DNA from: Candidatus Kaiserbacteria bacterium
GTDB lineage: Bacteria > Patescibacteriota > Minisyncoccia > Phycocordibacterales > UBA2100
DNA: 64,000 bases
Assembly (NCBI GenBank): GCA_016217925.1
Contig: JACRFK010000005.1
Coordinates: 44,170 to 108,169, forward strand
Direction: 5' to 3'
The notes beneath the pieces were generated by a model that was not told where the DNA came from, searched no databases, and saw only the letters and a program-made list of their open reading frames with translations. The position numbers and the translations under genes are program-made. This document shows positions 1-64,000 of the stretch, piece after piece. Within the stretch, counting starts at the first letter, position 1. Every line of letters begins with the position of its first letter.

Positions 1-1
1 T

Positions 2-457
2 CTTCCCGTAAACACAGTGGGGGTCAGTCAATCTCAGTGCGTGTCCCGACCCGCACCCTCGTGCAATGGAACGCTCATGTGGCTCGGCAACGACGGGAAC
101 GGATGCAGCTCCGGGTATCAATGCATTGCTCAGCGGACGGTATCGTGTCCGGTATACAACACGCCGCTCTGTCCTATAGGACAGACAGTGCAGAGCGGAG
201 CCGTCGATGTGAACGGCTGCCAAACGGCCCCTCGGTGTGTCGCATCGGCTACTACGACTACCGCCTCCGGATCATGCACGACGCCGTGGGGCAGCCTCGT
301 GGTAGCAAGCGGACAGACGGCTTCTTCGCAACCGTATTTCACGAAAGGAACGTACTCAGGCAGCGTTGTCGTGCCTCTTATGCGTTGCACGAATGGCCTC
401 TGGTATGTGTGTGATTGGCAGGGGAACATTTGCAACACCCTCTACGCTCCCCTATAA
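2..457 (+). CDS. C-terminal fragment of a Cys/Thr/Ser-rich secreted protein, 5' end outside window
   Basis: ORF runs in from the window edge; Cys-rich, T/S-rich composition; no domain recognised. Confidence 0.3.
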   Translation, partial: LPVNTVGVSQSQCVSRPAPSCNGTLMWLGNDGNGCSSGYQCIAQRTVSCPVYNTPLCPIGQTVQSGAVDVNGCQTAPRCVASATTTTASGSCTTPWGSLVVASGQTASSQPYFTKGTYSGSVVVPLMRCTNGLWYVCDWQGNICNTLYAPL

Positions 458-601
458 AAGGCTGAAAATAGCTCTTGGCGTTCGACCCGCACTTTTTGGC
501 ACAATTTCATCGCATTCGCGGCGCTATCCACCGGCGCGACTATCTTTTCTGACAGGTCGTAAGATAATAAGTCTATATTCGTCTTACTATGTAAATAGCT
601 T

Positions 602-2584
602 ATGAAACTAAAACACATTTCGGCTGCCCTGGCCGTTGCCGCACTCCTGCCTTTTGCGGCGAGCGCGCTTACGACTGAAGACATTCAACAGCAAATAACC
701 GCTCTCCTTGCGCAGATCGCGCAACTCCAGCAGCAACTCAAACAACTTCAGGTGCCTGACCAGAGGGCCTGCACCATGGAAGCTAAAATTTGCCCGGACG
801 GCACGGCAGTTGGCCGCACGGGGCCGAATTGTGAATTCGCCGCGTGTCCGGGGGCTGGAGCGCCACCGTCACGTATCTGTCCGCAAATTCTCCGCACGCT
901 CGCACAAGGCGCAACCGGTGATGACGTGACACAGCTCCAGCAGTACCTCGGCGTCTCGACGACGGGCTACTTCGGCCCCGTGACCGCGCGCGCCGTTGCC
1001 GCGGCACAAGCCGACGCGGGCCTCGAACAGGTCGGCATCGTCGGCCCGCAAACTCGCGCATGGATATATAGGCGTTGCGGTGGGGGAGGTACCGTCATCA
1101 ACGACACCTTCTTCTCGGCGGTTCCGACTTCCGGCCCGGCACCGCTTTCAGTCACGTTCCGAACAAATGTTGTCAACGACTTGGATTCGTACTCAATTGA
1201 GTTTGGTGATGGAACGAACGGTCCTCTGCAGAATAATTGTTTACTCGGATACGGCGCGTGCGGACTGCCGACCGCCACGCACACCTATACCGCAAATGGT
1301 ACGTATAGTGCGAAACTTACAAAAAAGACCGTATGTGGAATGACGAACAGCATGCCAGGCAGCCAGATTCATTGCCCCACAACAGTCGGCACTGTGACGA
1401 TATACGTTGGCGGAACGACAGGTGCCGGCGCACCGGTAGTGACCGGCGTTGACGGCCCTGCCGCTCTGAATGTCGGACAAACAGGCACGTGGACGGTGCG
1501 TGCGACTGTCCCGAATAACGCGAACACAAACTTGAGGTACTCGGTCGTCTGGGGCGATGAAGGCGTGTTCGACCAAATTCGCGGATTCGGTGGTATTGCT
1601 GCACCGGCACTCGCTACCTCCGGAACCTTCACGCATGCGTATCAGAGCGCAGGCACCTTCAGGCCCACGTTCGCCGTCGCAAATGACGCCGGTAGCGCAC
1701 AGACAAGCGCGTCGGTCACCGTCAGTGGCTCGACATCGGTGGCCGATTTCTCCGCCTCGCCGACTTCCGGCCCGGCGCCGCTCAATGTGAACTTCCAAGC
1801 GTCAAATACCGACGGTATTTCCAGATACTCTGTAAATTTTGGCGACGGCTCAAGCGCGGATATGATGCCCGGCCCGATGCCAATGATGGCCTGTCCGATC
1901 GATATCGATGGCGGCGGGTGCGGGAACTGGAAATCCTATCTAGCGGCTTATCACACCTACACCTCCGCCGGCACGTACACGGCGACACTCTATAGAGACA
2001 ATTGTCCCAAGGGTGCGTACTGCTTCGCAGGGCCGTTGCCGGTCGGCACCGTGAGCATCACCGTCTCTCCGGCGCCAACGAATGCCGGATATTTGAACGT
2101 AACTCCACGCTCGGGCCCGGCACCGCTTACCGTTACCGTAACGACATCGAATTTGCCGAGCGGAGCAGGCCTTGATTTCGGAGATTCAAGCGGCTCCGGA
2201 GCGGTGGCATGCGGTGTCACCGCCAATACCACGACATCGTCCGGCAATGCCGTGCCGCAATCAACTACTCCGGTCTGGCTCCCGTGCAATTTCACGGGCA
2301 CGACGCATACCTACGCCAACCCCGGCACATACATCGTACGCGTAAGCGGAGCAAACGGAACAATCGATACCGTGACGGTCACGGTCTCAGGGATCGCGAA
2401 CACTTGTGGGGACGGAGGATGTGGCTACTGGGTGCCGCCGTCAACGTATCCGACCACGGGTGCGCCAACCCCGGCACCACAAAGCTCAGTATCAACATCA
2501 AACGCAAGCCCCTCGGCAATCTATTGGTGCGGAGACGGTGCAGTGAGCAACGTGCAGTCAACCCCTTGTGCCACTGCGCGATAA
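602..2584 (+). CDS. secreted cell-surface protein with N-terminal signal peptide, peptidoglycan-binding domain and three PKD-like repeats
   Basis: Signal peptide MKLKHISAALAVAALLPFAASA; PG-binding motif (TGDDVTQLQQYLGVSTTGYFGPVTARAV); recurring SGPAPL(S/N/T)V(T/N)F modules; Gly/Thr-rich. Confidence 0.75.
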   Translation: MKLKHISAALAVAALLPFAASALTTEDIQQQITALLAQIAQLQQQLKQLQVPDQRACTMEAKICPDGTAVGRTGPNCEFAACPGAGAPPSRICPQILRTLAQGATGDDVTQLQQYLGVSTTGYFGPVTARAVAAAQADAGLEQVGIVGPQTRAWIYRRCGGGGTVINDTFFSAVPTSGPAPLSVTFRTNVVNDLDSYSIEFGDGTNGPLQNNCLLGYGACGLPTATHTYTANGTYSAKLTKKTVCGMTNSMPGSQIHCPTTVGTVTIYVGGTTGAGAPVVTGVDGPAALNVGQTGTWTVRATVPNNANTNLRYSVVWGDEGVFDQIRGFGGIAAPALATSGTFTHAYQSAGTFRPTFAVANDAGSAQTSASVTVSGSTSVADFSASPTSGPAPLNVNFQASNTDGISRYSVNFGDGSSADMMPGPMPMMACPIDIDGGGCGNWKSYLAAYHTYTSAGTYTATLYRDNCPKGAYCFAGPLPVGTVSITVSPAPTNAGYLNVTPRSGPAPLTVTVTTSNLPSGAGLDFGDSSGSGAVACGVTANTTTSSGNAVPQSTTPVWLPCNFTGTTHTYANPGTYIVRVSGANGTIDTVTVTVSGIANTCGDGGCGYWVPPSTYPTTGAPTPAPQSSVSTSNASPSAIYWCGDGAVSNVQSTPCATAR

Positions 2585-2597
2585 AAGTTTCGGTAAT

Positions 2598-4778
2598 TTA
2601 CTCTGAATGTAATTCGGCTCCCGCACTCGCGACGCGCTCTGCAAGCGCGGGGTAGTTCACGAGTGACGGGTCATGCTCGACGAGTGATTGCGCCTCCGTG
2701 CGCGCGGCCTGGATGAGCTTCACATTTTTGAGCGCCTCCATGCCGAGGTCGCTCACACCCCACTGTTTGCGGCCGAAGAGGTCTCCCGCGCCGCGATTCT
2801 CGAGGTCGGCTTCAGCGAGCTTAAATCCGTCGGAACTTTGCTCGAGTGCTTTTAAGCGCTTCAGCGACATCTCTCCTTTTGTTTCGGGCACGAGGAAACA
2901 TTGTGGGGGGTGAGACGAGCGCATTACACGACCGCGAAGTTGGTGCAGTTGTGCAAGCCCGAATCGCTCGGCGCCTTCTATCAAAATAATAGTGGCATTG
3001 GGCACATTGACCCCCACCTCGACGACGGATGTCGCGACGAGGACGTGTATCCTTCCCGCGACGAAATCGGCCATTCCCTCGTCTTTTTCGCCCGGCCGCA
3101 TTGCCCCATGTAGAAGCCCGACCGTATATTCGGGGAAGACGTCTTTTTGTAATCTTTTGGCCTCCGCTTTTGCGCTCTTTGCTTGCAGCGCATTTATTTT
3201 TGCGGGGTCGGGCTCCTCGATACGCGGACAAATGACGAATGCCTGCCTGCCTTTCTCCAGTTCTCCACGCACCGCCTCATATGCGCTCGCGCGCTCGGCC
3301 GGCTTCACGATTTTTGTGGTTATCTTCGCGCGTCCCGGCGGCAGTTCGTCGAGGACCGAGATATCAAGGTCGCCATAGAGCGTAAGCGCGAGCGTGCGCG
3401 GTATTGGTGTCGCAGTCATGGAGAGGAAATGCGGCGCGGCGTCTCCCTTGTGTGCAAGTTCGCGTCTTTGCTTCGTCCCAAATCGGTGTTGTTCGTCAAC
3501 GATACAGAGCGCGAGATGTTGGAATTTGACCGATTTTTGAATGAGCGCATGTGTGCCGACGAGCATCGCGATCTCACCACTCTCAACCCATTTCAGTAAC
3601 TGCGCGCGTGAAATATCCGTCGCCTCGCCGCGCTTCACCTTGGAGGGGAATTTCTTGCAGCCGCTTCCTGTCATGAGCGCGATATTGATAGGCAGGTGCG
3701 AGAAGTATTCAATGAACGACTGGAAATGTTGCTGCGCCAATATTTCCGTCGGTGCCATGTAGGCGACCTGGAGCGTTCCGCTTTCGCGCTGCGGCGGCCG
3801 TGAGTTTACTACCGCATAGGCAGTCGCAGCGGCGACCAAGGTCTTCCCGCTTCCCACATCGCCCTCCAAGAGCCGCGCCATCGGATGCTTCTTTTCGAAG
3901 TCGGAGAGAATACTCGTCACGGCGCGCTTCTGCGCACCCGTCGGCGGGAAGGGAATGGTCGAAAGAAATTTCTCCGCAAGCGCCGCGCCGTCGCGGATGG
4001 GGAATGAAGCAAGTGAATCATTCTCTTGCCGTTCGCGGGCGCGTGCTACTTGTATGGCAAATATCTCTTCAAACGCGAAGCGCTTGCGGGCGGCCTCGGC
4101 GTGCCGTAGGTCGTCCGGTTTGTGGATGTATAACAGCGCACTCTGGATGTCGGGGAGGTTGTACCGTTTTACGATATCGGCAGGAATGGGGTCGTCGACC
4201 GAATCTAAAATATTTGCGGCGTAGAGTTTGTCGAACGCATGGCGGAACCACAACGAGGTCACCCCCCGACTTTCGGGATACACCGCGAAGAAAGTCCCGG
4301 GTTCTTTGTTTGTCGCCGCGGCGGGTTTGAAAAGCCCCGCTTCAGTCCTGTCGGCGGGTTCGACGTGTGGATTCGCGAGATACGGCTTGCCCGTTTTACC
4401 GCTGACCACGCCCACCGCCTTGACGAACATTCCTTCGGCGAATTTCTTGGCAAGGTACGGCTGATGGAACCACATCACTTTCACCGAGCCGGATGAGTCG
4501 GTAATCACCGCCTCGCCGACGGGAATTCTACGCTTCCACGATTTTCTCGTGTCGAGCTTCGAGATCGTGCCGAAAATCGTCACCGATTCTCCGGCCACAA
4601 GGCCCACGATGTTCGAGTCCGCCCCAGCTTGGTCGTACCGTGCAGGGAAGTGGTAGAGGAGGTCGCGCACCGTGAGGATGCCGAGCTTCTTCAATGCGCG
4701 TATTTGAGGCGGCGCGAGCCGGAAATGCTTCGTGAGAAGGTCGTTTGGGTGCATGTGCGCATCATACATCCGCAACAA
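2598..4778 (-). CDS. recG: ATP-dependent DNA helicase RecG
   Basis: 726 aa; helicase motifs GSGKT, DEQHRFG, MTATPIPRT; wedge-domain N-terminus; start is either TTG at 4778 or ATG at 4769. Confidence 0.9.
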   Translation of the reverse strand: MLRMYDAHMHPNDLLTKHFRLAPPQIRALKKLGILTVRDLLYHFPARYDQAGADSNIVGLVAGESVTIFGTISKLDTRKSWKRRIPVGEAVITDSSGSVKVMWFHQPYLAKKFAEGMFVKAVGVVSGKTGKPYLANPHVEPADRTEAGLFKPAAATNKEPGTFFAVYPESRGVTSLWFRHAFDKLYAANILDSVDDPIPADIVKRYNLPDIQSALLYIHKPDDLRHAEAARKRFAFEEIFAIQVARARERQENDSLASFPIRDGAALAEKFLSTIPFPPTGAQKRAVTSILSDFEKKHPMARLLEGDVGSGKTLVAAATAYAVVNSRPPQRESGTLQVAYMAPTEILAQQHFQSFIEYFSHLPINIALMTGSGCKKFPSKVKRGEATDISRAQLLKWVESGEIAMLVGTHALIQKSVKFQHLALCIVDEQHRFGTKQRRELAHKGDAAPHFLSMTATPIPRTLALTLYGDLDISVLDELPPGRAKITTKIVKPAERASAYEAVRGELEKGRQAFVICPRIEEPDPAKINALQAKSAKAEAKRLQKDVFPEYTVGLLHGAMRPGEKDEGMADFVAGRIHVLVATSVVEVGVNVPNATIILIEGAERFGLAQLHQLRGRVMRSSHPPQCFLVPETKGEMSLKRLKALEQSSDGFKLAEADLENRGAGDLFGRKQWGVSDLGMEALKNVKLIQAARTEAQSLVEHDPSLVNYPALAERVASAGAELHSE

Positions 4779-4779
4779 G

Positions 4780-4819
4780 CCCCGACGCTATGGTCGGGGC
4801 CCCGGCCATAGCGTCGGGG
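4780..4819. promoter_or_regulatory. 40-bp near-perfect palindrome abutting the recG start codon
   Basis: ccccgacgctatggtcgggg | ccccggccatagcgtcgggg are reverse complements with one T.G position. Confidence 0.35.
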
Positions 4820-4905
4820 TTATGCACAGTCCCGTGGCCGGTATCTTGCGCGCCTGTATTTGATGAGTACTATGGGCGTGTAAAAGTGTAGCAACCATAA
4901 AAAAT

Positions 4906-5043
4906 ATGACATTCCACGAAGATGAAGAAAAAGATCCGCTCGCCATTAGCGAAGAGGCAATCGGCGAAGTGCTTGATGAAGACGCCGACGAGGACGAGGT
5001 GGCAAGTGCCCCGCTAGAAGACGACGAAAAGGCGTGGGAATAA
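4906..5043 (+). CDS. putative small acidic protein (45 aa) ending inside a 38-bp perfect palindrome
   Basis: MTFHEDEEKDPLAISEEAIGEVLDEDADEDEVASAPLEDDEKAWE; stop codon lies within the hairpin gggaataaagcgaggccg-ta-cggcctcgctttattccc (5036..5073). Confidence 0.2.
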   Translation: MTFHEDEEKDPLAISEEAIGEVLDEDADEDEVASAPLEDDEKAWE

Positions 5044-5127
5044 AGCGAGGCCGTACGGCCTCGCTTTATTCCCACTCTCCACACGGGTTTTCATCCCGCA
5101 TTGTGGAGACGTGGTACCATTTCCTCT

Positions 5128-5607
5128 ATGAGTGAAACAGGCGTCATAGACCTCAACGGTAAGTCGATACTCATTATCGAGGATGATCCGCTCTTGCACA
5201 GCCTTCTTGCGGACAAAATGAAGCAGCTCCGCGATAAGGGAGTCAAAGTGTTCCCGACCATGAGCGCGGAAGAGGGTCTCAAACAGGCGCAAGAGTCCAA
5301 GCCCGACCTTATCATGCTCGACCTCGTTCTACCGACTATGGACGGCTTCGAGTTTTTGCGGCAGCTGCGGGCTATTCCCGGTCACGAGAAGACTCCCGTT
5401 GTCGTACTATCAAATCTGAGTGCAGACACCGACAAAGAGCGGGCGCGGAGCCTCGGTGTCATTGCGTATATGGTCAAGGCGGATTTTTCGTTGAGCGAGA
5501 TATCGGCCGCCGTCGAACAAATATTGCAGGGTAAGCAGATGTCGCCGCCCAAACCGGTTGACGGGACTCTTACGAAAACTCCGTTGGGGTACATGACCTA
5601 TCTATAA
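5128..5607 (+). CDS. single-domain response regulator (CheY-like receiver)
   Basis: IIEDDPLL...DLIMLDLVLPTMDGFEFL...K receiver signature; no output domain. Confidence 0.8.
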   Translation: MSETGVIDLNGKSILIIEDDPLLHSLLADKMKQLRDKGVKVFPTMSAEEGLKQAQESKPDLIMLDLVLPTMDGFEFLRQLRAIPGHEKTPVVVLSNLSADTDKERARSLGVIAYMVKADFSLSEISAAVEQILQGKQMSPPKPVDGTLTKTPLGYMTYL

Positions 5608-5654
5608 GAGTTGTTAGCGATTCGCGCGGGTGACGACTCGAAACGGCGCTACAT

Positions 5655-6872
5655 ATGCCCGAGACAAAATCCGAGAAAGCAATATCGTCGACGGAGCCTC
5701 TGCAGCTGGACGCCTTTTCGTTGCGTCTGAAGTTAGTGCTCGCTTTTGCGGTCTTGAGTCTGCTGCCTTTCATCTTCATCGCCGTCCGCATTACGGGAAT
5801 GTGGAAATACATCGCGGGGCTTTCGGCGCAAGGGAATTTCGCCGACTCGGAACTTGCGCGCGCGGTAACCGAGCAGAGCAACGCCTTCATTGTGGGAAGC
5901 ATTGAGTTTTCGGTAGTCTTTTTCATACTCGTCTGCGCCGGCATTATCTTTGCGGACCGCATTCTTGTGGGGCCGTTGTACAAGATTATTGATTGGATGC
6001 GCACCGCACGGGAAAATAAGTTCGCCGCACTTGCGCCGCTTCCGGTACAGAGCGGGGACGAGTGGAGCGCTCTGGGATACGAGATAGATCAGTCCATCAA
6101 ATACTTCCAGGAGGTGGAATCGCGTGAGCGTCAGATAGCCGAAGAGAAGGGGGAATTCATATCGGTCGCCGCGCACCAGTTGCGCACCCCTCTCACGGGG
6201 CTCAAATGGACGCTTGAGGTCTTGCGGGATTCCTCGACGACTCCCGAGAGTAAAGCAAAACTCCTCGACCAGGTATCGGGGACCACGGAGCGCATGGTGC
6301 GCTTGGTGGACGACGTGCTCGACGTTGCGAAGATCGAAGAGGGAAAGTTCGGATACGAGTATGCGATTACGGACATTATCGGCCCGATGCAACACCTGAT
6401 AAACGATTTTCTGGTGGTCGGGAAGAGCCGCGATGTCGCCCTCGTGTTCGAGCACGGAGAGGTCGCTCTCCCTGTCTACATGGATGTCAATCGCGTTACC
6501 CTCGCGGTATCGAACCTCATTTCCAATAGTCTCGATTACACGCGCGCGGGCGGGCGCATCACCCTGCGGATTGAGCGAGCCGGCCGGCAAGTCAGGATAT
6601 CGGTGCAAGATACCGGCATCGGTATATCACCGGAAGACAAAAGACGGCTATTCACGAAATTCTACCGCGGCGAAAGCGCGCGACGTATGCATCCGGATGG
6701 CTCGGGCCTCGGACTCTTCATCGCACGCAATGTCGCTCTTCGCCACGGCGGCGACGTGACCGTCGAATCCGAAGCCGGCAAAGGGTCAACCCTCTCTTTC
6801 AATGTGCCGCTTGAAAAGGCGGATATGGGCAAGGTGGAAGTTTCAGTAGGCAACTTTTTCGCCAGCTTTTGA
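5655..6872 (+). CDS. sensor histidine kinase (2 TM, HisKA + HATPase_c)
   Basis: H-box AAHQLRTPLTGLKW; N/G1/G2 boxes (DTGIGI, GSGLGL); N-terminal TM helices. Confidence 0.85.
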   Translation: MPETKSEKAISSTEPLQLDAFSLRLKLVLAFAVLSLLPFIFIAVRITGMWKYIAGLSAQGNFADSELARAVTEQSNAFIVGSIEFSVVFFILVCAGIIFADRILVGPLYKIIDWMRTARENKFAALAPLPVQSGDEWSALGYEIDQSIKYFQEVESRERQIAEEKGEFISVAAHQLRTPLTGLKWTLEVLRDSSTTPESKAKLLDQVSGTTERMVRLVDDVLDVAKIEEGKFGYEYAITDIIGPMQHLINDFLVVGKSRDVALVFEHGEVALPVYMDVNRVTLAVSNLISNSLDYTRAGGRITLRIERAGRQVRISVQDTGIGISPEDKRRLFTKFYRGESARRMHPDGSGLGLFIARNVALRHGGDVTVESEAGKGSTLSFNVPLEKADMGKVEVSVGNFFASF

Positions 6873-7095
6873 ATCCACCGTGAGGTGCCGCCGAAGGCGG
6901 TTCGACTGTCGGCCGTAGGCCGATGGGAGAAGGTTCACGTCGGAACGAGCACGTTCCGACGCAAAGTGCGGACCACGATACGAGGAGTGTCACGCACGAA
7001 CGAGCACGTTCGGGCGTCGTAAGCATGAGCACGCGCGGGCCAAGTAAGAGAAGGTTCACGTCGGAACGAGCACGTTCCGACGTAAAGTGCGGACC
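6862..7095. repeat. repeat family A locus 1: ~100-nt stop-codon-embedded element with a second partial copy and a related hairpin
   Basis: 6862..6963 is near-identical to 21790..21890; the 24-nt perfect hairpin cgtcggaacgagcacgttccgacg occurs at 6938..6961 and 7059..7082, with related cgaacgagcacgttcg at 6996..7011. Confidence 0.65.
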
Positions 7096-7122
7096 AAAAC
7101 CCGTTTGTGATAGTATAAAGTC

Positions 7123-7458
7123 ATGCACACCGTACTGAAATACCTCGGTACCATCGCGGCGGTTTTTCTCACGGTCAACATCGTACCGGGCATTACGGTC
7201 GAAGGCGGCTGGCTCACGGTACTTCTGGTCGCTCTCGTGTGGTCGGTCATCACGATGGTCATCCGGCCGGTACTCGGCATTTTGACGCTCCCCATCACCC
7301 TTATCACCTTCGGGCTCTTCTCGCTCGTACTAAACGCACTCCTCTTTTGGGCGATGTCGGTCGTTGTTCCCGGATTCGTTGTCGCGGGATTCATCCCTGC
7401 GCTTTTCGGCGCACTCGTGCTTTCGATATTCACCTGGCTCATTCACCAAATTCTCTAG
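7123..7458 (+). CDS. YvlD/DUF360 family membrane protein (Phage_holin_4_2-like)
   Basis: VPGI.V.G........IRP.L..LTLP....T.G.F....N......VPGF pattern characteristic of B. subtilis YvlD-like proteins; 4 TM. Confidence 0.7.
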   Translation: MHTVLKYLGTIAAVFLTVNIVPGITVEGGWLTVLLVALVWSVITMVIRPVLGILTLPITLITFGLFSLVLNALLFWAMSVVVPGFVVAGFIPALFGALVLSIFTWLIHQIL

Positions 7459-7579
7459 AGCATCTTTTAAAACCCCATCTACTTCGTTGCGGGGCCCCAG
7501 CGTCACCGTCGCCGTACCTCCAGTACGTCTCCGTCGCCGCTTTCCCCGCGCCTCGTACCTGGAGTTTTAAAACACGCTC
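7456..7579. mobile_element. repeat family B copy 1: MITE-like element with ~17-nt terminal inverted repeats, starting at the TAG stop of the upstream gene
   Basis: TAGAGCATCTTTTAAAAC...GTTTTAAAACACGCTC; interior ~90% identical to copy 3 at 57042..57163. Confidence 0.6.
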
Positions 7580-7586
7580 CCTATCC

Positions 7587-7895
7587 TTAAGAATGAGAAT
7601 GATGTGTCGTCGGTTTCGTAAAATCGGAAAGCTTCCCTCCGGTCACAACGAAGATATAAATAATCTCAAGAATACCGAGGGTGTTCAGGAATAAGAAGGC
7701 GATAAACCACCACATATCGCCGCGTTTTGCCGCCCGCCAGAGTGCGAGGCCTTTCCACAGCAAGCTCCACAAAACACCCAGTAAGACGAAGGACATAACG
7801 AGCGGGATTCCCAATCCCACGCCGTCCATCATTCCAAAACCCCCTCCTTGTATGTAGTTCATATAAGGACAGTATACCTCATCTTGTTCTGACAA
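7587..7895 (-). CDS. small hypothetical membrane protein (2 TM)
   Basis: Hydrophobic helices LGIPLVMSFVLLGVLWSLLW and MWWFIAFLFLNTLGILEIIYIFV; start ambiguous. Confidence 0.45.
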   Translation of the reverse strand: MSEQDEVYCPYMNYIQGGGFGMMDGVGLGIPLVMSFVLLGVLWSLLWKGLALWRAAKRGDMWWFIAFLFLNTLGILEIIYIFVVTGGKLSDFTKPTTHHSHS

Positions 7896-8298
7896 GTTGC
7901 GGGGGGATTCGCCCGCGACTAAACTTTTGCCGTCGCAAAAGTTTGTCTGGGCACCGCCTCACTGTCGCGCAAGCTTGCGCGACATCGTTCCGGCGTTCGA
8001 ATCCCTCACGCAATGTGAGCAGGCACATTGCTCCTCTCCGCCATGAAAAAAGGCGCCTCGCGGCACTCGTTTTTCTTATGGCGGGATATTCTCGAAATAG
8101 CTCGAACTTTCGCCGCCGCCCCCCACCGGCGGCGAGAACCCCGCGAGAAAATGCAGGGCGCGGCGAAGCCGCACCGCTGACAATATCAAATTTTTCTTTG
8201 GCGGACTACATTCGAGAATTCGCGAAGCGAATACAACTGCTCTTTACATAAAAACGGGGCGGCCTTTCGGTCGCCACCGTTGGCAATACCGAACGACA

Positions 8299-8676
8299 TC
8301 AAATGTCGCCGGACTGCATTCTGCGTTGAAGCGCAGTTCGTGGAAACTTGCGCCGCTTTTTCTTGCTCTTGCTCTTGTGGCTGCTGAAGCATTCGAACGC
8401 CCTAGACAAGGTTTTGAGCTTGATGGGCTTCCCCTTTTCATCAAGCACGGGATAGACCTTGAGAGGCCGCTTCAAGGCACCTTTTGGCAGCTCAAGTGCC
8501 TGCGTAAGTGAGTGAGCAGGCGTTGATCTCACGAAGTCCACGAACTTTCGGAACTCCTCCAGCGGATCGACGTTGGGAGAGGCTCCGCGCTCCTCTGCCA
8601 ACAATTGGCCGATTTGACGGTAGCGTTCGACGCTTGCCGCGCGAGCGACACGCGTTCTCTTGCGAGTTTTGCCCAT
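8299..8676 (-). CDS. hypothetical basic protein
   Basis: 125-aa ORF, Lys/Arg-rich; no recognised domain. Confidence 0.3.
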   Translation of the reverse strand: MGKTRKRTRVARAASVERYRQIGQLLAEERGASPNVDPLEEFRKFVDFVRSTPAHSLTQALELPKGALKRPLKVYPVLDEKGKPIKLKTLSRAFECFSSHKSKSKKKRRKFPRTALQRRMQSGDI

Positions 8677-8918
8677 TTTCAGCTCCCGAAGAACAGGTTG
8701 AATCGCGGGCTACATGGCCCGTTCCAAGATGATTACACGAAACGGTGAATAGTAGCAATAGACCTAAAAATTAGTGCAAAAAAAATTGAACTGAATTTGT
8801 ATGACTAAAAAATTCTTTTCCCCCACAAATGCCAATTCGTTTTTGAACCTAAAATGCAATACGTTTTGACCGCCGAGCGCAGCGAGGCGGCTGACCTCGG
8901 CTTGCGCTTTCCATCTGT

Positions 8919-9007
<89 letters not shown>

Positions 9008-9047
9008 TTGCTGTTTCTCACGGGCGAACGACGACGTCGACTGCCCT

Positions 9048-9377
9048 GTGCGGCACAGTATACAGAAGCTCGATATTTATGCTAGATTTGCCGTTCACGG
9101 AGATGTTCTTTCAATGGCCAAATTACTTTCATCTGACGAGGCGGTGGCAAAAATCTCCCTGGTGTTTCAGCTCAGCAGTTCGAAAGGGGGGATACGCCCA
9201 CTGTACGGACCTGCGGAAACGCGATACGAGATCGCGAACGCCGTTGTCCAAAGCGAATGGGTTCCGGAGCGCCTTCGCGGACAACCGGATCTCCTGGCTC
9301 GGCTGCTGAACTGGACGAGGGATGACCTTAATCGCATCGCGCGCGGCCGTCGTCCGGGCACTCGCTTGAGATTCTGA
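9048..9377 (+). CDS. hypothetical protein (weak)
   Basis: 109-aa ORF ending just before the bidirectional hairpin at 9388..9413; no domain. Confidence 0.2.
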   Translation: MRHSIQKLDIYARFAVHGDVLSMAKLLSSDEAVAKISLVFQLSSSKGGIRPLYGPAETRYEIANAVVQSEWVPERLRGQPDLLARLLNWTRDDLNRIARGRRPGTRLRF

Positions 9378-9383
9378 CGAAAG

Positions 9384-9417
9384 AAAAGCCGCCGCCCTGA
9401 GATGGGCGGCGGCTTCC
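9384..9417 (-). terminator. rho-independent terminator downstream of comFC (hairpin usable on both strands)
   Basis: gccgccgccc-tgagat-gggcggcggc stem, followed by a T-run on the minus strand. Confidence 0.55.
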
Positions 9418-9430
9418 ACTTTTACGACCA

Positions 9431-10141
9431 TCACGCACGGGCGAGCGCGAGTAGAGTGACTTCCGCGCCGGCGCGGCGCAGGGGTGTGGCGGCGTTCACG
9501 AGTGTTGCTCCCGTTGTCGTCACGTCGTCTATCAAAAATATATGCGTCTTGTTCACGAGCGCGGCGTTGGGCGCCATGAATGCTCCCGCCACATTGCTGA
9601 GCCGTTCCGGGCGGGGGAGACGGGTTTGTTGTTTGGTCGCGCGGACGCGGGCGAGGGCATGGGGAACGAATGTTGAAAGTGTGCTGTCGCGGAATTCTTG
9701 CGGCAGATTCTTCAGTACCAACTCTATCTGATTGAATCCGCGCTCGCGCACGCGGCCTGCATGCAGCGGCACGGGGACGATGAGGATTTTTTTCTGCGAA
9801 AATGCTCGCTGAGACGAGACCTCCTCGTGCAAATAATCCGCGAGCAGTGTCGCGGCGAGCCGCGCAGCGTGTCCCGACCCGTCGTACTTGAGCGAGCGGA
9901 CGAGGTCTTGCACGGCGCTTTGTCGGTAATCCATCAGAGTTGTGATGCGCGAGCCAAGGAGCTCGTGCACCGTTGGTGTGAGAGGAACATCTTCGGCCGT
10001 GCGCTCTTTGGTGCGCGCGCTTCGCGCGCGCAGGGGAAGGATGGTATCAAAGATCACTTCGAGAACGAATCGGAGCCTGATGAGCATCAACTTCATGGGT
10101 ACGATTGTATCGCATGCCCACACAGGGGAGACATATTTCAC
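9431..10141 (-). CDS. comFC: ComF-family phosphoribosyltransferase-domain protein (competence protein ComFC homologue)
   Basis: C-terminal type I PRTase motif IFLIDDVTTTGATL; start ambiguous (MKLMLIRL at 10096 also possible). Confidence 0.7.
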   Translation of the reverse strand: MKYVSPVWACDTIVPMKLMLIRLRFVLEVIFDTILPLRARSARTKERTAEDVPLTPTVHELLGSRITTLMDYRQSAVQDLVRSLKYDGSGHAARLAATLLADYLHEEVSSQRAFSQKKILIVPVPLHAGRVRERGFNQIELVLKNLPQEFRDSTLSTFVPHALARVRATKQQTRLPRPERLSNVAGAFMAPNAALVNKTHIFLIDDVTTTGATLVNAATPLRRAGAEVTLLALARA

Positions 10142-10188
10142 GCATACGCGGCGTGCAGGCTTTATAATGTCCTTATTGATGATGCGTC

Positions 10189-12396
10189 ATGAATCTATCC
10201 AAACTGCATACGAAATTCCTCATCCTTCTCATCGGCGTCGCACTTGCGCCTGTTTTAGTCGTCAGTACGGTAACGCTAATCCGATTCCAAAAGACACTCC
10301 AAACGGAAGCCTCGCGTCTCGGCAATCAGCTCGGCGCGACGGCCGCCGCGGAGATACAGTCGTTCGTCGTGTCGCAGCTCGGTGTTCTCGACCACACCGC
10401 GGTTCTGTATAAGCCTGGTTTCCCCGTTGAGCCCGCCGTAGCCGACAGCATACTTGAAAGCTTGCTTTTTCAGAACGAAAACTTTGTCGATATTTCCGTT
10501 GTCGACACAAGCGGTGTTGAGCGTGCCCGCAAAGACAGGGTTCTCGTCATAGACAAAAGCGACTTGCGCGATGTGAGCGAGACACTCGCATTCCGCGCGG
10601 TGGTGGCAGACGGAATCTATGTGGGTCCGGTATATTCGGTAGGCGGAAAGCCGTTTTTCGATATTGGGCACGATATACGCGACTCAGACGGGAAATTTGC
10701 TGGTGCGGTGCTCGCGCAGGTCGATGCCAAGGTTATGCCACTCGTTGTCAGTACTATATCGAAGATTGTGGGCGAGAATGGACGCGTCTACATCGTTGAC
10801 GACAGGGGAGTCGTTGTCGCGTATCCGGATATTTCGTACATGCTTGCGGAGAAGGATCTCTCGAGCCTTCCGCCGGTCCGGCAGATAATCGCGTCGCCCG
10901 AAGAAGCCGAGACGTCGGCGATCTATGTGAATGAGCTGGGGTTGCGGGTGCTTGGGTCCGCACACGCGATGACCATCGAGGTCTCACAGGGGTCGGGTGA
11001 GACATTCCGTATCAATTGGTTCGTTGTAGCGGAGCAGCCGGTCGACGTCGTTTTTGATGAATCACAACGCGCGGGGTTATTTCTGGCGATGATAGCGTTT
11101 TTGACGCTGCTCGGTGCCGGTGCGGTCGCATTTTATGCTGCCGGGAGGGTATCGGAGCCCATCGAGAACCTCCACGAAGCGACGAAAGAGTTCGGCAAGG
11201 GAAATCTTGCATATCGCGCACGCGTCGAGTCCAAGGACGAGATCGGCGACCTCGCAAAGAGTTTCAACGTGATGGCTGATACGCTCGCGCGATCGATTGA
11301 GTCGCTAAAAACGGAAGAACAGATCGTCTCTGCGGAGCGGAACAAGCTCAGCGTGATTCTCTCCGGAGTAACGAACGCGGTCATCGCGGTGGACCTCAAG
11401 GGATCGGTAATTCTCTTCAATCGAGCGGCGGAGATGCTTCTGGGAATAGCAGGGGCAAACGTTCTTGGTACGCCGGTCGGCAGTCTTATGCGGGTTTTCA
11501 ATGGAGATAAGGAGCTTGCAATCAACGAGTATTGCCCCCTGCAGTCCGGTACTTCTGAGGGACCCGTGTTCAGCAAGAACGATCTCAGGATCGTGGTGCC
11601 GAAGGGGGAGGAGCGTTATGTAAATATCGTTTCAGGCCACATCAGCGAGGGTCTGCAGAGCAATCTGGGGTGCATACTTACGTTGCAGGACATCACAAGC
11701 GAATATGCCATGGAGAGAACGAAACGTGAGTTCGTATCGATCGCAGCGCATCAACTGCGCACGCCACTTACCGGGATCGCATGGGTGCTCGAATCACTTG
11801 GAACGGTAGGTGTTACCGAAACCGCTCGCGCTCGTACCATCATCGAAGGTGGCCGTGGCGCGGTGCGACGGATGATCAGTCTTGTGGACGACCTGTTGGA
11901 TGTAAGCAAAATTGAGGAAGGTCAGTTCGGGATACAGATGAAAAAACAGTCGATAGTGCCGCTCGTTATGCGTGCATCCGAAACGTTCAAGGATCCGGCG
12001 CATGACAGGAAGATACTGGTAGGTGTTGACGTGCAGCAGCCGTTGCCAGAGGTATTGATAGATGAAGAAAAGGTAGAGATGGTATTGAACAACGTCATCG
12101 ATAACGCAATTAAATACACGCCCATTGGCGGGTCCGTGAACGTGAAGGCGGCACGCGAAGGGGATTCCGTGATCATCTCTGTAAAAGATAGCGGTATCGG
12201 CATCGCGAAAAACGAGACTGGTCGCATTTTCACCAAATTTTTCCGCTCGCCGAGAGCGCTTTCGTATTTCACCGATGGCAGTGGCCTTGGACTCTATGTT
12301 GCAAAGAATATTATCGATCAACATGGGGGAAATATATGGTTCGAGTCGGAGGAGGACAAAGGAACGACGTTCCATTTCTCTTTCCCAGTATCGTGA
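10189..12396 (+). CDS. sensor histidine kinase with Cache-like periplasmic domain, HAMP, PAS, HisKA and HATPase_c
   Basis: N-terminal TM; HAMP-like (IENLHEATKEFGKGNLAYRA); H-box AAHQLRTPLTGIAW; G-boxes DSGIGI, GSGLGLYVAK. Confidence 0.85.
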   Translation: MNLSKLHTKFLILLIGVALAPVLVVSTVTLIRFQKTLQTEASRLGNQLGATAAAEIQSFVVSQLGVLDHTAVLYKPGFPVEPAVADSILESLLFQNENFVDISVVDTSGVERARKDRVLVIDKSDLRDVSETLAFRAVVADGIYVGPVYSVGGKPFFDIGHDIRDSDGKFAGAVLAQVDAKVMPLVVSTISKIVGENGRVYIVDDRGVVVAYPDISYMLAEKDLSSLPPVRQIIASPEEAETSAIYVNELGLRVLGSAHAMTIEVSQGSGETFRINWFVVAEQPVDVVFDESQRAGLFLAMIAFLTLLGAGAVAFYAAGRVSEPIENLHEATKEFGKGNLAYRARVESKDEIGDLAKSFNVMADTLARSIESLKTEEQIVSAERNKLSVILSGVTNAVIAVDLKGSVILFNRAAEMLLGIAGANVLGTPVGSLMRVFNGDKELAINEYCPLQSGTSEGPVFSKNDLRIVVPKGEERYVNIVSGHISEGLQSNLGCILTLQDITSEYAMERTKREFVSIAAHQLRTPLTGIAWVLESLGTVGVTETARARTIIEGGRGAVRRMISLVDDLLDVSKIEEGQFGIQMKKQSIVPLVMRASETFKDPAHDRKILVGVDVQQPLPEVLIDEEKVEMVLNNVIDNAIKYTPIGGSVNVKAAREGDSVIISVKDSGIGIAKNETGRIFTKFFRSPRALSYFTDGSGLGLYVAKNIIDQHGGNIWFESEEDKGTTFHFSFPVS

Positions 12397-12450
12397 TCTG
12401 CAGGACGCGCAGGCCCGATGCCCGTGGGGTTGCTTATGCACAGCTAGCGA

Positions 12451-13656
12451 GTGGAGGGCGCGATATGCCGCTATATACTTCTAGGTATGCCTCCGCAAGA
12501 GAGTGTTGGGACAGGTGTCGGCACGCCTCCACAAGAACCCGTATCTCCTGAACCGGTGGAGCCTTTCGTCCCCACACGACCACTACGCGCCGTCGTAGGT
12601 GCACTCATCGCGGTTGTCGCGGTCGGCGCAGCTTTCTACGGATACAAGCTTTTGAGAGCGAGTCTCACCCCACCCGCACCCGCAAAAACATATGTCATCG
12701 GTATACTCTACTACCCGCAGCAGAATGATGCGGTCATCGCCTTTCAACAAAATATGGAGAGGCTCGGCTACAAAGAGGGGGTGAACGTGCGCTACGACCT
12801 GGCCAAAGTCTCTGTAGGGCCGACCATGATTGAAGAGTTTACGGCAGCAGCGGACCGGATGATAACTGCACAGGAAGACCTGATCTACGCGACATTCGAG
12901 AACGAGACCGCGATAGCGCTCCAAGAGTCTAAAAAGTACGGGAGCGATGTCCCGATCGTTTTTCTCACACGCTTCCACGATCCGGTGGAATACGGACTCA
13001 TCAATTCATATAAATCGTCTGGAAATAACGCGACAGGTATCGCGACGAATGTTTCCGAGACGATCGGTCGCACGCTCGGCTTTTTAAAAGAGATACGTCC
13101 CAATCTCAAGAAACTCGGCGTATTCAGTGATGGCTTCATGGTGGGTGACATCGGCGGCGCGTATCTCATCGAGCTCAGAAAGCAGGCGCCGAAATTCGGC
13201 ATGGAAGTCGTCGAATACAAAACGTCTGCACCGCCGGGGGAGGCGGAAGCGGAATTCCAGCGGGTGGCGGCGTCGATAAAACCCGGCGACATTGACGGCC
13301 TGTTCCACATCGCGGGTCACTTCATCGGTCCGCAGGAGGCCCTTGAGAATGAACTTGCGACGCGTCTCAAAATACCGATGTCAGCTCCCAACGAAGACCT
13401 TCCCAACGGTGGCATGTTCTCGTATTCGGACCTTGCTTCCGCTGCGGGTGAGCAGGCGGCTGTTTTGGCAGATAAGATATTCAAAGGCGCGAAACCATCG
13501 GACATCCCCGTAGAGTTTAATGCGAAATATGAACTCACGCTCGTCTTAGGACGCGCGCGTGCCGCAGGCATCACATTCCCCGATTCGATGCTCTTCATTG
13601 CAACGAACAAATACGAGGATAGTAGCAGTTTCCCCGAGGTTCTCCACGAGCGGTAG
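12451..13656 (+). CDS. membrane-anchored ABC-transporter-type substrate-binding protein (ABC_sub_bind-like)
   Basis: N-terminal TM helix, then a periplasmic binding-protein-like fold; sits immediately after the sensor kinase. Confidence 0.5.
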   Translation: MEGAICRYILLGMPPQESVGTGVGTPPQEPVSPEPVEPFVPTRPLRAVVGALIAVVAVGAAFYGYKLLRASLTPPAPAKTYVIGILYYPQQNDAVIAFQQNMERLGYKEGVNVRYDLAKVSVGPTMIEEFTAAADRMITAQEDLIYATFENETAIALQESKKYGSDVPIVFLTRFHDPVEYGLINSYKSSGNNATGIATNVSETIGRTLGFLKEIRPNLKKLGVFSDGFMVGDIGGAYLIELRKQAPKFGMEVVEYKTSAPPGEAEAEFQRVAASIKPGDIDGLFHIAGHFIGPQEALENELATRLKIPMSAPNEDLPNGGMFSYSDLASAAGEQAAVLADKIFKGAKPSDIPVEFNAKYELTLVLGRARAAGITFPDSMLFIATNKYEDSSSFPEVLHER

Positions 13657-13809
13657 AGCACGTTTTTAAACCTGCGCTTCAGTGCGAGCTTCTCTGCGGT
13701 CGCTATCTGGCGCTGCTGCGCCAGCGCTCAATCTCGCCGCCGCCGCGGCTGCGAAGACCGCAGAGAAGCCCGCCCCTCGCTCCGGTTAGACGTTTTAAAA
13801 CATGCTCTA
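13654..13809. mobile_element. repeat family B copy 2: MITE-like element starting at the TAG stop codon
   Basis: TAGAGCACGTTTTTAAAC...GTTTTAAAACATGCTCTA terminal inverted repeats; divergent interior carrying its own long inverted repeat (gcttctctgcggtc...gaccgcagagaagc). Confidence 0.6.
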
Positions 13810-13830
13810 GTGGTACAATGGCGAAATGGA

Positions 13831-13911
13831 CCCCGTTAGAAGCTTTGTGGAATTTTCACTGGTAGCAAAAAGTATCGCTCGAATTTCAATATCCTATGGC
13901 TTCTAACGGGG
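13831..13911. repeat. repeat family C copy 1: 13-nt perfect dyad CCCCGTTAGAAGC...GCTTCTAACGGGG around a 55-nt AT-rich loop
   Basis: The 3' arm encodes the ATG and first codons (MASNGV) of the downstream gene. Confidence 0.6.
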
Positions 13912-14237
13912 TGGACCTCGCGCAAAAGAAGTGTGTTGCATGCGAAGGCGGCGCAGAGCCAATGACTCCCATGGAGGCGATGGCGCTCCTCACGCACCTC
14001 AAGGGGTGGGCGCTGGCAAAAGATTTTAAAAAGATATCAAAACAATTCAAGTTCAAGAATTTTCTTGAAGCAATGGAGTTTGCCAACAAGATAACGCCGA
14101 TAGCGGAAGCAGAAGGCCATCATCCTGACCTCGAAATAGGCTGGGGAAGGGTCGGTATCGAACTCACCACGCACGCCATCAAGGGTCTTTCCGAAAATGA
14201 CTTCATTTTGGCTGCCAAGATAGACAAAATTGCGTGA
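13896..14237 (+). CDS. phhB: pterin-4a-carbinolamine dehydratase (PCD/DCoH)
   Basis: EGHHPD...W..V...L.TH...GLS motif; 113 aa. Confidence 0.8.
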   Translation: MASNGVDLAQKKCVACEGGAEPMTPMEAMALLTHLKGWALAKDFKKISKQFKFKNFLEAMEFANKITPIAEAEGHHPDLEIGWGRVGIELTTHAIKGLSENDFILAAKIDKIA

Positions 14238-14317
14238 CCCCGTTAGAGGCTTCGAGAACTATGCGTATGCCGTTGTTCGTTCCGCAACGAAAAGAATGAC
14301 CGTGGCCTCTAACGGGG
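14238..14317. repeat. repeat family C copy 2 (CCCCGTTAGAGGC...GCCTCTAACGGGG), between PCD stop and pilM
   Basis: Starts directly after the TGA stop of PCD; the 3' arm is followed by a TATAAT box and then the pilM ATG. Confidence 0.6.
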
Positions 14318-14332
14318 TGATATAATTTCACA

Positions 14333-15481
14333 ATGGCGTTCTCTCTGAGCAACGTTCTCAAAAGCTTTACCTCACTCGGAAAATCAGCCGAGGGGAGTGT
14401 GTTGGGGATAGACATCGGTGCATCAAGCGCGAAGATCGTTCAACTGCGCACATCGCGCGGGGCCGCGATACTCGAAACCTATGGCGAAATAGCGCTTGGC
14501 CCCTACGGGCAGCAAGCTATCGGGAAGGCGGTCAAACTTACGCCAGAAAAGATTGCAGAGGCGCTTACTGATGTGATGCGCGAAGCAAATGTAACCGCAC
14601 GCGAAGGTGGACTCTCCATTCCTTTTTCCTCGAGCCTCGTCTCGGTGATAGACCTGCCGCAGAGCGAGCCCGATCAGTTGAAGCGCATGATACCGATCGA
14701 GGCGCGCAAATACATTCCGATACCGATAAGCGAAGTGACGCTCGATTACTTCGTCATTCCGCGCGAAGAAGGGGAAGGGAGCGCTTTCGATCGTGTCGAA
14801 GCAAAGACGCCTATGCAAGCGAAAGGCCAGGAGGTGCTCCTCGTCGCCATCCACAATACGACGCTCAAAGACTATCAGACCATTGCCGGGACAGCAGCGC
14901 TCAAGATTAATTTTTATGAGATCGAGATATTTAGCGCCGTACGTTCTTCCGTAGCGCATGGGATCGCACCCGTTCTTGTCGTCGACCTCGGAGCGGCGAC
15001 GACGAAGATCTATGTTGTCGAGCGTGGCGTCGTACGCTCCTCGCATCTCGTTTCCGTAGGGGGTCAGCACATGACAGAGAACCTCGGTCGTTCGATGGGG
15101 TGGGAGTTCGAGAAGGCCGAACGTGTGAAGCGCGAACGCGGGCTCATAGATTCCAACGCATACAGTACCGACGAAAATGACAAGATCAAGACAGCGCTGT
15201 TATCAACACTTACACGTGTGTTTTCCGAAGTGAATCGGGTACTATTGGGCTACGGGCAGCGATACAACAAAAATGTATCGCGCGTGGTCCTCGCAGGCGG
15301 CGGGGCGTCGCTCCCGGGCATTGCCGCGGCGGCGCACGAAAGTTTGTCTGCGGAAGTCGAGATCGCTAATCCTTTTTCGCATACGGAGGCGCCAGCGTTC
15401 CTCGAAACTGTACTGCGCGAAATAGGCCCGGGATTTTCGGTCGCCGTGGGTGTCGCGTTGCGCAAGCTCAAAAGCAGCTAA
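14333..15481 (+). CDS. pilM: type IV pilus assembly protein PilM (actin-like ATPase)
   Basis: GIDIGASSAKIVQL N-terminus; FtsA/actin-like fold signature; first gene of the pilMNO block. Confidence 0.85.
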   Translation: MAFSLSNVLKSFTSLGKSAEGSVLGIDIGASSAKIVQLRTSRGAAILETYGEIALGPYGQQAIGKAVKLTPEKIAEALTDVMREANVTAREGGLSIPFSSSLVSVIDLPQSEPDQLKRMIPIEARKYIPIPISEVTLDYFVIPREEGEGSAFDRVEAKTPMQAKGQEVLLVAIHNTTLKDYQTIAGTAALKINFYEIEIFSAVRSSVAHGIAPVLVVDLGAATTKIYVVERGVVRSSHLVSVGGQHMTENLGRSMGWEFEKAERVKRERGLIDSNAYSTDENDKIKTALLSTLTRVFSEVNRVLLGYGQRYNKNVSRVVLAGGGASLPGIAAAAHESLSAEVEIANPFSHTEAPAFLETVLREIGPGFSVAVGVALRKLKSS

Positions 15482-15484
15482 TGT

Positions 15485-16189
15485 ATGGTTGATACAGGCA
15501 TATCAGGTTCATTCATACCGCATGACACGTCGGTCGCACCTCCCGCACGCAGTAGCGGAGGTGGAGGGCTCAGCGATCTTCTTCTCCTCTGTGCAATAGT
15601 GCTTCTTGTCGCATCGGCCGCTCTTGCGATCGGTGTTTTTCTGTATGGACAATATCTGACGACCGAAAGTAGCGCAAAATTGTCCCAGCTCGAACGTGCG
15701 AAAGCGGCATTTCAGCCGGCTCTTGTGCAACAGTTCACGCGGCTTGACGATCGCATGCACGCAGCCGATCAGATCTTGAGCAGGCACCTCGCCCCGTCGC
15801 GTTTTTTCTCGGCACTTGAGGCTGCGACACTGCAAACCGTTTCATTCCAGACGCTGGATATTCAATCAGCTGATTCATCGAATTTGTCCATAGCTATGGC
15901 TGGAGTCGCACAAAGCGTAAACTCGATAGCGCTCCAGGCGGATCTTTTCAGCAAAAACGGAGTGATTACAAGCCCGATATTCTCCAATATCACACGACAA
16001 GCAGACGGCGTTCATTTCAAACTCTCCGCCACCGTGAATTCGGCAGCGATTCGCTTCAGCGGTGAGGGCGGGAGCCAAGAGACAGGTACTCAGAACGTAT
16101 CCGCGCCGGCTCAAAGCACATCTCCGTTCGACGCACGCACAGCTACTTCCACACAAGCACCAAAATCTTCGGCCACACCTCAAAACTGA
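15485..16189 (+). CDS. pilN: PilN-like pilus assembly membrane protein
   Basis: Single N-terminal TM followed by a periplasmic domain; position after pilM. Confidence 0.5.
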   Translation: MVDTGISGSFIPHDTSVAPPARSSGGGGLSDLLLLCAIVLLVASAALAIGVFLYGQYLTTESSAKLSQLERAKAAFQPALVQQFTRLDDRMHAADQILSRHLAPSRFFSALEAATLQTVSFQTLDIQSADSSNLSIAMAGVAQSVNSIALQADLFSKNGVITSPIFSNITRQADGVHFKLSATVNSAAIRFSGEGGSQETGTQNVSAPAQSTSPFDARTATSTQAPKSSATPQN

Positions 16190-16193
16190 TCAT

Positions 16194-16829
16194 ATGCGCT
16201 TCATTATTGCAATCGTCGGTGTCGTTCTCGCAGGGAGCATATTCTTTTGGTACACAAAACCCGCGTACGACAAAGTGCAGGGGACGCGGGGCACCATCGC
16301 GCAATACGATGCGGCACTTAACAAAGCCACAGAACTTCAGCAGTTGAAACAGACGCTGCTCATGCGTTTCAATACGTTCAGCCCAGCAGACCTAGACCGC
16401 CTCCAGAAACTGCTACCCGACCACGTGGACAACGTACGCCTTATTCTTGACCTCGACAATCTCGCAGAAGACCACGGGCTCGCTCTCCAGAATGTTGACG
16501 TTTCGAGTTCACAAAAACAGGTGACAAAAGGATCATCGGTCATTGGAGCGGTCGGTGGTTCAAATCAAAAGTATGATTCGCTCACACTAACGTTCGGCAC
16601 TGTCACCACGTACTCCGAATTCGTACGATTCTTGACAGACCTTGAGGCGAGCTTGCGCATTGTTGATCTCGTCTCCCTCTCGATCACACCATCCGGGAAC
16701 GCTGCTTCTTTTGCGTCAAGTGCGACGAATCCGTTCCTGACGTCTGGTGCGAAAGCAACAGCTCCCGTGAAGTCGACCGAACCACTCTACGTTTTTAACA
16801 TCTCACTCCGAACGTACTGGCTTAAATAA
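16194..16829 (+). CDS. pilO: PilO-like pilus assembly membrane protein
   Basis: N-terminal TM (FIIAIVGVVLAGSIFFW), then a coiled region; position in the operon. Confidence 0.5.
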   Translation: MRFIIAIVGVVLAGSIFFWYTKPAYDKVQGTRGTIAQYDAALNKATELQQLKQTLLMRFNTFSPADLDRLQKLLPDHVDNVRLILDLDNLAEDHGLALQNVDVSSSQKQVTKGSSVIGAVGGSNQKYDSLTLTFGTVTTYSEFVRFLTDLEASLRIVDLVSLSITPSGNAASFASSATNPFLTSGAKATAPVKSTEPLYVFNISLRTYWLK

Positions 16830-16830
16830 T

Positions 16831-17190
16831 ATGCAAACGCTTCTCCAACATAAACTCATACTCGTTGCGTGCGCGCTTCTTGTCGCGGGGGGCGTGTGGT
16901 ATGGCATGTCGTCGACCCCCGCAGCGCCCGACCTTACTTCTACTCCGGCTACAGCGGGTACCTCCTCGGTCGATCAAGGCATCGTCCCGACCCTGCTCAC
17001 ACTGCGAGCGGTCAAGTTGGATGGCACGGTATTTTCAGATCCCACATTCACGCAATTAAAGGACTTTTCGACAGAGATAATCGAGGAGCCTGTTGGTCGT
17101 ACGAACCCGTTCGCTCCATTTTCTTCTCCGTCACAGCTGTCGGCGAGCAGCACCAAGGGGACACAAACTTTCCAGCCCAGAGGTCAATAA
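16831..17190 (+). CDS. small pilus-associated membrane/periplasmic protein (PilP-like?)
   Basis: N-terminal TM, Ser/Thr-rich; position between pilO and pilB. Confidence 0.35.
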   Translation: MQTLLQHKLILVACALLVAGGVWYGMSSTPAAPDLTSTPATAGTSSVDQGIVPTLLTLRAVKLDGTVFSDPTFTQLKDFSTEIIEEPVGRTNPFAPFSSPSQLSASSTKGTQTFQPRGQ

Positions 17191-17196
17191 CGTTGT

Positions 17197-18933
17197 ATGC
17201 CGGGAGAGGGAACCACGACGGCACCTAGAACAAGCGCTCAGCCTATTGGGGATGTGCCGGTGCGCACTATCGGAGAGACCAAGATCGCCTATGAGATACT
17301 CCGGTACATACCCGAGGAGTCAGCGACCCATTACGGATTAGTTCCGATTGGTGTTACGGAAGGTGTTCTTGAAGTCGGAATGCTGGACCCGACTAACATC
17401 GATGGTGTCGATGCGCTTAATTTCATCGCACGGACGTCTGGAATGCCTTTCAAAATCTTTCAGATCAGCAAGGACGACTTCGATCATGTATTGGGAATGT
17501 ATCGTGGGCTCGGTGGTGAGGTTGAGCGAGCAGTCTCGGATCTTGCGACAGAGAGCAAACAAGAAAAAGGAAAAACAGGCGACCACGAGAACTCCTCTCT
17601 CGACCTCGAAGACCCCTCTATAGGAAGAGGCCCAGGTGAGGGCAGAGCAAATATCCAAGAAGACGCGCCGACAATCAAGATCGTTTCGACAATACTACGA
17701 TACGCCGTTGATGGGAAAGCGTCCGACGTACACATAGAACCGCAGCCATCCGGTGTACGCGTCCGCTATCGTGTCGACGGCGAATTACACACGAGCGTCA
17801 TATTACCTCTCAGCACGCACCGCGCGCTCGTTGCGCGCGTGAAGGTCCTCGCTTCTATCAGGCTCGACGAAATGCGCAAGCCGCAAGACGGTCGCTTTTC
17901 GGCGTCGATAGACACGCGTCAGATCGACTTCCGTGTATCCACATTCCCGTCGTACAACGGGGAAAAGGTGGTCATCCGTATCCTCGACCGCGATCAAGGA
18001 TTCATTCCTCTCGACCAAATAGGCCTCACGCCACGCAATCTAACAGCGATACGAAAAGCGGTCGCCGCTCCACACGGACTGGTCCTTATCTCGGGACCGA
18101 CGGGTTCCGGAAAATCGACGACACTGTATTCGATGCTCTCAGAGGTCGATCGTGAACACAAGAACGTCCTCTCGCTTGAAGACCCTATCGAGTATTACGT
18201 CGAGGGGGTCATTCAGTCACAGGTGCGTCCCGAGATTGGGTACACGTTTGCCAATGGTTTGCGCACGACCCTGCGCCAGGACCCGGACGTCATCATGGTG
18301 GGCGAGATACGCGATGGCGAGACCGCTAAACTTGCCATCCAGGCGGCGCTCACGGGCCACCTGGTGTTGTCGACGATACACACCAATGATGCGATCGGTA
18401 CTATTCCGCGCCTCATCGACATGGGAGTTGATCCATACCTCATCCCGCCGGTCCTTATTCTTTCCATCGCGCAGCGGCTCGTGCGCACCTTTTGCCCTGA
18501 TGCGGCGCAAGAAACCGCGCTCAGCGTGTCGCAACGCAAAAGCATCGAGAAACAACTCGGGTCTCTTCCGGAAAAGTATCGCTTTAAGGTGCCTGATGTG
18601 GTGTATGAGCCGGTACGCACTCCGACCTGTCCGACTGGTCTTCGCGGACGCCAGGCAGTGTTCGAGGTCCTCGAAATGTCTTCAGATATCGAGAAGATCA
18701 TACTCGACAATCCGGTCGACTCGCGCATTTGGGCGGCGGCGCGTGCACAAGGCATGATGACCATGCAAGAGGATGCTATGATTAAAGCGTTCGATAAGCG
18801 CGTTCCGTTCTCTGAAGTGAATGGCCTCTCCACGCTTTTGCTCGCTGGCGATGAGGACCACGAAGTGGGAGCGGAGCCCGCAGACAAAGAAGCTTCGCCC
18901 GAGGCGGAGACGCCTGGGGCCACGAATGTATGA
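17197..18933 (+). CDS. pilB: type IV pilus assembly ATPase PilB/GspE
   Basis: N-terminal GspE_N (MshEN-like) domain; Walker A GPTGSGKSTT; Asp/His boxes; 578 aa. Confidence 0.9.
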   Translation: MPGEGTTTAPRTSAQPIGDVPVRTIGETKIAYEILRYIPEESATHYGLVPIGVTEGVLEVGMLDPTNIDGVDALNFIARTSGMPFKIFQISKDDFDHVLGMYRGLGGEVERAVSDLATESKQEKGKTGDHENSSLDLEDPSIGRGPGEGRANIQEDAPTIKIVSTILRYAVDGKASDVHIEPQPSGVRVRYRVDGELHTSVILPLSTHRALVARVKVLASIRLDEMRKPQDGRFSASIDTRQIDFRVSTFPSYNGEKVVIRILDRDQGFIPLDQIGLTPRNLTAIRKAVAAPHGLVLISGPTGSGKSTTLYSMLSEVDREHKNVLSLEDPIEYYVEGVIQSQVRPEIGYTFANGLRTTLRQDPDVIMVGEIRDGETAKLAIQAALTGHLVLSTIHTNDAIGTIPRLIDMGVDPYLIPPVLILSIAQRLVRTFCPDAAQETALSVSQRKSIEKQLGSLPEKYRFKVPDVVYEPVRTPTCPTGLRGRQAVFEVLEMSSDIEKIILDNPVDSRIWAAARAQGMMTMQEDAMIKAFDKRVPFSEVNGLSTLLLAGDEDHEVGAEPADKEASPEAETPGATNV

Positions 18934-19096
18934 CCCCGTTAGAGGCTTCGCGTTTCAAAAAACAATAAATGTATGAACCCCGTTAGAAGCTTCGTAAAAT
19001 ATCTTTCAGTATGTACTTTATAATTTATTGCCCAATATCCTATGGCTTCTAACGGGGTGAACCAAGCAGATACAAATAAAGAGGCCTCTAACGGGG
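18934..19096. repeat. repeat family C copy 3: nested double dyad (outer CCCCGTTAGAGGC/GCCTCTAACGGGG, inner CCCCGTTAGAAGC/GCTTCTAACGGGG)
   Basis: 5' arms at 18934 and 18978; 3' arms at 19045 and 19084; both 3' arms are translated in-frame as MASNGV...EASNGA at the N-terminus of the receiver protein. Confidence 0.6.
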
Positions 19097-19497
19097 CGGC
19101 CGATACACCGGCAAAAAAAGGGACAATTCTTCTCATCGATGATGACAAGTTCCTTTTGGATATGTACGGGATGAAATTTTCTCAAAGCGGATATACGGTC
19201 GAAGCGTGTTTATCAGGAAATGAGGCGCTCGGCGTCTTGCGCGGCGGATTCCAGCCCGACGTGCTCCTCTTTGATCTGACCATGCCAGAGCTCGATGGAT
19301 TTTCATTCCTAAAGGCAATTTCTGATGAGCGTCTTGCGACTAATTCGCTCAAGATCGCGCTCACGAACCAAAGCGATGAATCGGAAAAAACAAAGGCGAT
19401 GGAGATGGGCGCTTCACGTTATATCGTGAAGGCGAGCATGATCCCGTCGGAAGTTGTCAACACGGTCAGTGAAGAGCTTTCAAAACGTCACGCGTAA
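19042..19497 (+). CDS. single-domain response regulator (PilG/PilH-like receiver) with a repeat-derived N-terminal extension
   Basis: ILLIDDDKFLLDMYG...DVLLFDLTMPELDGFSFL...K receiver signature; sits between pilB and pilT. Confidence 0.75.
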   Translation: MASNGVNQADTNKEASNGAADTPAKKGTILLIDDDKFLLDMYGMKFSQSGYTVEACLSGNEALGVLRGGFQPDVLLFDLTMPELDGFSFLKAISDERLATNSLKIALTNQSDESEKTKAMEMGASRYIVKASMIPSEVVNTVSEELSKRHA

Positions 19498-19523
19498 TAC
19501 TGGTATCATTTCTCTATATACAT

Positions 19524-20588
19524 ATGAATGATTATCCGGCACTTTTGAAAAAGTATATCAACGTTCTCGTGCACGAGGGCGGTTCGGACCTGCACTTCTC
19601 TACCGGCGCGCACCCCACGATTCGTGTTTCTGGCTCGCTCAGTCCGATGCTCAAGGAGGCGGTCCTTACCACCGAGGATACGCGCGGCTTTCTTAAGGCA
19701 CTCATTACCCCCACGCAAGAGAGCCGATTCAACGAGGTCCAAGAAATTGATTTTGCCTACGAAAGCCCCGACAAGTTCCGTTTCAGGGGCAATGCATTTA
19801 TCCAGCGCGGGGCTGTGGGGATAGCGCTGCGCCTCGTTCCCAACAAAATACTGTCCATCCAAGAACTAAATCTTCCGGAGATACTTACGTCATTTGCCCG
19901 TAAGGAGCAAGGATTCTTTCTGGTGGTAGGGCCTGTGGGGCAGGGCAAGACGACGACGCTCGCGTCATTGGTAGAGCTCATTAATACCGAGCGCATGGAG
20001 CACATCATCACTATCGAGGATCCGATAGAGTACATTTTTGAGCCAAAACAGTCACTCATAGACCAGCGAGAGGTCGGTATCGACACCAAGGACTTTGCCT
20101 CGGCGCTTCTCTCGGCCTTTCGTGAGGACGTAGACGTCCTCCTGGTCGGTGAGATGCGTGGACCGGAAACTATGGCGGCCGCCGTGACCGCGGCCGAGAC
20201 AGGCCACCTCGTATTCTCGACTCTGCATACCAATAACGCTGCGCAGACCATCGATCGCATCATCGATACGTTCCCTCCGGGCCAGCAAGACCAGATACGT
20301 CTCCAACTTGCCGCGTCCTTGGCCGGGATTTTCTCTCAGCGGCTCATTACACGCATCTCCGGCGGACGGATCCCATGCTATGAATTGCTCATCAACAACA
20401 AGGCCGTCGCCAACCTTATCCGCGAGAAACGCACACACGAGATCAACACCGTGATAGAGACCGGTTCGACGGAGGGTATGATCGACATGAACCGTTCGCT
20501 TGCCGAGCTGGTAGCGCGCGGCGAGATTACTCCCGAGAGCGCATACCAACACTCGCTCAACCCGAACGTCCTGCAAAAACTTCTCTAA
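19524..20588 (+). CDS. pilT: twitching-motility ATPase PilT
   Basis: 354 aa; Walker A GPVGQGKTTT; PilT-type C-terminus; no GspE_N domain. Confidence 0.9.
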   Translation: MNDYPALLKKYINVLVHEGGSDLHFSTGAHPTIRVSGSLSPMLKEAVLTTEDTRGFLKALITPTQESRFNEVQEIDFAYESPDKFRFRGNAFIQRGAVGIALRLVPNKILSIQELNLPEILTSFARKEQGFFLVVGPVGQGKTTTLASLVELINTERMEHIITIEDPIEYIFEPKQSLIDQREVGIDTKDFASALLSAFREDVDVLLVGEMRGPETMAAAVTAAETGHLVFSTLHTNNAAQTIDRIIDTFPPGQQDQIRLQLAASLAGIFSQRLITRISGGRIPCYELLINNKAVANLIREKRTHEINTVIETGSTEGMIDMNRSLAELVARGEITPESAYQHSLNPNVLQKLL

Positions 20589-20591
20589 CGT

Positions 20592-21800
20592 ATGGCCATC
20601 TTCAAGTACACGGCCCTTGACGCGGAAGGGAACCAGCGGCAAGGAACCATTGATGCCGTCAATATGGACGTGGCAATTGCGGCACTTCAGCGTCGCGGTC
20701 TTGTTATATCCGGTATCGATCCTGCCGAGAGCAAGACGCTTTTGTCACAACGCTTTTCGTTCTTTGACCGCGTGAATAATGCGGACGTCGTCATGCTCTC
20801 AAGGCAGATCACGACGCTCTTCGAAGCGCAGGTCTCGGCCCTCCGCGCGTTCCGATTGCTTGCGGCGGAAGCACGCACTCCGGCCTTAGGCGAGAAATTG
20901 ACGGCTATCGGCAACGATCTGCAAAGTGGTAGCTCGATCTCGGCAGCCCTCGCACGACACCCCGACGTATTCACGCCTTTTTACGTGAACATGGTGCGCG
21001 CGGGGGAGGAATCAGGAAAACTCGATGAGACCTTCGCATACCTTGCCGACTACCTTGACCGCAATTACGAACTTACCCAAAAGGCTCGCAACGCGTTGGT
21101 CTACCCCGCGTTCATCATGCTCACGTTCATTGTGGTCATGGTACTCATGATGACGCTCGTGATCCCGCACCTTTCGGACATGCTTCAAGAGACTGGGCAG
21201 GGCATACCGATCTACACAAAGATCGTGATCGGCATTTCACAATTCCTCACCCGCTATATTGCTCTCATCCTCATATTGGTCGTGATAGGAGCGGTCTTCC
21301 TATATCGATTCTCGCGCACAGCACACGGTAGAGAAATGCTCTCGCGCGCACGTCTCGAATCGCCGGCGATCGGCAACATATATCGCAAGATATTTCTTTC
21401 GCGCATCGCCGACAACCTTTCAACAATGCTTCGAAGCGGCATTCAGGTATTGCGTGGCCTCGAGATAACGGGATTGGTAGTCGGGGATGCGGTCTATGAA
21501 AAAGTGCTCGCTGATTCGGCGAACGACGTCAAGGGCGGTATGCCGCTTTCTGAGGCCTTGCGTAAGCATCGGGAGATCCCGGGTATTGTGGTCGCCATGG
21601 TGAAGATCGGCGAGGAGACGGGGAATATGGGGAAGATACTTGAGACTATGGCCCGATTCTATCGTCGAGAAGTGAACAACGCCGTCGACACGCTCGTTGG
21701 CCTCATTGAGCCGTTAATGATCGTTATCCTAGCCGTCGGCGTCGCGATACTTCTCGCGTCAGTCCTCTTGCCTATTTACAACATTGCTTCCAGCTTCTGA
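20592..21800 (+). CDS. pilC: type IV pilus inner-membrane platform protein PilC (GspF family)
   Basis: 402 aa with two GspF repeats and 3-4 TM helices. Confidence 0.9.
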   Translation: MAIFKYTALDAEGNQRQGTIDAVNMDVAIAALQRRGLVISGIDPAESKTLLSQRFSFFDRVNNADVVMLSRQITTLFEAQVSALRAFRLLAAEARTPALGEKLTAIGNDLQSGSSISAALARHPDVFTPFYVNMVRAGEESGKLDETFAYLADYLDRNYELTQKARNALVYPAFIMLTFIVVMVLMMTLVIPHLSDMLQETGQGIPIYTKIVIGISQFLTRYIALILILVVIGAVFLYRFSRTAHGREMLSRARLESPAIGNIYRKIFLSRIADNLSTMLRSGIQVLRGLEITGLVVGDAVYEKVLADSANDVKGGMPLSEALRKHREIPGIVVAMVKIGEETGNMGKILETMARFYRREVNNAVDTLVGLIEPLMIVILAVGVAILLASVLLPIYNIASSF

Positions 21801-21890
21801 ACCCACCGCGAGGTGCCGCCGAAGGCGGTTCGACTGTCGGCCATAGGCCGATGGGAGAAGGTTCACGTCGGAACGAGCACGTTCCGACGA
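21790..21890. repeat. repeat family A locus 2, beginning 8 nt before the pilC stop codon
   Basis: ccagcttctgaacccaccgcgaggtgccgccgaaggcggttcgactgtcggccataggccgatgggagaaggttcacgtcggaacgagcacgttccgacg is ~95% identical to 6862..6963. Confidence 0.65.
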
Positions 21891-21991
21891 ACCGTCCGGT
21901 TATGCACATATGAAGTTGTCCAGTCGTGCCGGGGGTATACAATAGTCAGACTAGTTATCAAGGTAATTTAATAGGTAATTTCTCGTTTATC

Positions 21992-22501
21992 ATGAAAACA
22001 TCTTATAAAAAGGGCTTTACGTTGATTGAGCTCCTGGTGGTCATTGCGATCATCGGAATTCTTTCTTCCATCGTCCTCGCCTCTCTCAACAGCGCACGAC
22101 AAAAGGGCCGTGATGCGCGCCGTGTCGCAGATATCAAGCAGATCCAGCTCGCCCTTGAGCTCTATTACGATGCACACAGCGTGTACCCGACACAGGCGCT
22201 CTATGCGACCAATCTCGTAAGCGAAGGATTTATCTCGACGCTCCCGAAGGACCCATCAAGCAATCTTAGCTACGCATATGCGGGTCTTGCGCCTTCCGGC
22301 ACGACTTGCACAAGTTACCATTTGGGTGCCAAACTTGAGACGACTGGCCACACTGCCCTCAGTAGCGACGCTGACTCGACGGGCGGGACGGTCTGTACAA
22401 GTCCCACGACCGGAGCATGGGTCACCAATGCCGACGTAACGGCGCTCGCAGGTGGCGACTTTGACGGAACATTGGCACAGATCTACGACGTGAAGCCGTA
22501 A
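21992..22501 (+). CDS. pilA: type IV major pilin (prepilin with class III signal)
   Basis: MKTSYKKG|FTLIELLVVIAIIGILSSIV leader plus N-methyl-Phe helix; ~170 aa. Confidence 0.8.
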   Translation: MKTSYKKGFTLIELLVVIAIIGILSSIVLASLNSARQKGRDARRVADIKQIQLALELYYDAHSVYPTQALYATNLVSEGFISTLPKDPSSNLSYAYAGLAPSGTTCTSYHLGAKLETTGHTALSSDADSTGGTVCTSPTTGAWVTNADVTALAGGDFDGTLAQIYDVKP

Positions 22502-22605
22502 GTGACCCCGCCCGAAGAGGGCGCCCGTAGGGGCCGAATGTCTGCCGAAGGCAGATACGAGGCGGGTCAGGCACGCGCGAGCACGCGCGGGCCAAGACAA
22601 AAACC

Positions 22606-22650
22606 AGCACGAACCCCGCCTATGGCGGGGTTCGTGCTGTATACTCTTTT
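22606..22650 (+). terminator. rho-independent terminator after pilA
   Basis: agcacgaaccccgcc-tatg-gcggggttcgtgct hairpin followed by gtatactctttt. Confidence 0.6.
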
Positions 22651-22652
22651 CA

Positions 22653-23477
22653 ATGACCACGATCGTGTTCGGACTCTTCGGCCTTATCGTCGGCAGTTTT
22701 CTCAATGTCGTCGTTCTTCGCCACGGCGTGCGCTCCACCTTGGGCAGAAGCGGCTGCATGAGCTGTGGCACCCAACTTCGATGGTACGACATGATACCCG
22801 TCGTCTCGTGGCTCGCACTAGGGGGCAGGTGTCGTGTGTGTCGAGCGCGCGTCTCTTTCCAGTACCCGCTCGTTGAAGCGGCTACGGCCGTCGGCTTCGG
22901 ATTCATAGGTGCCTCGTCGCTGCCCATGTTTTCACAGATCATCGGCGGCATCATTCTTGCGCTACTCATCTGTATAGCTGCATACGACATGCTCCATACG
23001 ATAATTCCCGACGAATGGGCGTACGCGTTTGCGGGTCTTGCACTCCTCTTTCAATTCTTGGTACCTCATATAGGATCCTTCTCTACTTGGATGGTTTTGG
23101 CAGGGCCACTTACAGCCCTTCCACTTTTTGCACTGTGGTTTTTTTCTCACGGAAGGTGGATGGGATTGGGTGATGCAAAACTCGCTCTTGGTATCGGCTG
23201 GCTGCTCGGCCCCGCAGAGGGTCTTTTCGCGGTTTTCGGTGCGTTCATTGTGGGGGGAGTTGTGAGTGCGCCACTCCTCGTCGTATCGTCGGAGTGGTGG
23301 CGTCGAATTGTTCAGAAGTTTACCCCCACTCAAACTTCGCGGAATTTGGTGTGGGGGTTTACAATGAAAAGCGAGATCCCATTCGGGCCTTTTCTCATAC
23401 TGAGCTGCATCATATTATGGTTCTCATCGATCAACGGAATAGATCCACTACAAGCTCTCGGGCTTTTACCCTCATAG
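22653..23477 (+). CDS. pilD: prepilin peptidase PilD (A24 family)
   Basis: LIVGSFLNVVV...CxxC...CxxC zinc-finger N-terminus; multi-TM; peptidase A24 signature. Confidence 0.85.
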   Translation: MTTIVFGLFGLIVGSFLNVVVLRHGVRSTLGRSGCMSCGTQLRWYDMIPVVSWLALGGRCRVCRARVSFQYPLVEAATAVGFGFIGASSLPMFSQIIGGIILALLICIAAYDMLHTIIPDEWAYAFAGLALLFQFLVPHIGSFSTWMVLAGPLTALPLFALWFFSHGRWMGLGDAKLALGIGWLLGPAEGLFAVFGAFIVGGVVSAPLLVVSSEWWRRIVQKFTPTQTSRNLVWGFTMKSEIPFGPFLILSCIILWFSSINGIDPLQALGLLPS

Positions 23478-24067
23478 AACTGCTGGTCGTTACCGCCATC
23501 ATTACGGTCGTCTCCTCCGTCGTCCTAGTAAGCAATAACCGGTTCGGAGGCGTCGTACAGCTCCAAAACCTCGCGTATGATATTGCGCTCTCGATACGAC
23601 AGGCGCAGGTCTACGGTATCTCCGTACAACGATTTGGTACCAATTGTTCAGAGCCGGGATCGGCGTGTTTTGAATCGGGATACGGCATGCATTTTTTAAA
23701 GAACGATGCGCAGCACTATGAACTCTTCGCGGATGTCGACCAAGACGGTCTGTACGTTGTGAGTGAGAACGTCCCTCCGTCGCCATACACAATAAGCGGC
23801 GGTTTCAGGATAATCGACCTCTGTGCACCGGAGGGGACTAGCTGGGCCCTGTGCAAGGATGCATCGCCTGCTACGCAGCTCGACATTGTCTTTAAGAGAC
23901 CGGAACCGGGCGCATGGATCAGCGCGAACGGGGTAGCATGCACGTACGGTGCCGGTATTTGTGCGGATAGCGCGCGAATTGTCCTCATTTCGCCGCGTGG
24001 TGATGTTATGAGCGTGCTCGTAGAGGCCAACGGGCAAATATCGGTGAAAAAGGAATCCTCACAGTAG
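23420..24067 (+). CDS. minor pilin / pseudopilin 1 (prepilin-type N-terminal domain)
   Basis: ...SRAFTLIELLVVTAIITVVSSVVLV; start uncertain, chosen ATG overlaps the pilD 3' end. Confidence 0.5.
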   Translation, partial: VLIDQRNRSTTSSRAFTLIELLVVTAIITVVSSVVLVSNNRFGGVVQLQNLAYDIALSIRQAQVYGISVQRFGTNCSEPGSACFESGYGMHFLKNDAQHYELFADVDQDGLYVVSENVPPSPYTISGGFRIIDLCAPEGTSWALCKDASPATQLDIVFKRPEPGAWISANGVACTYGAGICADSARIVLISPRGDVMSVLVEANGQISVKKESSQ

Positions 24068-24093
24068 AAAGTATGAAGTATAGTGTATAGAAT

Positions 24094-24720
24094 ATGGAGG
24101 AGAAAACTCAGAAAAAGGCAAATCAGACTTCCCGCCATACGCCATACGCCATACGCCATACGCGTGGGTTTACTCTCATCGAGATGATAGTGGCAACCGC
24201 GCTTTTTGCGGTCGTTATGGTAGTTTGCGTCGGGGCCCTCTTGTCTCTCGTGTCTGCGAACAGAAAGGCGCAGGCTCTACAATCCGTGATGAATAATCTG
24301 AACATCGCGCTCGACGGAACGGTGCGGTCGGTGCGCATGGGCAGTGACTACGATGCCGGTTCAGCGGGCTGTACGGTGATCGACCCCCTGAATCCGCACG
24401 ATTGTGCGGAGGGCAGCACACAAATATCATTCAAACCATTCGGTGACCCATTGCAGTCCCGCTGGGTATATCGTTTCAATAGCACAACCCACCAGCTAGA
24501 GCGCTCGACGACCGGCTCTATCGCAGGCGCGGTCCCCATCACCGCCCCTGAGGTGTCCATCGACAGCATGCTCTTCTATGTTATTGGGACACAACAATCG
24601 GACACGGTGCAGCCGAAGGTCGTTATCGTTATCAAGGGAAGCGCCGGGGCTTCCGGCACGACAGCACACACCACGTTCCACATCCAAGCGACCGCGGTCC
24701 AACGCGTACTCGATCTATGA
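24094..24720 (+). CDS. minor pilin / pseudopilin 2 with heptamer-repeat-containing leader
   Basis: ...HTRGFTLIEMIVATALFAVVMVV prepilin N-terminus; leader contains (GCCATAC)x4. Confidence 0.65.
   Translation: MEEKTQKKANQTSRHTPYAIRHTRGFTLIEMIVATALFAVVMVVCVGALLSLVSANRKAQALQSVMNNLNIALDGTVRSVRMGSDYDAGSAGCTVIDPLNPHDCAEGSTQISFKPFGDPLQSRWVYRFNSTTHQLERSTTGSIAGAVPITAPEVSIDSMLFYVIGTQQSDTVQPKVVIVIKGSAGASGTTAHTTFHIQATAVQRVLDL
24134..24161. repeat. tandem heptanucleotide repeat (GCCATAC)x4 in the 5' region of minor pilin 2
   Basis: gccatacgccatacgccatacgccatac read directly. Confidence 0.85.
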
Positions 24721-25409
24721 ATATGAAGAAAAGTATATCGTATATCGTATATCGTATATCGTATGGAAAATACGGAACGGCCGGCATCCATACCAGATAC
24801 CAAATACTACATACTACGTACGGCGCACGGAGTGCGGGGTTTTCGCTCATCGAAACGCTCATCGCGATCTCACTTCTTTCGATCGCGATCGTCGCGCCGA
24901 TGACGCTTGCATCGAAAGGCCTTTCGACCGCTTATTATGCGCGCGATCAGATCACCGCTTTTTATCTCGCTCAAGAAGCCATCGAGGCGCTCCGGAGTAT
25001 CCGTGATGCGCAGGTACTCAAGATTACCCAAGGGCAAAGCGGGATCGATATTTTGGGGCAAATACCCATAACGACCGCCACCCAAGATAATTCTTTTACG
25101 ATTGATGCGCGGAAGGGAGACCCCGCACTTGCGATAACAAGGTGTTTAGATTATCCCGGGCAGACATGCCCGCCGCTTCAGACCAATATTGCTTCCGACC
25201 TTCCTCTGTACGGATACGAGAGTGGTTGGGATGAGACCTATTTCACGCGCATCGTGCGCGCGACGGTCGTCAGTGAGGATACCGGTGGTGTGCCGCAGGA
25301 AATACGCGTCTCAGTCACTGTTTCCTGGCGGACGGGCTCCATCCAGACCCGCACGTTCAATATTTCGGGGAACTTGTATCGGTGGGCCAACGACGATTCA
25401 GCTCAATGA
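24717..25409 (+). CDS. minor pilin / pseudopilin 3 with heptamer-repeat-containing leader
   Basis: ...SAGFSLIETLIAISLLSIAIVAPM prepilin N-terminus; ATGA overlap with the previous gene; leader contains (GTATATC)x4. Confidence 0.6.
   Translation: MNMKKSISYIVYRISYGKYGTAGIHTRYQILHTTYGARSAGFSLIETLIAISLLSIAIVAPMTLASKGLSTAYYARDQITAFYLAQEAIEALRSIRDAQVLKITQGQSGIDILGQIPITTATQDNSFTIDARKGDPALAITRCLDYPGQTCPPLQTNIASDLPLYGYESGWDETYFTRIVRATVVSEDTGGVPQEIRVSVTVSWRTGSIQTRTFNISGNLYRWANDDSAQ
24733..24764. repeat. tandem heptanucleotide repeat (GTATATC)x4 plus partial, with ATACTACx2 nearby (24805..24818)
   Basis: gtatatcgtatatcgtatatcgtatatcgtatgg read directly. Confidence 0.85.
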
Positions 25410-26011
25410 CGACTATGAAAAAACAAAAACACAACGGTAGAAGTCGGGTATCGGAGCGCGGCTTTACGCTCCTGCTTGCCGCACTCGTTTCTTCTGTCGT
25501 CCTTGCGGTCGGGGCCGCGATATTTGGCATCGCCCAAAAACAGATCACACTCTCAGCTCTCGGACGTGATTCGCAATTCGCGTTCTACGCGGCCGATACT
25601 GCCGCCGAATGCGCACTGTACTGGGATTTTCGCTGCAACTATTTTGCGAGTTCCACGACGGCGATAAGTCCGGGGTGCACTATCCCCGACCCGCCCGGAC
25701 CGCTGTGCGACGGGCAACCATTGACGCCATTCAGTCCGGACCGTCCTGATCCACCATCCTATCCCTATACGATGACATCAGCACAAATGGACCTCTTCCA
25801 GGATGTGACGGTCGCTGGTTCCGGCAATCTTTGTGCGCAGGTGTCGGTCACAAAATGTCAGGGCACATTCAATGGCAGCGGGGAGTGTATTTCTGGCTCG
25901 CCGACGGATCCAGTGCGGACCATCGTCCATGCTGATGGGTATAGTACAAATTGCGCTTCTATCGGGACGAGCGTGCGGGCACTACAACGCTCCGTGGAAC
26001 TCCACTACTAG
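25406..26011 (+). CDS. minor pilin / PilX-like pseudopilin 4
   Basis: MTTMKKQKHNGRSRVSERGFTLLLAALVSSVVLAVGAAIFG prepilin N-terminus; start ambiguous (25382, 25406 or 25415). Confidence 0.55.
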   Translation: MTTMKKQKHNGRSRVSERGFTLLLAALVSSVVLAVGAAIFGIAQKQITLSALGRDSQFAFYAADTAAECALYWDFRCNYFASSTTAISPGCTIPDPPGPLCDGQPLTPFSPDRPDPPSYPYTMTSAQMDLFQDVTVAGSGNLCAQVSVTKCQGTFNGSGECISGSPTDPVRTIVHADGYSTNCASIGTSVRALQRSVELHY

Positions 26012-26029
26012 CTCTAGTATGATGGTTGA

Positions 26030-28111
<2,082 letters not shown>

Positions 28112-28125
28112 GATACACAGAAGCT

Positions 28126-29223
28126 ATGGTAAATAAAAAACGGGTACTCTTTCTTTACAACGGCGGTACCATCGGACTCGTTGCGGAAAAGCACGACGGG
28201 CAGACGATTTTAATGCCCCCGAAAGATAGCAAAGTATTCCAGGATGCCTGCGAGCCGACCATTGCAGCGCTCGGGAAGGACATGAAAATCACCTTTGAGT
28301 TCGTCACGTCAAAAGACAGCTCCAACATGACGCCGAACGACTGGGAGAAGCTCATTTTTCGGATTAAAAAGGCACAGGACGAGGAAGGATATGACGGCAT
28401 TGCTATCGTGCATGGTACCGACACGCTCGCTTACACGACGACTGCGCTCGCTCTCGCCCTTCACGGAAGGGAAGTCGGCAAGAGCGGTCTTCGAATCCCC
28501 GTTTGTCTTACAGGAGCTCAAAATCCGATTTACGAGCCGGGCGGCGACGGAAGGTTCAACCTTGAGAATCTTTTCAGGACGCTGGATGAGGCGATAGATC
28601 GGGAAGTTGCCGACGTCCTCCTAAATTTTTGGGACAAGGTACTCCTCGGCTGTCGTTCCCTCAAGATGAGCGAGCGGAAATTCGATGCCTTCGAGTCGCC
28701 CTCTTACCCGGAGGTAGGCGAGATCGACTCAAGGGGAGTGCATTTACGACTGCCGCTAATACACATGAAGAAAGACTCGAACGGGAAATTGGATCTCGCG
28801 CCGAAATTCGGCAGAGGTGTCATCAGTTTCGAACTCACACCGGGCATAGATCCGAATGTTGTTCTCGGTTTTATAACGGGCGGTGGCATTTCTGCAATGA
28901 TATTGAAATCGCTCGGAGAGGGGAACGTATGTTCCGAAGGACAATACAACATGCTTCCTGTTATTAAGCAGGCGACGGAAGAATATCAGGTGCCTATTTT
29001 CATCACAACGAAATTTCCCGGTGGCAGCATGGTGGCCGCTCACTATGAGGGTGGCGTTGCCGCTATCAAGGCGGGGGGCATTCCTTGTTATGACCAGACG
29101 GATGTCGCGGTAGACGTGAAAGTACGATGGCTCCTCGGTAACGGCATCGCGACACGTTCCGAAGATCTGCAAAAGGCAATGAGGACGAGTTATGCGGGGG
29201 AAGTTACTCCGCCGGAGAAATAA
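28126..29223 (+). CDS. L-asparaginase family protein (type I asparaginase / GatD-like)
   Basis: FLYNGGTIG and IVHGTDTLAYT catalytic threonine motifs; 365 aa. Confidence 0.75.
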   Translation: MVNKKRVLFLYNGGTIGLVAEKHDGQTILMPPKDSKVFQDACEPTIAALGKDMKITFEFVTSKDSSNMTPNDWEKLIFRIKKAQDEEGYDGIAIVHGTDTLAYTTTALALALHGREVGKSGLRIPVCLTGAQNPIYEPGGDGRFNLENLFRTLDEAIDREVADVLLNFWDKVLLGCRSLKMSERKFDAFESPSYPEVGEIDSRGVHLRLPLIHMKKDSNGKLDLAPKFGRGVISFELTPGIDPNVVLGFITGGGISAMILKSLGEGNVCSEGQYNMLPVIKQATEEYQVPIFITTKFPGGSMVAAHYEGGVAAIKAGGIPCYDQTDVAVDVKVRWLLGNGIATRSEDLQKAMRTSYAGEVTPPEK

Positions 29224-29271
29224 CGCGATATCCGGGCTGACAGAAGGGCTGTTTGTGCGTATAGTATTGCA

Positions 29272-29568
29272 ATGACTCAGCCTAAAGTTGATGTTGCCGC
29301 ACTTGCTAAGCTCGCGCGGCTCGACATCCCCGAAGGTGAAATGGTTCAGTTGGAAAAAGAGATTCCGGCAATTTTGAAGTTTGTTGAGACGATACAAGCC
29401 GCGAGCACCGGAAGAGAGGCGAATACACCTGCTCTGCGCAATGTGATGCGGGCGGATGAGAATCCTATTGAGAGCGGCAAATACACGAAGACGCTTTTGG
29501 ACGCTGCGCCAGCGCGGGAGGGCAATCGGGTTGCGGTAAAGCAAGTAATTTCGCGAAAGAAGAAATGA
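29272..29568 (+). CDS. gatC: Asp-tRNA(Asn)/Glu-tRNA(Gln) amidotransferase subunit C
   Basis: 98 aa; GatC-like; immediately precedes gatA with a 1-nt gap. Confidence 0.7.
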   Translation: MTQPKVDVAALAKLARLDIPEGEMVQLEKEIPAILKFVETIQAASTGREANTPALRNVMRADENPIESGKYTKTLLDAAPAREGNRVAVKQVISRKKK

Positions 29569-29569
29569 T

Positions 29570-30970
29570 ATGGATTTGTCGACACTAACGATTGCGGAGG
29601 CTCGTCGCGCATTGGACGCCAAAGAATATTCCGCGCTCGAACTTACGAACGCATATTTGGATGCTATTGCCCAGAAAGACGGAGAATTCCACGCATACCT
29701 AGAAGTATGGACTGATTCGGCACGTGAGGAGGCAAAGGCGGCGGATGCGATGATTGCGGCGGGCAAGTCGCAGCCGCTTACGGGAATTCCTATTGCGGTC
29801 AAGGACAATATGCTCATTGAAGGTCGTATCGTGTCGGCCGCATCGAAAATCTTGGAAAATTATCACGCCTCATACGATGCGACTGTCATTTCAAAATTAA
29901 AAGCGCAGGGCGTTGTATTTCTCGGCCGCACCAATATGGATGAATTCGCGCTCGGCAGCTCCACGGAAAATTCGGCCTATGGCCCCACCAAGAATCCGCA
30001 CGACACATCCCGCGTGCCCGGCGGCACCTCAGGCGGCTCGGCTGCGGCTGTGGCGGCAGGAATGGCGCTTGCCGCGCTCGGGAGCGACACGGGCGGCTCT
30101 ATCCGCCAGCCGGCGGCATTTTGCGGCGTCGTCGGGCTGAAGCCCACATATGGCGCTGTTTCCCGTTCCGGCCTTATCGCCGCAGCTTCCTCGCTCGACC
30201 AGATAGGCACGCTCGCGAAGAACGTGAATGATGCAAAAATCCTCTTCGATGCGATTCGCGGTCACGACGCGATGGACAGTACCTCTATAGAAAATCCGAA
30301 ATCCGAAATCCGAAACCCGAAAAAGCTTGGGGTGCCGCGGGAGTTTCTTACAGATTTGAATCCGGAAATACGGACGCAATTCGAGAGCACACTGCAGACG
30401 CTAAAAGATAAGGGATACTCGGTCACTGACGTTGCGCTACCGTCTTTGCAGTACGCGCTTGCGGTGTACTACATCATTAACCCTGCGGAAGTTTCTACGA
30501 ATCTCGCGCGGCTCGACGGCATCCGCTACGGGCTTTCCGTCCCCGCGGATGTCATCGGGGAAGTGTATTCAAAGACGCGCGCCGCGGGATTCGGCGCTGA
30601 GACACGCCGTCGCATCCTCGTCGGCACGTTCGTACTTTCTTCGGGATACGCCGATGCGTACTACCGCAAGGCGCGCTCGGCGCGCGAGCTTATACGCGCC
30701 GATTTTGCAAAAGCGTTTGAATCCGTAGATGCGATTGTCATGCCGACGACGCCATCTCCCGCATTTAAACTCGGCGAGAAAAATAATGACCCCGTATCAC
30801 TGTATCTCGAAGACATTTTCACGGTGCCTGTAAATCTCGCAGGAGTACCCGCAATATCGGTGCCTGGTGGCACCGTGGAGCGCGATGGAAAAAAGCTGCC
30901 TGTAGGATTTCAGATAATCGGTGCGTGGGGCGGGGAACAGACACTCTTTGCCATCGGCAAAGATGTCTGA
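29570..30970 (+). CDS. gatA: Glu-tRNA(Gln)/Asp-tRNA(Asn) amidotransferase subunit A (amidase signature)
   Basis: GGSSGGSAAAVAAG amidase signature; Ser-cisSer-Lys triad context; 466 aa. Confidence 0.9.
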   Translation: MDLSTLTIAEARRALDAKEYSALELTNAYLDAIAQKDGEFHAYLEVWTDSAREEAKAADAMIAAGKSQPLTGIPIAVKDNMLIEGRIVSAASKILENYHASYDATVISKLKAQGVVFLGRTNMDEFALGSSTENSAYGPTKNPHDTSRVPGGTSGGSAAAVAAGMALAALGSDTGGSIRQPAAFCGVVGLKPTYGAVSRSGLIAAASSLDQIGTLAKNVNDAKILFDAIRGHDAMDSTSIENPKSEIRNPKKLGVPREFLTDLNPEIRTQFESTLQTLKDKGYSVTDVALPSLQYALAVYYIINPAEVSTNLARLDGIRYGLSVPADVIGEVYSKTRAAGFGAETRRRILVGTFVLSSGYADAYYRKARSARELIRADFAKAFESVDAIVMPTTPSPAFKLGEKNNDPVSLYLEDIFTVPVNLAGVPAISVPGGTVERDGKKLPVGFQIIGAWGGEQTLFAIGKDV

Positions 30971-31093
30971 TCCCGCTAATGGCGCGTCGGCATCTGCTGA
31001 TGCCGACGTAAACCTCTCGCATCGGCCTTCGGCCAACACTCGACCTGCCTATGGCAGGCACACCCTCGTGTTGGTTTAGGTTATAATCTCTCC

Positions 31094-31804
31094 ATGGACT
31101 CCAATCCCGCACCCGGCAGCTCAATAGGGTCGGCGCTTTGGTTTCTCGGCGAGGTCGCATTCAAGTGGATTCCCGGTGCGGTGGTAAGCATCGCAGGCAC
31201 CGGAGTCGCGGCGCCTTCGGGAGAAGCGTCACCATTCGCCACGCCCATTACGGCCCCAGTGACCGCTCCGCAGATCGTTCAGTATCTACAGACGGCGTCG
31301 GCGCCTGGAGCGTACGACAGACTTTTCCAACAGTGGAGCACCTTTGTCGCGTTCTCACTTCTCATCTCGTTGTTGCTGGGCGCGCTTTCGATCTACTGCT
31401 CGATACGAGTTTTTCAGATACGCCAGCTCGAAAGACGTAAATTTGCGGCGGCGCAGCGTACGGTCGTGGCGCATGATGTGCCGAAAACGCAGTTACGCTG
31501 GAACAGAATACTGGAACAAGCAAACAGTGATTCCGAGCAGTCGTGGCGGCTCGCGATACTCGAGGCAGACATCATGCTCAACGAGCTCCTCGATGTGAGA
31601 GGTTATAGGGGTGAGACGATGGCAGACAAAATGCGCGGCGTTGACCGCACGGATTTCAACTCGATCGATCTCGCGTGGGAGGCTCACAAGATCCGTAACA
31701 AGATCGCGCACGACGGCAGCGCGCACCAGCTCACGGCGCGCGAGACGCGTCGAGTCGTCGCTTTGTACGAAAGAGTGCTGAAAGAATCCCGCTTCATTGA
31801 GTAG
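31094..31804 (+). CDS. membrane-anchored protein with C-terminal HEPN-like (DUF4145-like) domain
   Basis: One TM (FVAFSLLISLLLGALSIYCSI), then a C-terminal R-x4-H motif (KIRNKIAHDG) in a helical context typical of HEPN. Confidence 0.45.
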   Translation: MDSNPAPGSSIGSALWFLGEVAFKWIPGAVVSIAGTGVAAPSGEASPFATPITAPVTAPQIVQYLQTASAPGAYDRLFQQWSTFVAFSLLISLLLGALSIYCSIRVFQIRQLERRKFAAAQRTVVAHDVPKTQLRWNRILEQANSDSEQSWRLAILEADIMLNELLDVRGYRGETMADKMRGVDRTDFNSIDLAWEAHKIRNKIAHDGSAHQLTARETRRVVALYERVLKESRFIE

Positions 31805-32480
31805 TTTGTCTTGCGAGTTCTTGAATCGACCCCAGAATTCTGCGCCGCAAAGCGGTTGCTCTACGAACCTTGATGCGAAGTGTGCCGAAGTGTTGCTCCG
31901 GGTCGGAGTATACCTTTTGAGAGCGCGCCTTAATCAGACTCGCCTTTGAGAACTGCGAAAGAGGAATCCCCGAAATTTTTGACCAGTATCGCTCGACATC
32001 CGCCACTCTATGGCGATGTTTTTGGTTGATAGATACACGAAGTATCAGGTCGGACAGAGGAATGTTATATATACGTCGGAGCCAAAGTACAAAAGAGCGG
32101 ATAATATCGGGGTTACTGTTAGTGAGCCCGCACTCCTCATTTCCACTCTTATAACCTTCACCCCAGTAGAGACCTATACCCAGTATGAATATGTCCCGCT
32201 GACTCAGGGAACCGATTGCCCGGGCGCCACGTCTCGACTCTACCTCCACAGCTTCAATGCGTGCAGTACGTTTTTTCTCCGCAGCCCGTAGGCGACCGAG
32301 GGCGCCGGCGTCGTTCCGCCTTTGGACAAGTGATTGTATCTGTTTGTCCGATAGCAAGATGTCCCGGCACCAGTAGCTCACGGTGCTTTTACTTGTCTTC
32401 AGCATCGTTGCGATTACTGCAATGCTTTCTCCCTTTACCCGCAAACCGCGTGCCTTCTCGCGAAGTCGGATGAAAGCCAT
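31794..32480 (-). CDS. HTH + LAGLIDADG-like putative homing-endonuclease-family protein (paralog 1), divergent from the intron-containing tRNA(CAU)
   Basis: N-terminal HTH (IAVIATMLKTSKSTVSYWCRDI); central LGIGLYWGEGYK...TNSNP motif resembling a single LAGLIDADG motif; ~35-40% identical to the ORF at 34855..35544. Confidence 0.6.
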   Translation of the reverse strand: MAFIRLREKARGLRVKGESIAVIATMLKTSKSTVSYWCRDILLSDKQIQSLVQRRNDAGALGRLRAAEKKRTARIEAVEVESRRGARAIGSLSQRDIFILGIGLYWGEGYKSGNEECGLTNSNPDIIRSFVLWLRRIYNIPLSDLILRVSINQKHRHRVADVERYWSKISGIPLSQFSKASLIKARSQKVYSDPEQHFGTLRIKVRRATALRRRILGSIQELARQTTQ

Positions 32481-32564
32481 CCGAGCATGATAACACAAGG
32501 TTTCTGGATATCAGTCGGTTGTCCAGTGCTTGCATGCAGTGGCGTATACGTCTATACTCACAAA

Positions 32565-32868
32565 AGCGGGGTGGAGCAGTAGTAGCTCGCAAGGCTCAAT
32601 ATGGGCTCGTTCACGAGCAATTGTGAACGGAACACTTGTCAAATTCGGTGAAACCTCTCTCGTGCCACGAGGTGGCAATACCGAGCCAAGTCCCGCCGGC
32701 GGCGGGAAAGGTGTAGAGACTAGATGGCAGGCTCCCAGACGGATACTTGAAAAGTATCGTGAGGGATGAAGGTATAGTCCAGACCACGAATCCACTGGTA
32801 GTGGAGCGGCGAAAGCCGTAGCGGTATGCATAACCTTGAGGTCGCAGGTGCAAGTCCTGCCCCCGCAA
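32565..32868 (+). tRNA. tRNA(CAU) (initiator-like tRNA-fMet; Ile2/elongator Met not excluded) interrupted by a group I intron between U33 and C34
   Basis: 5' exon AGCGGGGTGGAGCAGTAGTAGCTCGCAAGGCT (32565..32596) nearly matches E. coli tRNA-fMet 1-26; 3' exon CATAACCTTGAGGTCGCAGGTGCAAGTCCTGCCCCCGCAA (32829..32868); spliced anticodon loop is CTCATAA; 1:72 A.A mismatch. Confidence 0.8.
32597..32828 (+). ncRNA. self-splicing group I intron, subgroup IC3-like (232 nt, no internal ORF)
   Basis: Conserved core blocks GTCAAATTCGGTGAAACC, TGGCAATACCGAGCCAAG, AAAGGTGTAGAGACTAGATGGCA (R) and AAGGTATAGTCC (S) align with the Azoarcus pre-tRNA-Ile intron; 5' exon ends in U and the intron ends in G. Confidence 0.8.
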
Positions 32869-32960
32869 CAGAATTGTGACGCTTGGAACTCGTTCCGTCA
32901 GGCGTCGAAAGTGCAAGAAGTCGGTACTATACCGACGGACCTAAAAGCTCAAAGGAACGA

Positions 32961-32988
32961 CAAGGCCGCGATGAAAATCGCGGCTTTG
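32961..32988. terminator. hairpin between the tRNA 3' end and the convergent gene (bidirectional terminator candidate)
   Basis: caaggccgcgat-gaaa-atcgcggctttg. Confidence 0.45.
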
Positions 32989-33010
32989 TCGTGTTGCGGG
33001 TCAGGGATAT

Positions 33011-33685
33011 TTAGTTAGACTTGGAGGAGTTAAGGTTGATAGCTAAAGAATTTATACTTCCCACCGGTTCTCCACTTCGATTACACAGGCTGATTTTACC
33101 TGACATCCTATAAACTCCGGATAAATCGGTTAGGCTTCTACTGATTCCTGCAAGATGAACAGGTTCGCAGGAAGTCAAAGCTTCATCCGGTACTGCGGAG
33201 AATGCAACCGAATTATGAAAAGGAGTATGTCTTAGTTCTACGAAAATATCAAAGAAAGAATTCGCCGGAATATTGCTTCCCCCTATACCAACCGGCATAC
33301 GGACAAGCCGTTCGGCCACACCCGTACTTCGATTCGACTTACTGCTGTTGAGATTGACCGCTAAACCCCGTGATGTTGTGCCCGTTAAGCTCATACTTAC
33401 AATCTCTGTAGCCACATCCGGCAAACCATCGCTATCCACATCGCCAATCACAGAACCCTCGATTATTGCAGTTCCTTTCGCTTCAAATGTCTGGGCCAAA
33501 CGCTCATTAAAAAACTTCACTTTGCCCTTGACAACCATGTGGTATGAACTGATCCCCCTGCTAGGGGAGGTGGCGAAGCTTACGACGGGCGCTGCAAAAA
33601 GTACACCCGCGAGGAGAATCGACGCGAAAAAAGCAGCCCCAGAGGTCAAAAGCATCAGCGCTGTTGTCGATGGTCCGAACTTCAT
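33011..33685 (-). CDS. secreted hypothetical protein with internal repeat
   Basis: Signal peptide MKFGPSTTALMLLTSGAAFFASILLAGVLFAAP; repeated A(V/I)NLNSSKSN segment. Confidence 0.55.
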   Translation of the reverse strand: MKFGPSTTALMLLTSGAAFFASILLAGVLFAAPVVSFATSPSRGISSYHMVVKGKVKFFNERLAQTFEAKGTAIIEGSVIGDVDSDGLPDVATEIVSMSLTGTTSRGLAVNLNSSKSNRSTGVAERLVRMPVGIGGSNIPANSFFDIFVELRHTPFHNSVAFSAVPDEALTSCEPVHLAGISRSLTDLSGVYRMSGKISLCNRSGEPVGSINSLAINLNSSKSN

Positions 33686-34089
33686 GTAGTGCCAGCCTAA
33701 GGACTAATGTATCGGATGTCAAGCGAGAGAAAATCCTGTGACTATGGCGATTTAAGACCAGCGAACCAACCTGAAATCAGGTGCCAATCCCGTCGTATAC
33801 TTGCAACAAATACTGAAAAGGCTCCCGCATGTCGGGGGCTTTTTCAGTATTCGGATTGTGCGGGGAGCGAGGCAACTGCTTGCCTCGCCTGCGGACTTGC
33901 AAGGCGGAGCGATGCCGAGCTAGCAGGCGAGGCCGCGAGCCGGGGTCGCGAAATTTCCGAGCGGCGGCGAGGAAATATTTGTGACCATGTCCTGCCCAAG
34001 CCTGCCCCCACAATGCACAGACGAGCGCACCAAGAGCTGCGGCAAGTGCTACCATTGCAGGACAGTCGGAGGAGATACCGGCCGGACAT

Positions 34090-34576
34090 TATGGACACAT
34101 CGGGAGAAAAACCATTTGCATTACTCAGGATTCTTTTCGGTGCAGTGTGGCTCGTTGATGCTGTATTCAAGTGGAATCCAGCATTTTTCGACGCTTTCAC
34201 GTCTTACGTCGTAGGAGGTACACAAAATCAGCCTCCTCTCGTGCAATCATGGATCGATCTGTGGGTGAATGGGGCAAACGTGGACCCATATTCTTTCGCC
34301 GTCGTTGTGGCGATTGGGGAAACTGCGATAGCGCTGAGTCTGTTGTTCGGCGTACTTACTCAGCTCGGCATCGCAGGCGGGATCGCGATGATGTTGGTCG
34401 TCTGGTCTACTGCCGAAGGATTTGGGGGGCCATATGTCGCGGGCTCCACCGACATCGGCGCCGCGGCCATTTACGTCATCGTTTTTGTCGCGCTCTGGTT
34501 CGGGCGTTGTTGGCGACAATACAGCCTCGATCCCTTAATAAGAAAATGGCTTCCGGTTTTGTACCAGCATTGGTAA
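34090..34576 (+). CDS. DoxX-family membrane protein
   Basis: 4 TM helices; DoxX-like pattern (FALLRILFGAVWLVDAVFKW...); 162 aa. Confidence 0.65.
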
Positions 34577-34596
34577 GGCACAGATGGCGCTCCTTT

Positions 34597-34776
34597 TTAG
34601 GGCTCTTGCAGGGCGGCAAAGATGACCTCGGTCACCCCCAAAAAAGCGAATAACAGAAGCGAGAGCAAGAATTGTTTCCACGACCAAGTCAGTATCGCGT
34701 TGCCGGCAGAGTAGACAAGGAAGACGCCGGCCAATGCCAAGAGTACGGAGTTGGCCTGTAAAATGTGTCCCCACAT
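34597..34776 (-). CDS. putative small membrane protein (59 aa), absent from the ORF track
   Basis: MWGHILQANSVLLALAGVFLVYSAGNAILTWSWKQFLLSLLLFAFLGVTEVIFAALQEP; two hydrophobic helices; convergent with doxX. Confidence 0.3.
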   Translation of the reverse strand: MWGHILQANSVLLALAGVFLVYSAGNAILTWSWKQFLLSLLLFAFLGVTEVIFAALQEP

Positions 34777-34854
34777 GAATTAAAGCGTAGCACAAAAGAC
34801 ACAGGTGGGGATAATGAAATGGACGTACGTATACGCGCTATATACAATATCAAT

Positions 34855-35544
34855 ATGGCAAAATCGAAGGAACGAATCCAGGCGAAAGTTCTGCGTAACA
34901 AAGGCCGGAGCATTCTTTCTATCGCGGAGGAGTTGAAAGTCTCAAAAGCGAGCGTTAGCTCATGGTGTCGAGATATTGTATTAACTGAGAAACAGATCCA
35001 ATTACTCACAGAGCAAGGTCAGCAAGGCGCCCGTCGCGGACAGTTACTGGGGGCCGCTGTAAATCGAAAGAAAAAGGAAGATAGCATCGCTCGATATCGT
35101 CTTGACGCCCAAAACGAGCTCCATAATTTAACACCCCGAGAAGTTCTCTTGGCGGGACTGGGGATTTATTGGGGGGAAGGCATCAAGGGAACAGGTACGG
35201 TGGCGGTGACAAATTCAGACCCAAGAGTTATTTCTTTTATGCTCCACTGGTTTCGTAGCATGTTCGACGTGCCGAAAGAGATGTTCCGTCCCCAGATATT
35301 TATAAATGACACACATCGGCCCCGGGAGAAGACTGTTCGAAAGTTCTGGTCTACATTACTCGATATACCTGATGCGCAGTTTCGCAAAGTCGTTTTTATA
35401 AAAGTAAGGAACAAGAAGGTTTACGAAAACCACGATTCGTATTATGGTGTCTTAGCGCTTCGAGTCAGGAAGGGAACAAGTTTGAAGTATAGAGTTCTTG
35501 GTTATTTGGACGCACTCGGAGCACAATACAATAAGCCGACGTAG
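34855..35544 (+). CDS. HTH + LAGLIDADG-like putative homing-endonuclease-family protein (paralog 2); 3' end overlaps tRNA(CAU) by 10 nt
   Basis: ILSIAEELKVSKASVSSWCRDI HTH; LLAGLGIYWGEGIKGTGTVAVTNSDP motif; paralogous to the ORF at 31794..32480; stop TAG lies inside the tRNA acceptor stem. Confidence 0.6.
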   Translation: MAKSKERIQAKVLRNKGRSILSIAEELKVSKASVSSWCRDIVLTEKQIQLLTEQGQQGARRGQLLGAAVNRKKKEDSIARYRLDAQNELHNLTPREVLLAGLGIYWGEGIKGTGTVAVTNSDPRVISFMLHWFRSMFDVPKEMFRPQIFINDTHRPREKTVRKFWSTLLDIPDAQFRKVVFIKVRNKKVYENHDSYYGVLALRVRKGTSLKYRVLGYLDALGAQYNKPT

Positions 35545-35607
35545 CTCAACGGTTAGAGCGGAGCCCTCATAAAGCTCAGGTTACAGGTTCGATTCCTGTC
35601 GTCGGCA
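35535..35607 (+). tRNA. tRNA-Met/Ile2 (anticodon CAU), intron-less, elongator-type (G1:C72)
   Basis: GCCGACG acceptor; anticodon loop CTCATAA; T-arm GGTTCGATTCC; 73 nt. Confidence 0.85.
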
Positions 35608-35650
35608 TTTCATTGAAAAATGAGTGATTTTCAAGTATTGTGTGCATGTT

Positions 35651-35724
35651 GCGGGTGTAGCTCAATTGGTTAGAGCACTCCCCTGTCACGGGAGAGGCTG
35701 CGGGTTCGAGCCCCGTCACTCGCG
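35651..35724 (+). tRNA. tRNA-Asp (anticodon GUC)
   Basis: GCGGGTG acceptor; anticodon loop CTGTCAC; T-arm GGGTTCGAGCCCC; 74 nt. Confidence 0.9.
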
Positions 35725-35734
35725 CTAGTGAGAC

Positions 35735-35765
35735 AAAAGGCCGCCTGAAAAGGTGGCCTTTTGCG
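35735..35765 (+). terminator. rho-independent terminator after the tRNA pair
   Basis: aaaaggccgcc-tgaaa-aggtggcctttt. Confidence 0.6.
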
Positions 35766-35812
35766 CACAGGGCAAGCGAAGAGGGAAGCGCGCGGATGGT
35801 ACCATCGTATGT

Positions 35813-38800
35813 ATGGTAGAGCGTTCGCATCAAGGTCCTGGAAAAGGTCCTCTGGGAGGTCCGCGGGCATCTCAAGATCAACAACAAGTTGATGAGAAAG
35901 GAATAAAAAGCGACTTGGCCGTTCTCCTACGAAGTCTAGAAGACATGGAGAAACGTGTCGTGAAATCAGGTCAACAGGTTTTTTTCGGTACAGCTCAGCT
36001 CGGCCATCGTATCGAGACATTGCAACGTACTCACCAAGGCGGGACCCACGATGTGCGGATAATGTATGACGCACTTTTTGATGCGGGAGTTCCTGCGGCT
36101 GCTTTGGAGGATTTTGGCAGAAATGTTGCAAAGAGAGGAGTTCCAGACAACCAGCTCTTCAGCACAGGATACATAAAAGAAAAGTTCTTCTCCAAAGGAG
36201 TTATTTCCGAGGCAGGACTCAAATTCAACCCCGGCGAAGGCGGGGAAGCGTGGCTCAGTAAACATGTCCAAGAAGAGCTTGAAGGATTAAGAGGTTTCGA
36301 TCTCGGCGCTGCTTGCAAGGTCCAAGACCTCGCGAGGTCAATGGGAACACAGTATGGCAATTCAGCGGCGATGATGACGCGGCTCATGTTTGTATGCAGC
36401 GGTAACGAACCTGGTGCCGAAGAGAGATCCGTTCGCTTTTCCGATCCCGCCGAAAAGATAGGGCTCCTCGTCCGAAGTCGCCTTGCAGAAGCCCGTACAA
36501 AAGGGGTGAGAGAAGAAAATACGTTTGTGGAAGGGATGCAGATGTTTTTAGGCGTATACGCAGATATTACGGCGAAAGTTCTTCAAAACGCAAAACCGGA
36601 ACAGCAAGCAAATATACATGAGAGATCAAAAGCGATGCTTTCCAAGCTCCTTCAATCGGAACAACTTCGAGCGGCGCATCTGGACCCCGGCAAGAGTCCT
36701 CCCGACCCTTTCAGTATATTCAGCGAACTGTTGCGAGAGGAGGGCGCAATAAATCCTTGGGTTGTCGGTGACAGCACCGAGACACCTTTTGACATCGGCA
36801 AGTTCCACCTCCTAATCTCTCCGGACGTGCCGCGCGGGCTTGTTGCCGACGCTGTCTTCGTCCTCAACAACTACCAGGAGGCGTTACTTGCACAGGATGT
36901 AGCAAAAATCCCCGCAAGTGTGCAAAAGTATAAAGACAGACAGCGGCAGGCAGGTGCGAACGCGGAACTACCCTCGGGTCTTGATATAACGAAAGCACTT
37001 ACCAATGCAGCTTCACGCATATGCAGGTTGCGGGGAGAGAAATTCAATGCACCTAATCCAAAGGAGGACACCGAAGAAGTGCTGCGTCTTAAAAGACAAG
37101 AGTACGAACGAATAGTCGAGGATTTCGTGAGGCCACTTGGACGAGGCATTCCCCCCTTCTCAGCCCTCTTACGTATTGTAGACCCCAAGAAAGTCGTAAG
37201 AGACGGCCAGATTAGGGACGATTTCATTCCGCTGCTCAAGAGCATACCTAAATTTAGCGATACAGCGGAAGATGCAGATAAGGTTAGAATAGTCGCTTCT
37301 TCGGTAAAGACGTTCCTGGAAGATCCGGACCCTTACTTGGATGTTCCGCTTTTGGGCACAGAGGGTGATTATTCATTGCGCACGCTGCTCACTATCCGAG
37401 CCAATGAGTGGTTCGATAAGGAAATCCTTCTAAGAGGTCCCTACGCACATTCAGACAGGAAGGGAGCACCTCCGCCCGAGCCGCTCATTCCGCCGCGCGA
37501 TACATGGCGTGTCCCAAAAGAGCGTCTCGTAGAATTGGCGAAGAATTTCAATACCGCCGCGGGAGCAAAATGGTTGTGGGCCAGAGAGTGGATCGAGGAT
37601 GCTTGTAAGATTCTTCGAAGACTACCGAATAGTTATGAAAATATTCTCGGCTTCGCTTCGCGCGAATCAAAAAGGTACTACAAAATGCCGGGAGAATACG
37701 AAGTAGTTTTCTATGCAAGTGCGACCGACGCAATGAGCAACATTGTAGATAAATTATTCCCCAACATGGTTGCGGGAGATTATTTTATCGGCTCACCGCA
37801 GGAATACGAGAGTATGGCGGATCCCCTCATTCATAAGGGTGCCCGATTTGAAGCGGCATATATCAACGAACGAATCGGCGATACGCGCCGTACAAAGACT
37901 CCGGATCAATTTTATGATGACATAGTCCGCATCATCGAAAGTCCCAGGAAAGATGGGCGACTCCCGCGAGCAATCTTTCTTAGCAGCAAAACCCGCTTCG
38001 GTGATGCGGTTGGTGTAACGCCCCCCGAGCCGCGCCGCGTGCTTGACGAAAATGGAAAAGAAACCGGGGAAGAAAAGATGTTTTACACCCCAAACACTCA
38101 CGGGCTTTCCATGATTATTCAAAGACTCAAGAGCCGCTATCCTTCCGTGCCGGTTGCTGTCGACGGGTGTCAAAGCGTTGGCCGCAACGATCGCGACGAA
38201 GACCTCAGTCGTCTCGGCTGCGACATATTCATTAATAGTGGTGGCAAAGGTCCTGGTATCGAAAACGTTTCAATGGTCGCTATCAGAAAGGTTAGCCTGG
38301 AGCAACGGGACGATAAGGGAAATGTTGTCAGAAAGGACGGCAAGCCGGTTTTTACAACCCCGGAGCATCACTGGTTGGAACACATCACAGATGAGAAAGT
38401 CTTACGGAATCCAGAATCTGTATTGACCCCAGGCAAGGGGACCGTCGACATCAGTCGCGTCGCGGCGTTAGGTTTCGCGTTACAACTGCTCGATTCAAGG
38501 ATAGATACATGGAGCGTCATTGACCCTAGCGACAAGCGTAAGCAGCGTGACCGGATAGCCGATCATATGGGGGCGATGACTGAGCACATGCTGACGCGCA
38601 CACAGGAATATGCGGGGTCCCTATTTAAAAGATTGCAAACCGCCAATTTACCTTTTCCCATTCCAGATGAAGCGAGTCTTGCAAAAAATCCTGAATTCGT
38701 AAAACGTTTCGGTTGTCAGGTAGTCCATCCCGCTCATCAAAATATTATCGACTACGACGGAATCGTCACGCTGACCTTTCCCAATATCGGTACAGTCGAG

Positions 38801-39157
38801 CGTAAGAACGTCGTGCTGAACGAGGGTACGCCGGAACAACGAGAGCTACGCATTCCGTATAGAGACAACTACCTTAAGACAGCACTTGACCGTGAGGGAT
38901 GGCCGAGCGAGCAGTGCAAGAAAGGTGGTAATGCTTGGCGTTTTTCAGTTCACGCCTCTACGTTCCCCACGAATGAGCATATCGACAACCTAGTCGAAAA
39001 GATAGCTGATGTGCACATTGAATTTCTCAAGTTGCAGATTGAGAAAGGCAACAGGTTGGCGGACAAAGCCGGTGATGAGAACCTAAGAATTACCTCATGG
39101 GAAAGCTTATTGGAAAGGACGGAAAACGTCCAAGACTATGAATGGTTAGAGGACTAA
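35813..39157 (+). CDS. large hypothetical protein (~1115 aa) with a C-terminal class V aminotransferase / cysteine-desulfurase-like PLP-fold region
   Basis: C-terminal half has YASATDAM, DGCQSVG and FINSGGKGPGIENVSMVAIRK blocks resembling IscS/SufS-type (S/T)xHK and DAxQSxG motifs; N-terminal ~600 aa unrecognised; no signal peptide. Confidence 0.7.
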   Translation: MVERSHQGPGKGPLGGPRASQDQQQVDEKGIKSDLAVLLRSLEDMEKRVVKSGQQVFFGTAQLGHRIETLQRTHQGGTHDVRIMYDALFDAGVPAAALEDFGRNVAKRGVPDNQLFSTGYIKEKFFSKGVISEAGLKFNPGEGGEAWLSKHVQEELEGLRGFDLGAACKVQDLARSMGTQYGNSAAMMTRLMFVCSGNEPGAEERSVRFSDPAEKIGLLVRSRLAEARTKGVREENTFVEGMQMFLGVYADITAKVLQNAKPEQQANIHERSKAMLSKLLQSEQLRAAHLDPGKSPPDPFSIFSELLREEGAINPWVVGDSTETPFDIGKFHLLISPDVPRGLVADAVFVLNNYQEALLAQDVAKIPASVQKYKDRQRQAGANAELPSGLDITKALTNAASRICRLRGEKFNAPNPKEDTEEVLRLKRQEYERIVEDFVRPLGRGIPPFSALLRIVDPKKVVRDGQIRDDFIPLLKSIPKFSDTAEDADKVRIVASSVKTFLEDPDPYLDVPLLGTEGDYSLRTLLTIRANEWFDKEILLRGPYAHSDRKGAPPPEPLIPPRDTWRVPKERLVELAKNFNTAAGAKWLWAREWIEDACKILRRLPNSYENILGFASRESKRYYKMPGEYEVVFYASATDAMSNIVDKLFPNMVAGDYFIGSPQEYESMADPLIHKGARFEAAYINERIGDTRRTKTPDQFYDDIVRIIESPRKDGRLPRAIFLSSKTRFGDAVGVTPPEPRRVLDENGKETGEEKMFYTPNTHGLSMIIQRLKSRYPSVPVAVDGCQSVGRNDRDEDLSRLGCDIFINSGGKGPGIENVSMVAIRKVSLEQRDDKGNVVRKDGKPVFTTPEHHWLEHITDEKVLRNPESVLTPGKGTVDISRVAALGFALQLLDSRIDTWSVIDPSDKRKQRDRIADHMGAMTEHMLTRTQEYAGSLFKRLQTANLPFPIPDEASLAKNPEFVKRFGCQVVHPAHQNIIDYDGIVTLTFPNIGTVERKNVVLNEGTPEQRELRIPYRDNYLKTALDREGWPSEQCKKGGNAWRFSVHASTFPTNEHIDNLVEKIADVHIEFLKLQIEKGNRLADKAGDENLRITSWESLLERTENVQDYEWLED

Positions 39158-39195
39158 CCATTTGCTTTTTTTAACCCCGTGCGTAGAGTTATTGC

Positions 39196-39990
39196 ATGCT
39201 CCGCAAATTGCTCGAAAGCATAGGGCTGAACGCCAAGGAAGCAGAGGTGTATCTGGCTTGTCTGAAGCTCGGAACGCAGGATATCGCCACCTTGAGCAAG
39301 GAAACGAAACTTGCCCCGTTTGACGTGAGCGTCATTTTGACCAACCTTCTGGACAGGGGGTTCGTCAGCAAATTCTCCCGCGAGAAGGATTTCTTCACTC
39401 CGCAAGAGCCGGGCATTTTGGTCAATATTCTCGAGAACGGAAAAATGAGGCTCGAGGCCAACATCTCGAACTTCAAAAAGCATTTGAAGCATTTTGAGGA
39501 TTACATGAATCCAGCCTTCACCAAGCCGGAAATCGCATTCTATGAGGGAGCGGAGGGCATCGTGGCAGCATACGAAGACACGCTGACGTCAAAAACGGAG
39601 ATTTTGGCGTTTGCGTCCATAGACGACACGGAAAACATCTTGCCCGAGTACGTACCCAAGTACTACAAGCGGCGTAAAGCGGCAAAGATACCGATACGCG
39701 CGATCTTCCCCGATACAAAAATGGCGCGGGCGCGCCAGAAGAAAGATGTCGAAGAGCTGCGCGAGAGCCGCCTCTTGCCGAAATCCGTCTTGAATATCGA
39801 GATCGAAATAAATGTGTACGATGATAAGGTCGCCTATTTCTCAATCCCCGAGAAGCTCGCCATCATCGTCAAAAGCAAGCTCATCGCGGCGAGTATGCGA
39901 GAAATGTTCGGTCTCTGCTGGAAAATGGCCGATACGTACGCCGCGGTTGCCGAGCCACCCACACCCGCGAGAGCTAAGAAGAAGCAATAG
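39196..39990 (+). CDS. TrmB-family transcriptional regulator
   Basis: N-terminal winged HTH (LGLNAKEAEVYLACLKLGTQDIATLSKETKLAPFDVSVILTNLLDRGFV) typical of TrmB; C-terminal sensor-like domain. Confidence 0.7.
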   Translation: MLRKLLESIGLNAKEAEVYLACLKLGTQDIATLSKETKLAPFDVSVILTNLLDRGFVSKFSREKDFFTPQEPGILVNILENGKMRLEANISNFKKHLKHFEDYMNPAFTKPEIAFYEGAEGIVAAYEDTLTSKTEILAFASIDDTENILPEYVPKYYKRRKAAKIPIRAIFPDTKMARARQKKDVEELRESRLLPKSVLNIEIEINVYDDKVAYFSIPEKLAIIVKSKLIAASMREMFGLCWKMADTYAAVAEPPTPARAKKKQ

Positions 39991-40912
39991 TTCTCGACGA
40001 TTTCTTGTACTCCGCATGATTTGCGGGGCCCGATGCGGCTATGTGGTCCATTTCATATGTCCTCACTTGGAATTCGATGAGTTTCCCTTCGAGGCAACTG
40101 AGTACGGTGTGTACGCTCCGGTAGCCGTTCTCCTTGGGATTTGCGATGTAATCTTTGTACCGCTCGGGGAAATGCCGCCAGAGTTTGTGAAGCACCTCAA
40201 TCGCTTTCCGGCAATCTTTTTCGGACAATGTCAGTATGCGGAAGCCGTGTATATCGTAGATGTCGTTGATACTCTTGTTCTTAAGCGCAACTTTGTTGTA
40301 GACACCGAAGATGTTCTTGACCCTGTTCTCAATACTGAAATCCTTGATACCGGCCTTCCTGAGTGCGTCTTCGAGTATCCCGCGAATGGAAAGGATAAGA
40401 TGTTGGTCAATGAACATCTGTTTTTGGACGACGCTCTCGAAGAGGGCGAAATTCTCCGGGTCGAATGTCTTGAAGACCGCATCCTCAAGCATGTACCGGA
40501 GTTTCCAGAGACCGAAGTGATTGGCCACGTCGAGCCACTGCCGGTAGCGTTTTTCTTCCGGAAGCAGCACCTTGTTCTCATACAAGTCATACAGTGTCTC
40601 GAGGAGGGCGAGTGTGACGGCTTCGCTCGAGTGGTGCAGCGGGTCGCGCACGTCGAGGAATTCTTTCGGGTGGGGGAGCGACTTCAGCATCGCCGTTTTC
40701 AGTTGCCAGATACGTTTGCACTTCTCGGGCACGTATGCTTCGGCCTCCGGGACAGGGGGTGTCAGAAATGCGAGCCAAATGCGAGGAGGAATCTTCAAGC
40801 GCTTCTCGGCTTCCAAAATCTTCTTATATGCGAGCTTTCCCATGAGGAATGGTTGAAATTCCTGGGGGAAAAGTGCCACATAGTCCTCAAAATAGCCCTT
40901 GGGGACAGCCAT
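39974..40912 (-). CDS. RelA/SpoT-homologue (p)ppGpp synthetase-domain protein (small alarmone synthetase-like) with ~140-aa N-terminal extension
   Basis: Synthetase-domain blocks RVKNIFGVYNKV, DIHGFRIL, GYRSVHTVL, EFQVRTYEMDHIAASG; no hydrolase HD motif. Confidence 0.8.
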   Translation of the reverse strand: MAVPKGYFEDYVALFPQEFQPFLMGKLAYKKILEAEKRLKIPPRIWLAFLTPPVPEAEAYVPEKCKRIWQLKTAMLKSLPHPKEFLDVRDPLHHSSEAVTLALLETLYDLYENKVLLPEEKRYRQWLDVANHFGLWKLRYMLEDAVFKTFDPENFALFESVVQKQMFIDQHLILSIRGILEDALRKAGIKDFSIENRVKNIFGVYNKVALKNKSINDIYDIHGFRILTLSEKDCRKAIEVLHKLWRHFPERYKDYIANPKENGYRSVHTVLSCLEGKLIEFQVRTYEMDHIAASGPANHAEYKKSSRTIASS

Positions 40913-41002
40913 ATTCCTTATTTATACGCACAATAAGCCCTGGGGGCAACAGAACGAGGATTTCCACAGGGAGGGGGCGGAGGGTGCTAGAATGGTTGAT
41001 AT

Positions 41003-41581
41003 ATGACAACGATCCAAGGCGGAGGAGTAAAGATGGAGATGCCACAAGGCCCGGAGCAGCCTAAGGGGTTCGATTTCAAACCAATTGATGACTCAGCGAC
41101 GTTTTTCAAGTACAAGACGACCATCGAGGGTTTGGAATGGGACCCGGGGGATACAAGTGAGGGGCGGGTAAAGATGCGGGAACGGACGCCGGATTTAAAG
41201 AAGCTGTACCTGCAGAGTTTGAATGAAAATAATCGCCTCAAACTTTTTCTGATAATGGACGGGGAAAAAGTAGACGGATTTGCGGCGATAAAAATCGATG
41301 CGCAAGATGAGGTGGGAAAGCGCCTCGGCACCGTCACGCATCTGTGGCTTTCCGAGCGTCGTCGCCAGGGAGGTACACTCTTGAATGTTCTCGATTCCGC
41401 TGAAAAGCAGATGCGCAAAGAGGGCTGCACAGACGGGATAATCAACGCGCCCGAAGCGCTCGCCACATTTGAGCGTGTGGCAGGGCACACTAAGCCCAGT
41501 AATTTCTTCGAGCTTAAGGGTGCGGCGAATGACAACGAACAGTCCAAGCCGAGGGCAGCCGTTGAGAGAAAAGTCGCTTAA
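41003..41581 (+). CDS. hypothetical protein, possible GNAT-fold acetyltransferase
   Basis: C-terminal RRRQGGTLLNVL resembles the acetyl-CoA-binding R/Q-x-x-G-x-G/A motif; weak. Confidence 0.4.
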   Translation: MTTIQGGGVKMEMPQGPEQPKGFDFKPIDDSATFFKYKTTIEGLEWDPGDTSEGRVKMRERTPDLKKLYLQSLNENNRLKLFLIMDGEKVDGFAAIKIDAQDEVGKRLGTVTHLWLSERRRQGGTLLNVLDSAEKQMRKEGCTDGIINAPEALATFERVAGHTKPSNFFELKGAANDNEQSKPRAAVERKVA

Positions 41582-41583
41582 CC

Positions 41584-42243
41584 ATGAAAACACCGCGCGA
41601 GATTTATGCGGCATACAAAATAATGCCGGCTTTGCAAACGCACCAGCTTCGCGTCGCAGCGGTGGGGAAGTTGATCTGCGACAACTTTACACAGCCTATT
41701 GAGAAGCTCGATGTAATCCTTGCGTGCCTCTTTCACGACATGGGAAATATCGTCAAATTCAAACTCGGGCAAATCCCGGAATTTCTTGAGCCGGAGGGTT
41801 TGGAATACTGGCAGAGGGTGAAAGATGAGTTTAAAAACAAGTACGGGAACGACCAGCATGAGGCGTCGAAGCAGATCGCACGCGAGCTGGGGCTACCCAA
41901 TCCCGTTATTGGATACATCGATGCCGTGGCGTTCGCGAAGGCCGAGACTACTCTTGCTAGTGGTTCATGGGAGGAAAAGATCTGCGAATACGCGGACACT
42001 CGCGTTTCCCCGCACGGCATACTCCCTTTGGTTGCAAGACTCGAAGAAGGGCGTAAAAGATACGAGGGGCGTACAGCTGACACCGGTCTGACCGCATCGC
42101 GCGGGCGGTTCGATGAACTTCTCGATGCCGAGCGGGCGATAGAAAAACAGATCTTCGCGCAAGCGACGATCCGGCCCGAAGATATCAACGACGCGACGGT
42201 CGCACCGCTCGTGGAAGAATTGTGGGAGTATCCAGTCTCGTGA
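41584..42243 (+). CDS. HD-domain phosphohydrolase
   Basis: H...LFHDMGN metal-binding motif; 219 aa. Confidence 0.7.
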   Translation: MKTPREIYAAYKIMPALQTHQLRVAAVGKLICDNFTQPIEKLDVILACLFHDMGNIVKFKLGQIPEFLEPEGLEYWQRVKDEFKNKYGNDQHEASKQIARELGLPNPVIGYIDAVAFAKAETTLASGSWEEKICEYADTRVSPHGILPLVARLEEGRKRYEGRTADTGLTASRGRFDELLDAERAIEKQIFAQATIRPEDINDATVAPLVEELWEYPVS

Positions 42244-42258
42244 TATTCTCACGTTGTT

Positions 42259-42331
42259 GCCGTTGTAGCTCAGTTGGTAGAGCACGTCATTGGTAATGAC
42301 GAGGTCTCCGGTTCAATCCCGGACAACGGCT
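42259..42331 (+). tRNA. tRNA-Thr (anticodon GGU)
   Basis: GCCGTTG acceptor; anticodon loop TTGGTAA; T-arm GGTTCAATCC; 73 nt. Confidence 0.9.
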
Positions 42332-42411
42332 CACGATTGAACTCAAGTCTGTTGTGAGGAGCCACTCAACTGCGGACCTCGCTTCGGGTTAAATACTGGT
42401 ATGATGTTGGT

Positions 42412-42852
42412 ATGGTCAATGCAAAGAAACCAAGGAGGCCATGCCTTACGTGCGGCAAAGAGCCTGACCGTTCGTACTACAAATACTGTAGTAATGCTTG
42501 TCAGTCGGAATACCAACGCGAGGTATATATAAAGAACTGGCAAGCGGGCAGGCTTAGTGGCCTAAATAGTATCGGGGTAGTTTCAAAGCCGGTCAAAAGA
42601 TATTTGCGAAAGAAATTTGGAAATCAATGCAGTATTTGTGGGTGGTCAAAAGTAAATAAAAAAACCGGAGAGGTTCCGTTAGTTGCCGATCATATCGATG
42701 GAAATTGGCGTCATAATTGGGAGACCAATCTTCGGCTGATTTGTCCCAACTGCGATTCTCTGACTTCAACATATGCCGGTCTTAACAAAGGAAACGGAAG
42801 AAAAAATCGAACCACAAGCAAAAGAGCCTATAACGCTCGTTTATTTATGTAG
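42412..42852 (+). CDS. HNH-family endonuclease (zinc-ribbon HNH) between two tRNA-Thr genes
   Basis: CxxC...CxxC pairs; CSICGW...LVADHIDGNWRHN...NLRLICPNC HNH motif. Confidence 0.7.
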   Translation: MVNAKKPRRPCLTCGKEPDRSYYKYCSNACQSEYQREVYIKNWQAGRLSGLNSIGVVSKPVKRYLRKKFGNQCSICGWSKVNKKTGEVPLVADHIDGNWRHNWETNLRLICPNCDSLTSTYAGLNKGNGRKNRTTSKRAYNARLFM

Positions 42853-42875
42853 TTGTGGTACTATCTTTTTCGATT

Positions 42876-42948
42876 GCCGCCTTAGCTCAGTTGGTAGAGC
42901 ATATCTTTCGTAAAGATAAGGTCCGCGGTTCGATCCCGCGAGGCGGCT
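42876..42948 (+). tRNA. tRNA-Thr (anticodon CGU)
   Basis: GCCGCCT acceptor; anticodon loop TTCGTAA; T-arm GGTTCGATCCC; 73 nt. Confidence 0.9.
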
Positions 42949-43020
42949 CCAGAGATGGTAAGCTGAGAGCAGTTTGCTCAAAAGCCGGAGCTGCACAAAA
43001 CCAGAGAAGAGGAGCTCAAT

Positions 43021-43320
43021 ATGGCGCAATACACCGTATTTGACTTAACTCTCCCGAACGGCAGACAGTCCGCACGCGGATATCCCGACGACTACGTCAC
43101 TGAGTACGGGCTTGAGAAAGGCAAATTGGTACGTGTCTTTCCAAGTGGCAATTCGTTCCAGATTGAATTCGGCGTTACGCCATCATTTGAGAGCGGTGTC
43201 ATGTGCCGCATCATGTCGATGGGTCCGGCGACTATCAAATCGCCACTCTGGAACAATGCTCCGCGCGACGTGCTGCTTGTACATCTCGCATTCACCGAAG
43301 TGACAAGTATGTACCACTGA
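43021..43320 (+). CDS. hypothetical small protein
   Basis: 99-aa ORF; no confident domain. Confidence 0.3.
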   Translation: MAQYTVFDLTLPNGRQSARGYPDDYVTEYGLEKGKLVRVFPSGNSFQIEFGVTPSFESGVMCRIMSMGPATIKSPLWNNAPRDVLLVHLAFTEVTSMYH

Positions 43321-43373
43321 CGAGACGAGGGGGGAGCGCACTGCTCCCTCTCCTCATTTGTTATACTCGTCTC

Positions 43374-44273
43374 ATGGGAAAGAAAGAAGAAATACAAGCC
43401 AAAATCTCCGAAATCGAAACCGCAATGGGAGCGGCGGATTTTTGGAGCGACAAGGTTAAGGCTCAGGCTGCGCTCAAAGAGTACCAAGATCTGAAGGCAA
43501 AGCTCGCAAGCGGCGGCGGTTACGACAAGAGCGACGCGCTCGTCACGATAATCTCGGGGGCGGGCGGTGACGATGCCGAAGATTTCTCCCGCATCCTTTT
43601 CGAGATGTACAAAAAATACGCGGCGGCGAAAGGATGGAACACAGGATTGCTTTCATCCAACGAGAATACGATGGGCGGCTTTCGCAGCATCTCGTTCGAG
43701 ATCGACGGCTCGGGTGCCTATGGCGCTCTGAAGCATGAAGCGGGTGTGCACCGGCTTGTGCGCATGTCACCGTTCAATTCGGCGGGGAAGCGGCAGACCA
43801 GCTTCTCGCTCGTCGAAGTGCTCCCGAAACTGGAAGACTTGCCCGAGACGCATATTCCTGAAAAAGAGCTCGACATATCAGTCGCGCGCTCGGGTGGCCC
43901 TGGCGGGCAAAATGTGAATAAGCGCGACACGGCGGTGCGCATGACGCACATCCCTACCGGCATCTCGGTGCAGGTCACTTCCGAGCGTAGTCAGGCGCAA
44001 AATAGAGAGAAGGCACTCGAAATGATACGCGGCAAACTCTATACATTGCGTGAAGCCGCGCAAGCGCAGGAATCGCGGGGACTCTCCGCGGGAGTCTCCA
44101 CGAAGATTGAGTGGGGAAGTCAGATACGCTCTTATGTATTGCATCCGTACCAGATGGTGAAAGACCACCGCACCGAGCACGAGCGCCGCGACGTGGAGCG
44201 GGTACTCGAAGGCGATATTCAGTCTTTCGTTGATGCGGAGAAAAGTTTGGAGGGAAGTTCAGCTGGGGTATAG
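43374..44273 (+). CDS. prfB: peptide chain release factor 2 (N-terminally short form, no programmed frameshift site)
   Basis: SPF tripeptide motif (MSPFNSAGKRQTSFS); GGQ motif (GGQNVNK); ~300 aa, lacking the first ~60 residues of E. coli RF2. Confidence 0.85.
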   Translation: MGKKEEIQAKISEIETAMGAADFWSDKVKAQAALKEYQDLKAKLASGGGYDKSDALVTIISGAGGDDAEDFSRILFEMYKKYAAAKGWNTGLLSSNENTMGGFRSISFEIDGSGAYGALKHEAGVHRLVRMSPFNSAGKRQTSFSLVEVLPKLEDLPETHIPEKELDISVARSGGPGGQNVNKRDTAVRMTHIPTGISVQVTSERSQAQNREKALEMIRGKLYTLREAAQAQESRGLSAGVSTKIEWGSQIRSYVLHPYQMVKDHRTEHERRDVERVLEGDIQSFVDAEKSLEGSSAGV

Positions 44274-44361
44274 TCGCTCCGCTCGTTTAGCCGTCGCCCA
44301 CTCGGAGGCGAGAGCTAGCTCTCGCCTCACTCGCTTCGCTAGGCTATAATAACTCCTTACA

Positions 44362-45051
44362 ATGCACATGATTTACTTCGATAAGGTAACGAAAACGTAT
44401 TTTGACGGGGCTGCTGCCGCAGTTGCCGACATCACGCTCGGTATCGATCCCGGCGAGTTCGTCTCCATCGTCGGGCATTCTGGTGCGGGAAAGACGACGC
44501 TCCTCAAAATGCTGTTCGCAGAGGTCATTCCGACCGAAGGTGCGGTATTTTTCGGCTCACGCGATGTAAGTAAGCTCTCAAATGGGGAGCTTTTGAAGCT
44601 GCGTCGCAATATCGGCACTATATTTCAGGACTACCGGCTCCTCTCCACCAAGAATGTGTACGAAAATATCGCTTTTGCGCTCGAGGTGGCGGGCCGCAAC
44701 GATGAAGATATCGCCGGTGATGTGCCGCACGTATTAGACCTCGTGGGTCTCTCCGACAAGATCTGGAGCTTCCCGCACGAACTTTCCGGCGGGGAGCAAC
44801 AGCGGGTCGCGATAGCGCGTGCGATCGTGAACCAGCCCGACGTCTTGATAGCAGATGAACCGACGGGCAACCTCGATCCCATCAACACGCACGATATCGT
44901 GGAGATCCTCAAAAAGATCAACGACCTCGGAACGACCGTCCTTCTCACGACCCACAACAAATCTGTTGTCGATTCCATCGATCGGCGCGTCGTCACGATG
45001 GATCAGGGCCGCATTGTCCGCGACGACAAAGAAGGGAGGTACTCTTTGTAG
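44362..45051 (+). CDS. ftsE: cell-division ABC transporter ATP-binding protein FtsE
   Basis: Walker [10 protein letters not shown]; [14 protein letters not shown] signature; Walker [13 protein letters not shown]; 229 aa; followed by ftsX. Confidence 0.9.
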
Positions 45052-45066
45052 TAGTACAATATCAAT

Positions 45067-46014
45067 ATGTCTTATTGGACGACAACAAAGCGAATAGCGC
45101 GATACGGACTCGTCGGTTTTGTTCGTAACGGGTTCGTTTCACTTTCCGCGATACTCATGATGACCATCATGTCGTTCATGCTCGTGAATATCATGATCTC
45201 CAACGCGGCGATGACCGCCACGCTCAAGGACCTTACCAATAAAGTCGATGTGACGGTCTACTTCCGGACGAATGCGACGGGAGATCAGATAGAACAGATC
45301 AATAGATCACTCCAGTCGCTTCCTGAGGTCGCGTCCGTTTCCTTGATGACCCGCGAACAAGCTCTGGCCGATTTCCGGGAGCGCCATAAAAACGATCAGC
45401 TGACGATACAGGCGCTCGATGAGCTCGGTACAAATCCGCTCGGCGCGTCTCTTGAGATTCGCGCGAAGCAGACAAGCCAGTACGAGGGCATCGCCAAGTA
45501 TCTTCAGGCGCAGCAGGATTCACAATCCGGTGCGGGCGTCGCTATCGACAAAGTGAATTTCTACCAGAACAAGACGGCCATCGACCGTCTCACGAACATC
45601 ATTGATACATCGAAAAAGAACGGTATCGCAAAGACGATCTTTCTCGCCGTCTGTGCGGTGCTCATCGTGCTCAATACGATCCGTCTTGCCATCTACACCG
45701 CCCGCGACGAAATAGGAGTCATGAATCTGGTCGGAGCGAGCAGGTGGTACGTGCGTGGCCCCTTTATGGTCGCCGGAGTGCTCTATGGAGTCGTATCGAG
45801 CGTTCTTGTTCTCATACTGTTGTATCCCATTCTGCTCTACCACCCGGTATTGATCGGGCTCGATCCCACGACCGAACTCTTGTTTGGTAATTTCAACTCG
45901 TTTACCTATTACACGGCCAATTTCCTCTTATTTTTCGTGGTTGTGACAGGCACGAGCATCGCGCTCGGCGCCTTGTCCAGTTATTTGGCCGTCCGCCGCT
46001 ATCTACGCACGTGA
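45067..46014 (+). CDS. ftsX: cell-division permease FtsX
   Basis: One TM, a large periplasmic loop, then three C-terminal TMs; position after ftsE. Confidence 0.8.
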   Translation: MSYWTTTKRIARYGLVGFVRNGFVSLSAILMMTIMSFMLVNIMISNAAMTATLKDLTNKVDVTVYFRTNATGDQIEQINRSLQSLPEVASVSLMTREQALADFRERHKNDQLTIQALDELGTNPLGASLEIRAKQTSQYEGIAKYLQAQQDSQSGAGVAIDKVNFYQNKTAIDRLTNIIDTSKKNGIAKTIFLAVCAVLIVLNTIRLAIYTARDEIGVMNLVGASRWYVRGPFMVAGVLYGVVSSVLVLILLYPILLYHPVLIGLDPTTELLFGNFNSFTYYTANFLLFFVVVTGTSIALGALSSYLAVRRYLRT

Positions 46015-46027
46015 TACAGTAGAGGGT

Positions 46028-47677
46028 ATGAAGCGTGCGCGCGCGGGTCATAAATATATTTTCGTCGTGGGCGGGGTAATGTCTGCCGTAGGCAAGGGTA
46101 TCGCCGCCGCATCCATCGGGAAATTGCTCACCGCGCGCGGGCTCGCGGTCAACCTCGTAAAGATCGATCCGTATCTCAATGTGGACGCCGGAACGATGAA
46201 TCCTATCGAGCACGGGGAAGTCTTCGTCCTCGATTCCGGTCTCGAGACGGATCAGGACATGGGCAACTACGAACGTTTCTTGGGACGTGATCTGGGTCCA
46301 GAGGATTACATGACGAGCGGCATGGTCTACAAGACGGTCATCGAACGTGAGCGCAATCTCGGATACGGCGGGAAATGCGTCGAAGCGATACCGCATGTGA
46401 GAGATGAGATAGTCGGCCGCTTGGAAAGTTCTGCGCGCAAGGCGAAGTCCGATGTGACGGTCGTGGAGATAGGCGGTACGCTCGGTGATTTCTCTAATGC
46501 GCTTTTCATCGATGCGGCGCGCGTCATGCACCTCAAACATTCGTCCGACGTCCTCTTTGTGATGGTTTCCTACTTGCCGGTGCCCAACACGATCGGCGAG
46601 ATGAAAACGAAGCCGACGCAAAATGCAGTGCGCCAGCTCAATGCCTACGGCGTACAGCCCGACATCATCATCGCGCGCTCCACGCATACGCTCGATAAGA
46701 AACGAAAGGAGAAACTCGCGATTTGGTGTAATGTCCAGCCGGACCACATCATCTCAGCACCGGACGTGGATTCTATCTACGACGTGCCACTGAATTTCGA
46801 GCGCGACAAACTCTCCGAGACTCTGATGAGCCTGCTGGGCAAACGCCCGAAGCAGACCCCGGATTTTTCCGAGTGGAAATCATTCGCCGAACACGCGCAC
46901 AATGGAAATGGCACGGTAAAGATAGGCATTGTCGGGAAGTATTTTGATACGGGCGAATTCGTCCTCTCCGATGCGTACATTTCCGTCATCGAGGCCATCA
47001 AATTTTCCGCCTACGTCCACGGCGTAAAGCCGGAGATCGATTGGCTCAACGCGAAAAATTATGAAAGCAATCCCGCGTCCGTTTCCGAGCTCAAGAAGTA
47101 CGACGGGGTCATCGTCCCCGGCGGATTCGGCGAGACGGGCATTGAGGGAAAAATCAACGCCATCCGTTTTGCGCGTGAGAACAAAATCCCATATTTCGGT
47201 CTCTGCTACGGCATGCAATTGATGACCGTCGAATACGCACGCAACGTCGCCGGTCTCGCAGGTGCCCACACGACCGAAATAAATCCGAAGAGCCCGCATC
47301 CCGTCATCGCAATTTTGCCGGAGCAGATAGAAAAACTCGCAAAAAAGAACTACGGAGGCTCGATGCGCCTCGGCGCTTACCCGTGTGAGCTGGTTTCCGG
47401 CACCATCGCGCACGAAGCGTATGGAAAGGGGAGCATCTCCGAGCGCCATCGCCACCGTTTCGAGGTGAATCCCGACTATATTGAGCGTCTCCAAAAAGCC
47501 GGTCTCGTATTCTCGGGCAAATCACCGAGCGGACACCTTATGGAAATCGCGGAATTGCCCAAGAGCGAGCACCCCTTTATGCTCGGCACGCAATTCCACC
47601 CCGAACTCAAAGCCCGCCCGCTCTCACCGCATCCGCTTTTCAACGCGTTCATCAAAGCCGCTATAACCCGTAAGTGA
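46028..47677 (+). CDS. pyrG: CTP synthase
   Basis: KYIFVVGGVMSAVGKGI N-terminus; GATase C-terminal domain with GLCYGMQ and HRHRFEVN; 549 aa. Confidence 0.95.
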   Translation: MKRARAGHKYIFVVGGVMSAVGKGIAAASIGKLLTARGLAVNLVKIDPYLNVDAGTMNPIEHGEVFVLDSGLETDQDMGNYERFLGRDLGPEDYMTSGMVYKTVIERERNLGYGGKCVEAIPHVRDEIVGRLESSARKAKSDVTVVEIGGTLGDFSNALFIDAARVMHLKHSSDVLFVMVSYLPVPNTIGEMKTKPTQNAVRQLNAYGVQPDIIIARSTHTLDKKRKEKLAIWCNVQPDHIISAPDVDSIYDVPLNFERDKLSETLMSLLGKRPKQTPDFSEWKSFAEHAHNGNGTVKIGIVGKYFDTGEFVLSDAYISVIEAIKFSAYVHGVKPEIDWLNAKNYESNPASVSELKKYDGVIVPGGFGETGIEGKINAIRFARENKIPYFGLCYGMQLMTVEYARNVAGLAGAHTTEINPKSPHPVIAILPEQIEKLAKKNYGGSMRLGAYPCELVSGTIAHEAYGKGSISERHRHRFEVNPDYIERLQKAGLVFSGKSPSGHLMEIAELPKSEHPFMLGTQFHPELKARPLSPHPLFNAFIKAAITRK

Positions 47678-47683
47678 ATCTCT

Positions 47684-48181
47684 ATGCGCGATCTGGAAGA
47701 TCCGTTCGCGCAAGATAGGGAAATTGGCGAGCGGTGGGCAGCGATTGTATCCGAGCACAGAGAACGAAACATCGAGACGAAGAAAGGTCTCGAGCTGAAA
47801 GTCAAAGCAGTGCCAGTAGAAAAACGGCGCGCTGAATACAATGCATATCTTCCAGATGGCAGACACATCGTCTGGATGTATACAGGCGCGATACGAAAAG
47901 GCTATTCGCGTGTTACCAACGCAAATGTCGATCCTCACACCCTGAAAGAGATATCCGAATTCAGGCAGATTGGGATTGGCACCGCACTCTACGACCTCAT
48001 TGAATCCGATATCAAAGCAGCGGGCGGAAGAGGTTTGGAACCGGATTGGGGAGCGATGAACGAAGACGCTATCGAATTCTGGAAAAAACGCCGGCCGGAA
48101 CTTTCAGATAAGCTCACAGCCTATGGTCCGCACGGTAGTGCGCGCATGCCGTACGAGAAGTGGACTCAAAGTGGAGATTGA
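47684..48181 (+). CDS. hypothetical protein, possible GNAT-fold
   Basis: QIGIGTALYDLIE...NEDAIEFWKK resembles the GNAT motif A region; weak. Confidence 0.4.
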   Translation: MRDLEDPFAQDREIGERWAAIVSEHRERNIETKKGLELKVKAVPVEKRRAEYNAYLPDGRHIVWMYTGAIRKGYSRVTNANVDPHTLKEISEFRQIGIGTALYDLIESDIKAAGGRGLEPDWGAMNEDAIEFWKKRRPELSDKLTAYGPHGSARMPYEKWTQSGD

Positions 48182-48210
48182 CATTTTGGCGCGGGAGAGT
48201 ATAATGGGCC

Positions 48211-49257
48211 ATGGCAGCTAAGATTCTCAAGGAGGGTTTTACATTCGACGACGTCCTCATCCGGCCGGGGGCCTCCAAGATGGAGCCGGCAGAAGCGTCT
48301 CTCAAAACAAAAATAGCAGGCATCGAGCTCTCGGTGCCGTTTCTCTCCGCCGCGATGGATCGCGTGACGGAAGAGGAGATGGCGATAGCACTCGGCAAAC
48401 TCGGGGGCCTTGGCGTCATCCACCGCAACTGCTCTATAGAGGTGCAGGTGAAAATAGTCAAACACGTGAAAGATGCGGGAGTGAAAGTTGCCGCCGCATG
48501 CGGGCCGTTTGCCGCAGACAGGGCGAAAGCACTTGATGAGGCGGGATGTGATGCCATCGTTATAGATTGCGCGCACGGACACAATTTGAATGTGGTAGAG
48601 AGTGCGCGGAAGATAAAGAAAAGTCTTAAACACGCAAAAATGATTTTCGGCAACATCGCGACAGGCGAAGCGGCAAAAGCCGTGTGCCAGTTCGCCGACG
48701 CCGTCAAAGTCGGCGTCGGCCCCGGAAGCATCTGCACGACGCGCCTTATCTCGGGTGTGGGCGTGCCCCAGCTCTCGGCCGTGCTCGACGTCGTCTCCGT
48801 CGCCCGCAAATACAAAGTTCCCGTCATCGCCGACGGCGGTATCCGCACCTCGGGTGATATCGCCAAGGCGCTCGCCGCAGGTGCATCGGCAGTCATGCTC
48901 GGTAATCTCTTTGCAGGCACCGACGAATCGCCGGGCAGCATCGTCGAGAAAGACGGCAGAAAATTCAAAGAATACCGCGGCATGGGCTCGCAGGCGGTCA
49001 TCAAAAGCGCATCCGGCTCTGAGCGCTATTTCACCCACGGACGCAAAGCGGTGCCCGAGGGCGTCGAAGCACTCGTGCCTTACAAAGGACCGGTGGGGGA
49101 GATAGTCGCGACGCTTGCATCCGGTGTGCAGGTAGGCATGGGCTATGTCGGCGCAAAGACCATTCCCGAATTCGAAAAGAAAGCGCAGTTCATCCGCATC
49201 ACACATGCTGCAATTGCCGAAGGCAGGCCGCACTCGCTTTCAGGCATCACCGGCTAA
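48211..49257 (+). CDS. guaB: IMP dehydrogenase / GMP reductase family protein lacking the CBS subdomain
   Basis: TIM-barrel IMPDH motifs; catalytic loop GVGPGSICTTR; 348 aa, too short to contain the CBS pair. Confidence 0.8.
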   Translation: MAAKILKEGFTFDDVLIRPGASKMEPAEASLKTKIAGIELSVPFLSAAMDRVTEEEMAIALGKLGGLGVIHRNCSIEVQVKIVKHVKDAGVKVAAACGPFAADRAKALDEAGCDAIVIDCAHGHNLNVVESARKIKKSLKHAKMIFGNIATGEAAKAVCQFADAVKVGVGPGSICTTRLISGVGVPQLSAVLDVVSVARKYKVPVIADGGIRTSGDIAKALAAGASAVMLGNLFAGTDESPGSIVEKDGRKFKEYRGMGSQAVIKSASGSERYFTHGRKAVPEGVEALVPYKGPVGEIVATLASGVQVGMGYVGAKTIPEFEKKAQFIRITHAAIAEGRPHSLSGITG

Positions 49258-49264
49258 GGAACGT

Positions 49265-49681
49265 ATGCAATCGAGTAACGCTCGCATTACATTACTTTTC
49301 GCACTCTCCGTCGCAGGGCTTCTTTTTTCGGGTTACTTAAGTGCAGTCAAGTTTTTCTCGGAAGTTTGTGCGCTCAACGAGCAGTGCCCGTATTTTCTCG
49401 GCTACCCGGCGTGCTATTTCGGATTCGCGATGTACCTCACCATGACGATACTCACTGCCCAATTTTTCTTGGGAGGTCTGACGCGTTCGGTGGCGCTCAA
49501 CGCGCTGAAGGTTGTCTCAGGAGCCGGCATCATCTTTGCCGGATACTTTACACTCCAGGAATTGCCGCGGCTCTTTGCAGGGGGTCTCTCCGCGTACGTT
49601 CTGGGGCTCCCGACGTGTGCCTACGGGCTCCTGGTCTACATCGCTATTTTTTGCATCGCTTTTGCGGCCCATCGCGAATAA
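49265..49681 (+). CDS. VKOR-family (vitamin K epoxide reductase-like) membrane protein
   Basis: 4 TM helices; Cys pair CALNEQC in the loop; C-terminal CAYG; 138 aa. Confidence 0.6.
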   Translation: MQSSNARITLLFALSVAGLLFSGYLSAVKFFSEVCALNEQCPYFLGYPACYFGFAMYLTMTILTAQFFLGGLTRSVALNALKVVSGAGIIFAGYFTLQELPRLFAGGLSAYVLGLPTCAYGLLVYIAIFCIAFAAHRE

Positions 49682-49784
49682 CGGGTGCGGCGGCTATACA
49701 CAGCCCCACCGTTTTTCTCCGCGAGGACGCGTACAATAATGGGGATAAGGCAGTACCCATTTATTACTTAGACCTATTTATACT

Positions 49785-50279
49785 ATGGAGAATTTCTTGG
49801 CAGCGGCAGCAGCGGGTATCGCAGCGGTCTTCGGCGGTTTCGGCGGCGGTGATAACAAGATGCCGCCACCCCAGCGCAACGCAGTACAGAATGAAATAAA
49901 ATTGCAGGCCTCGACGACCGCACGCGGCTCTTTTGACATCGCATGTATTGCCGCAGCGGTTGCCGCGCGCGAGGCAGCACTCGCTAGTGCGGCATCAGCC
50001 AATGCGCAAGCGCTTACTTCCGCATATTCGGCTCGTGCGTCCGCACTTGCGACTGCATACACGCAGACGGAGAAAGAGGCTATCAAAAAGTCAGTGAAAT
50101 CATCATGGGCGAATTTCGGTGCGGCGCTTCGGCTCGCGCAGCGTGGCTGGAAGAATGCGCAGAAGACCGCGTGGACGCAATTCAAGACCGCCATCAAAGC
50201 ATGCGGCCCCGCCGCCTCATCTGTTGCCGACACGTCCAATGCAGGGGCGGATGAGAAAGCCGGCGCCGGGTCGGATTGA
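49785..50279 (+). CDS. Ala-rich hypothetical protein
   Basis: 164 aa; low-complexity Ala-rich helical protein; followed by a strong terminator. Confidence 0.4.
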   Translation: MENFLAAAAAGIAAVFGGFGGGDNKMPPPQRNAVQNEIKLQASTTARGSFDIACIAAAVAAREAALASAASANAQALTSAYSARASALATAYTQTEKEAIKKSVKSSWANFGAALRLAQRGWKNAQKTAWTQFKTAIKACGPAASSVADTSNAGADEKAGAGSD

Positions 50280-50305
50280 GGTTAAGCGATAAAACGAGTA
50301 TTATG

Positions 50306-50335
50306 AGTGCGCGCCCGAAAGGCGCGCACTTTTTG
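50306..50335 (+). terminator. rho-independent terminator
   Basis: agtgcgcgcc-cgaaa-ggcgcgcact followed by ttttt. Confidence 0.7.
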
Positions 50336-50356
50336 CAGGTTGCGGAGTGCAAACAT

Positions 50357-50427
50357 TGCCAGATCGTCTAATGGTAGGACCTCTGCCTCTGGAGCAGAGT
50401 ATCTTGGTTCGAATCCAAGTCTGGCAG
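50357..50427 (+). tRNA. tRNA-Gln (anticodon CUG)
   Basis: U1:A72 acceptor TGCCAGA/TCTGGCA as in bacterial tRNA-Gln; anticodon loop CTCTGGA; T-arm GGTTCGAATCC; 71 nt. Confidence 0.85.
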
Positions 50428-50517
50428 TTTGTAAGTGTAAAATAGATTTATGACAGTTGATAAAACGCGACTTGGGAAACAACCATTTCCGCCAGACAAG
50501 GTGGCCGAAATGTAATT

Positions 50518-51006
50518 ATGCAAGCGGCCCAATTGGACGGATTGTTAGACAAAGATAAGTGTCAGGTCTTTCTTTTTACATGCCCCGCGACGTTGCCTTT
50601 TAGCTTCAGCCCGCACCCCTGGTTCATAGTGAATCAAAAAGGAACCATCTCACGGTGGGAGATTTTCTGGTGGCCGGAAAAACAATGGAACCTGAGATGG
50701 GGACATTTGCACAAAGATTTTTATCAGCCTCTGGAAGGGATCCCACTTTTGTTCTTCTTACCCAGACTTCTTTGGCCGCAGCACCGTCTTTTGGGTTATA
50801 TCGAGGGCGGTGATGATTCGATTGCTGCGCGCATGGCGGACACCATTATGAATTCTTTCCGCACCTACCCATATTGTCACCAATATCTCCTACGCGGCCC
50901 CAACAGCAACAGTTATGTGCAGTGGGTTCTCGATAAATTTCCCGACTCGGGATTGCGCCTGCCCTGGAACGCTTTCGGTAAAGCGGCAGCTCGCAAGACG
51001 GTCTAA
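50518..51006 (+). CDS. hypothetical protein (DUF3750-like)
   Basis: 162 aa; Trp/Pro-rich conserved-hypothetical pattern; no function assigned. Confidence 0.45.
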   Translation: MQAAQLDGLLDKDKCQVFLFTCPATLPFSFSPHPWFIVNQKGTISRWEIFWWPEKQWNLRWGHLHKDFYQPLEGIPLLFFLPRLLWPQHRLLGYIEGGDDSIAARMADTIMNSFRTYPYCHQYLLRGPNSNSYVQWVLDKFPDSGLRLPWNAFGKAAARKTV

Positions 51007-51080
51007 ACAGTTTCCTCAAGAGTTTGAAGTGTGATTCCAACGTCGTCCCAGACCCCAGTCTGTAAGCTACACTAAGCAGT

Positions 51081-51662
51081 ATGGATACCGTGTTAAATTT
51101 GCTTCTCAATGTTACCCCGATTGAACTGGTTGCCGGTCTCGGGTATCTCTTCGGCCATATATTGCTATCAAAAGGCTTAACAAGCGGATGGATAATAAGA
51201 ATAGCCGGAGGCATAGCCTGGGTAATCTTTCTCATTTTGAATAAAAACTACATCTTCATGGCGGTAACGACAGTCATAGTGTTGGCGATGTTTTACGGAT
51301 TGTACAAGTGGCGAAGTGGAGAGTTCGATAAGCGATCTACTCTCGACATTTTCTTCGAAGTTCTCGCCTGGATAGTAGCGGCAGTGGTGATAAGTTATTT
51401 TTTAATTTCACAAAATTATTCGCTGAACGAATTATTGCAAACAGCCATTGTCATTCTTGAGATATCGGGAACAATGCTCCTTGCACGAAAGCTCGTACTT
51501 GGTTGGTATGCATATATAGTTATGAGTACGCTTGTTGCCGTATTGATTATATTCATCAATCCGCAGCCCGCGCCAGTTCTCGGTCTATTAGAACTAGCAT
51601 CAATATATTTTTACATCCAAGGAATTACTAACAATCGTCTGCGTTCAGAGCTGGCGGTCTAA
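51081..51662 (+). CDS. multi-TM membrane protein, possibly PnuC-like nicotinamide riboside transporter
   Basis: 6-7 TM helices; length and W/Y-rich loops loosely resemble PnuC; weak. Confidence 0.4.
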   Translation: MDTVLNLLLNVTPIELVAGLGYLFGHILLSKGLTSGWIIRIAGGIAWVIFLILNKNYIFMAVTTVIVLAMFYGLYKWRSGEFDKRSTLDIFFEVLAWIVAAVVISYFLISQNYSLNELLQTAIVILEISGTMLLARKLVLGWYAYIVMSTLVAVLIIFINPQPAPVLGLLELASIYFYIQGITNNRLRSELAV

Positions 51663-51719
51663 CTCACCACACGCTCAATAAAAGTTCTAACGTTGTACCA
51701 AACCCTCACTTAACAAAGT

Positions 51720-52172
51720 ATGACGGCAAACATCACATTACGAAAAGCAACCACGGCTGATATAGAAGCGTACATTGCTATAGACAGAAAAGTTGGTAGC
51801 AGAAGGTATATGCCAATGCTTGAAGAAAAGGAGGTCTTGGAGTACATGGCGAAAGGCCCGGTGTATATGATTACGAGGGGTGAGGAGGTAGTCGGGACTG
51901 TCTCTTACGAAATTAAAGAAGACGAGAGCGTATATATTAGCGGTCTTGCAGTTGACCCGAAGTATCAGGGGCAGGGAATCGGTCGGGAGACACTTCGGCG
52001 AATCCTTGAAGAAGTCAAAGATGCCCGAAAGGTTGAACTCCTTACGCACCCCGATAACGCAAACGCGATTAACCTCTATGAATCTTTCGGCTTTAAGGTT
52101 ACAGGACGAAAAGAGAACCACTTTGGAGACAGGGAGCCCAGGATAGTCTTAACACTGGTAAGGGGCCAATGA
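51720..52172 (+). CDS. GNAT-family N-acetyltransferase
   Basis: VDPKYQGQGIGRETLRRILEE acetyl-CoA-binding motif A. Confidence 0.75.
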   Translation: MTANITLRKATTADIEAYIAIDRKVGSRRYMPMLEEKEVLEYMAKGPVYMITRGEEVVGTVSYEIKEDESVYISGLAVDPKYQGQGIGRETLRRILEEVKDARKVELLTHPDNANAINLYESFGFKVTGRKENHFGDREPRIVLTLVRGQ

Positions 52173-52248
52173 GGTTCCGACATCGTATCAGACTCGCGGT
52201 CAGCATAAAACTCGCGTCGGAATCCCGAACGTCGGCCGACACTTGTCC

Positions 52249-52278
52249 TATGCTAGTGTTTTGCAAAACACTAGCATA
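52249..52278. promoter_or_regulatory. perfect 30-bp palindrome upstream of the arsR-family gene (candidate operator)
   Basis: tatgctagtgttttgcaaaacactagcata. Confidence 0.6.
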
Positions 52279-52293
52279 AGGTAGAATACGGGG

Positions 52294-52572
52294 ATGGCGA
52301 GCGGGAAAAACTATAGGCAAATCGAACGCATCGTGAAAGGATTCGCGAGCCACCGGCGGCTTCAGATTTTGGATCTTCTGAAGCGCGAACCGGAGTTGTC
52401 TGTGGAAGATATTTCCGAACGCCTCGTTTTGGGCTATGAGAATACGTCCGACCATGTGCGCAAGCTTGCGATAGCCGGCTTGGTGATGAAACGCAACGAG
52501 GGGAGCGCCGTGCGGCACAAGCTCACCCCGCGAGCCGAAGCTATACTAGTGTTTTGCAAAAGACTAGTATAA
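52294..52572 (+). CDS. ArsR/SmtB-family HTH transcriptional regulator
   Basis: HRRLQILDLLKREPELSVEDISERLVLGYENTSDHVRKLAIAGLV winged-helix pattern; 92 aa. Confidence 0.75.
   Translation: MASGKNYRQIERIVKGFASHRRLQILDLLKREPELSVEDISERLVLGYENTSDHVRKLAIAGLVMKRNEGSAVRHKLTPRAEAILVFCKRLV
52542..52571. promoter_or_regulatory. second 30-bp palindrome (one mismatch) overlapping the arsR stop, upstream of the csaA-like gene
   Basis: tatactagtgttttgcaaaagactagtata shares the core TAGTGTTTTGCAAAAsACTAG with 52249..52278. Confidence 0.6.
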
Positions 52573-52601
52573 GGGGAAGGCAAACACGGTCAACAAGTCG
52601 T

Positions 52602-52946
52602 ATGGAACAAATAGCATGGAATGATTTTGATAAGGTGGATATCCGGGTGGGGAAGATTATTGAAATTCTGGATTTTCCCGAAGCCCGGAAGCCTGCCTAT
52701 AAATTACAGATAGATTTTGGGCCTGAAGTCGGTATCAAGTGCTCAAGCGTCCAGGTCGTCGGGGCACATACCAAAGAAGAACTGTTGAATTCACTGGTCT
52801 GCTGCGTCGTGAACTTTCCTCCCAAACAGGTCGGCCCTTTTACTTCGGAAGTACTGACGCTCGGCTTCAAAAATACCGCAGGAGATGGGTGGGTACTCAT
52901 CGAGCCGAAGAGTGATTCCGTGGATATCGGAAGCAAGCTCGCGTAA
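52602..52946 (+). CDS. tRNA-binding domain protein (CsaA/Trbp111-like OB fold)
   Basis: DIRVGKIIEI...KLQIDFG...VVG pattern of the Myf/EMAP tRNA-binding domain; 114 aa. Confidence 0.65.
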   Translation: MEQIAWNDFDKVDIRVGKIIEILDFPEARKPAYKLQIDFGPEVGIKCSSVQVVGAHTKEELLNSLVCCVVNFPPKQVGPFTSEVLTLGFKNTAGDGWVLIEPKSDSVDIGSKLA

Positions 52947-53015
52947 AATGAGTCTGTAAAGTGCCTTTGACATGTTCGCGCGGCGGCTATATGCTGAAGC
53001 GGTAGCAAAAAAGCG

Positions 53016-53228
53016 ATGGCAGAATATATTACAAACGCCGTGTACACCTTACGCACCAAAAAAGGCTTAACCCAGGAAGCGTTGGCGGAGAAGGCCGGTA
53101 TCACGCGCCAAACCGTCATTTCTATTGAGAAGGGGAACTACACCCCCTCAGTTCTCCTCGCACTCAAGATAGCGTCCGTCTTCAAAGTTCCGGTCGAAGA
53201 CGTTTTTCATATTTCGTATGGTAAATAA
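53016..53228 (+). CDS. XRE-family HTH transcriptional regulator
   Basis: LTQEALAEKAGITRQTVISIEKG. Confidence 0.75.
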   Translation: MAEYITNAVYTLRTKKGLTQEALAEKAGITRQTVISIEKGNYTPSVLLALKIASVFKVPVEDVFHISYGK

Positions 53229-53580
53229 ATTCTCCCACATCGGCACGGCGATAGTCTTGGTGGGGCTCCTCACGCTCCTTTCCGATCCGTTTATGTTGTG
53301 GATGCCGAGCGTTGCCCAAATGACGGTCCTGCTCGGTGCGGCGGTGCTTGCGTGCGTCTGGGCGGGTTTTGTCATGTATGAGAGGTCGGGCGATGAGCGC
53401 GAAGCATTTCATAAAATGCATGCGGGGCGCGTCGCATATCTCTCCGGCATTGCCGTGCTGACCGTCGCACTGGTCGTTCAGGGCTTTGCCCACGCTATTG
53501 ACCCGTGGATATCTGCGGCTCTCGGGGTAATGGTTGTCTCCAAACTCGTCGCCCGCTTCTACTCCGAGCGGTACCGGTAG
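53218..53580 (+). CDS. membrane protein partner of the XRE regulator (3 TM)
   Basis: Overlaps the XRE gene; three hydrophobic helices. Confidence 0.5.
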   Translation: MVNKFSHIGTAIVLVGLLTLLSDPFMLWMPSVAQMTVLLGAAVLACVWAGFVMYERSGDEREAFHKMHAGRVAYLSGIAVLTVALVVQGFAHAIDPWISAALGVMVVSKLVARFYSERYR

Positions 53581-53653
53581 GGTGTGTAAAGCCGACTTTA
53601 CATTTCATTTCATGCCCTCTATACTGGTGGCATTGGTATTAGTAGATAAAAAA

Positions 53654-54148
53654 ATGCGTATGGATACGACAAAAGTACTTATTATCGGTGCAGTAATCAT
53701 TCTCCTCGGCGGTATCGGCTGGTTCGCCGTTTCAGAGAGCAAGGGAGACGGCGCCATGATGGAAAAACCCACCGTCGCTCAAGCGATGGAGGGCAAGAAC
53801 GAAGAGGTAGTGGCGGACAAGGGAGACACGATGATGCGTAAGGGCTCGTACGAAATCTATAGCCCCGAAAAGCTTGCGCTCGCGGCAAGCGGAGACGTGC
53901 TCTTATTCTTCCACGCGGCATGGTGCCCTATTTGTCGGGGCATTGAATCAGAAATCAACGCGGATATGTCCAAGATACCCGACGGCGTTCATATCCTTAA
54001 GGTAGATTACGATACGGCGATAGCACTTCGCCAAAAGTATGGTGTTACGGTACAGCACACGTTTGTGCAGGTAGATGCCTCCGGCAACGCTCTTCAGAAA
54101 TTCAACAACGCTTCAAGTCTTTCCGGCGTGCTTGCGCGGATACAATAA
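53654..54148 (+). CDS. membrane-anchored thioredoxin-fold protein (CxxC)
   Basis: N-terminal TM; WCPIC active-site motif. Confidence 0.65.
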   Translation: MRMDTTKVLIIGAVIILLGGIGWFAVSESKGDGAMMEKPTVAQAMEGKNEEVVADKGDTMMRKGSYEIYSPEKLALAASGDVLLFFHAAWCPICRGIESEINADMSKIPDGVHILKVDYDTAIALRQKYGVTVQHTFVQVDASGNALQKFNNASSLSGVLARIQ

Positions 54149-54149
54149 C

Positions 54150-54875
54150 ATGGCACTTCTCGTTGTTTCGTTCGTAGCGGGAGTACTCACAGTGCTTGCG
54201 CCGTGCATTCTCCCGCTCCTGCCCGTAGTCGTCGGCTCCTCCGCCTCGGGGAGGAGCCGCGCGACCCCGTACATCGTTGTCGGCTCACTCGCGGTTTCAA
54301 TTATCCTCTTCACGTACCTCCTGAAAGCGTCGACGGCGTTTATCATGGTGCCGCCGTATGTATGGACCTATCTCTCGGGAGGTATTATCGGGATTTTCGG
54401 TCTTACCCTTTTGTTCCCGGCTCTATGGGAAAAGGTTCCCGGCCTTGCTAAACTTTCCGCTAATTCGAATACGCTCATGGGCGCCGGTTTCCGGAAAAAA
54501 GGTTTCTGGGGTGATGCGCTCGTAGGAGCAGCGCTCGGGCCTGTTTTCTCGACATGCTCGCCGACGTATTTCGTCATTCTTGCATCGGTTCTTCCCGTGA
54601 GTTTTGCGTTGGGAACGCTCTACCTGCTCTCCTATACGCTGGGGCTTTCGCTCGCGCTCCTTCTCATCGGCCTCATCGGCGAGCGGCTCGTGAGCAGAAT
54701 CTCACCGCTCTCGGATTCTCGCGGGTATTTCAAACGGGCGATAGGGCTCCTTTTTCTGGTCCTCGGTTTCTCGATAGCTCTTGGCTACGAGAAAAAACTG
54801 GAGATTGCGATCCTGGATAGCGGATACTTCGATATCACGAAGCTTGAACAGGTGCTTCTCCAAAAAGTAAACTAG
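54150..54875 (+). CDS. ccdA: cytochrome c-type biogenesis / thiol:disulfide transporter CcdA (DsbD beta-domain family)
   Basis: LAPCILPLLP motif with the first conserved Cys; 6 TM; second Cys in CSPTY. Confidence 0.75.
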   Translation: MALLVVSFVAGVLTVLAPCILPLLPVVVGSSASGRSRATPYIVVGSLAVSIILFTYLLKASTAFIMVPPYVWTYLSGGIIGIFGLTLLFPALWEKVPGLAKLSANSNTLMGAGFRKKGFWGDALVGAALGPVFSTCSPTYFVILASVLPVSFALGTLYLLSYTLGLSLALLLIGLIGERLVSRISPLSDSRGYFKRAIGLLFLVLGFSIALGYEKKLEIAILDSGYFDITKLEQVLLQKVN

Positions 54876-54876
54876 T

Positions 54877-55938
54877 ATGAAAGCCGTATACATCATAGGT
54901 ATAACACTCGTTGGGCTCGTCAGCATCGGACTCGCTTTTCTTTTTGCGCCCGCTGGCGCGAATCAAGACCCTGCACAGAAAGTCACCGCACAAGATGGCA
55001 CTGCGCAAGAAGTCGCCGCACAAAAAGGCACACCGTACGCGGAGATTGCAAATCCGTCCGGTTTTGTAAATACCGACGGCGTAACTATCGGGCAGCTGGT
55101 CGGTAAAAAGGTCATCTTGGTCGACTTCATGACATACAGCTGCATCAACTGCCAGCGTACGTTCCCGTATCTCGTCGCATGGTACGAGAAATACAAAGAC
55201 CAAGGACTTGAAATCGTCGGGATACATACGCCGGAATTCGCGTTTGAAAAGGATATCGGCAATGTGCGGGCGGCGATGAAGCGTTTCGGCATAACCTATC
55301 CGGTAGTGTTGGACAACGACTACGCCACCTGGCGCGCGTACGGCAATCAGTATTGGCCGCGCAAGTATCTCATCGATATACACGGCAACATAGTCTACGA
55401 CCACGCCGGCGAGGGCGCATACGAAGAGACCGAGATGAAGATACGGGGGCTTCTTCTAGAACGTTCGCGCCTACTCGGCGGGGGAAGCTTGAATGCGGGC
55501 AATCTGGCGGCTTCTCAGATGCCGGGTATTCAAAACGCCGCGCGAAGCCCCGAGACGTACTTCGGTTCACTGCGCAATGAGTACCTCGCAAACGGCACTC
55601 CCGGCCGGTCCGGCGAACAAAGATTTTCTGTTCCGCAATCTTCCGCGCGCAACGCGCTCTACTTGGGCGGCACATGGAACATCATGCCGGAGTATGCGGA
55701 ATCAATCTCAAGCGCTTCAGTCTTTTACAAATACCACGCAAAGGCCGTGTACATTGTTGCGGAGGCGGATACGGCGGCGGAGCTTGAGGTCTGGCAGGAC
55801 GGCGTATTGCAGAGGACCCTGCGCATACAAGAGAGTACGCTGTATACGCTAATTCAAGACGAAACAGGAGGCGAACACGAGTTGGAGTTGCGGGTGAAAG
55901 ATAGTCGCATCCGTTTGTATGCGTTTACCTTCGGATGA
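54877..55938 (+). CDS. thiol-disulfide oxidoreductase (TlpA/ResA-like thioredoxin domain plus C-terminal DipZ-like domain)
   Basis: N-terminal TM; CINC active site in a redoxin fold (VILVDFMTYSCINCQRTFPYL); ~130-aa C-terminal extension. Confidence 0.7.
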   Translation: MKAVYIIGITLVGLVSIGLAFLFAPAGANQDPAQKVTAQDGTAQEVAAQKGTPYAEIANPSGFVNTDGVTIGQLVGKKVILVDFMTYSCINCQRTFPYLVAWYEKYKDQGLEIVGIHTPEFAFEKDIGNVRAAMKRFGITYPVVLDNDYATWRAYGNQYWPRKYLIDIHGNIVYDHAGEGAYEETEMKIRGLLLERSRLLGGGSLNAGNLAASQMPGIQNAARSPETYFGSLRNEYLANGTPGRSGEQRFSVPQSSARNALYLGGTWNIMPEYAESISSASVFYKYHAKAVYIVAEADTAAELEVWQDGVLQRTLRIQESTLYTLIQDETGGEHELELRVKDSRIRLYAFTFG

Positions 55939-55997
55939 AAAGTCCGTGCGTAGCGGGACACTGGAAGTGTTTATCTCACGGGGTATACTCTCTCAAT

Positions 55998-57044
55998 ATG
56001 ATGCAAACAGAGAGGCTCCGGCCATACTTTTTGATGATAGTGCTCGCGGCGGCTCTCGTGCTGACCGCTTTTATATTCGCACCCTTTTTCCAGCCGCTTG
56101 CGCTTGCTGCGGTGTTTGCGGTGGTGCTGCAAGGACTCTGTAGAAGGATTTCAGGTCTTCTCGGCGGGTGGCCGAGCGTCGCCGCCTTGCTCACGGTCAT
56201 CGTGAGCGTCGTTCTCATACTGCTCCCGCTCTCGCTCGTCGGCGTGCTCGTGGGCAACGAAGCGCGCGAGATGTACTTCTCGCTCGAAGAGGGAAGCGGC
56301 CGCAGCACCATATCAGAACTCTTCTTGCGCGTAGATGAATCCTTCGGCGGCGCAATCCCCGGCCTCAGTGAATTTGCCCGCGACATCTCGGCCAACGTGG
56401 ATACGTATACAAAAGAAGCTTTGCAGTGGATTACCTCTCATGCGGGAGATATTTTCTCAAGCATCTCTTCGCTCCTCCTCTCGTTCTTCATTTTTTTCAT
56501 CGCGCTCTACTACCTGCTGCGCGACGGCAAGCGCGTGCGGCAAATGCTCATCGAGCTCTCACCACTCAGCAATAGGGAAGATATGGGTGTCTTCGACCGA
56601 CTTGAGCTCGCGGTGAATTCCGTCATCAAAGGCAATCTCACGATAGCGCTCATACAGGGGATTCTCACGATGATAGGCTTCACGCTCTTCGGCGTGCCGA
56701 GCGCCGTCTTGTGGGGAACGGTGGCCGCCGTCGCGGCGCTCATCCCGGGCATCGGGACCGCGCTCGTCTTTATCCCCGCAGTTGCGTTCCTCTTTTTCAC
56801 CGGGGAAACACCGCCGGCGCTCGGACTTCTCGTGTGGGGCGCTTTTGCCGTGGGACTCGTCGACAACATTTTGAGTCCCAAGCTCATCGGCAGCGGGATG
56901 CGTCTCCACCCGATGCTTGTCCTCCTTGCGGTACTCGGCGGCATAATGTTCTTCGGCCCGATAGGCATCTTTCTCGGTCCCTTGGCGCTTAGCCTTCTCT
57001 TCGCACTTCTTTCGATATACGCCGATGTTTCGCGCCGGGCCTAG
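55998..57044 (+). CDS. AI-2E family transporter (PerM/UPF0118)
   Basis: 8 TM; YYLLRDG motif; 348 aa. Confidence 0.75.
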   Translation: MMQTERLRPYFLMIVLAAALVLTAFIFAPFFQPLALAAVFAVVLQGLCRRISGLLGGWPSVAALLTVIVSVVLILLPLSLVGVLVGNEAREMYFSLEEGSGRSTISELFLRVDESFGGAIPGLSEFARDISANVDTYTKEALQWITSHAGDIFSSISSLLLSFFIFFIALYYLLRDGKRVRQMLIELSPLSNREDMGVFDRLELAVNSVIKGNLTIALIQGILTMIGFTLFGVPSAVLWGTVAAVAALIPGIGTALVFIPAVAFLFFTGETPPALGLLVWGAFAVGLVDNILSPKLIGSGMRLHPMLVLLAVLGGIMFFGPIGIFLGPLALSLLFALLSIYADVSRRA

Positions 57045-57163
57045 AGCGCGTTTTAAACCCCATCTACTTCGTTGCGGGGTCCCAGCGTCGCCGTCGCCGT
57101 ACTTCTAGTACGTCTCCGTCGCCGCTATCCCTGCGCCTCGTATATGGGGTTTAAAACGCGCTC
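57042..57163. mobile_element. repeat family B copy 3: MITE-like element starting at the TAG stop codon
   Basis: TAGAGCGCGTTTTAAACCCC...GGGGTTTAAAACGCGCTC perfect 18-nt terminal inverted repeats; interior ~90% identical to 7456..7579. Confidence 0.65.
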
Positions 57164-57193
57164 CAAAACGTCAGCACCGGAGTTTTCCACACC

Positions 57194-57221
57194 TTGACAT
57201 ACCCCCTGGGGGGTATATACT
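57194..57221 (+). promoter_or_regulatory. sigma70-like promoter (TTGACA...TATACT) with embedded CsoR-type operator ATACCCCCTGGGGGGTAT
   Basis: -35 TTGACA at 57194, -10 TATACT at 57216; GC-rich inverted repeat (57199..57216) between them resembles the B. subtilis CsoR box (ATACCC-N-GGGTAT). Confidence 0.55.
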
Positions 57222-57235
57222 CTTGCGGATATGGG

Positions 57236-57343
57236 CCCCGTTAGAGACCGCGGTCGCTCAAAATAATAATAGGACGCCTTTTACGCTAAAACATTTTATG
57301 TCTTTACGGAAAAACATACGACCGCGACCTGTCTCTAACGGGG
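57236..57343. repeat. repeat family C copy 4 (CCCCGTTAGAGAC...GTCTCTAACGGGG, arms extended to ~22 nt), spanning the csoR 5' UTR and start codon
   Basis: The 3' arm is translated in-frame as VSNGV within the CsoR N-terminus; the ATG at 57298 lies in the loop. Confidence 0.6.
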
Positions 57344-57618
57344 TGGGACATGCGCACAGCAAGAGCACGGAAAAAATAGTCCGTCGGCTCAAAATACTGG
57401 AGGGGCAGGTTCGCGGGCTTCAGGATATGATAAAAAACGATACATATTGTGTCGACGTCATTACGCAAACATCGGCGGTAAAGCAAGGCCTTTCGAATGT
57501 GGAGGATATGATACTAGAGAACCACCTTTCTACCTGCGTCGTCGACCAGATAAGGTCCGGAGACTCCAAGAAGGCAATCGGCGAAGTCTTAAAGGTCTAT
57601 ACGCTCAAACGCAAATAA
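57298..57618 (+). CDS. csoR: copper-sensing transcriptional repressor CsoR (DUF156 family)
   Basis: [21 protein letters not shown]...C...H...C W-X-Y-Z metal-ligand pattern. Confidence 0.8.
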
Positions 57619-57619
57619 T

Positions 57620-59947
57620 ATGGCCGAGCACACGTATCGCGTAAAAGGAATGCACTGCGCATCGTGCGCGGGCATCATTGAGAAGTCGCTCAAGAAAGTG
57701 GACGGCGTAGGGGATGTGCAGGTGAATTATGGCACGGAGACCGCCAGGGTTACGTTCGACGAAGTAAAAACAGATCATCAGCATCTTTCTCAAAAAGTCG
57801 AGCATCTCGGGTACTCGCTCGTTGCGCCAAAAGAGCAGTCCGTGAGCCACGCGGGGAGCCACGCGGGCATGTCTGCGGCCGATATGGGCATGTCGGAGAG
57901 CGAGCATGCGGCGCATCTCGGGCTCAACCAGACGAAAGAAGAAAAACTTGCCGAGCTCGCGGATATGAAATGGAAAGTCATTTCCGCCATACCACTCACC
58001 GTGTTCAGCGCTTTTGTGTTGGGGTGGGAGACGCTTGCGCAATTTAATGCCGCGCCCGCCGTTCCGTATTTGTGGGAAGAATTTTTCCATCACCTCCTGC
58101 CCATCGTGGCGACATACATGCTTTTTGTCGTGGGCAAACCGTACCTTCTCGGTTTCTACCGTTTCCTCCGCTACGGGCATGCCAATATGGATACGCTCAT
58201 CGGCTTGGGGACTTCCGCCGCTTTTCTCTACAGCTTCGCCGTTACCGCATTTGAAGAATCGCTTCGGCCGTATGTAGACGTCAGCGCCACGTACTATGAC
58301 GTGACGATCATCGTTATCGCTTTCATCGCGCTCGGCAAATATCTCGAAGCCCAGTCAAAATTGAAAACGGGGGATGCCATAGAGAAACTTTTGAATTTGC
58401 AGGCGAAAATGGCGCTCGTCGTCCGCGACGGCAAAGAGGTTGAGATTCCGGTGGACCAAGTCGTCCACGGCGAGCTCATCATTGTAAAACCTGCAGGAAA
58501 AATCCCCGTTGATGGAGTCCTTACCGAGGGTGAATCCTTTGTAGACGAATCGATGATTACGGGCGAGCCGATGCCTGTGAAAAAAGAAGCGGGCGACTCG
58601 GTTGTCGCGGGGACGATGAATACAAGCGGCGCGTTCACATTCAAAGCGACGAAAGTCGGCTCCGAAACAATGCTGGCGCATATCGTGAAAATGGTAGAGG
58701 AAGCGCAGGGGAGCCGCGCTCCCATACAAGCGCTTGCCGACAAGATTTCGGGCGTGTTCGTGCCTATCGTACTCGTCATCGCATTCGTCGCGCTCGCCAC
58801 GTGGCTCATCATCGGCTCCCAGTACCTCGGTTTTCCGCAGGCGCTTTCGTTCGGACTCGTGTCGTTCGTCGGCGTTCTCGTCATTGCGTGTCCGTGCGCA
58901 CTCGGCCTTGCGACGCCGACGGCCATCATCGTCGGCGTGGGCAAGGGAGCGAAGGAGGGAATACTGGTCAAAGACGCGGCGACGCTTGAGAAACTGCACA
59001 AAGTACGTGTCATCATCATGGACAAGACGGGGACGATTACCCGCGGCAAGCCGGAACTCGTATCAATAAAAAATCTATCCGAAAAGAGCGATACGGATAT
59101 CGTTGCGATTCTCGCGTCGCTCGAGAACAAATCCGAGCACCCCATCGCCCACGCCGTCGTTTCCTATGCAAAAGAGAAAAACATCGCGCTTTTGCCTGTG
59201 GATAAATTTGAAATAATCAAAGGAAAAGGGCTCGGCGGTGTCGTAGGCGGCGTTGCGTATCGCGTGGGAAGCGAGAAACTCGCCCGTGAGCTTGGTGCCG
59301 AGTTTGGCTCGCTTGAAAAAGACACATCCGAAGGCAAGACGCCCGTTATTCTTGCGGCAAACGGGCGTGCGCTCGCTGTCGTCATGGTCGCCGACCAAGT
59401 GAAGCCCGAAGCGGTACAAGCGGTGAAGGACCTACACGCGCTCGGTATCTCGGTGGTGATGGTCACGGGAGACGATAAGAATACGGCGCAATTCATCGCA
59501 AAACAGGTCGGCATTGATGAGGTGGTCGCGGAAGTGTTGCCGGAGGACAAGATGAACAAAATCAAAGAATTGCAGGCAAGCGGAACAATCGTTGCAATGG
59601 CGGGGGATGGGGTAAACGACGCGCCCGCGCTCGCGCAGGCCGATGTAGGAATCGCAATGGCGACGGGGACCGACGTCGCGATAGAGAGCGCCGGCATCAC
59701 GCTCCTCCGTGGCGATATCTCAAAACTCGTCAAAGCCGTGCGCCTCTCGAAAATAACCATGCGCGGCATCAAGCAAAACCTCTTTTGGGCGTTCATATAC
59801 AACATCGTGGGCATCCCTCTGGCAAGCGGCATACTCTTTCCCGTCTTCGGCTGGCTCCTCTCGCCCGTATTCGCGGGGTTCGCCATGGCAGGGTCGAGCG
59901 TGTCGGTCGTCGGCAACTCGCTTCGACTTAAGTCGAAAAAGTTGTAA
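57620..59947 (+). CDS. copA: copper-translocating P1B-type ATPase
   Basis: N-terminal HMA domain GMHCASCAG; TGE; transmembrane CPC motif; DKTGTIT phosphorylation site; GDGVNDAP; 775 aa. Confidence 0.95.
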
Positions 59948-59950
59948 TAT

Positions 59951-60370
59951 ATGCATATGCCGTCCCTGCTTACAAAGACCGTAACCCTCTTCGCCCTCGT
60001 GTCGCTTCTTTCGATAGTGTTTTTCAGTTTTAGCTTCATGGCGCGCGGGGTGGACGGGCAGATGCAAGGAGATTGTCCGTTTTCCATCATGGGAGTACCG
60101 ATCTGTCCACAGGATGCGTTTGCTGCGGCCGTCCATCACATTTCCGCGTATCAATCATTTCTCGCAGTGTTCGCAGGCTCCGGGATGACCGCCGTCGTCA
60201 TTGCGTTTCTTCTTGCTCTCTCCGCAGCGTTGTCGTTTCTCATCGCACCACTTTTGTACAAACCCCCGGAGCTGGCAAGAATTTTTTTCATAACTTTACC
60301 CACTGTTCGAAAAGATAGGAAGGAAATCCACTGGCTCTCATTGTTTGAGAACAGTCCCTCTATCGCCTAA
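59951..60370 (+). CDS. hypothetical membrane protein (copA operon)
   Basis: 139 aa; 2-3 TM; Cys pair in CPFSIMGVPIC. Confidence 0.4.
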   Translation: MHMPSLLTKTVTLFALVSLLSIVFFSFSFMARGVDGQMQGDCPFSIMGVPICPQDAFAAAVHHISAYQSFLAVFAGSGMTAVVIAFLLALSAALSFLIAPLLYKPPELARIFFITLPTVRKDRKEIHWLSLFENSPSIA

Positions 60371-60404
60371 GAGCGCCAAAAAAGCGGACGCTTTTTTGGC
60401 GCTC
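60371..60404. terminator. strong bidirectional terminator hairpin
   Basis: gagcgccaaaaaagcg-gac-gcttttttggcgctc, a 16-bp perfect stem with A/T tracts. Confidence 0.65.
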
Positions 60405-60460
60405 ACGCTCGCTTACTGCGGGCTTTTTGCGATTACCACTCCACTAGGAAAATTCAAACT

Positions 60461-60976
60461 ATGAAACCAAAAACACTTACCTTCTCAGCTCTGTTCATTC
60501 TCCTCATCATCGGCCTGCTCGCTTGGGGCAATGCTGGAAAAGGCGGGGCCGCGGCCGTTCAGGGGGCATCCTCGACGAACGCGCCAAAAAGCTCGCTCGT
60601 TGCTCCCGAAGTATTCTACGACTTCGGCACCATCTCGATGAAGAACGGCAACGTCACAAAAGAATTCGCCGTGACCAATCCAACCGCTGAAGCCATTACT
60701 CTCGAAGCTGTATTCACGTCTTGTATGTGCACGACGGCCTTTATCGTGGGGCCGGACGGTGGCGTGAAGGGCCCCTTCGGCATGCCGGGTCATGGTGGTC
60801 CAGTTCCGCCCGCGAATGAGCTCGTCAAGGCCGGCGAGAGTCGCATTATTCGCGTCGTCTATGACCCCAATGCGCATGGCCCCGCCGGTGTCGGGCAGGT
60901 AGACAGATTCATAACTCTGGCCGATTCCTCTAACGGCACGCTTGAGTTAGAGATAAAGGCGAACGTGACTCCCTAA
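60461..60976 (+). CDS. secreted DUF1573-domain protein
   Basis: Signal peptide; FDFGTISMKNG...FAVTNPTAEAITL...TSCMCT matches the DUF1573 pattern (F.FG.I....F...N.G...L.I..V..SCGCT). Confidence 0.6.
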   Translation: MKPKTLTFSALFILLIIGLLAWGNAGKGGAAAVQGASSTNAPKSSLVAPEVFYDFGTISMKNGNVTKEFAVTNPTAEAITLEAVFTSCMCTTAFIVGPDGGVKGPFGMPGHGGPVPPANELVKAGESRIIRVVYDPNAHGPAGVGQVDRFITLADSSNGTLELEIKANVTP

Positions 60977-60977
60977 T

Positions 60978-61757
60978 ATGAACCGGATCCTTATTATCGG
61001 AGGCACGGTGGCCGCGTTCATTCTGGGGATACTCGTCCTGAAATTCAGTCCCGCCACCTCGTCGCTCATCTGGGCTGCGAGTGAGGGCGGGGCGTGGCTT
61101 CTTCCTCTCGTGCTCATCTCGTCGCTCCTCGACAGCGTGCATCCCTGCTCGTTCTCAATCCTTCTCATCACGATAGCGTTCCTCTTCGGGCTGCAGCTCT
61201 CGCGTGAAAAGATCCTGCAGATCGGGGGTGTCTACATTGCCGGCATCTTCGCGGCATACCTCGCGATAGGGCTTGGCGCGCTCAAGGTCTTGCACCTCTT
61301 CAACACGCCGCACTTCATGGGGAAGCTCGGTGCAACGCTGCTCATCATCTTCGGCATCATCACGCTCCTGAACCGATTCTTCCCGAACATGCCGCTCAAG
61401 CTCAAAATGCCGTCCGTTGTGCATCGGCCGATGGCGAAACTTCTGGAGCAAACGTCTCTCGCTGCGGCCTTCGGGCTGGGACTCTTGGTCGGCATCTGTC
61501 AATTCCCGTGCATGGGCGGGCCCTACCTTATGGTCATCGGGCTCCTGCGCGATCAGGTAACGTACATGAGCGGATTCTGGTACTTGCTTCTGTACAACCT
61601 CATCCTCATCGTTCCGCTCGTTCTTGTCTTGTGGTTCTCGTCGGATAAAACGGTGGTGGACAAGATGCAAGAGTGGAAGCGCGGCCATCTCTCGCGCGTA
61701 CGCCTCATTGCCGGTATCGCAATGATTCTCTTGGGTGCGCTTATCCTCGTAATCTAA
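60978..61757 (+). CDS. CcdA-like / DsbD_2-family membrane protein (cytochrome c biogenesis-type thiol transporter)
   Basis: 6 TM; Cys in VHPCSFSILL and CQFPCMGGP. Confidence 0.55.
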   Translation: MNRILIIGGTVAAFILGILVLKFSPATSSLIWAASEGGAWLLPLVLISSLLDSVHPCSFSILLITIAFLFGLQLSREKILQIGGVYIAGIFAAYLAIGLGALKVLHLFNTPHFMGKLGATLLIIFGIITLLNRFFPNMPLKLKMPSVVHRPMAKLLEQTSLAAAFGLGLLVGICQFPCMGGPYLMVIGLLRDQVTYMSGFWYLLLYNLILIVPLVLVLWFSSDKTVVDKMQEWKRGHLSRVRLIAGIAMILLGALILVI

Positions 61758-61761
61758 CTCT

Positions 61762-62256
61762 ATGAACAACAAACAATCATCACAGGACCAATTCCTCGCC
61801 AAGATCGCCGCGCTCAAGGAAAAAAGCGGCGTCGACCTCTCGACCGGAGAAGACCTCTCGCTCGCGGTCATGAACCTCATCTCACTTGAAGAGCACTTCT
61901 TCTTCACGGGGGTGAAGACGCACAAGGACGAGTACTTCGATACGGTCCAGGAAATTCGCGAACTGCGTAAGTCGCTCCTCAAGGAGCTCATGCCAAACCA
62001 CGAAGGCGAGACGTGGTGTATCTCAAAGCATTTGCTCTCGACCACCATGCGTCTCGTGGAGGTCGGCAACAAATTGCAATCGGAGGGAAAGAAAGCAGAG
62101 GCAAAAAAGATGTTCGAGCACGCGTACAAGGTGTACTCCGTCTTCTGGGCGCTCAAGCTCAAACTTATCAGCGGCTCAACAATTAAAAATGTAGCGGCCG
62201 GCAGCACGACACTCGAAGACCTTGTGTCGAAGCTCGCTGACTGCTGCGACGAATAA
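61762..62256 (+). CDS. hypothetical protein with C-terminal CCDE motif
   Basis: 164-aa soluble ORF; no domain recognised. Confidence 0.45.
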   Translation: MNNKQSSQDQFLAKIAALKEKSGVDLSTGEDLSLAVMNLISLEEHFFFTGVKTHKDEYFDTVQEIRELRKSLLKELMPNHEGETWCISKHLLSTTMRLVEVGNKLQSEGKKAEAKKMFEHAYKVYSVFWALKLKLISGSTIKNVAAGSTTLEDLVSKLADCCDE

Positions 62257-62264
62257 TACACTTT

Positions 62265-63251
62265 ATGGAACTGGAACAACGCAATCAGGAAATTCAAGCG
62301 CAATCGGGTACGTCAGGGTTGAAAGAATATGCCGTGCCGATAGCGATCGTCATCGCGGGATTCATGCTTGCCGTGTCGTACTACCTAGTGCAAACGAATG
62401 CCGGGAGCGGGGCGCGTTTTGCGGTGCAAAACGCGCCCGCAAGCGCGCTCCAAGAAGCCGTCCTTCCGTCGGCGGGCGTTGAATTACCCGTCACTTGGGG
62501 CGACCTCGGCAAAAAGCTCGTCGATGCGGGAGCGATTGATGCGGCGGCCATGGAAAGTTTGTATCGAAATCGCGGCGGGATGCCCGCCGAGTATCGTACG
62601 CTTCTTAGCGGCTCGTCCGGCAAGAAACTCGTCATGACACAGGATAACGCGGGGTACCTACTGAATCTTCTGTGGGCGCTCGGGCTTGCCAACAAGAATC
62701 AGATACTTGAAGACAAAACGGAAATGATGAATCCGGAGTATGGCGGTGCGGGCAATTTCGCTTCGACCGGCGGCTGGACGATAGCAAAGGGCGATGCGAT
62801 GGAACATTACAATATGCACTCGCTCGTTACGCTTACCCCCGAACAGCAAAAACTCGTTGACAAAGTCTCCCGCAATATCTTCCGGCCGTGCTGCGGCAAT
62901 TCGACGCACTTTCCCGACTGCAATCACGGCATGGCGATGCTCGGCTTCTTGGAGCTCATGGCTTCGCAAGGGGTGAGCGAAGCTGATATGTACAAAGCGG
63001 CGCTCGCGGTGAATTCGTACTGGTTCCCCGACACGTACCTCACCATTGCGATGTACATGCAAGGCAAAGGTGTCGCATGGGAGGCGGTGTCGCCGAAAGA
63101 GGTGCTCGGCGCGGATTATTCGAGCGCGGCGGGATTTCAAGACATCTCGTCGCAAGTCAATGCTCCCTCAAATCGGGGCGGAGGCGGCGGCTGTGGCGTA
63201 GATGCCGGAGCACCTGTTGCACCGAAACAGCAAAGCGGATGCGGAGTGTAA
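62265..63251 (+). CDS. membrane-anchored hypothetical protein with CCG...C.H Cys/His cluster
   Basis: N-terminal TM; IFRPCCGNSTHFPDCNHGMAM motif; Gly-rich C-terminus ending in a CG pair. Confidence 0.5.
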   Translation: MELEQRNQEIQAQSGTSGLKEYAVPIAIVIAGFMLAVSYYLVQTNAGSGARFAVQNAPASALQEAVLPSAGVELPVTWGDLGKKLVDAGAIDAAAMESLYRNRGGMPAEYRTLLSGSSGKKLVMTQDNAGYLLNLLWALGLANKNQILEDKTEMMNPEYGGAGNFASTGGWTIAKGDAMEHYNMHSLVTLTPEQQKLVDKVSRNIFRPCCGNSTHFPDCNHGMAMLGFLELMASQGVSEADMYKAALAVNSYWFPDTYLTIAMYMQGKGVAWEAVSPKEVLGADYSSAAGFQDISSQVNAPSNRGGGGGCGVDAGAPVAPKQQSGCGV

Positions 63252-63282
63252 TCTTAACAGTACACATACATTAAGATACATT

Positions 63283-63666
63283 ATGAAGTACGGATACAAA
63301 CGAAAAGTGCCGCTTCCCTTCGGGGAAGCGGTGGAGAAGGTGAGAGGCGAGCTTGCAAAGGAAGGTTTTGGCATCCTCACTGAAATAGATGTGAAAGCAA
63401 CGCTCAAGAAAAAGCTTGGCATCGAGTACGAAAACTACCTCGTTCTCGGCGCGTGCAACCCGCCGTTCGCGCTCAAAGCGCTCAAGGCGGAAAAAGACAT
63501 CGGCCTGCTCTTGCCATGCAATGTGGTCGTGTATGAGGAAAGCGGTGAGGTATTCGTCTCAGCGATACGTCCAACAGTAGCGATGGAGGTGGTCGGAAAC
63601 CCGTCTCTCGCCGATGTAGGGAAGACGGTGGAGGAGAAATTAAAGAAAGTAGTAGACGCAGTATAA
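63283..63666 (+). CDS. DUF302-domain protein
   Basis: FGEAVEKVRGELAKEGFGILTEIDVKATLKKKLG...LGACNP matches the DUF302 pattern; 127 aa. Confidence 0.65.
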   Translation: MKYGYKRKVPLPFGEAVEKVRGELAKEGFGILTEIDVKATLKKKLGIEYENYLVLGACNPPFALKALKAEKDIGLLLPCNVVVYEESGEVFVSAIRPTVAMEVVGNPSLADVGKTVEEKLKKVVDAV

Positions 63667-63688
63667 ATTATTAATCAGATTGAAATGT

Positions 63689-64000
63689 ATGAATAACAGC
63701 ATTTTACTTGTGACAGGCGGAGTTATTGGGGGATTACTCTTAGGGATTGTCTTTGCGGGAGCCACGTTCCCCGGAAGCCGCAGCGGGTATTTCGGAATGA
63801 TGGGCGGTAATCGAAACGCAGGCGGTATTCAGGCGATGGGCGCTATAGACAGGCACTTCATTGAACAAATGATTCCGCATCATGACGGGGCAATCGCGAT
63901 GGCGACGCTGGCTCTTGAGAAAGCCAAACGTCCCGAGATCAAAACCCTTGCAGAAGCTGTCATCAGGGACCAAAACAGGGAAATAGTGCAAATGAGGGGC
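63689..64000 (+). CDS. DUF305-domain protein (copper-resistance associated), 3' end outside window
   Basis: N-terminal TM; FIEQMIPHHDGAIAMA matches the DUF305 HH-motif; runs to the window edge. Confidence 0.65.
   Translation, partial: MNNSILLVTGGVIGGLLLGIVFAGATFPGSRSGYFGMMGGNRNAGGIQAMGAIDRHFIEQMIPHHDGAIAMATLALEKAKRPEIKTLAEAVIRDQNREIVQMRG

Follow-up and report, generated by a model that had tools for sequence, protein, structure and literature searches.

An ORF-less IC3-type group I intron in a probable initiator tRNA(CAU) gene of a Kaiserbacteria-like Patescibacteria bacterium

The stretch of DNA analysed here, 64 kb in length and hereafter called the window, carries an initiator-type tRNA(CAU) gene at 32565-32868 (+ strand, as for all features of the locus), into which a group I intron of 232 nt is inserted directly behind U33. 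The 5' exon, corresponding to tRNA positions 1-33 (32565-32596; AGCGGGGTGGAGCAGTAGTAGCTCGCAAGGCT), ends in U33 and was delimited using the ARAGORN cloverleaf and a comparison with the E. coli initiator. It accommodates these positions in only 32 nt because its D-loop, AGUAGUA (32578-32584), is short, and it takes part in an A1 x A72 mismatch and an A11:U24 pair. The intron (32597-32828) contains no ORF, begins with C and ends with G, and its extent is supported by the Rfam model RF00028, the ARAGORN call i(33,232) and covariation. It is followed by the 3' exon with tRNA positions 34-73 (32829-32868; CATAACCTTGAGGTCGCAGGTGCAAGTCCTGCCCCCGCAA), which opens with CATAACCTTG, closes with CCCCGCAA, and supplies the anticodon CAU, the T-loop UGCAAGU (32849-32855), a G at position 55 and the discriminator base A73; CCA is not encoded. 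The dinucleotide CA is repeated at both junctions, such that boundaries at 33/34, 34/35 and 35/36 would yield an identical mature RNA. We set the boundary at 33/34 because only this choice gives a U ahead of the 5' splice site together with a G at the intron end; the 34/35 and 35/36 alternatives break this rule and were rejected. All the elements of a split tRNA(CAU) gene that an earlier reading made from the sequence alone (the sequence-only reading) had listed for this interval were recovered. Upstream of the split tRNA, a promoter scan predicted no sigma-70 site on the + strand. By eye, a TTGCAT-17 nt-TATACT arrangement ends 6 nt ahead of the tRNA 5' end, with its first hexamer matched at only 3 of 6 positions.

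The Rfam model RF00028 (Intron_gpI) aligned in full (positions 1-253 of 253) with 32587-32801 of the + strand, scoring 69.1 bits (gathering score 50 bits) with an E-value of 1.9e-15. This was the sole group I match to the model within the 64-kb window, and the Rfam search that the sequence-only reading had suggested as a check thus speaks for its group I diagnosis. With introns allowed, ARAGORN predicted a tRNA-Met(cat) with the intron i(33,232) at 32565-32869, and the spliced sequence gave a normal cloverleaf in the same program. In its default mode it reported six tRNAs in the window and missed the split one. The intron mode also miscalled the corresponding genes of two relatives (L033 and L078) as Leu(CAA) with an intron at 36/37, and one Microgenomatia case was miscalled in the same manner.

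We derived a P1-P9b secondary structure by hand on the window sequence, guided by homology with IC3 introns and treating P7 as a pseudoknot. All its pairs are standard in the window bar a single A·C in P9, and the minimum free energy fold (-92.7 kcal/mol; z = -3.41 relative to shuffles) on its own recovers P1, P2, P4/P5, P6a, P7, P8, P9a and P9b. The P1 hairpin (32593-32607) pairs the exon GGCU and C1 of the intron with the guide GGGCU (32603-32607), and includes the splice-site wobble U33·G (32596/32604), which is found in 28 of 28 aligned sequences. The 5-nt P1 loop AAUAU along with G7 provides P10, with UAUG facing CAUA of the 3' exon; P10 amounts to 4 bp in the window and to only 1-2 bp in many relatives. 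P2 (32608-32629) is a hairpin of 9 bp capped by a GCAA tetraloop of the GNRA type, and displays compensatory changes at 9 of its 9 pairs. P3 unites the 5' strand CUUGUC (32635-32640) with the 3' strand GGCAGG (32726-32731); it is 100 % paired, with double changes in 3 of its 6 pairs. The P4-P5 domain (32644-32685), supported by covariation and the minimum free energy fold, consists of P4 (32644-32650 with 32679-32685) and the P5 hairpin (32654-32675), joined by AAA in J4/5 and CAA in J5/4, and is followed by P6 (CC/GG) and the P6a hairpin (together 32686-32711), the latter with double changes in 7 of 7 pairs.

The R element GTGTAGAGACTAGA maps to 32711-32724 and the S element AAGGTATAGTCC to 32769-32780, in agreement with the P7 elements proposed from the sequence alone. 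The P7 5' strand G(A)GACUA (32716-32722) pairs with UAGUCC (32775-32780), located inside the S element AAGGUAUAGUCC, and forms the pseudoknot. P7 is 100 % paired and nearly invariant, and the expectation of the sequence-only reading that P3 and P7 would hold up under covariation analysis was borne out for both helices. Judged by homology with known group I structures, the guanosine-binding site would be formed by the G32718-C32779 pair, adjoining the bulged A32717. P8 (32733-32766) is a hairpin with an internal loop AGA/UGA, whose proximal part covaries; its distal part varies in length among relatives and aligns poorly. The 3' region folds into a P9/P9a/P9b three-way junction (32783-32825) supported by covariation, in which P9 (ACCAC/GCGGU, 32783-32787 with 32821-32825) includes the one A·C mismatch, and the hairpins P9a (32791-32805) and P9b (32806-32819) follow, the GAAA tetraloop of P9b being invariant in 28 of 28 sequences. 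The intron ends in the terminal guanosine (omega G, 32828), which is a G in 33 of 33 unique relatives.

To recover relatives we scanned species-representative genomes with a single pattern, the J3/4-P4 block, which yielded at least 120 loci from many phyla; among the matches listed, the host tRNAs were mostly Leu(UAA), CAU-type and Arg. A scan of metagenomes with a clade-specific pattern gave 38 loci, and both scans together provided 33 unique introns of the window type, ranging from 199 to 639 nt. In all 33 the 5' exon closes with ...GGCU, G is the last base of the intron and CAUAACC opens the 3' exon, and in 30 of them P1 is paired at 5 of 5 positions. The insertion between U33 and C34, with a U closing the 5' exon and a G closing the intron, had been put forward in the sequence-only reading and is upheld by these relatives as well as by ARAGORN.

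Covariation was counted on a MAFFT alignment of 28 distinct introns with the explicit structure. In this set 91.5 % of the cells are standard pairs, as against 31.6-45.1 % in slid controls with the 3' partners shifted by 1-3 columns; the structure was taken from the window sequence and is therefore favoured over its slid versions, but this bias falls far short of explaining so wide a gap and so many double changes. Changes on both sides were seen in 42 of 75 pairs, and the covariation score of 0.364 (0.055-0.089 in the slid controls) was reached by none of 500 shuffles. The covarying helices are P2, P3, P5, P6a, P9a and P9b, and P4, P6, P7 and the U·G pair are invariant or nearly so, as expected of a catalytic core. 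The distal parts of P8 and P5 are paired in 68-86 % of the cells, a drop that we attribute to the poor alignment of these parts and not to the structure. The compensatory changes in the periphery point to selection on the fold. The exon T-stem likewise covaries among the relatives, with GCAGG/CCUGC, GCGGG/CCCGC and CCGCG/CGCGG as alternative pairings. Taken together, the E-value of the RF00028 match, the z-score of the fold (-3.41) and the covariation exclude chance as an explanation.

Several traits of the intron are those of the IC3 subgroup, namely a compact form without a P5abc extension, the GCAA in L2, the GAAA in L9b, and a core common to tRNA introns labelled IC3. Gap-tolerant global pairwise identity was tried as evidence for the subgroup and rejected, as it came to 73-82 % for all introns compared, including IA and Microgenomatia introns. 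Since global identities do not discriminate, the subgroup was judged by shared blocks and domain architecture. The core blocks of the window intron and its 3' domain motif recur in IC3-labelled introns of Bacteroidota (fMet 33/34), Bacillota_B (Ile2 33/34) and Acidobacteriota (Leu 34/35) (PMC13011429 Table S5). The IC3-type assignment, which the sequence-only reading had also made, accordingly refers to similarity to the core blocks and the P9 junction of IC3-labelled introns rather than to a formal subgroup model.

Among the relatives, the 639-nt intron L141 encodes an ORF of 185 aa, which starts from intron position 6 in the P1 loop and matches PDB 2OST with an E-value of 1.3e-49 and the Pfam domain PF11645 (PDDEXK_5) with 6.5e-47; another relative, L150, has a truncated version of this endonuclease ORF. 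We take 2OST to be the structure of I-Ssp6803I. The tRNA-fMet introns of the cyanobacteria Synechocystis PCC 6803, Dermocarpa and Scytonema were reportedly described by Biniszkiewicz, Cesnaviciene and Shub in 1994, and of these three original examples only the Synechocystis intron is said to contain an ORF. The 655-nt intron in the tRNA-fMet gene of Synechocystis PCC 6803 codes for I-Ssp6803I (PMC1995217; PMC3384342). The match of the L141 ORF to a Synechocystis-type endonuclease links the window intron to the classical tRNA-fMet family, and by this comparison we identify it as an ORF-less member of the tRNA-fMet 33/34 IC3 family. The window intron contains no ORF and so no PD-(D/E)XK homing endonuclease of the I-Ssp6803I type, which is an optional feature of the family, found in its mobile members. 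The tRNA-fMet 33/34 intron is one of four classical types of bacterial tRNA intron, all of them IC3 (Nakagawa 2026, PMC13011429; Williams 2020, 10.1101/2020.01.27.920355).

The cyanobacterial tRNA-fMet intron (class fMet.2Ug of Williams 2020) shares with the window intron a CAU host gene, which in the window too is probably the initiator, the 33/34 site, the U before the 5' splice site, the G at the intron end, the IC3-type core blocks and the P9/P9a/P9b arrangement. The window copy differs from that of Synechocystis (655 nt) in having 232 nt, no ORF and a Kaiserbacteria-like CPR host, and its tRNA departs from the cyanobacterial fMet case in lacking G18G19, in having G55, in showing A1 x A72 in place of C1 x A72, and in having two anticodon-stem G-C pairs. 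The pre-tRNA-Ile(CAU) intron of Azoarcus sp. BH72, to which the sequence-only reading had likened the window intron, was compared by proxy through a Rhodocyclaceae locus (L079), whose identity to the Azoarcus sequence is 91 %. The likeness stands for three core blocks (GUCAAAUUCGGNGAAACC, UGGCAA..CCGAGCCAAG and AAGGUGUAGAGACUAGANGGCA), which are near-identical in both, and in both a tetraloop of the GNRA family caps P2 and the P9 domain includes a GAAA tetraloop. It does not extend to the overall architecture, as the Azoarcus type is inserted at 36/37, after the CAU, in tRNA-Ile2, with CAU/GUG as its P1 and just one simple hairpin as its P9, in contrast to the 33/34 insertion in a probable initiator, the GGCU/GGGCU P1, the three-way P9 junction and the 232 nt of the window intron; Azoarcus-type Ile2 introns were called at about 190-214 nt among the matches listed. 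The IC3 intron of tRNA-Leu(UAA), known from Anabaena, chloroplasts and many bacteria, has the same core and the 3' motif GUCCAGACCACGAA-hairpin-GCGGCGAAAGCCG-AGUGGUA-G in common with the window, unlike which it is inserted at 34/35 and has a different P1 and guide sequence; the likeness in the 3' motif was seen in Acidobacteriota Leu introns labelled IC3 (PMC13011429 Table S5). As judged from these comparisons, the closest architecture is that of the fMet/Leu IC3 type with a P9/P9a/P9b junction, and not that of Azoarcus.

The sequence-only reading had further regarded tRNA-borne group I introns as rare in bacteria and the present one as a compact new natural ribozyme. The first premise is outdated, tRNA group I introns now being counted in the thousands over many phyla: Williams 2020 (10.1101/2020.01.27.920355) gives 5,292 split tRNA genes across about 80,000 genomes, Nakagawa et al. 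2026 (PMC13011429) count 333 among 4,934 complete genomes spanning 18 phyla, and the J3/4-P4 scan points the same way. The second is not supported either, in that the family is a classical one and some relatives, with 199-200 nt, are more compact than the window intron with its 232 nt. Within Patescibacteria, Nakagawa et al. 2026 (PMC13011429) surveyed 95 complete genomes and found no tRNA intron of class IC; what they recorded there were IA introns at 35/36 in tRNA-Asn/Asp and Met(CAU) 33/34 introns in two Microgenomatia genomes. The latter resemble the window intron in their Patescibacteria host and in the 33/34 site in a CAU tRNA, whereas the Patescibacteria introns of that survey have a visibly different core sequence and none belongs to class IC.

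Over ligA, gatA and neighbouring genes the window is about 70 % identical at the nucleotide level to two contigs from Candidatus Kaiserbacteria MAGs, L033 (MFKV01000008) and L090 (MFLZ01000019), both of which have the same split tRNA in the same place. In the NCBI taxonomy, Kaiserbacteria belong to the Parcubacteria group, itself part of the Patescibacteria group. The same upstream gene order, at 67-85 % identity, recurs in at least 15 metagenomic contigs, and the intron is present in all of them. As the syntenic Kaiserbacteria MAGs and the metagenomic contigs all carry the split gene, the sequence comparisons support a Kaiserbacteria-like CPR/Patescibacteria bacterium as the host, in line with the CPR-type genome suspected from the sequence alone, and likewise support vertical inheritance of the intron within this clade at an orthologous locus. 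A neighbor-joining tree of the introns (195 conserved columns, without support values) broadly follows the type of the host tRNA: 15 of the 17 introns with a host tRNA of the G55 type fall in one clade with the window, the other two (L124 and L127) lying outside the main clade, and the nearest relative of the window intron is L129, with 91.8 % identity.

It might be argued that the intron is instead a recent horizontal arrival, brought into the anticodon region of tRNA-fMet by endonuclease-mediated homing, and not an old vertical resident. In its favor, some family members have an endonuclease, full-length in L141 and truncated in L150. The family is also scattered over many phyla, including, among the matches listed, Cyanobacteria, Omnitrophota, Planctomycetia, Saccharibacteria and Bacteroidota, a distribution that does imply past lateral transfer. 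However, the window copy has no ORF, the orthologous syntenic loci of many diverged relatives are all intron-bearing, and introns of G55-type host tRNAs mostly cluster together, all of which indicates that any such transfer is older than the divergence of the clade. We therefore consider recent arrival unlikely and retain vertical inheritance as the preferred reading.

A different concern is whether the split gene could be a decayed relic that no longer self-splices, being either a pseudogene or dependent on a host protein cofactor. Every element of the catalytic core is intact and near-invariant over the 28 relatives, the peripheral helices show compensatory changes and the exon T-stem covaries, no other initiator-like gene was found in the 64-kb window, and the split gene has been kept at the orthologous locus in genomes at 67-85 % identity. 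Decay would be in keeping with the A·C mismatch in P9, with the short P10 of many relatives and with the loss of the homing endonuclease, a loss to be expected once an intron nears the end of its life cycle; we regard it as highly improbable. Conservation of this kind points instead to an intron that is predicted to self-splice.

The spliced RNA combines several features of initiator tRNAs, namely an unpaired 1:72, A11:U24, G30-C40, G31-C39 and A73. Position 1:72 is A x A in the window and either C x A or U x U among the relatives, so that it is the mismatch that is conserved rather than the bases. Position 29:41 is A-U, so that two of the three canonical initiator anticodon-stem G-C pairs stand consecutively in the window tRNA. 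Compared with E. coli, the spliced tRNA shows about 82 % identity to tRNA-Met genes, which were matched at a median of 4 places in each genome. Its top match lies in a tandem triplet adjoining amiC that has the textbook initiator sequence, and the resemblance to E. coli tRNA-fMet pointed out in the sequence-only reading is thereby substantiated. This triplet is presumably metZWV. The elbow of the window tRNA is unusual, with no G18G19 doublet and with A18/G55 where G18/U55 is usual. Within the 64-kb window we found no uninterrupted initiator-like gene and no second split tRNA. These initiator features, the E. coli match, the presence of a separate G1-C72 tRNA(CAU) at 35535-35607 and the lack of an uninterrupted initiator-like gene in the window make it likely that the host tRNA is an initiator. 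It could instead be an elongator tRNA-Met, or else a tRNA-Ile2 (lysidine CAU) like that of Azoarcus. This could be argued from the anticodon CAU common to all three tRNA classes, from the lack of one of the three canonical G-C pairs, from the like intron at 33/34 in a G1-C72 elongator-type CAU tRNA of Saccharibacteria (L007, L085, L106) and from the simple label Met given to the Patescibacteria cases by Nakagawa et al. (PMC13011429). It is the least probable of the alternatives, given that 1:72 stays unpaired in the window and its relatives even as the bases change, that A11:U24 and A73 are present, that the best E. coli matches are the four initiator genes, and that the G1-C72 tRNA(CAU) is a separate gene.

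[quoted passage not shown] In the first step the P7 pocket would bind a free guanosine nucleotide, which would attack the 5' splice site. The terminal G (32828) would then replace it in the pocket, with P10 holding the start of the 3' exon, CAUA, and the freed 3'-OH of U33 would attack the 3' splice site, ligating ...GGCU|CAUAACC... and restoring the anticodon loop CUCAUAA. CCA would be added afterwards. CPR genomes usually have single copies of their tRNAs. Given this, and the lack of an uninterrupted initiator-like gene in the window, splicing is probably obligatory for translation initiation in this organism, unless the genome has a second, intronless initiator gene outside the window. A more far-reaching version, which we put forward only as a doubtful conjecture, is that in a Kaiserbacteria-like lineage of family rank the sole initiator-tRNA gene is permanently split by the IC3 intron, which would be retained as an RNA-level regulator gating initiation by guanosine nucleotide, with the remodelled elbow as a co-occurring, lineage-specific feature. 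If true, a genome with few protein regulators would gate its supply of initiator tRNA, and with it the start of translation, through an RNA reaction that depends on guanosine nucleotide.

The type of element has been known since 1994, and the window adds a new host record rather than an element of a new kind. With this record the classical family of tRNA-fMet IC3 introns reaches into Paceibacteria-type Patescibacteria, an IC3 intron being found in Saccharibacteria too, and the generalization, drawn from a small sample (PMC13011429), that Patescibacteria have no IC-class tRNA introns is refined by an IC3 fMet intron established in Kaiserbacteria-like lineages. The accession prefixes of the Kaiserbacteria MAGs look several years old, and their copies may already be included in the tally of Williams cited above. 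The mechanism is not new, and the importance of the finding lies mainly in annotation and in the natural history of the intron. With regard to the former, standard bacterial tRNA finders miss the split gene, and where it is missed or miscalled such genomes would seem to be without an initiator tRNA. As to the latter, the intron appears to be stably and vertically held at one locus over many diverged genomes, and its 33 natural variants of 199-639 nt constitute a ready covariation set for this ribozyme family.

The initiator-type tRNA(CAU) that harbors the IC3-type group I intron departs from the usual form in its elbow. Position 55 of tRNAs is almost without exception a U (pseudouridine). The initiator tRNA of the window instead has a G at this position (G55, nucleotide 32850), within a T-loop reading UGCAAGU (32849-32855), and no G18G19 doublet occurs in its D-loop AGUAGUA (32578-32584), for which A18 G19 is the best reading. 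The remaining six tRNAs of the window have normal D- and T-loops. The same state of both loops was recovered in the loci of related introns L033, L078, L115 and L122-L153, and across the 33 unique relatives with such an intron at 33/34 of a CAU tRNA the two loop states are perfectly linked, with the combination of no GG and UGC seen in 20 and that of GG and UUC in 12. The pattern points to an exchange of G18/U55 for A18/G55 in the elbow of the initiator tRNA of this CPR lineage. As the relatives share phylogeny, the co-occurrence of the two loop states may represent one single event.

A second tRNA(CAU) gene of the window (35535-35607), a candidate for either elongator Met or Ile2, has G1-C72, and the Rfam alignment flags a C31 x A39 mismatch at the base of its anticodon stem. 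IC3 introns of the kind seen in the split initiator gene are also found at 33/34 of elongator-type (G1-C72) CAU tRNAs in five loci from Saccharibacteria/Patescibacteria MAGs (L007, L032, L060, L085 and L106), with an uninterrupted initiator gene additionally present within the same 8 kb in L007 and L032. L060, L085 and L106 have no 5' exon immediately upstream of the intron, and the sequence preceding P1 resembles the beginning of an opposite-strand ORF (reading ...CATAAC...), a layout that may reflect a different endonuclease arrangement. Two further relatives, namely a 639-nt intron on the 474-kb contig Ga0156091_117 (L141) and a 417-nt intron (L150), contain in their P1 loop a homing endonuclease ORF closely matching PDB 2OST (I-Ssp6803I). 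L141 has this ORF at full length (185 aa) and L150 in truncated form, and the two appear to show one intron family at a mobile stage and at a stage of decay, respectively.

Upstream of the split tRNA the gene order ligA, gatA and the ORF at 31094-31804 is kept in many relatives, and downstream of it the conserved gene order ends. Comparison of window positions 32870-42340 with L126, L129, L131, L134 and L138 showed that several contigs have a homologue of 41583-42336 (the tRNA-Thr region) directly after the split tRNA, and a window-like continuation was found only in L144. Some 9 kb adjoining the split tRNA gene thus appear to have been rearranged or inserted. A G+C-rich hairpin, GCCGCGAT-GAAA-ATCGCGGC (32965-32984), lies about 100 nt downstream of the tRNA. 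It was called as a minus-strand terminator and could act for the split tRNA as well as for the convergent gene at 33011-33685. A promoter-like TTGCAT-17 nt-TATACT was noticed by eye at 32533-32561, ending 6 nt ahead of the tRNA 5' end; a consensus promoter scan gave no call for it. If it is a true promoter, the tRNA precursor would be almost leaderless.

Since the intron begins with CAA, ARAGORN with introns allowed mistook the fMet 33/34 genes of L033 and L078 for tRNA-Leu(CAA) genes split at 36/37. An identical miscall is on record for a Microgenomatia genome (Nakagawa et al. 2026, PMC13011429, Table 1). Default tRNA finders overlook the split fMet gene entirely, and therefore genomes with a split initiator gene would be annotated as if they were without an initiator tRNA.
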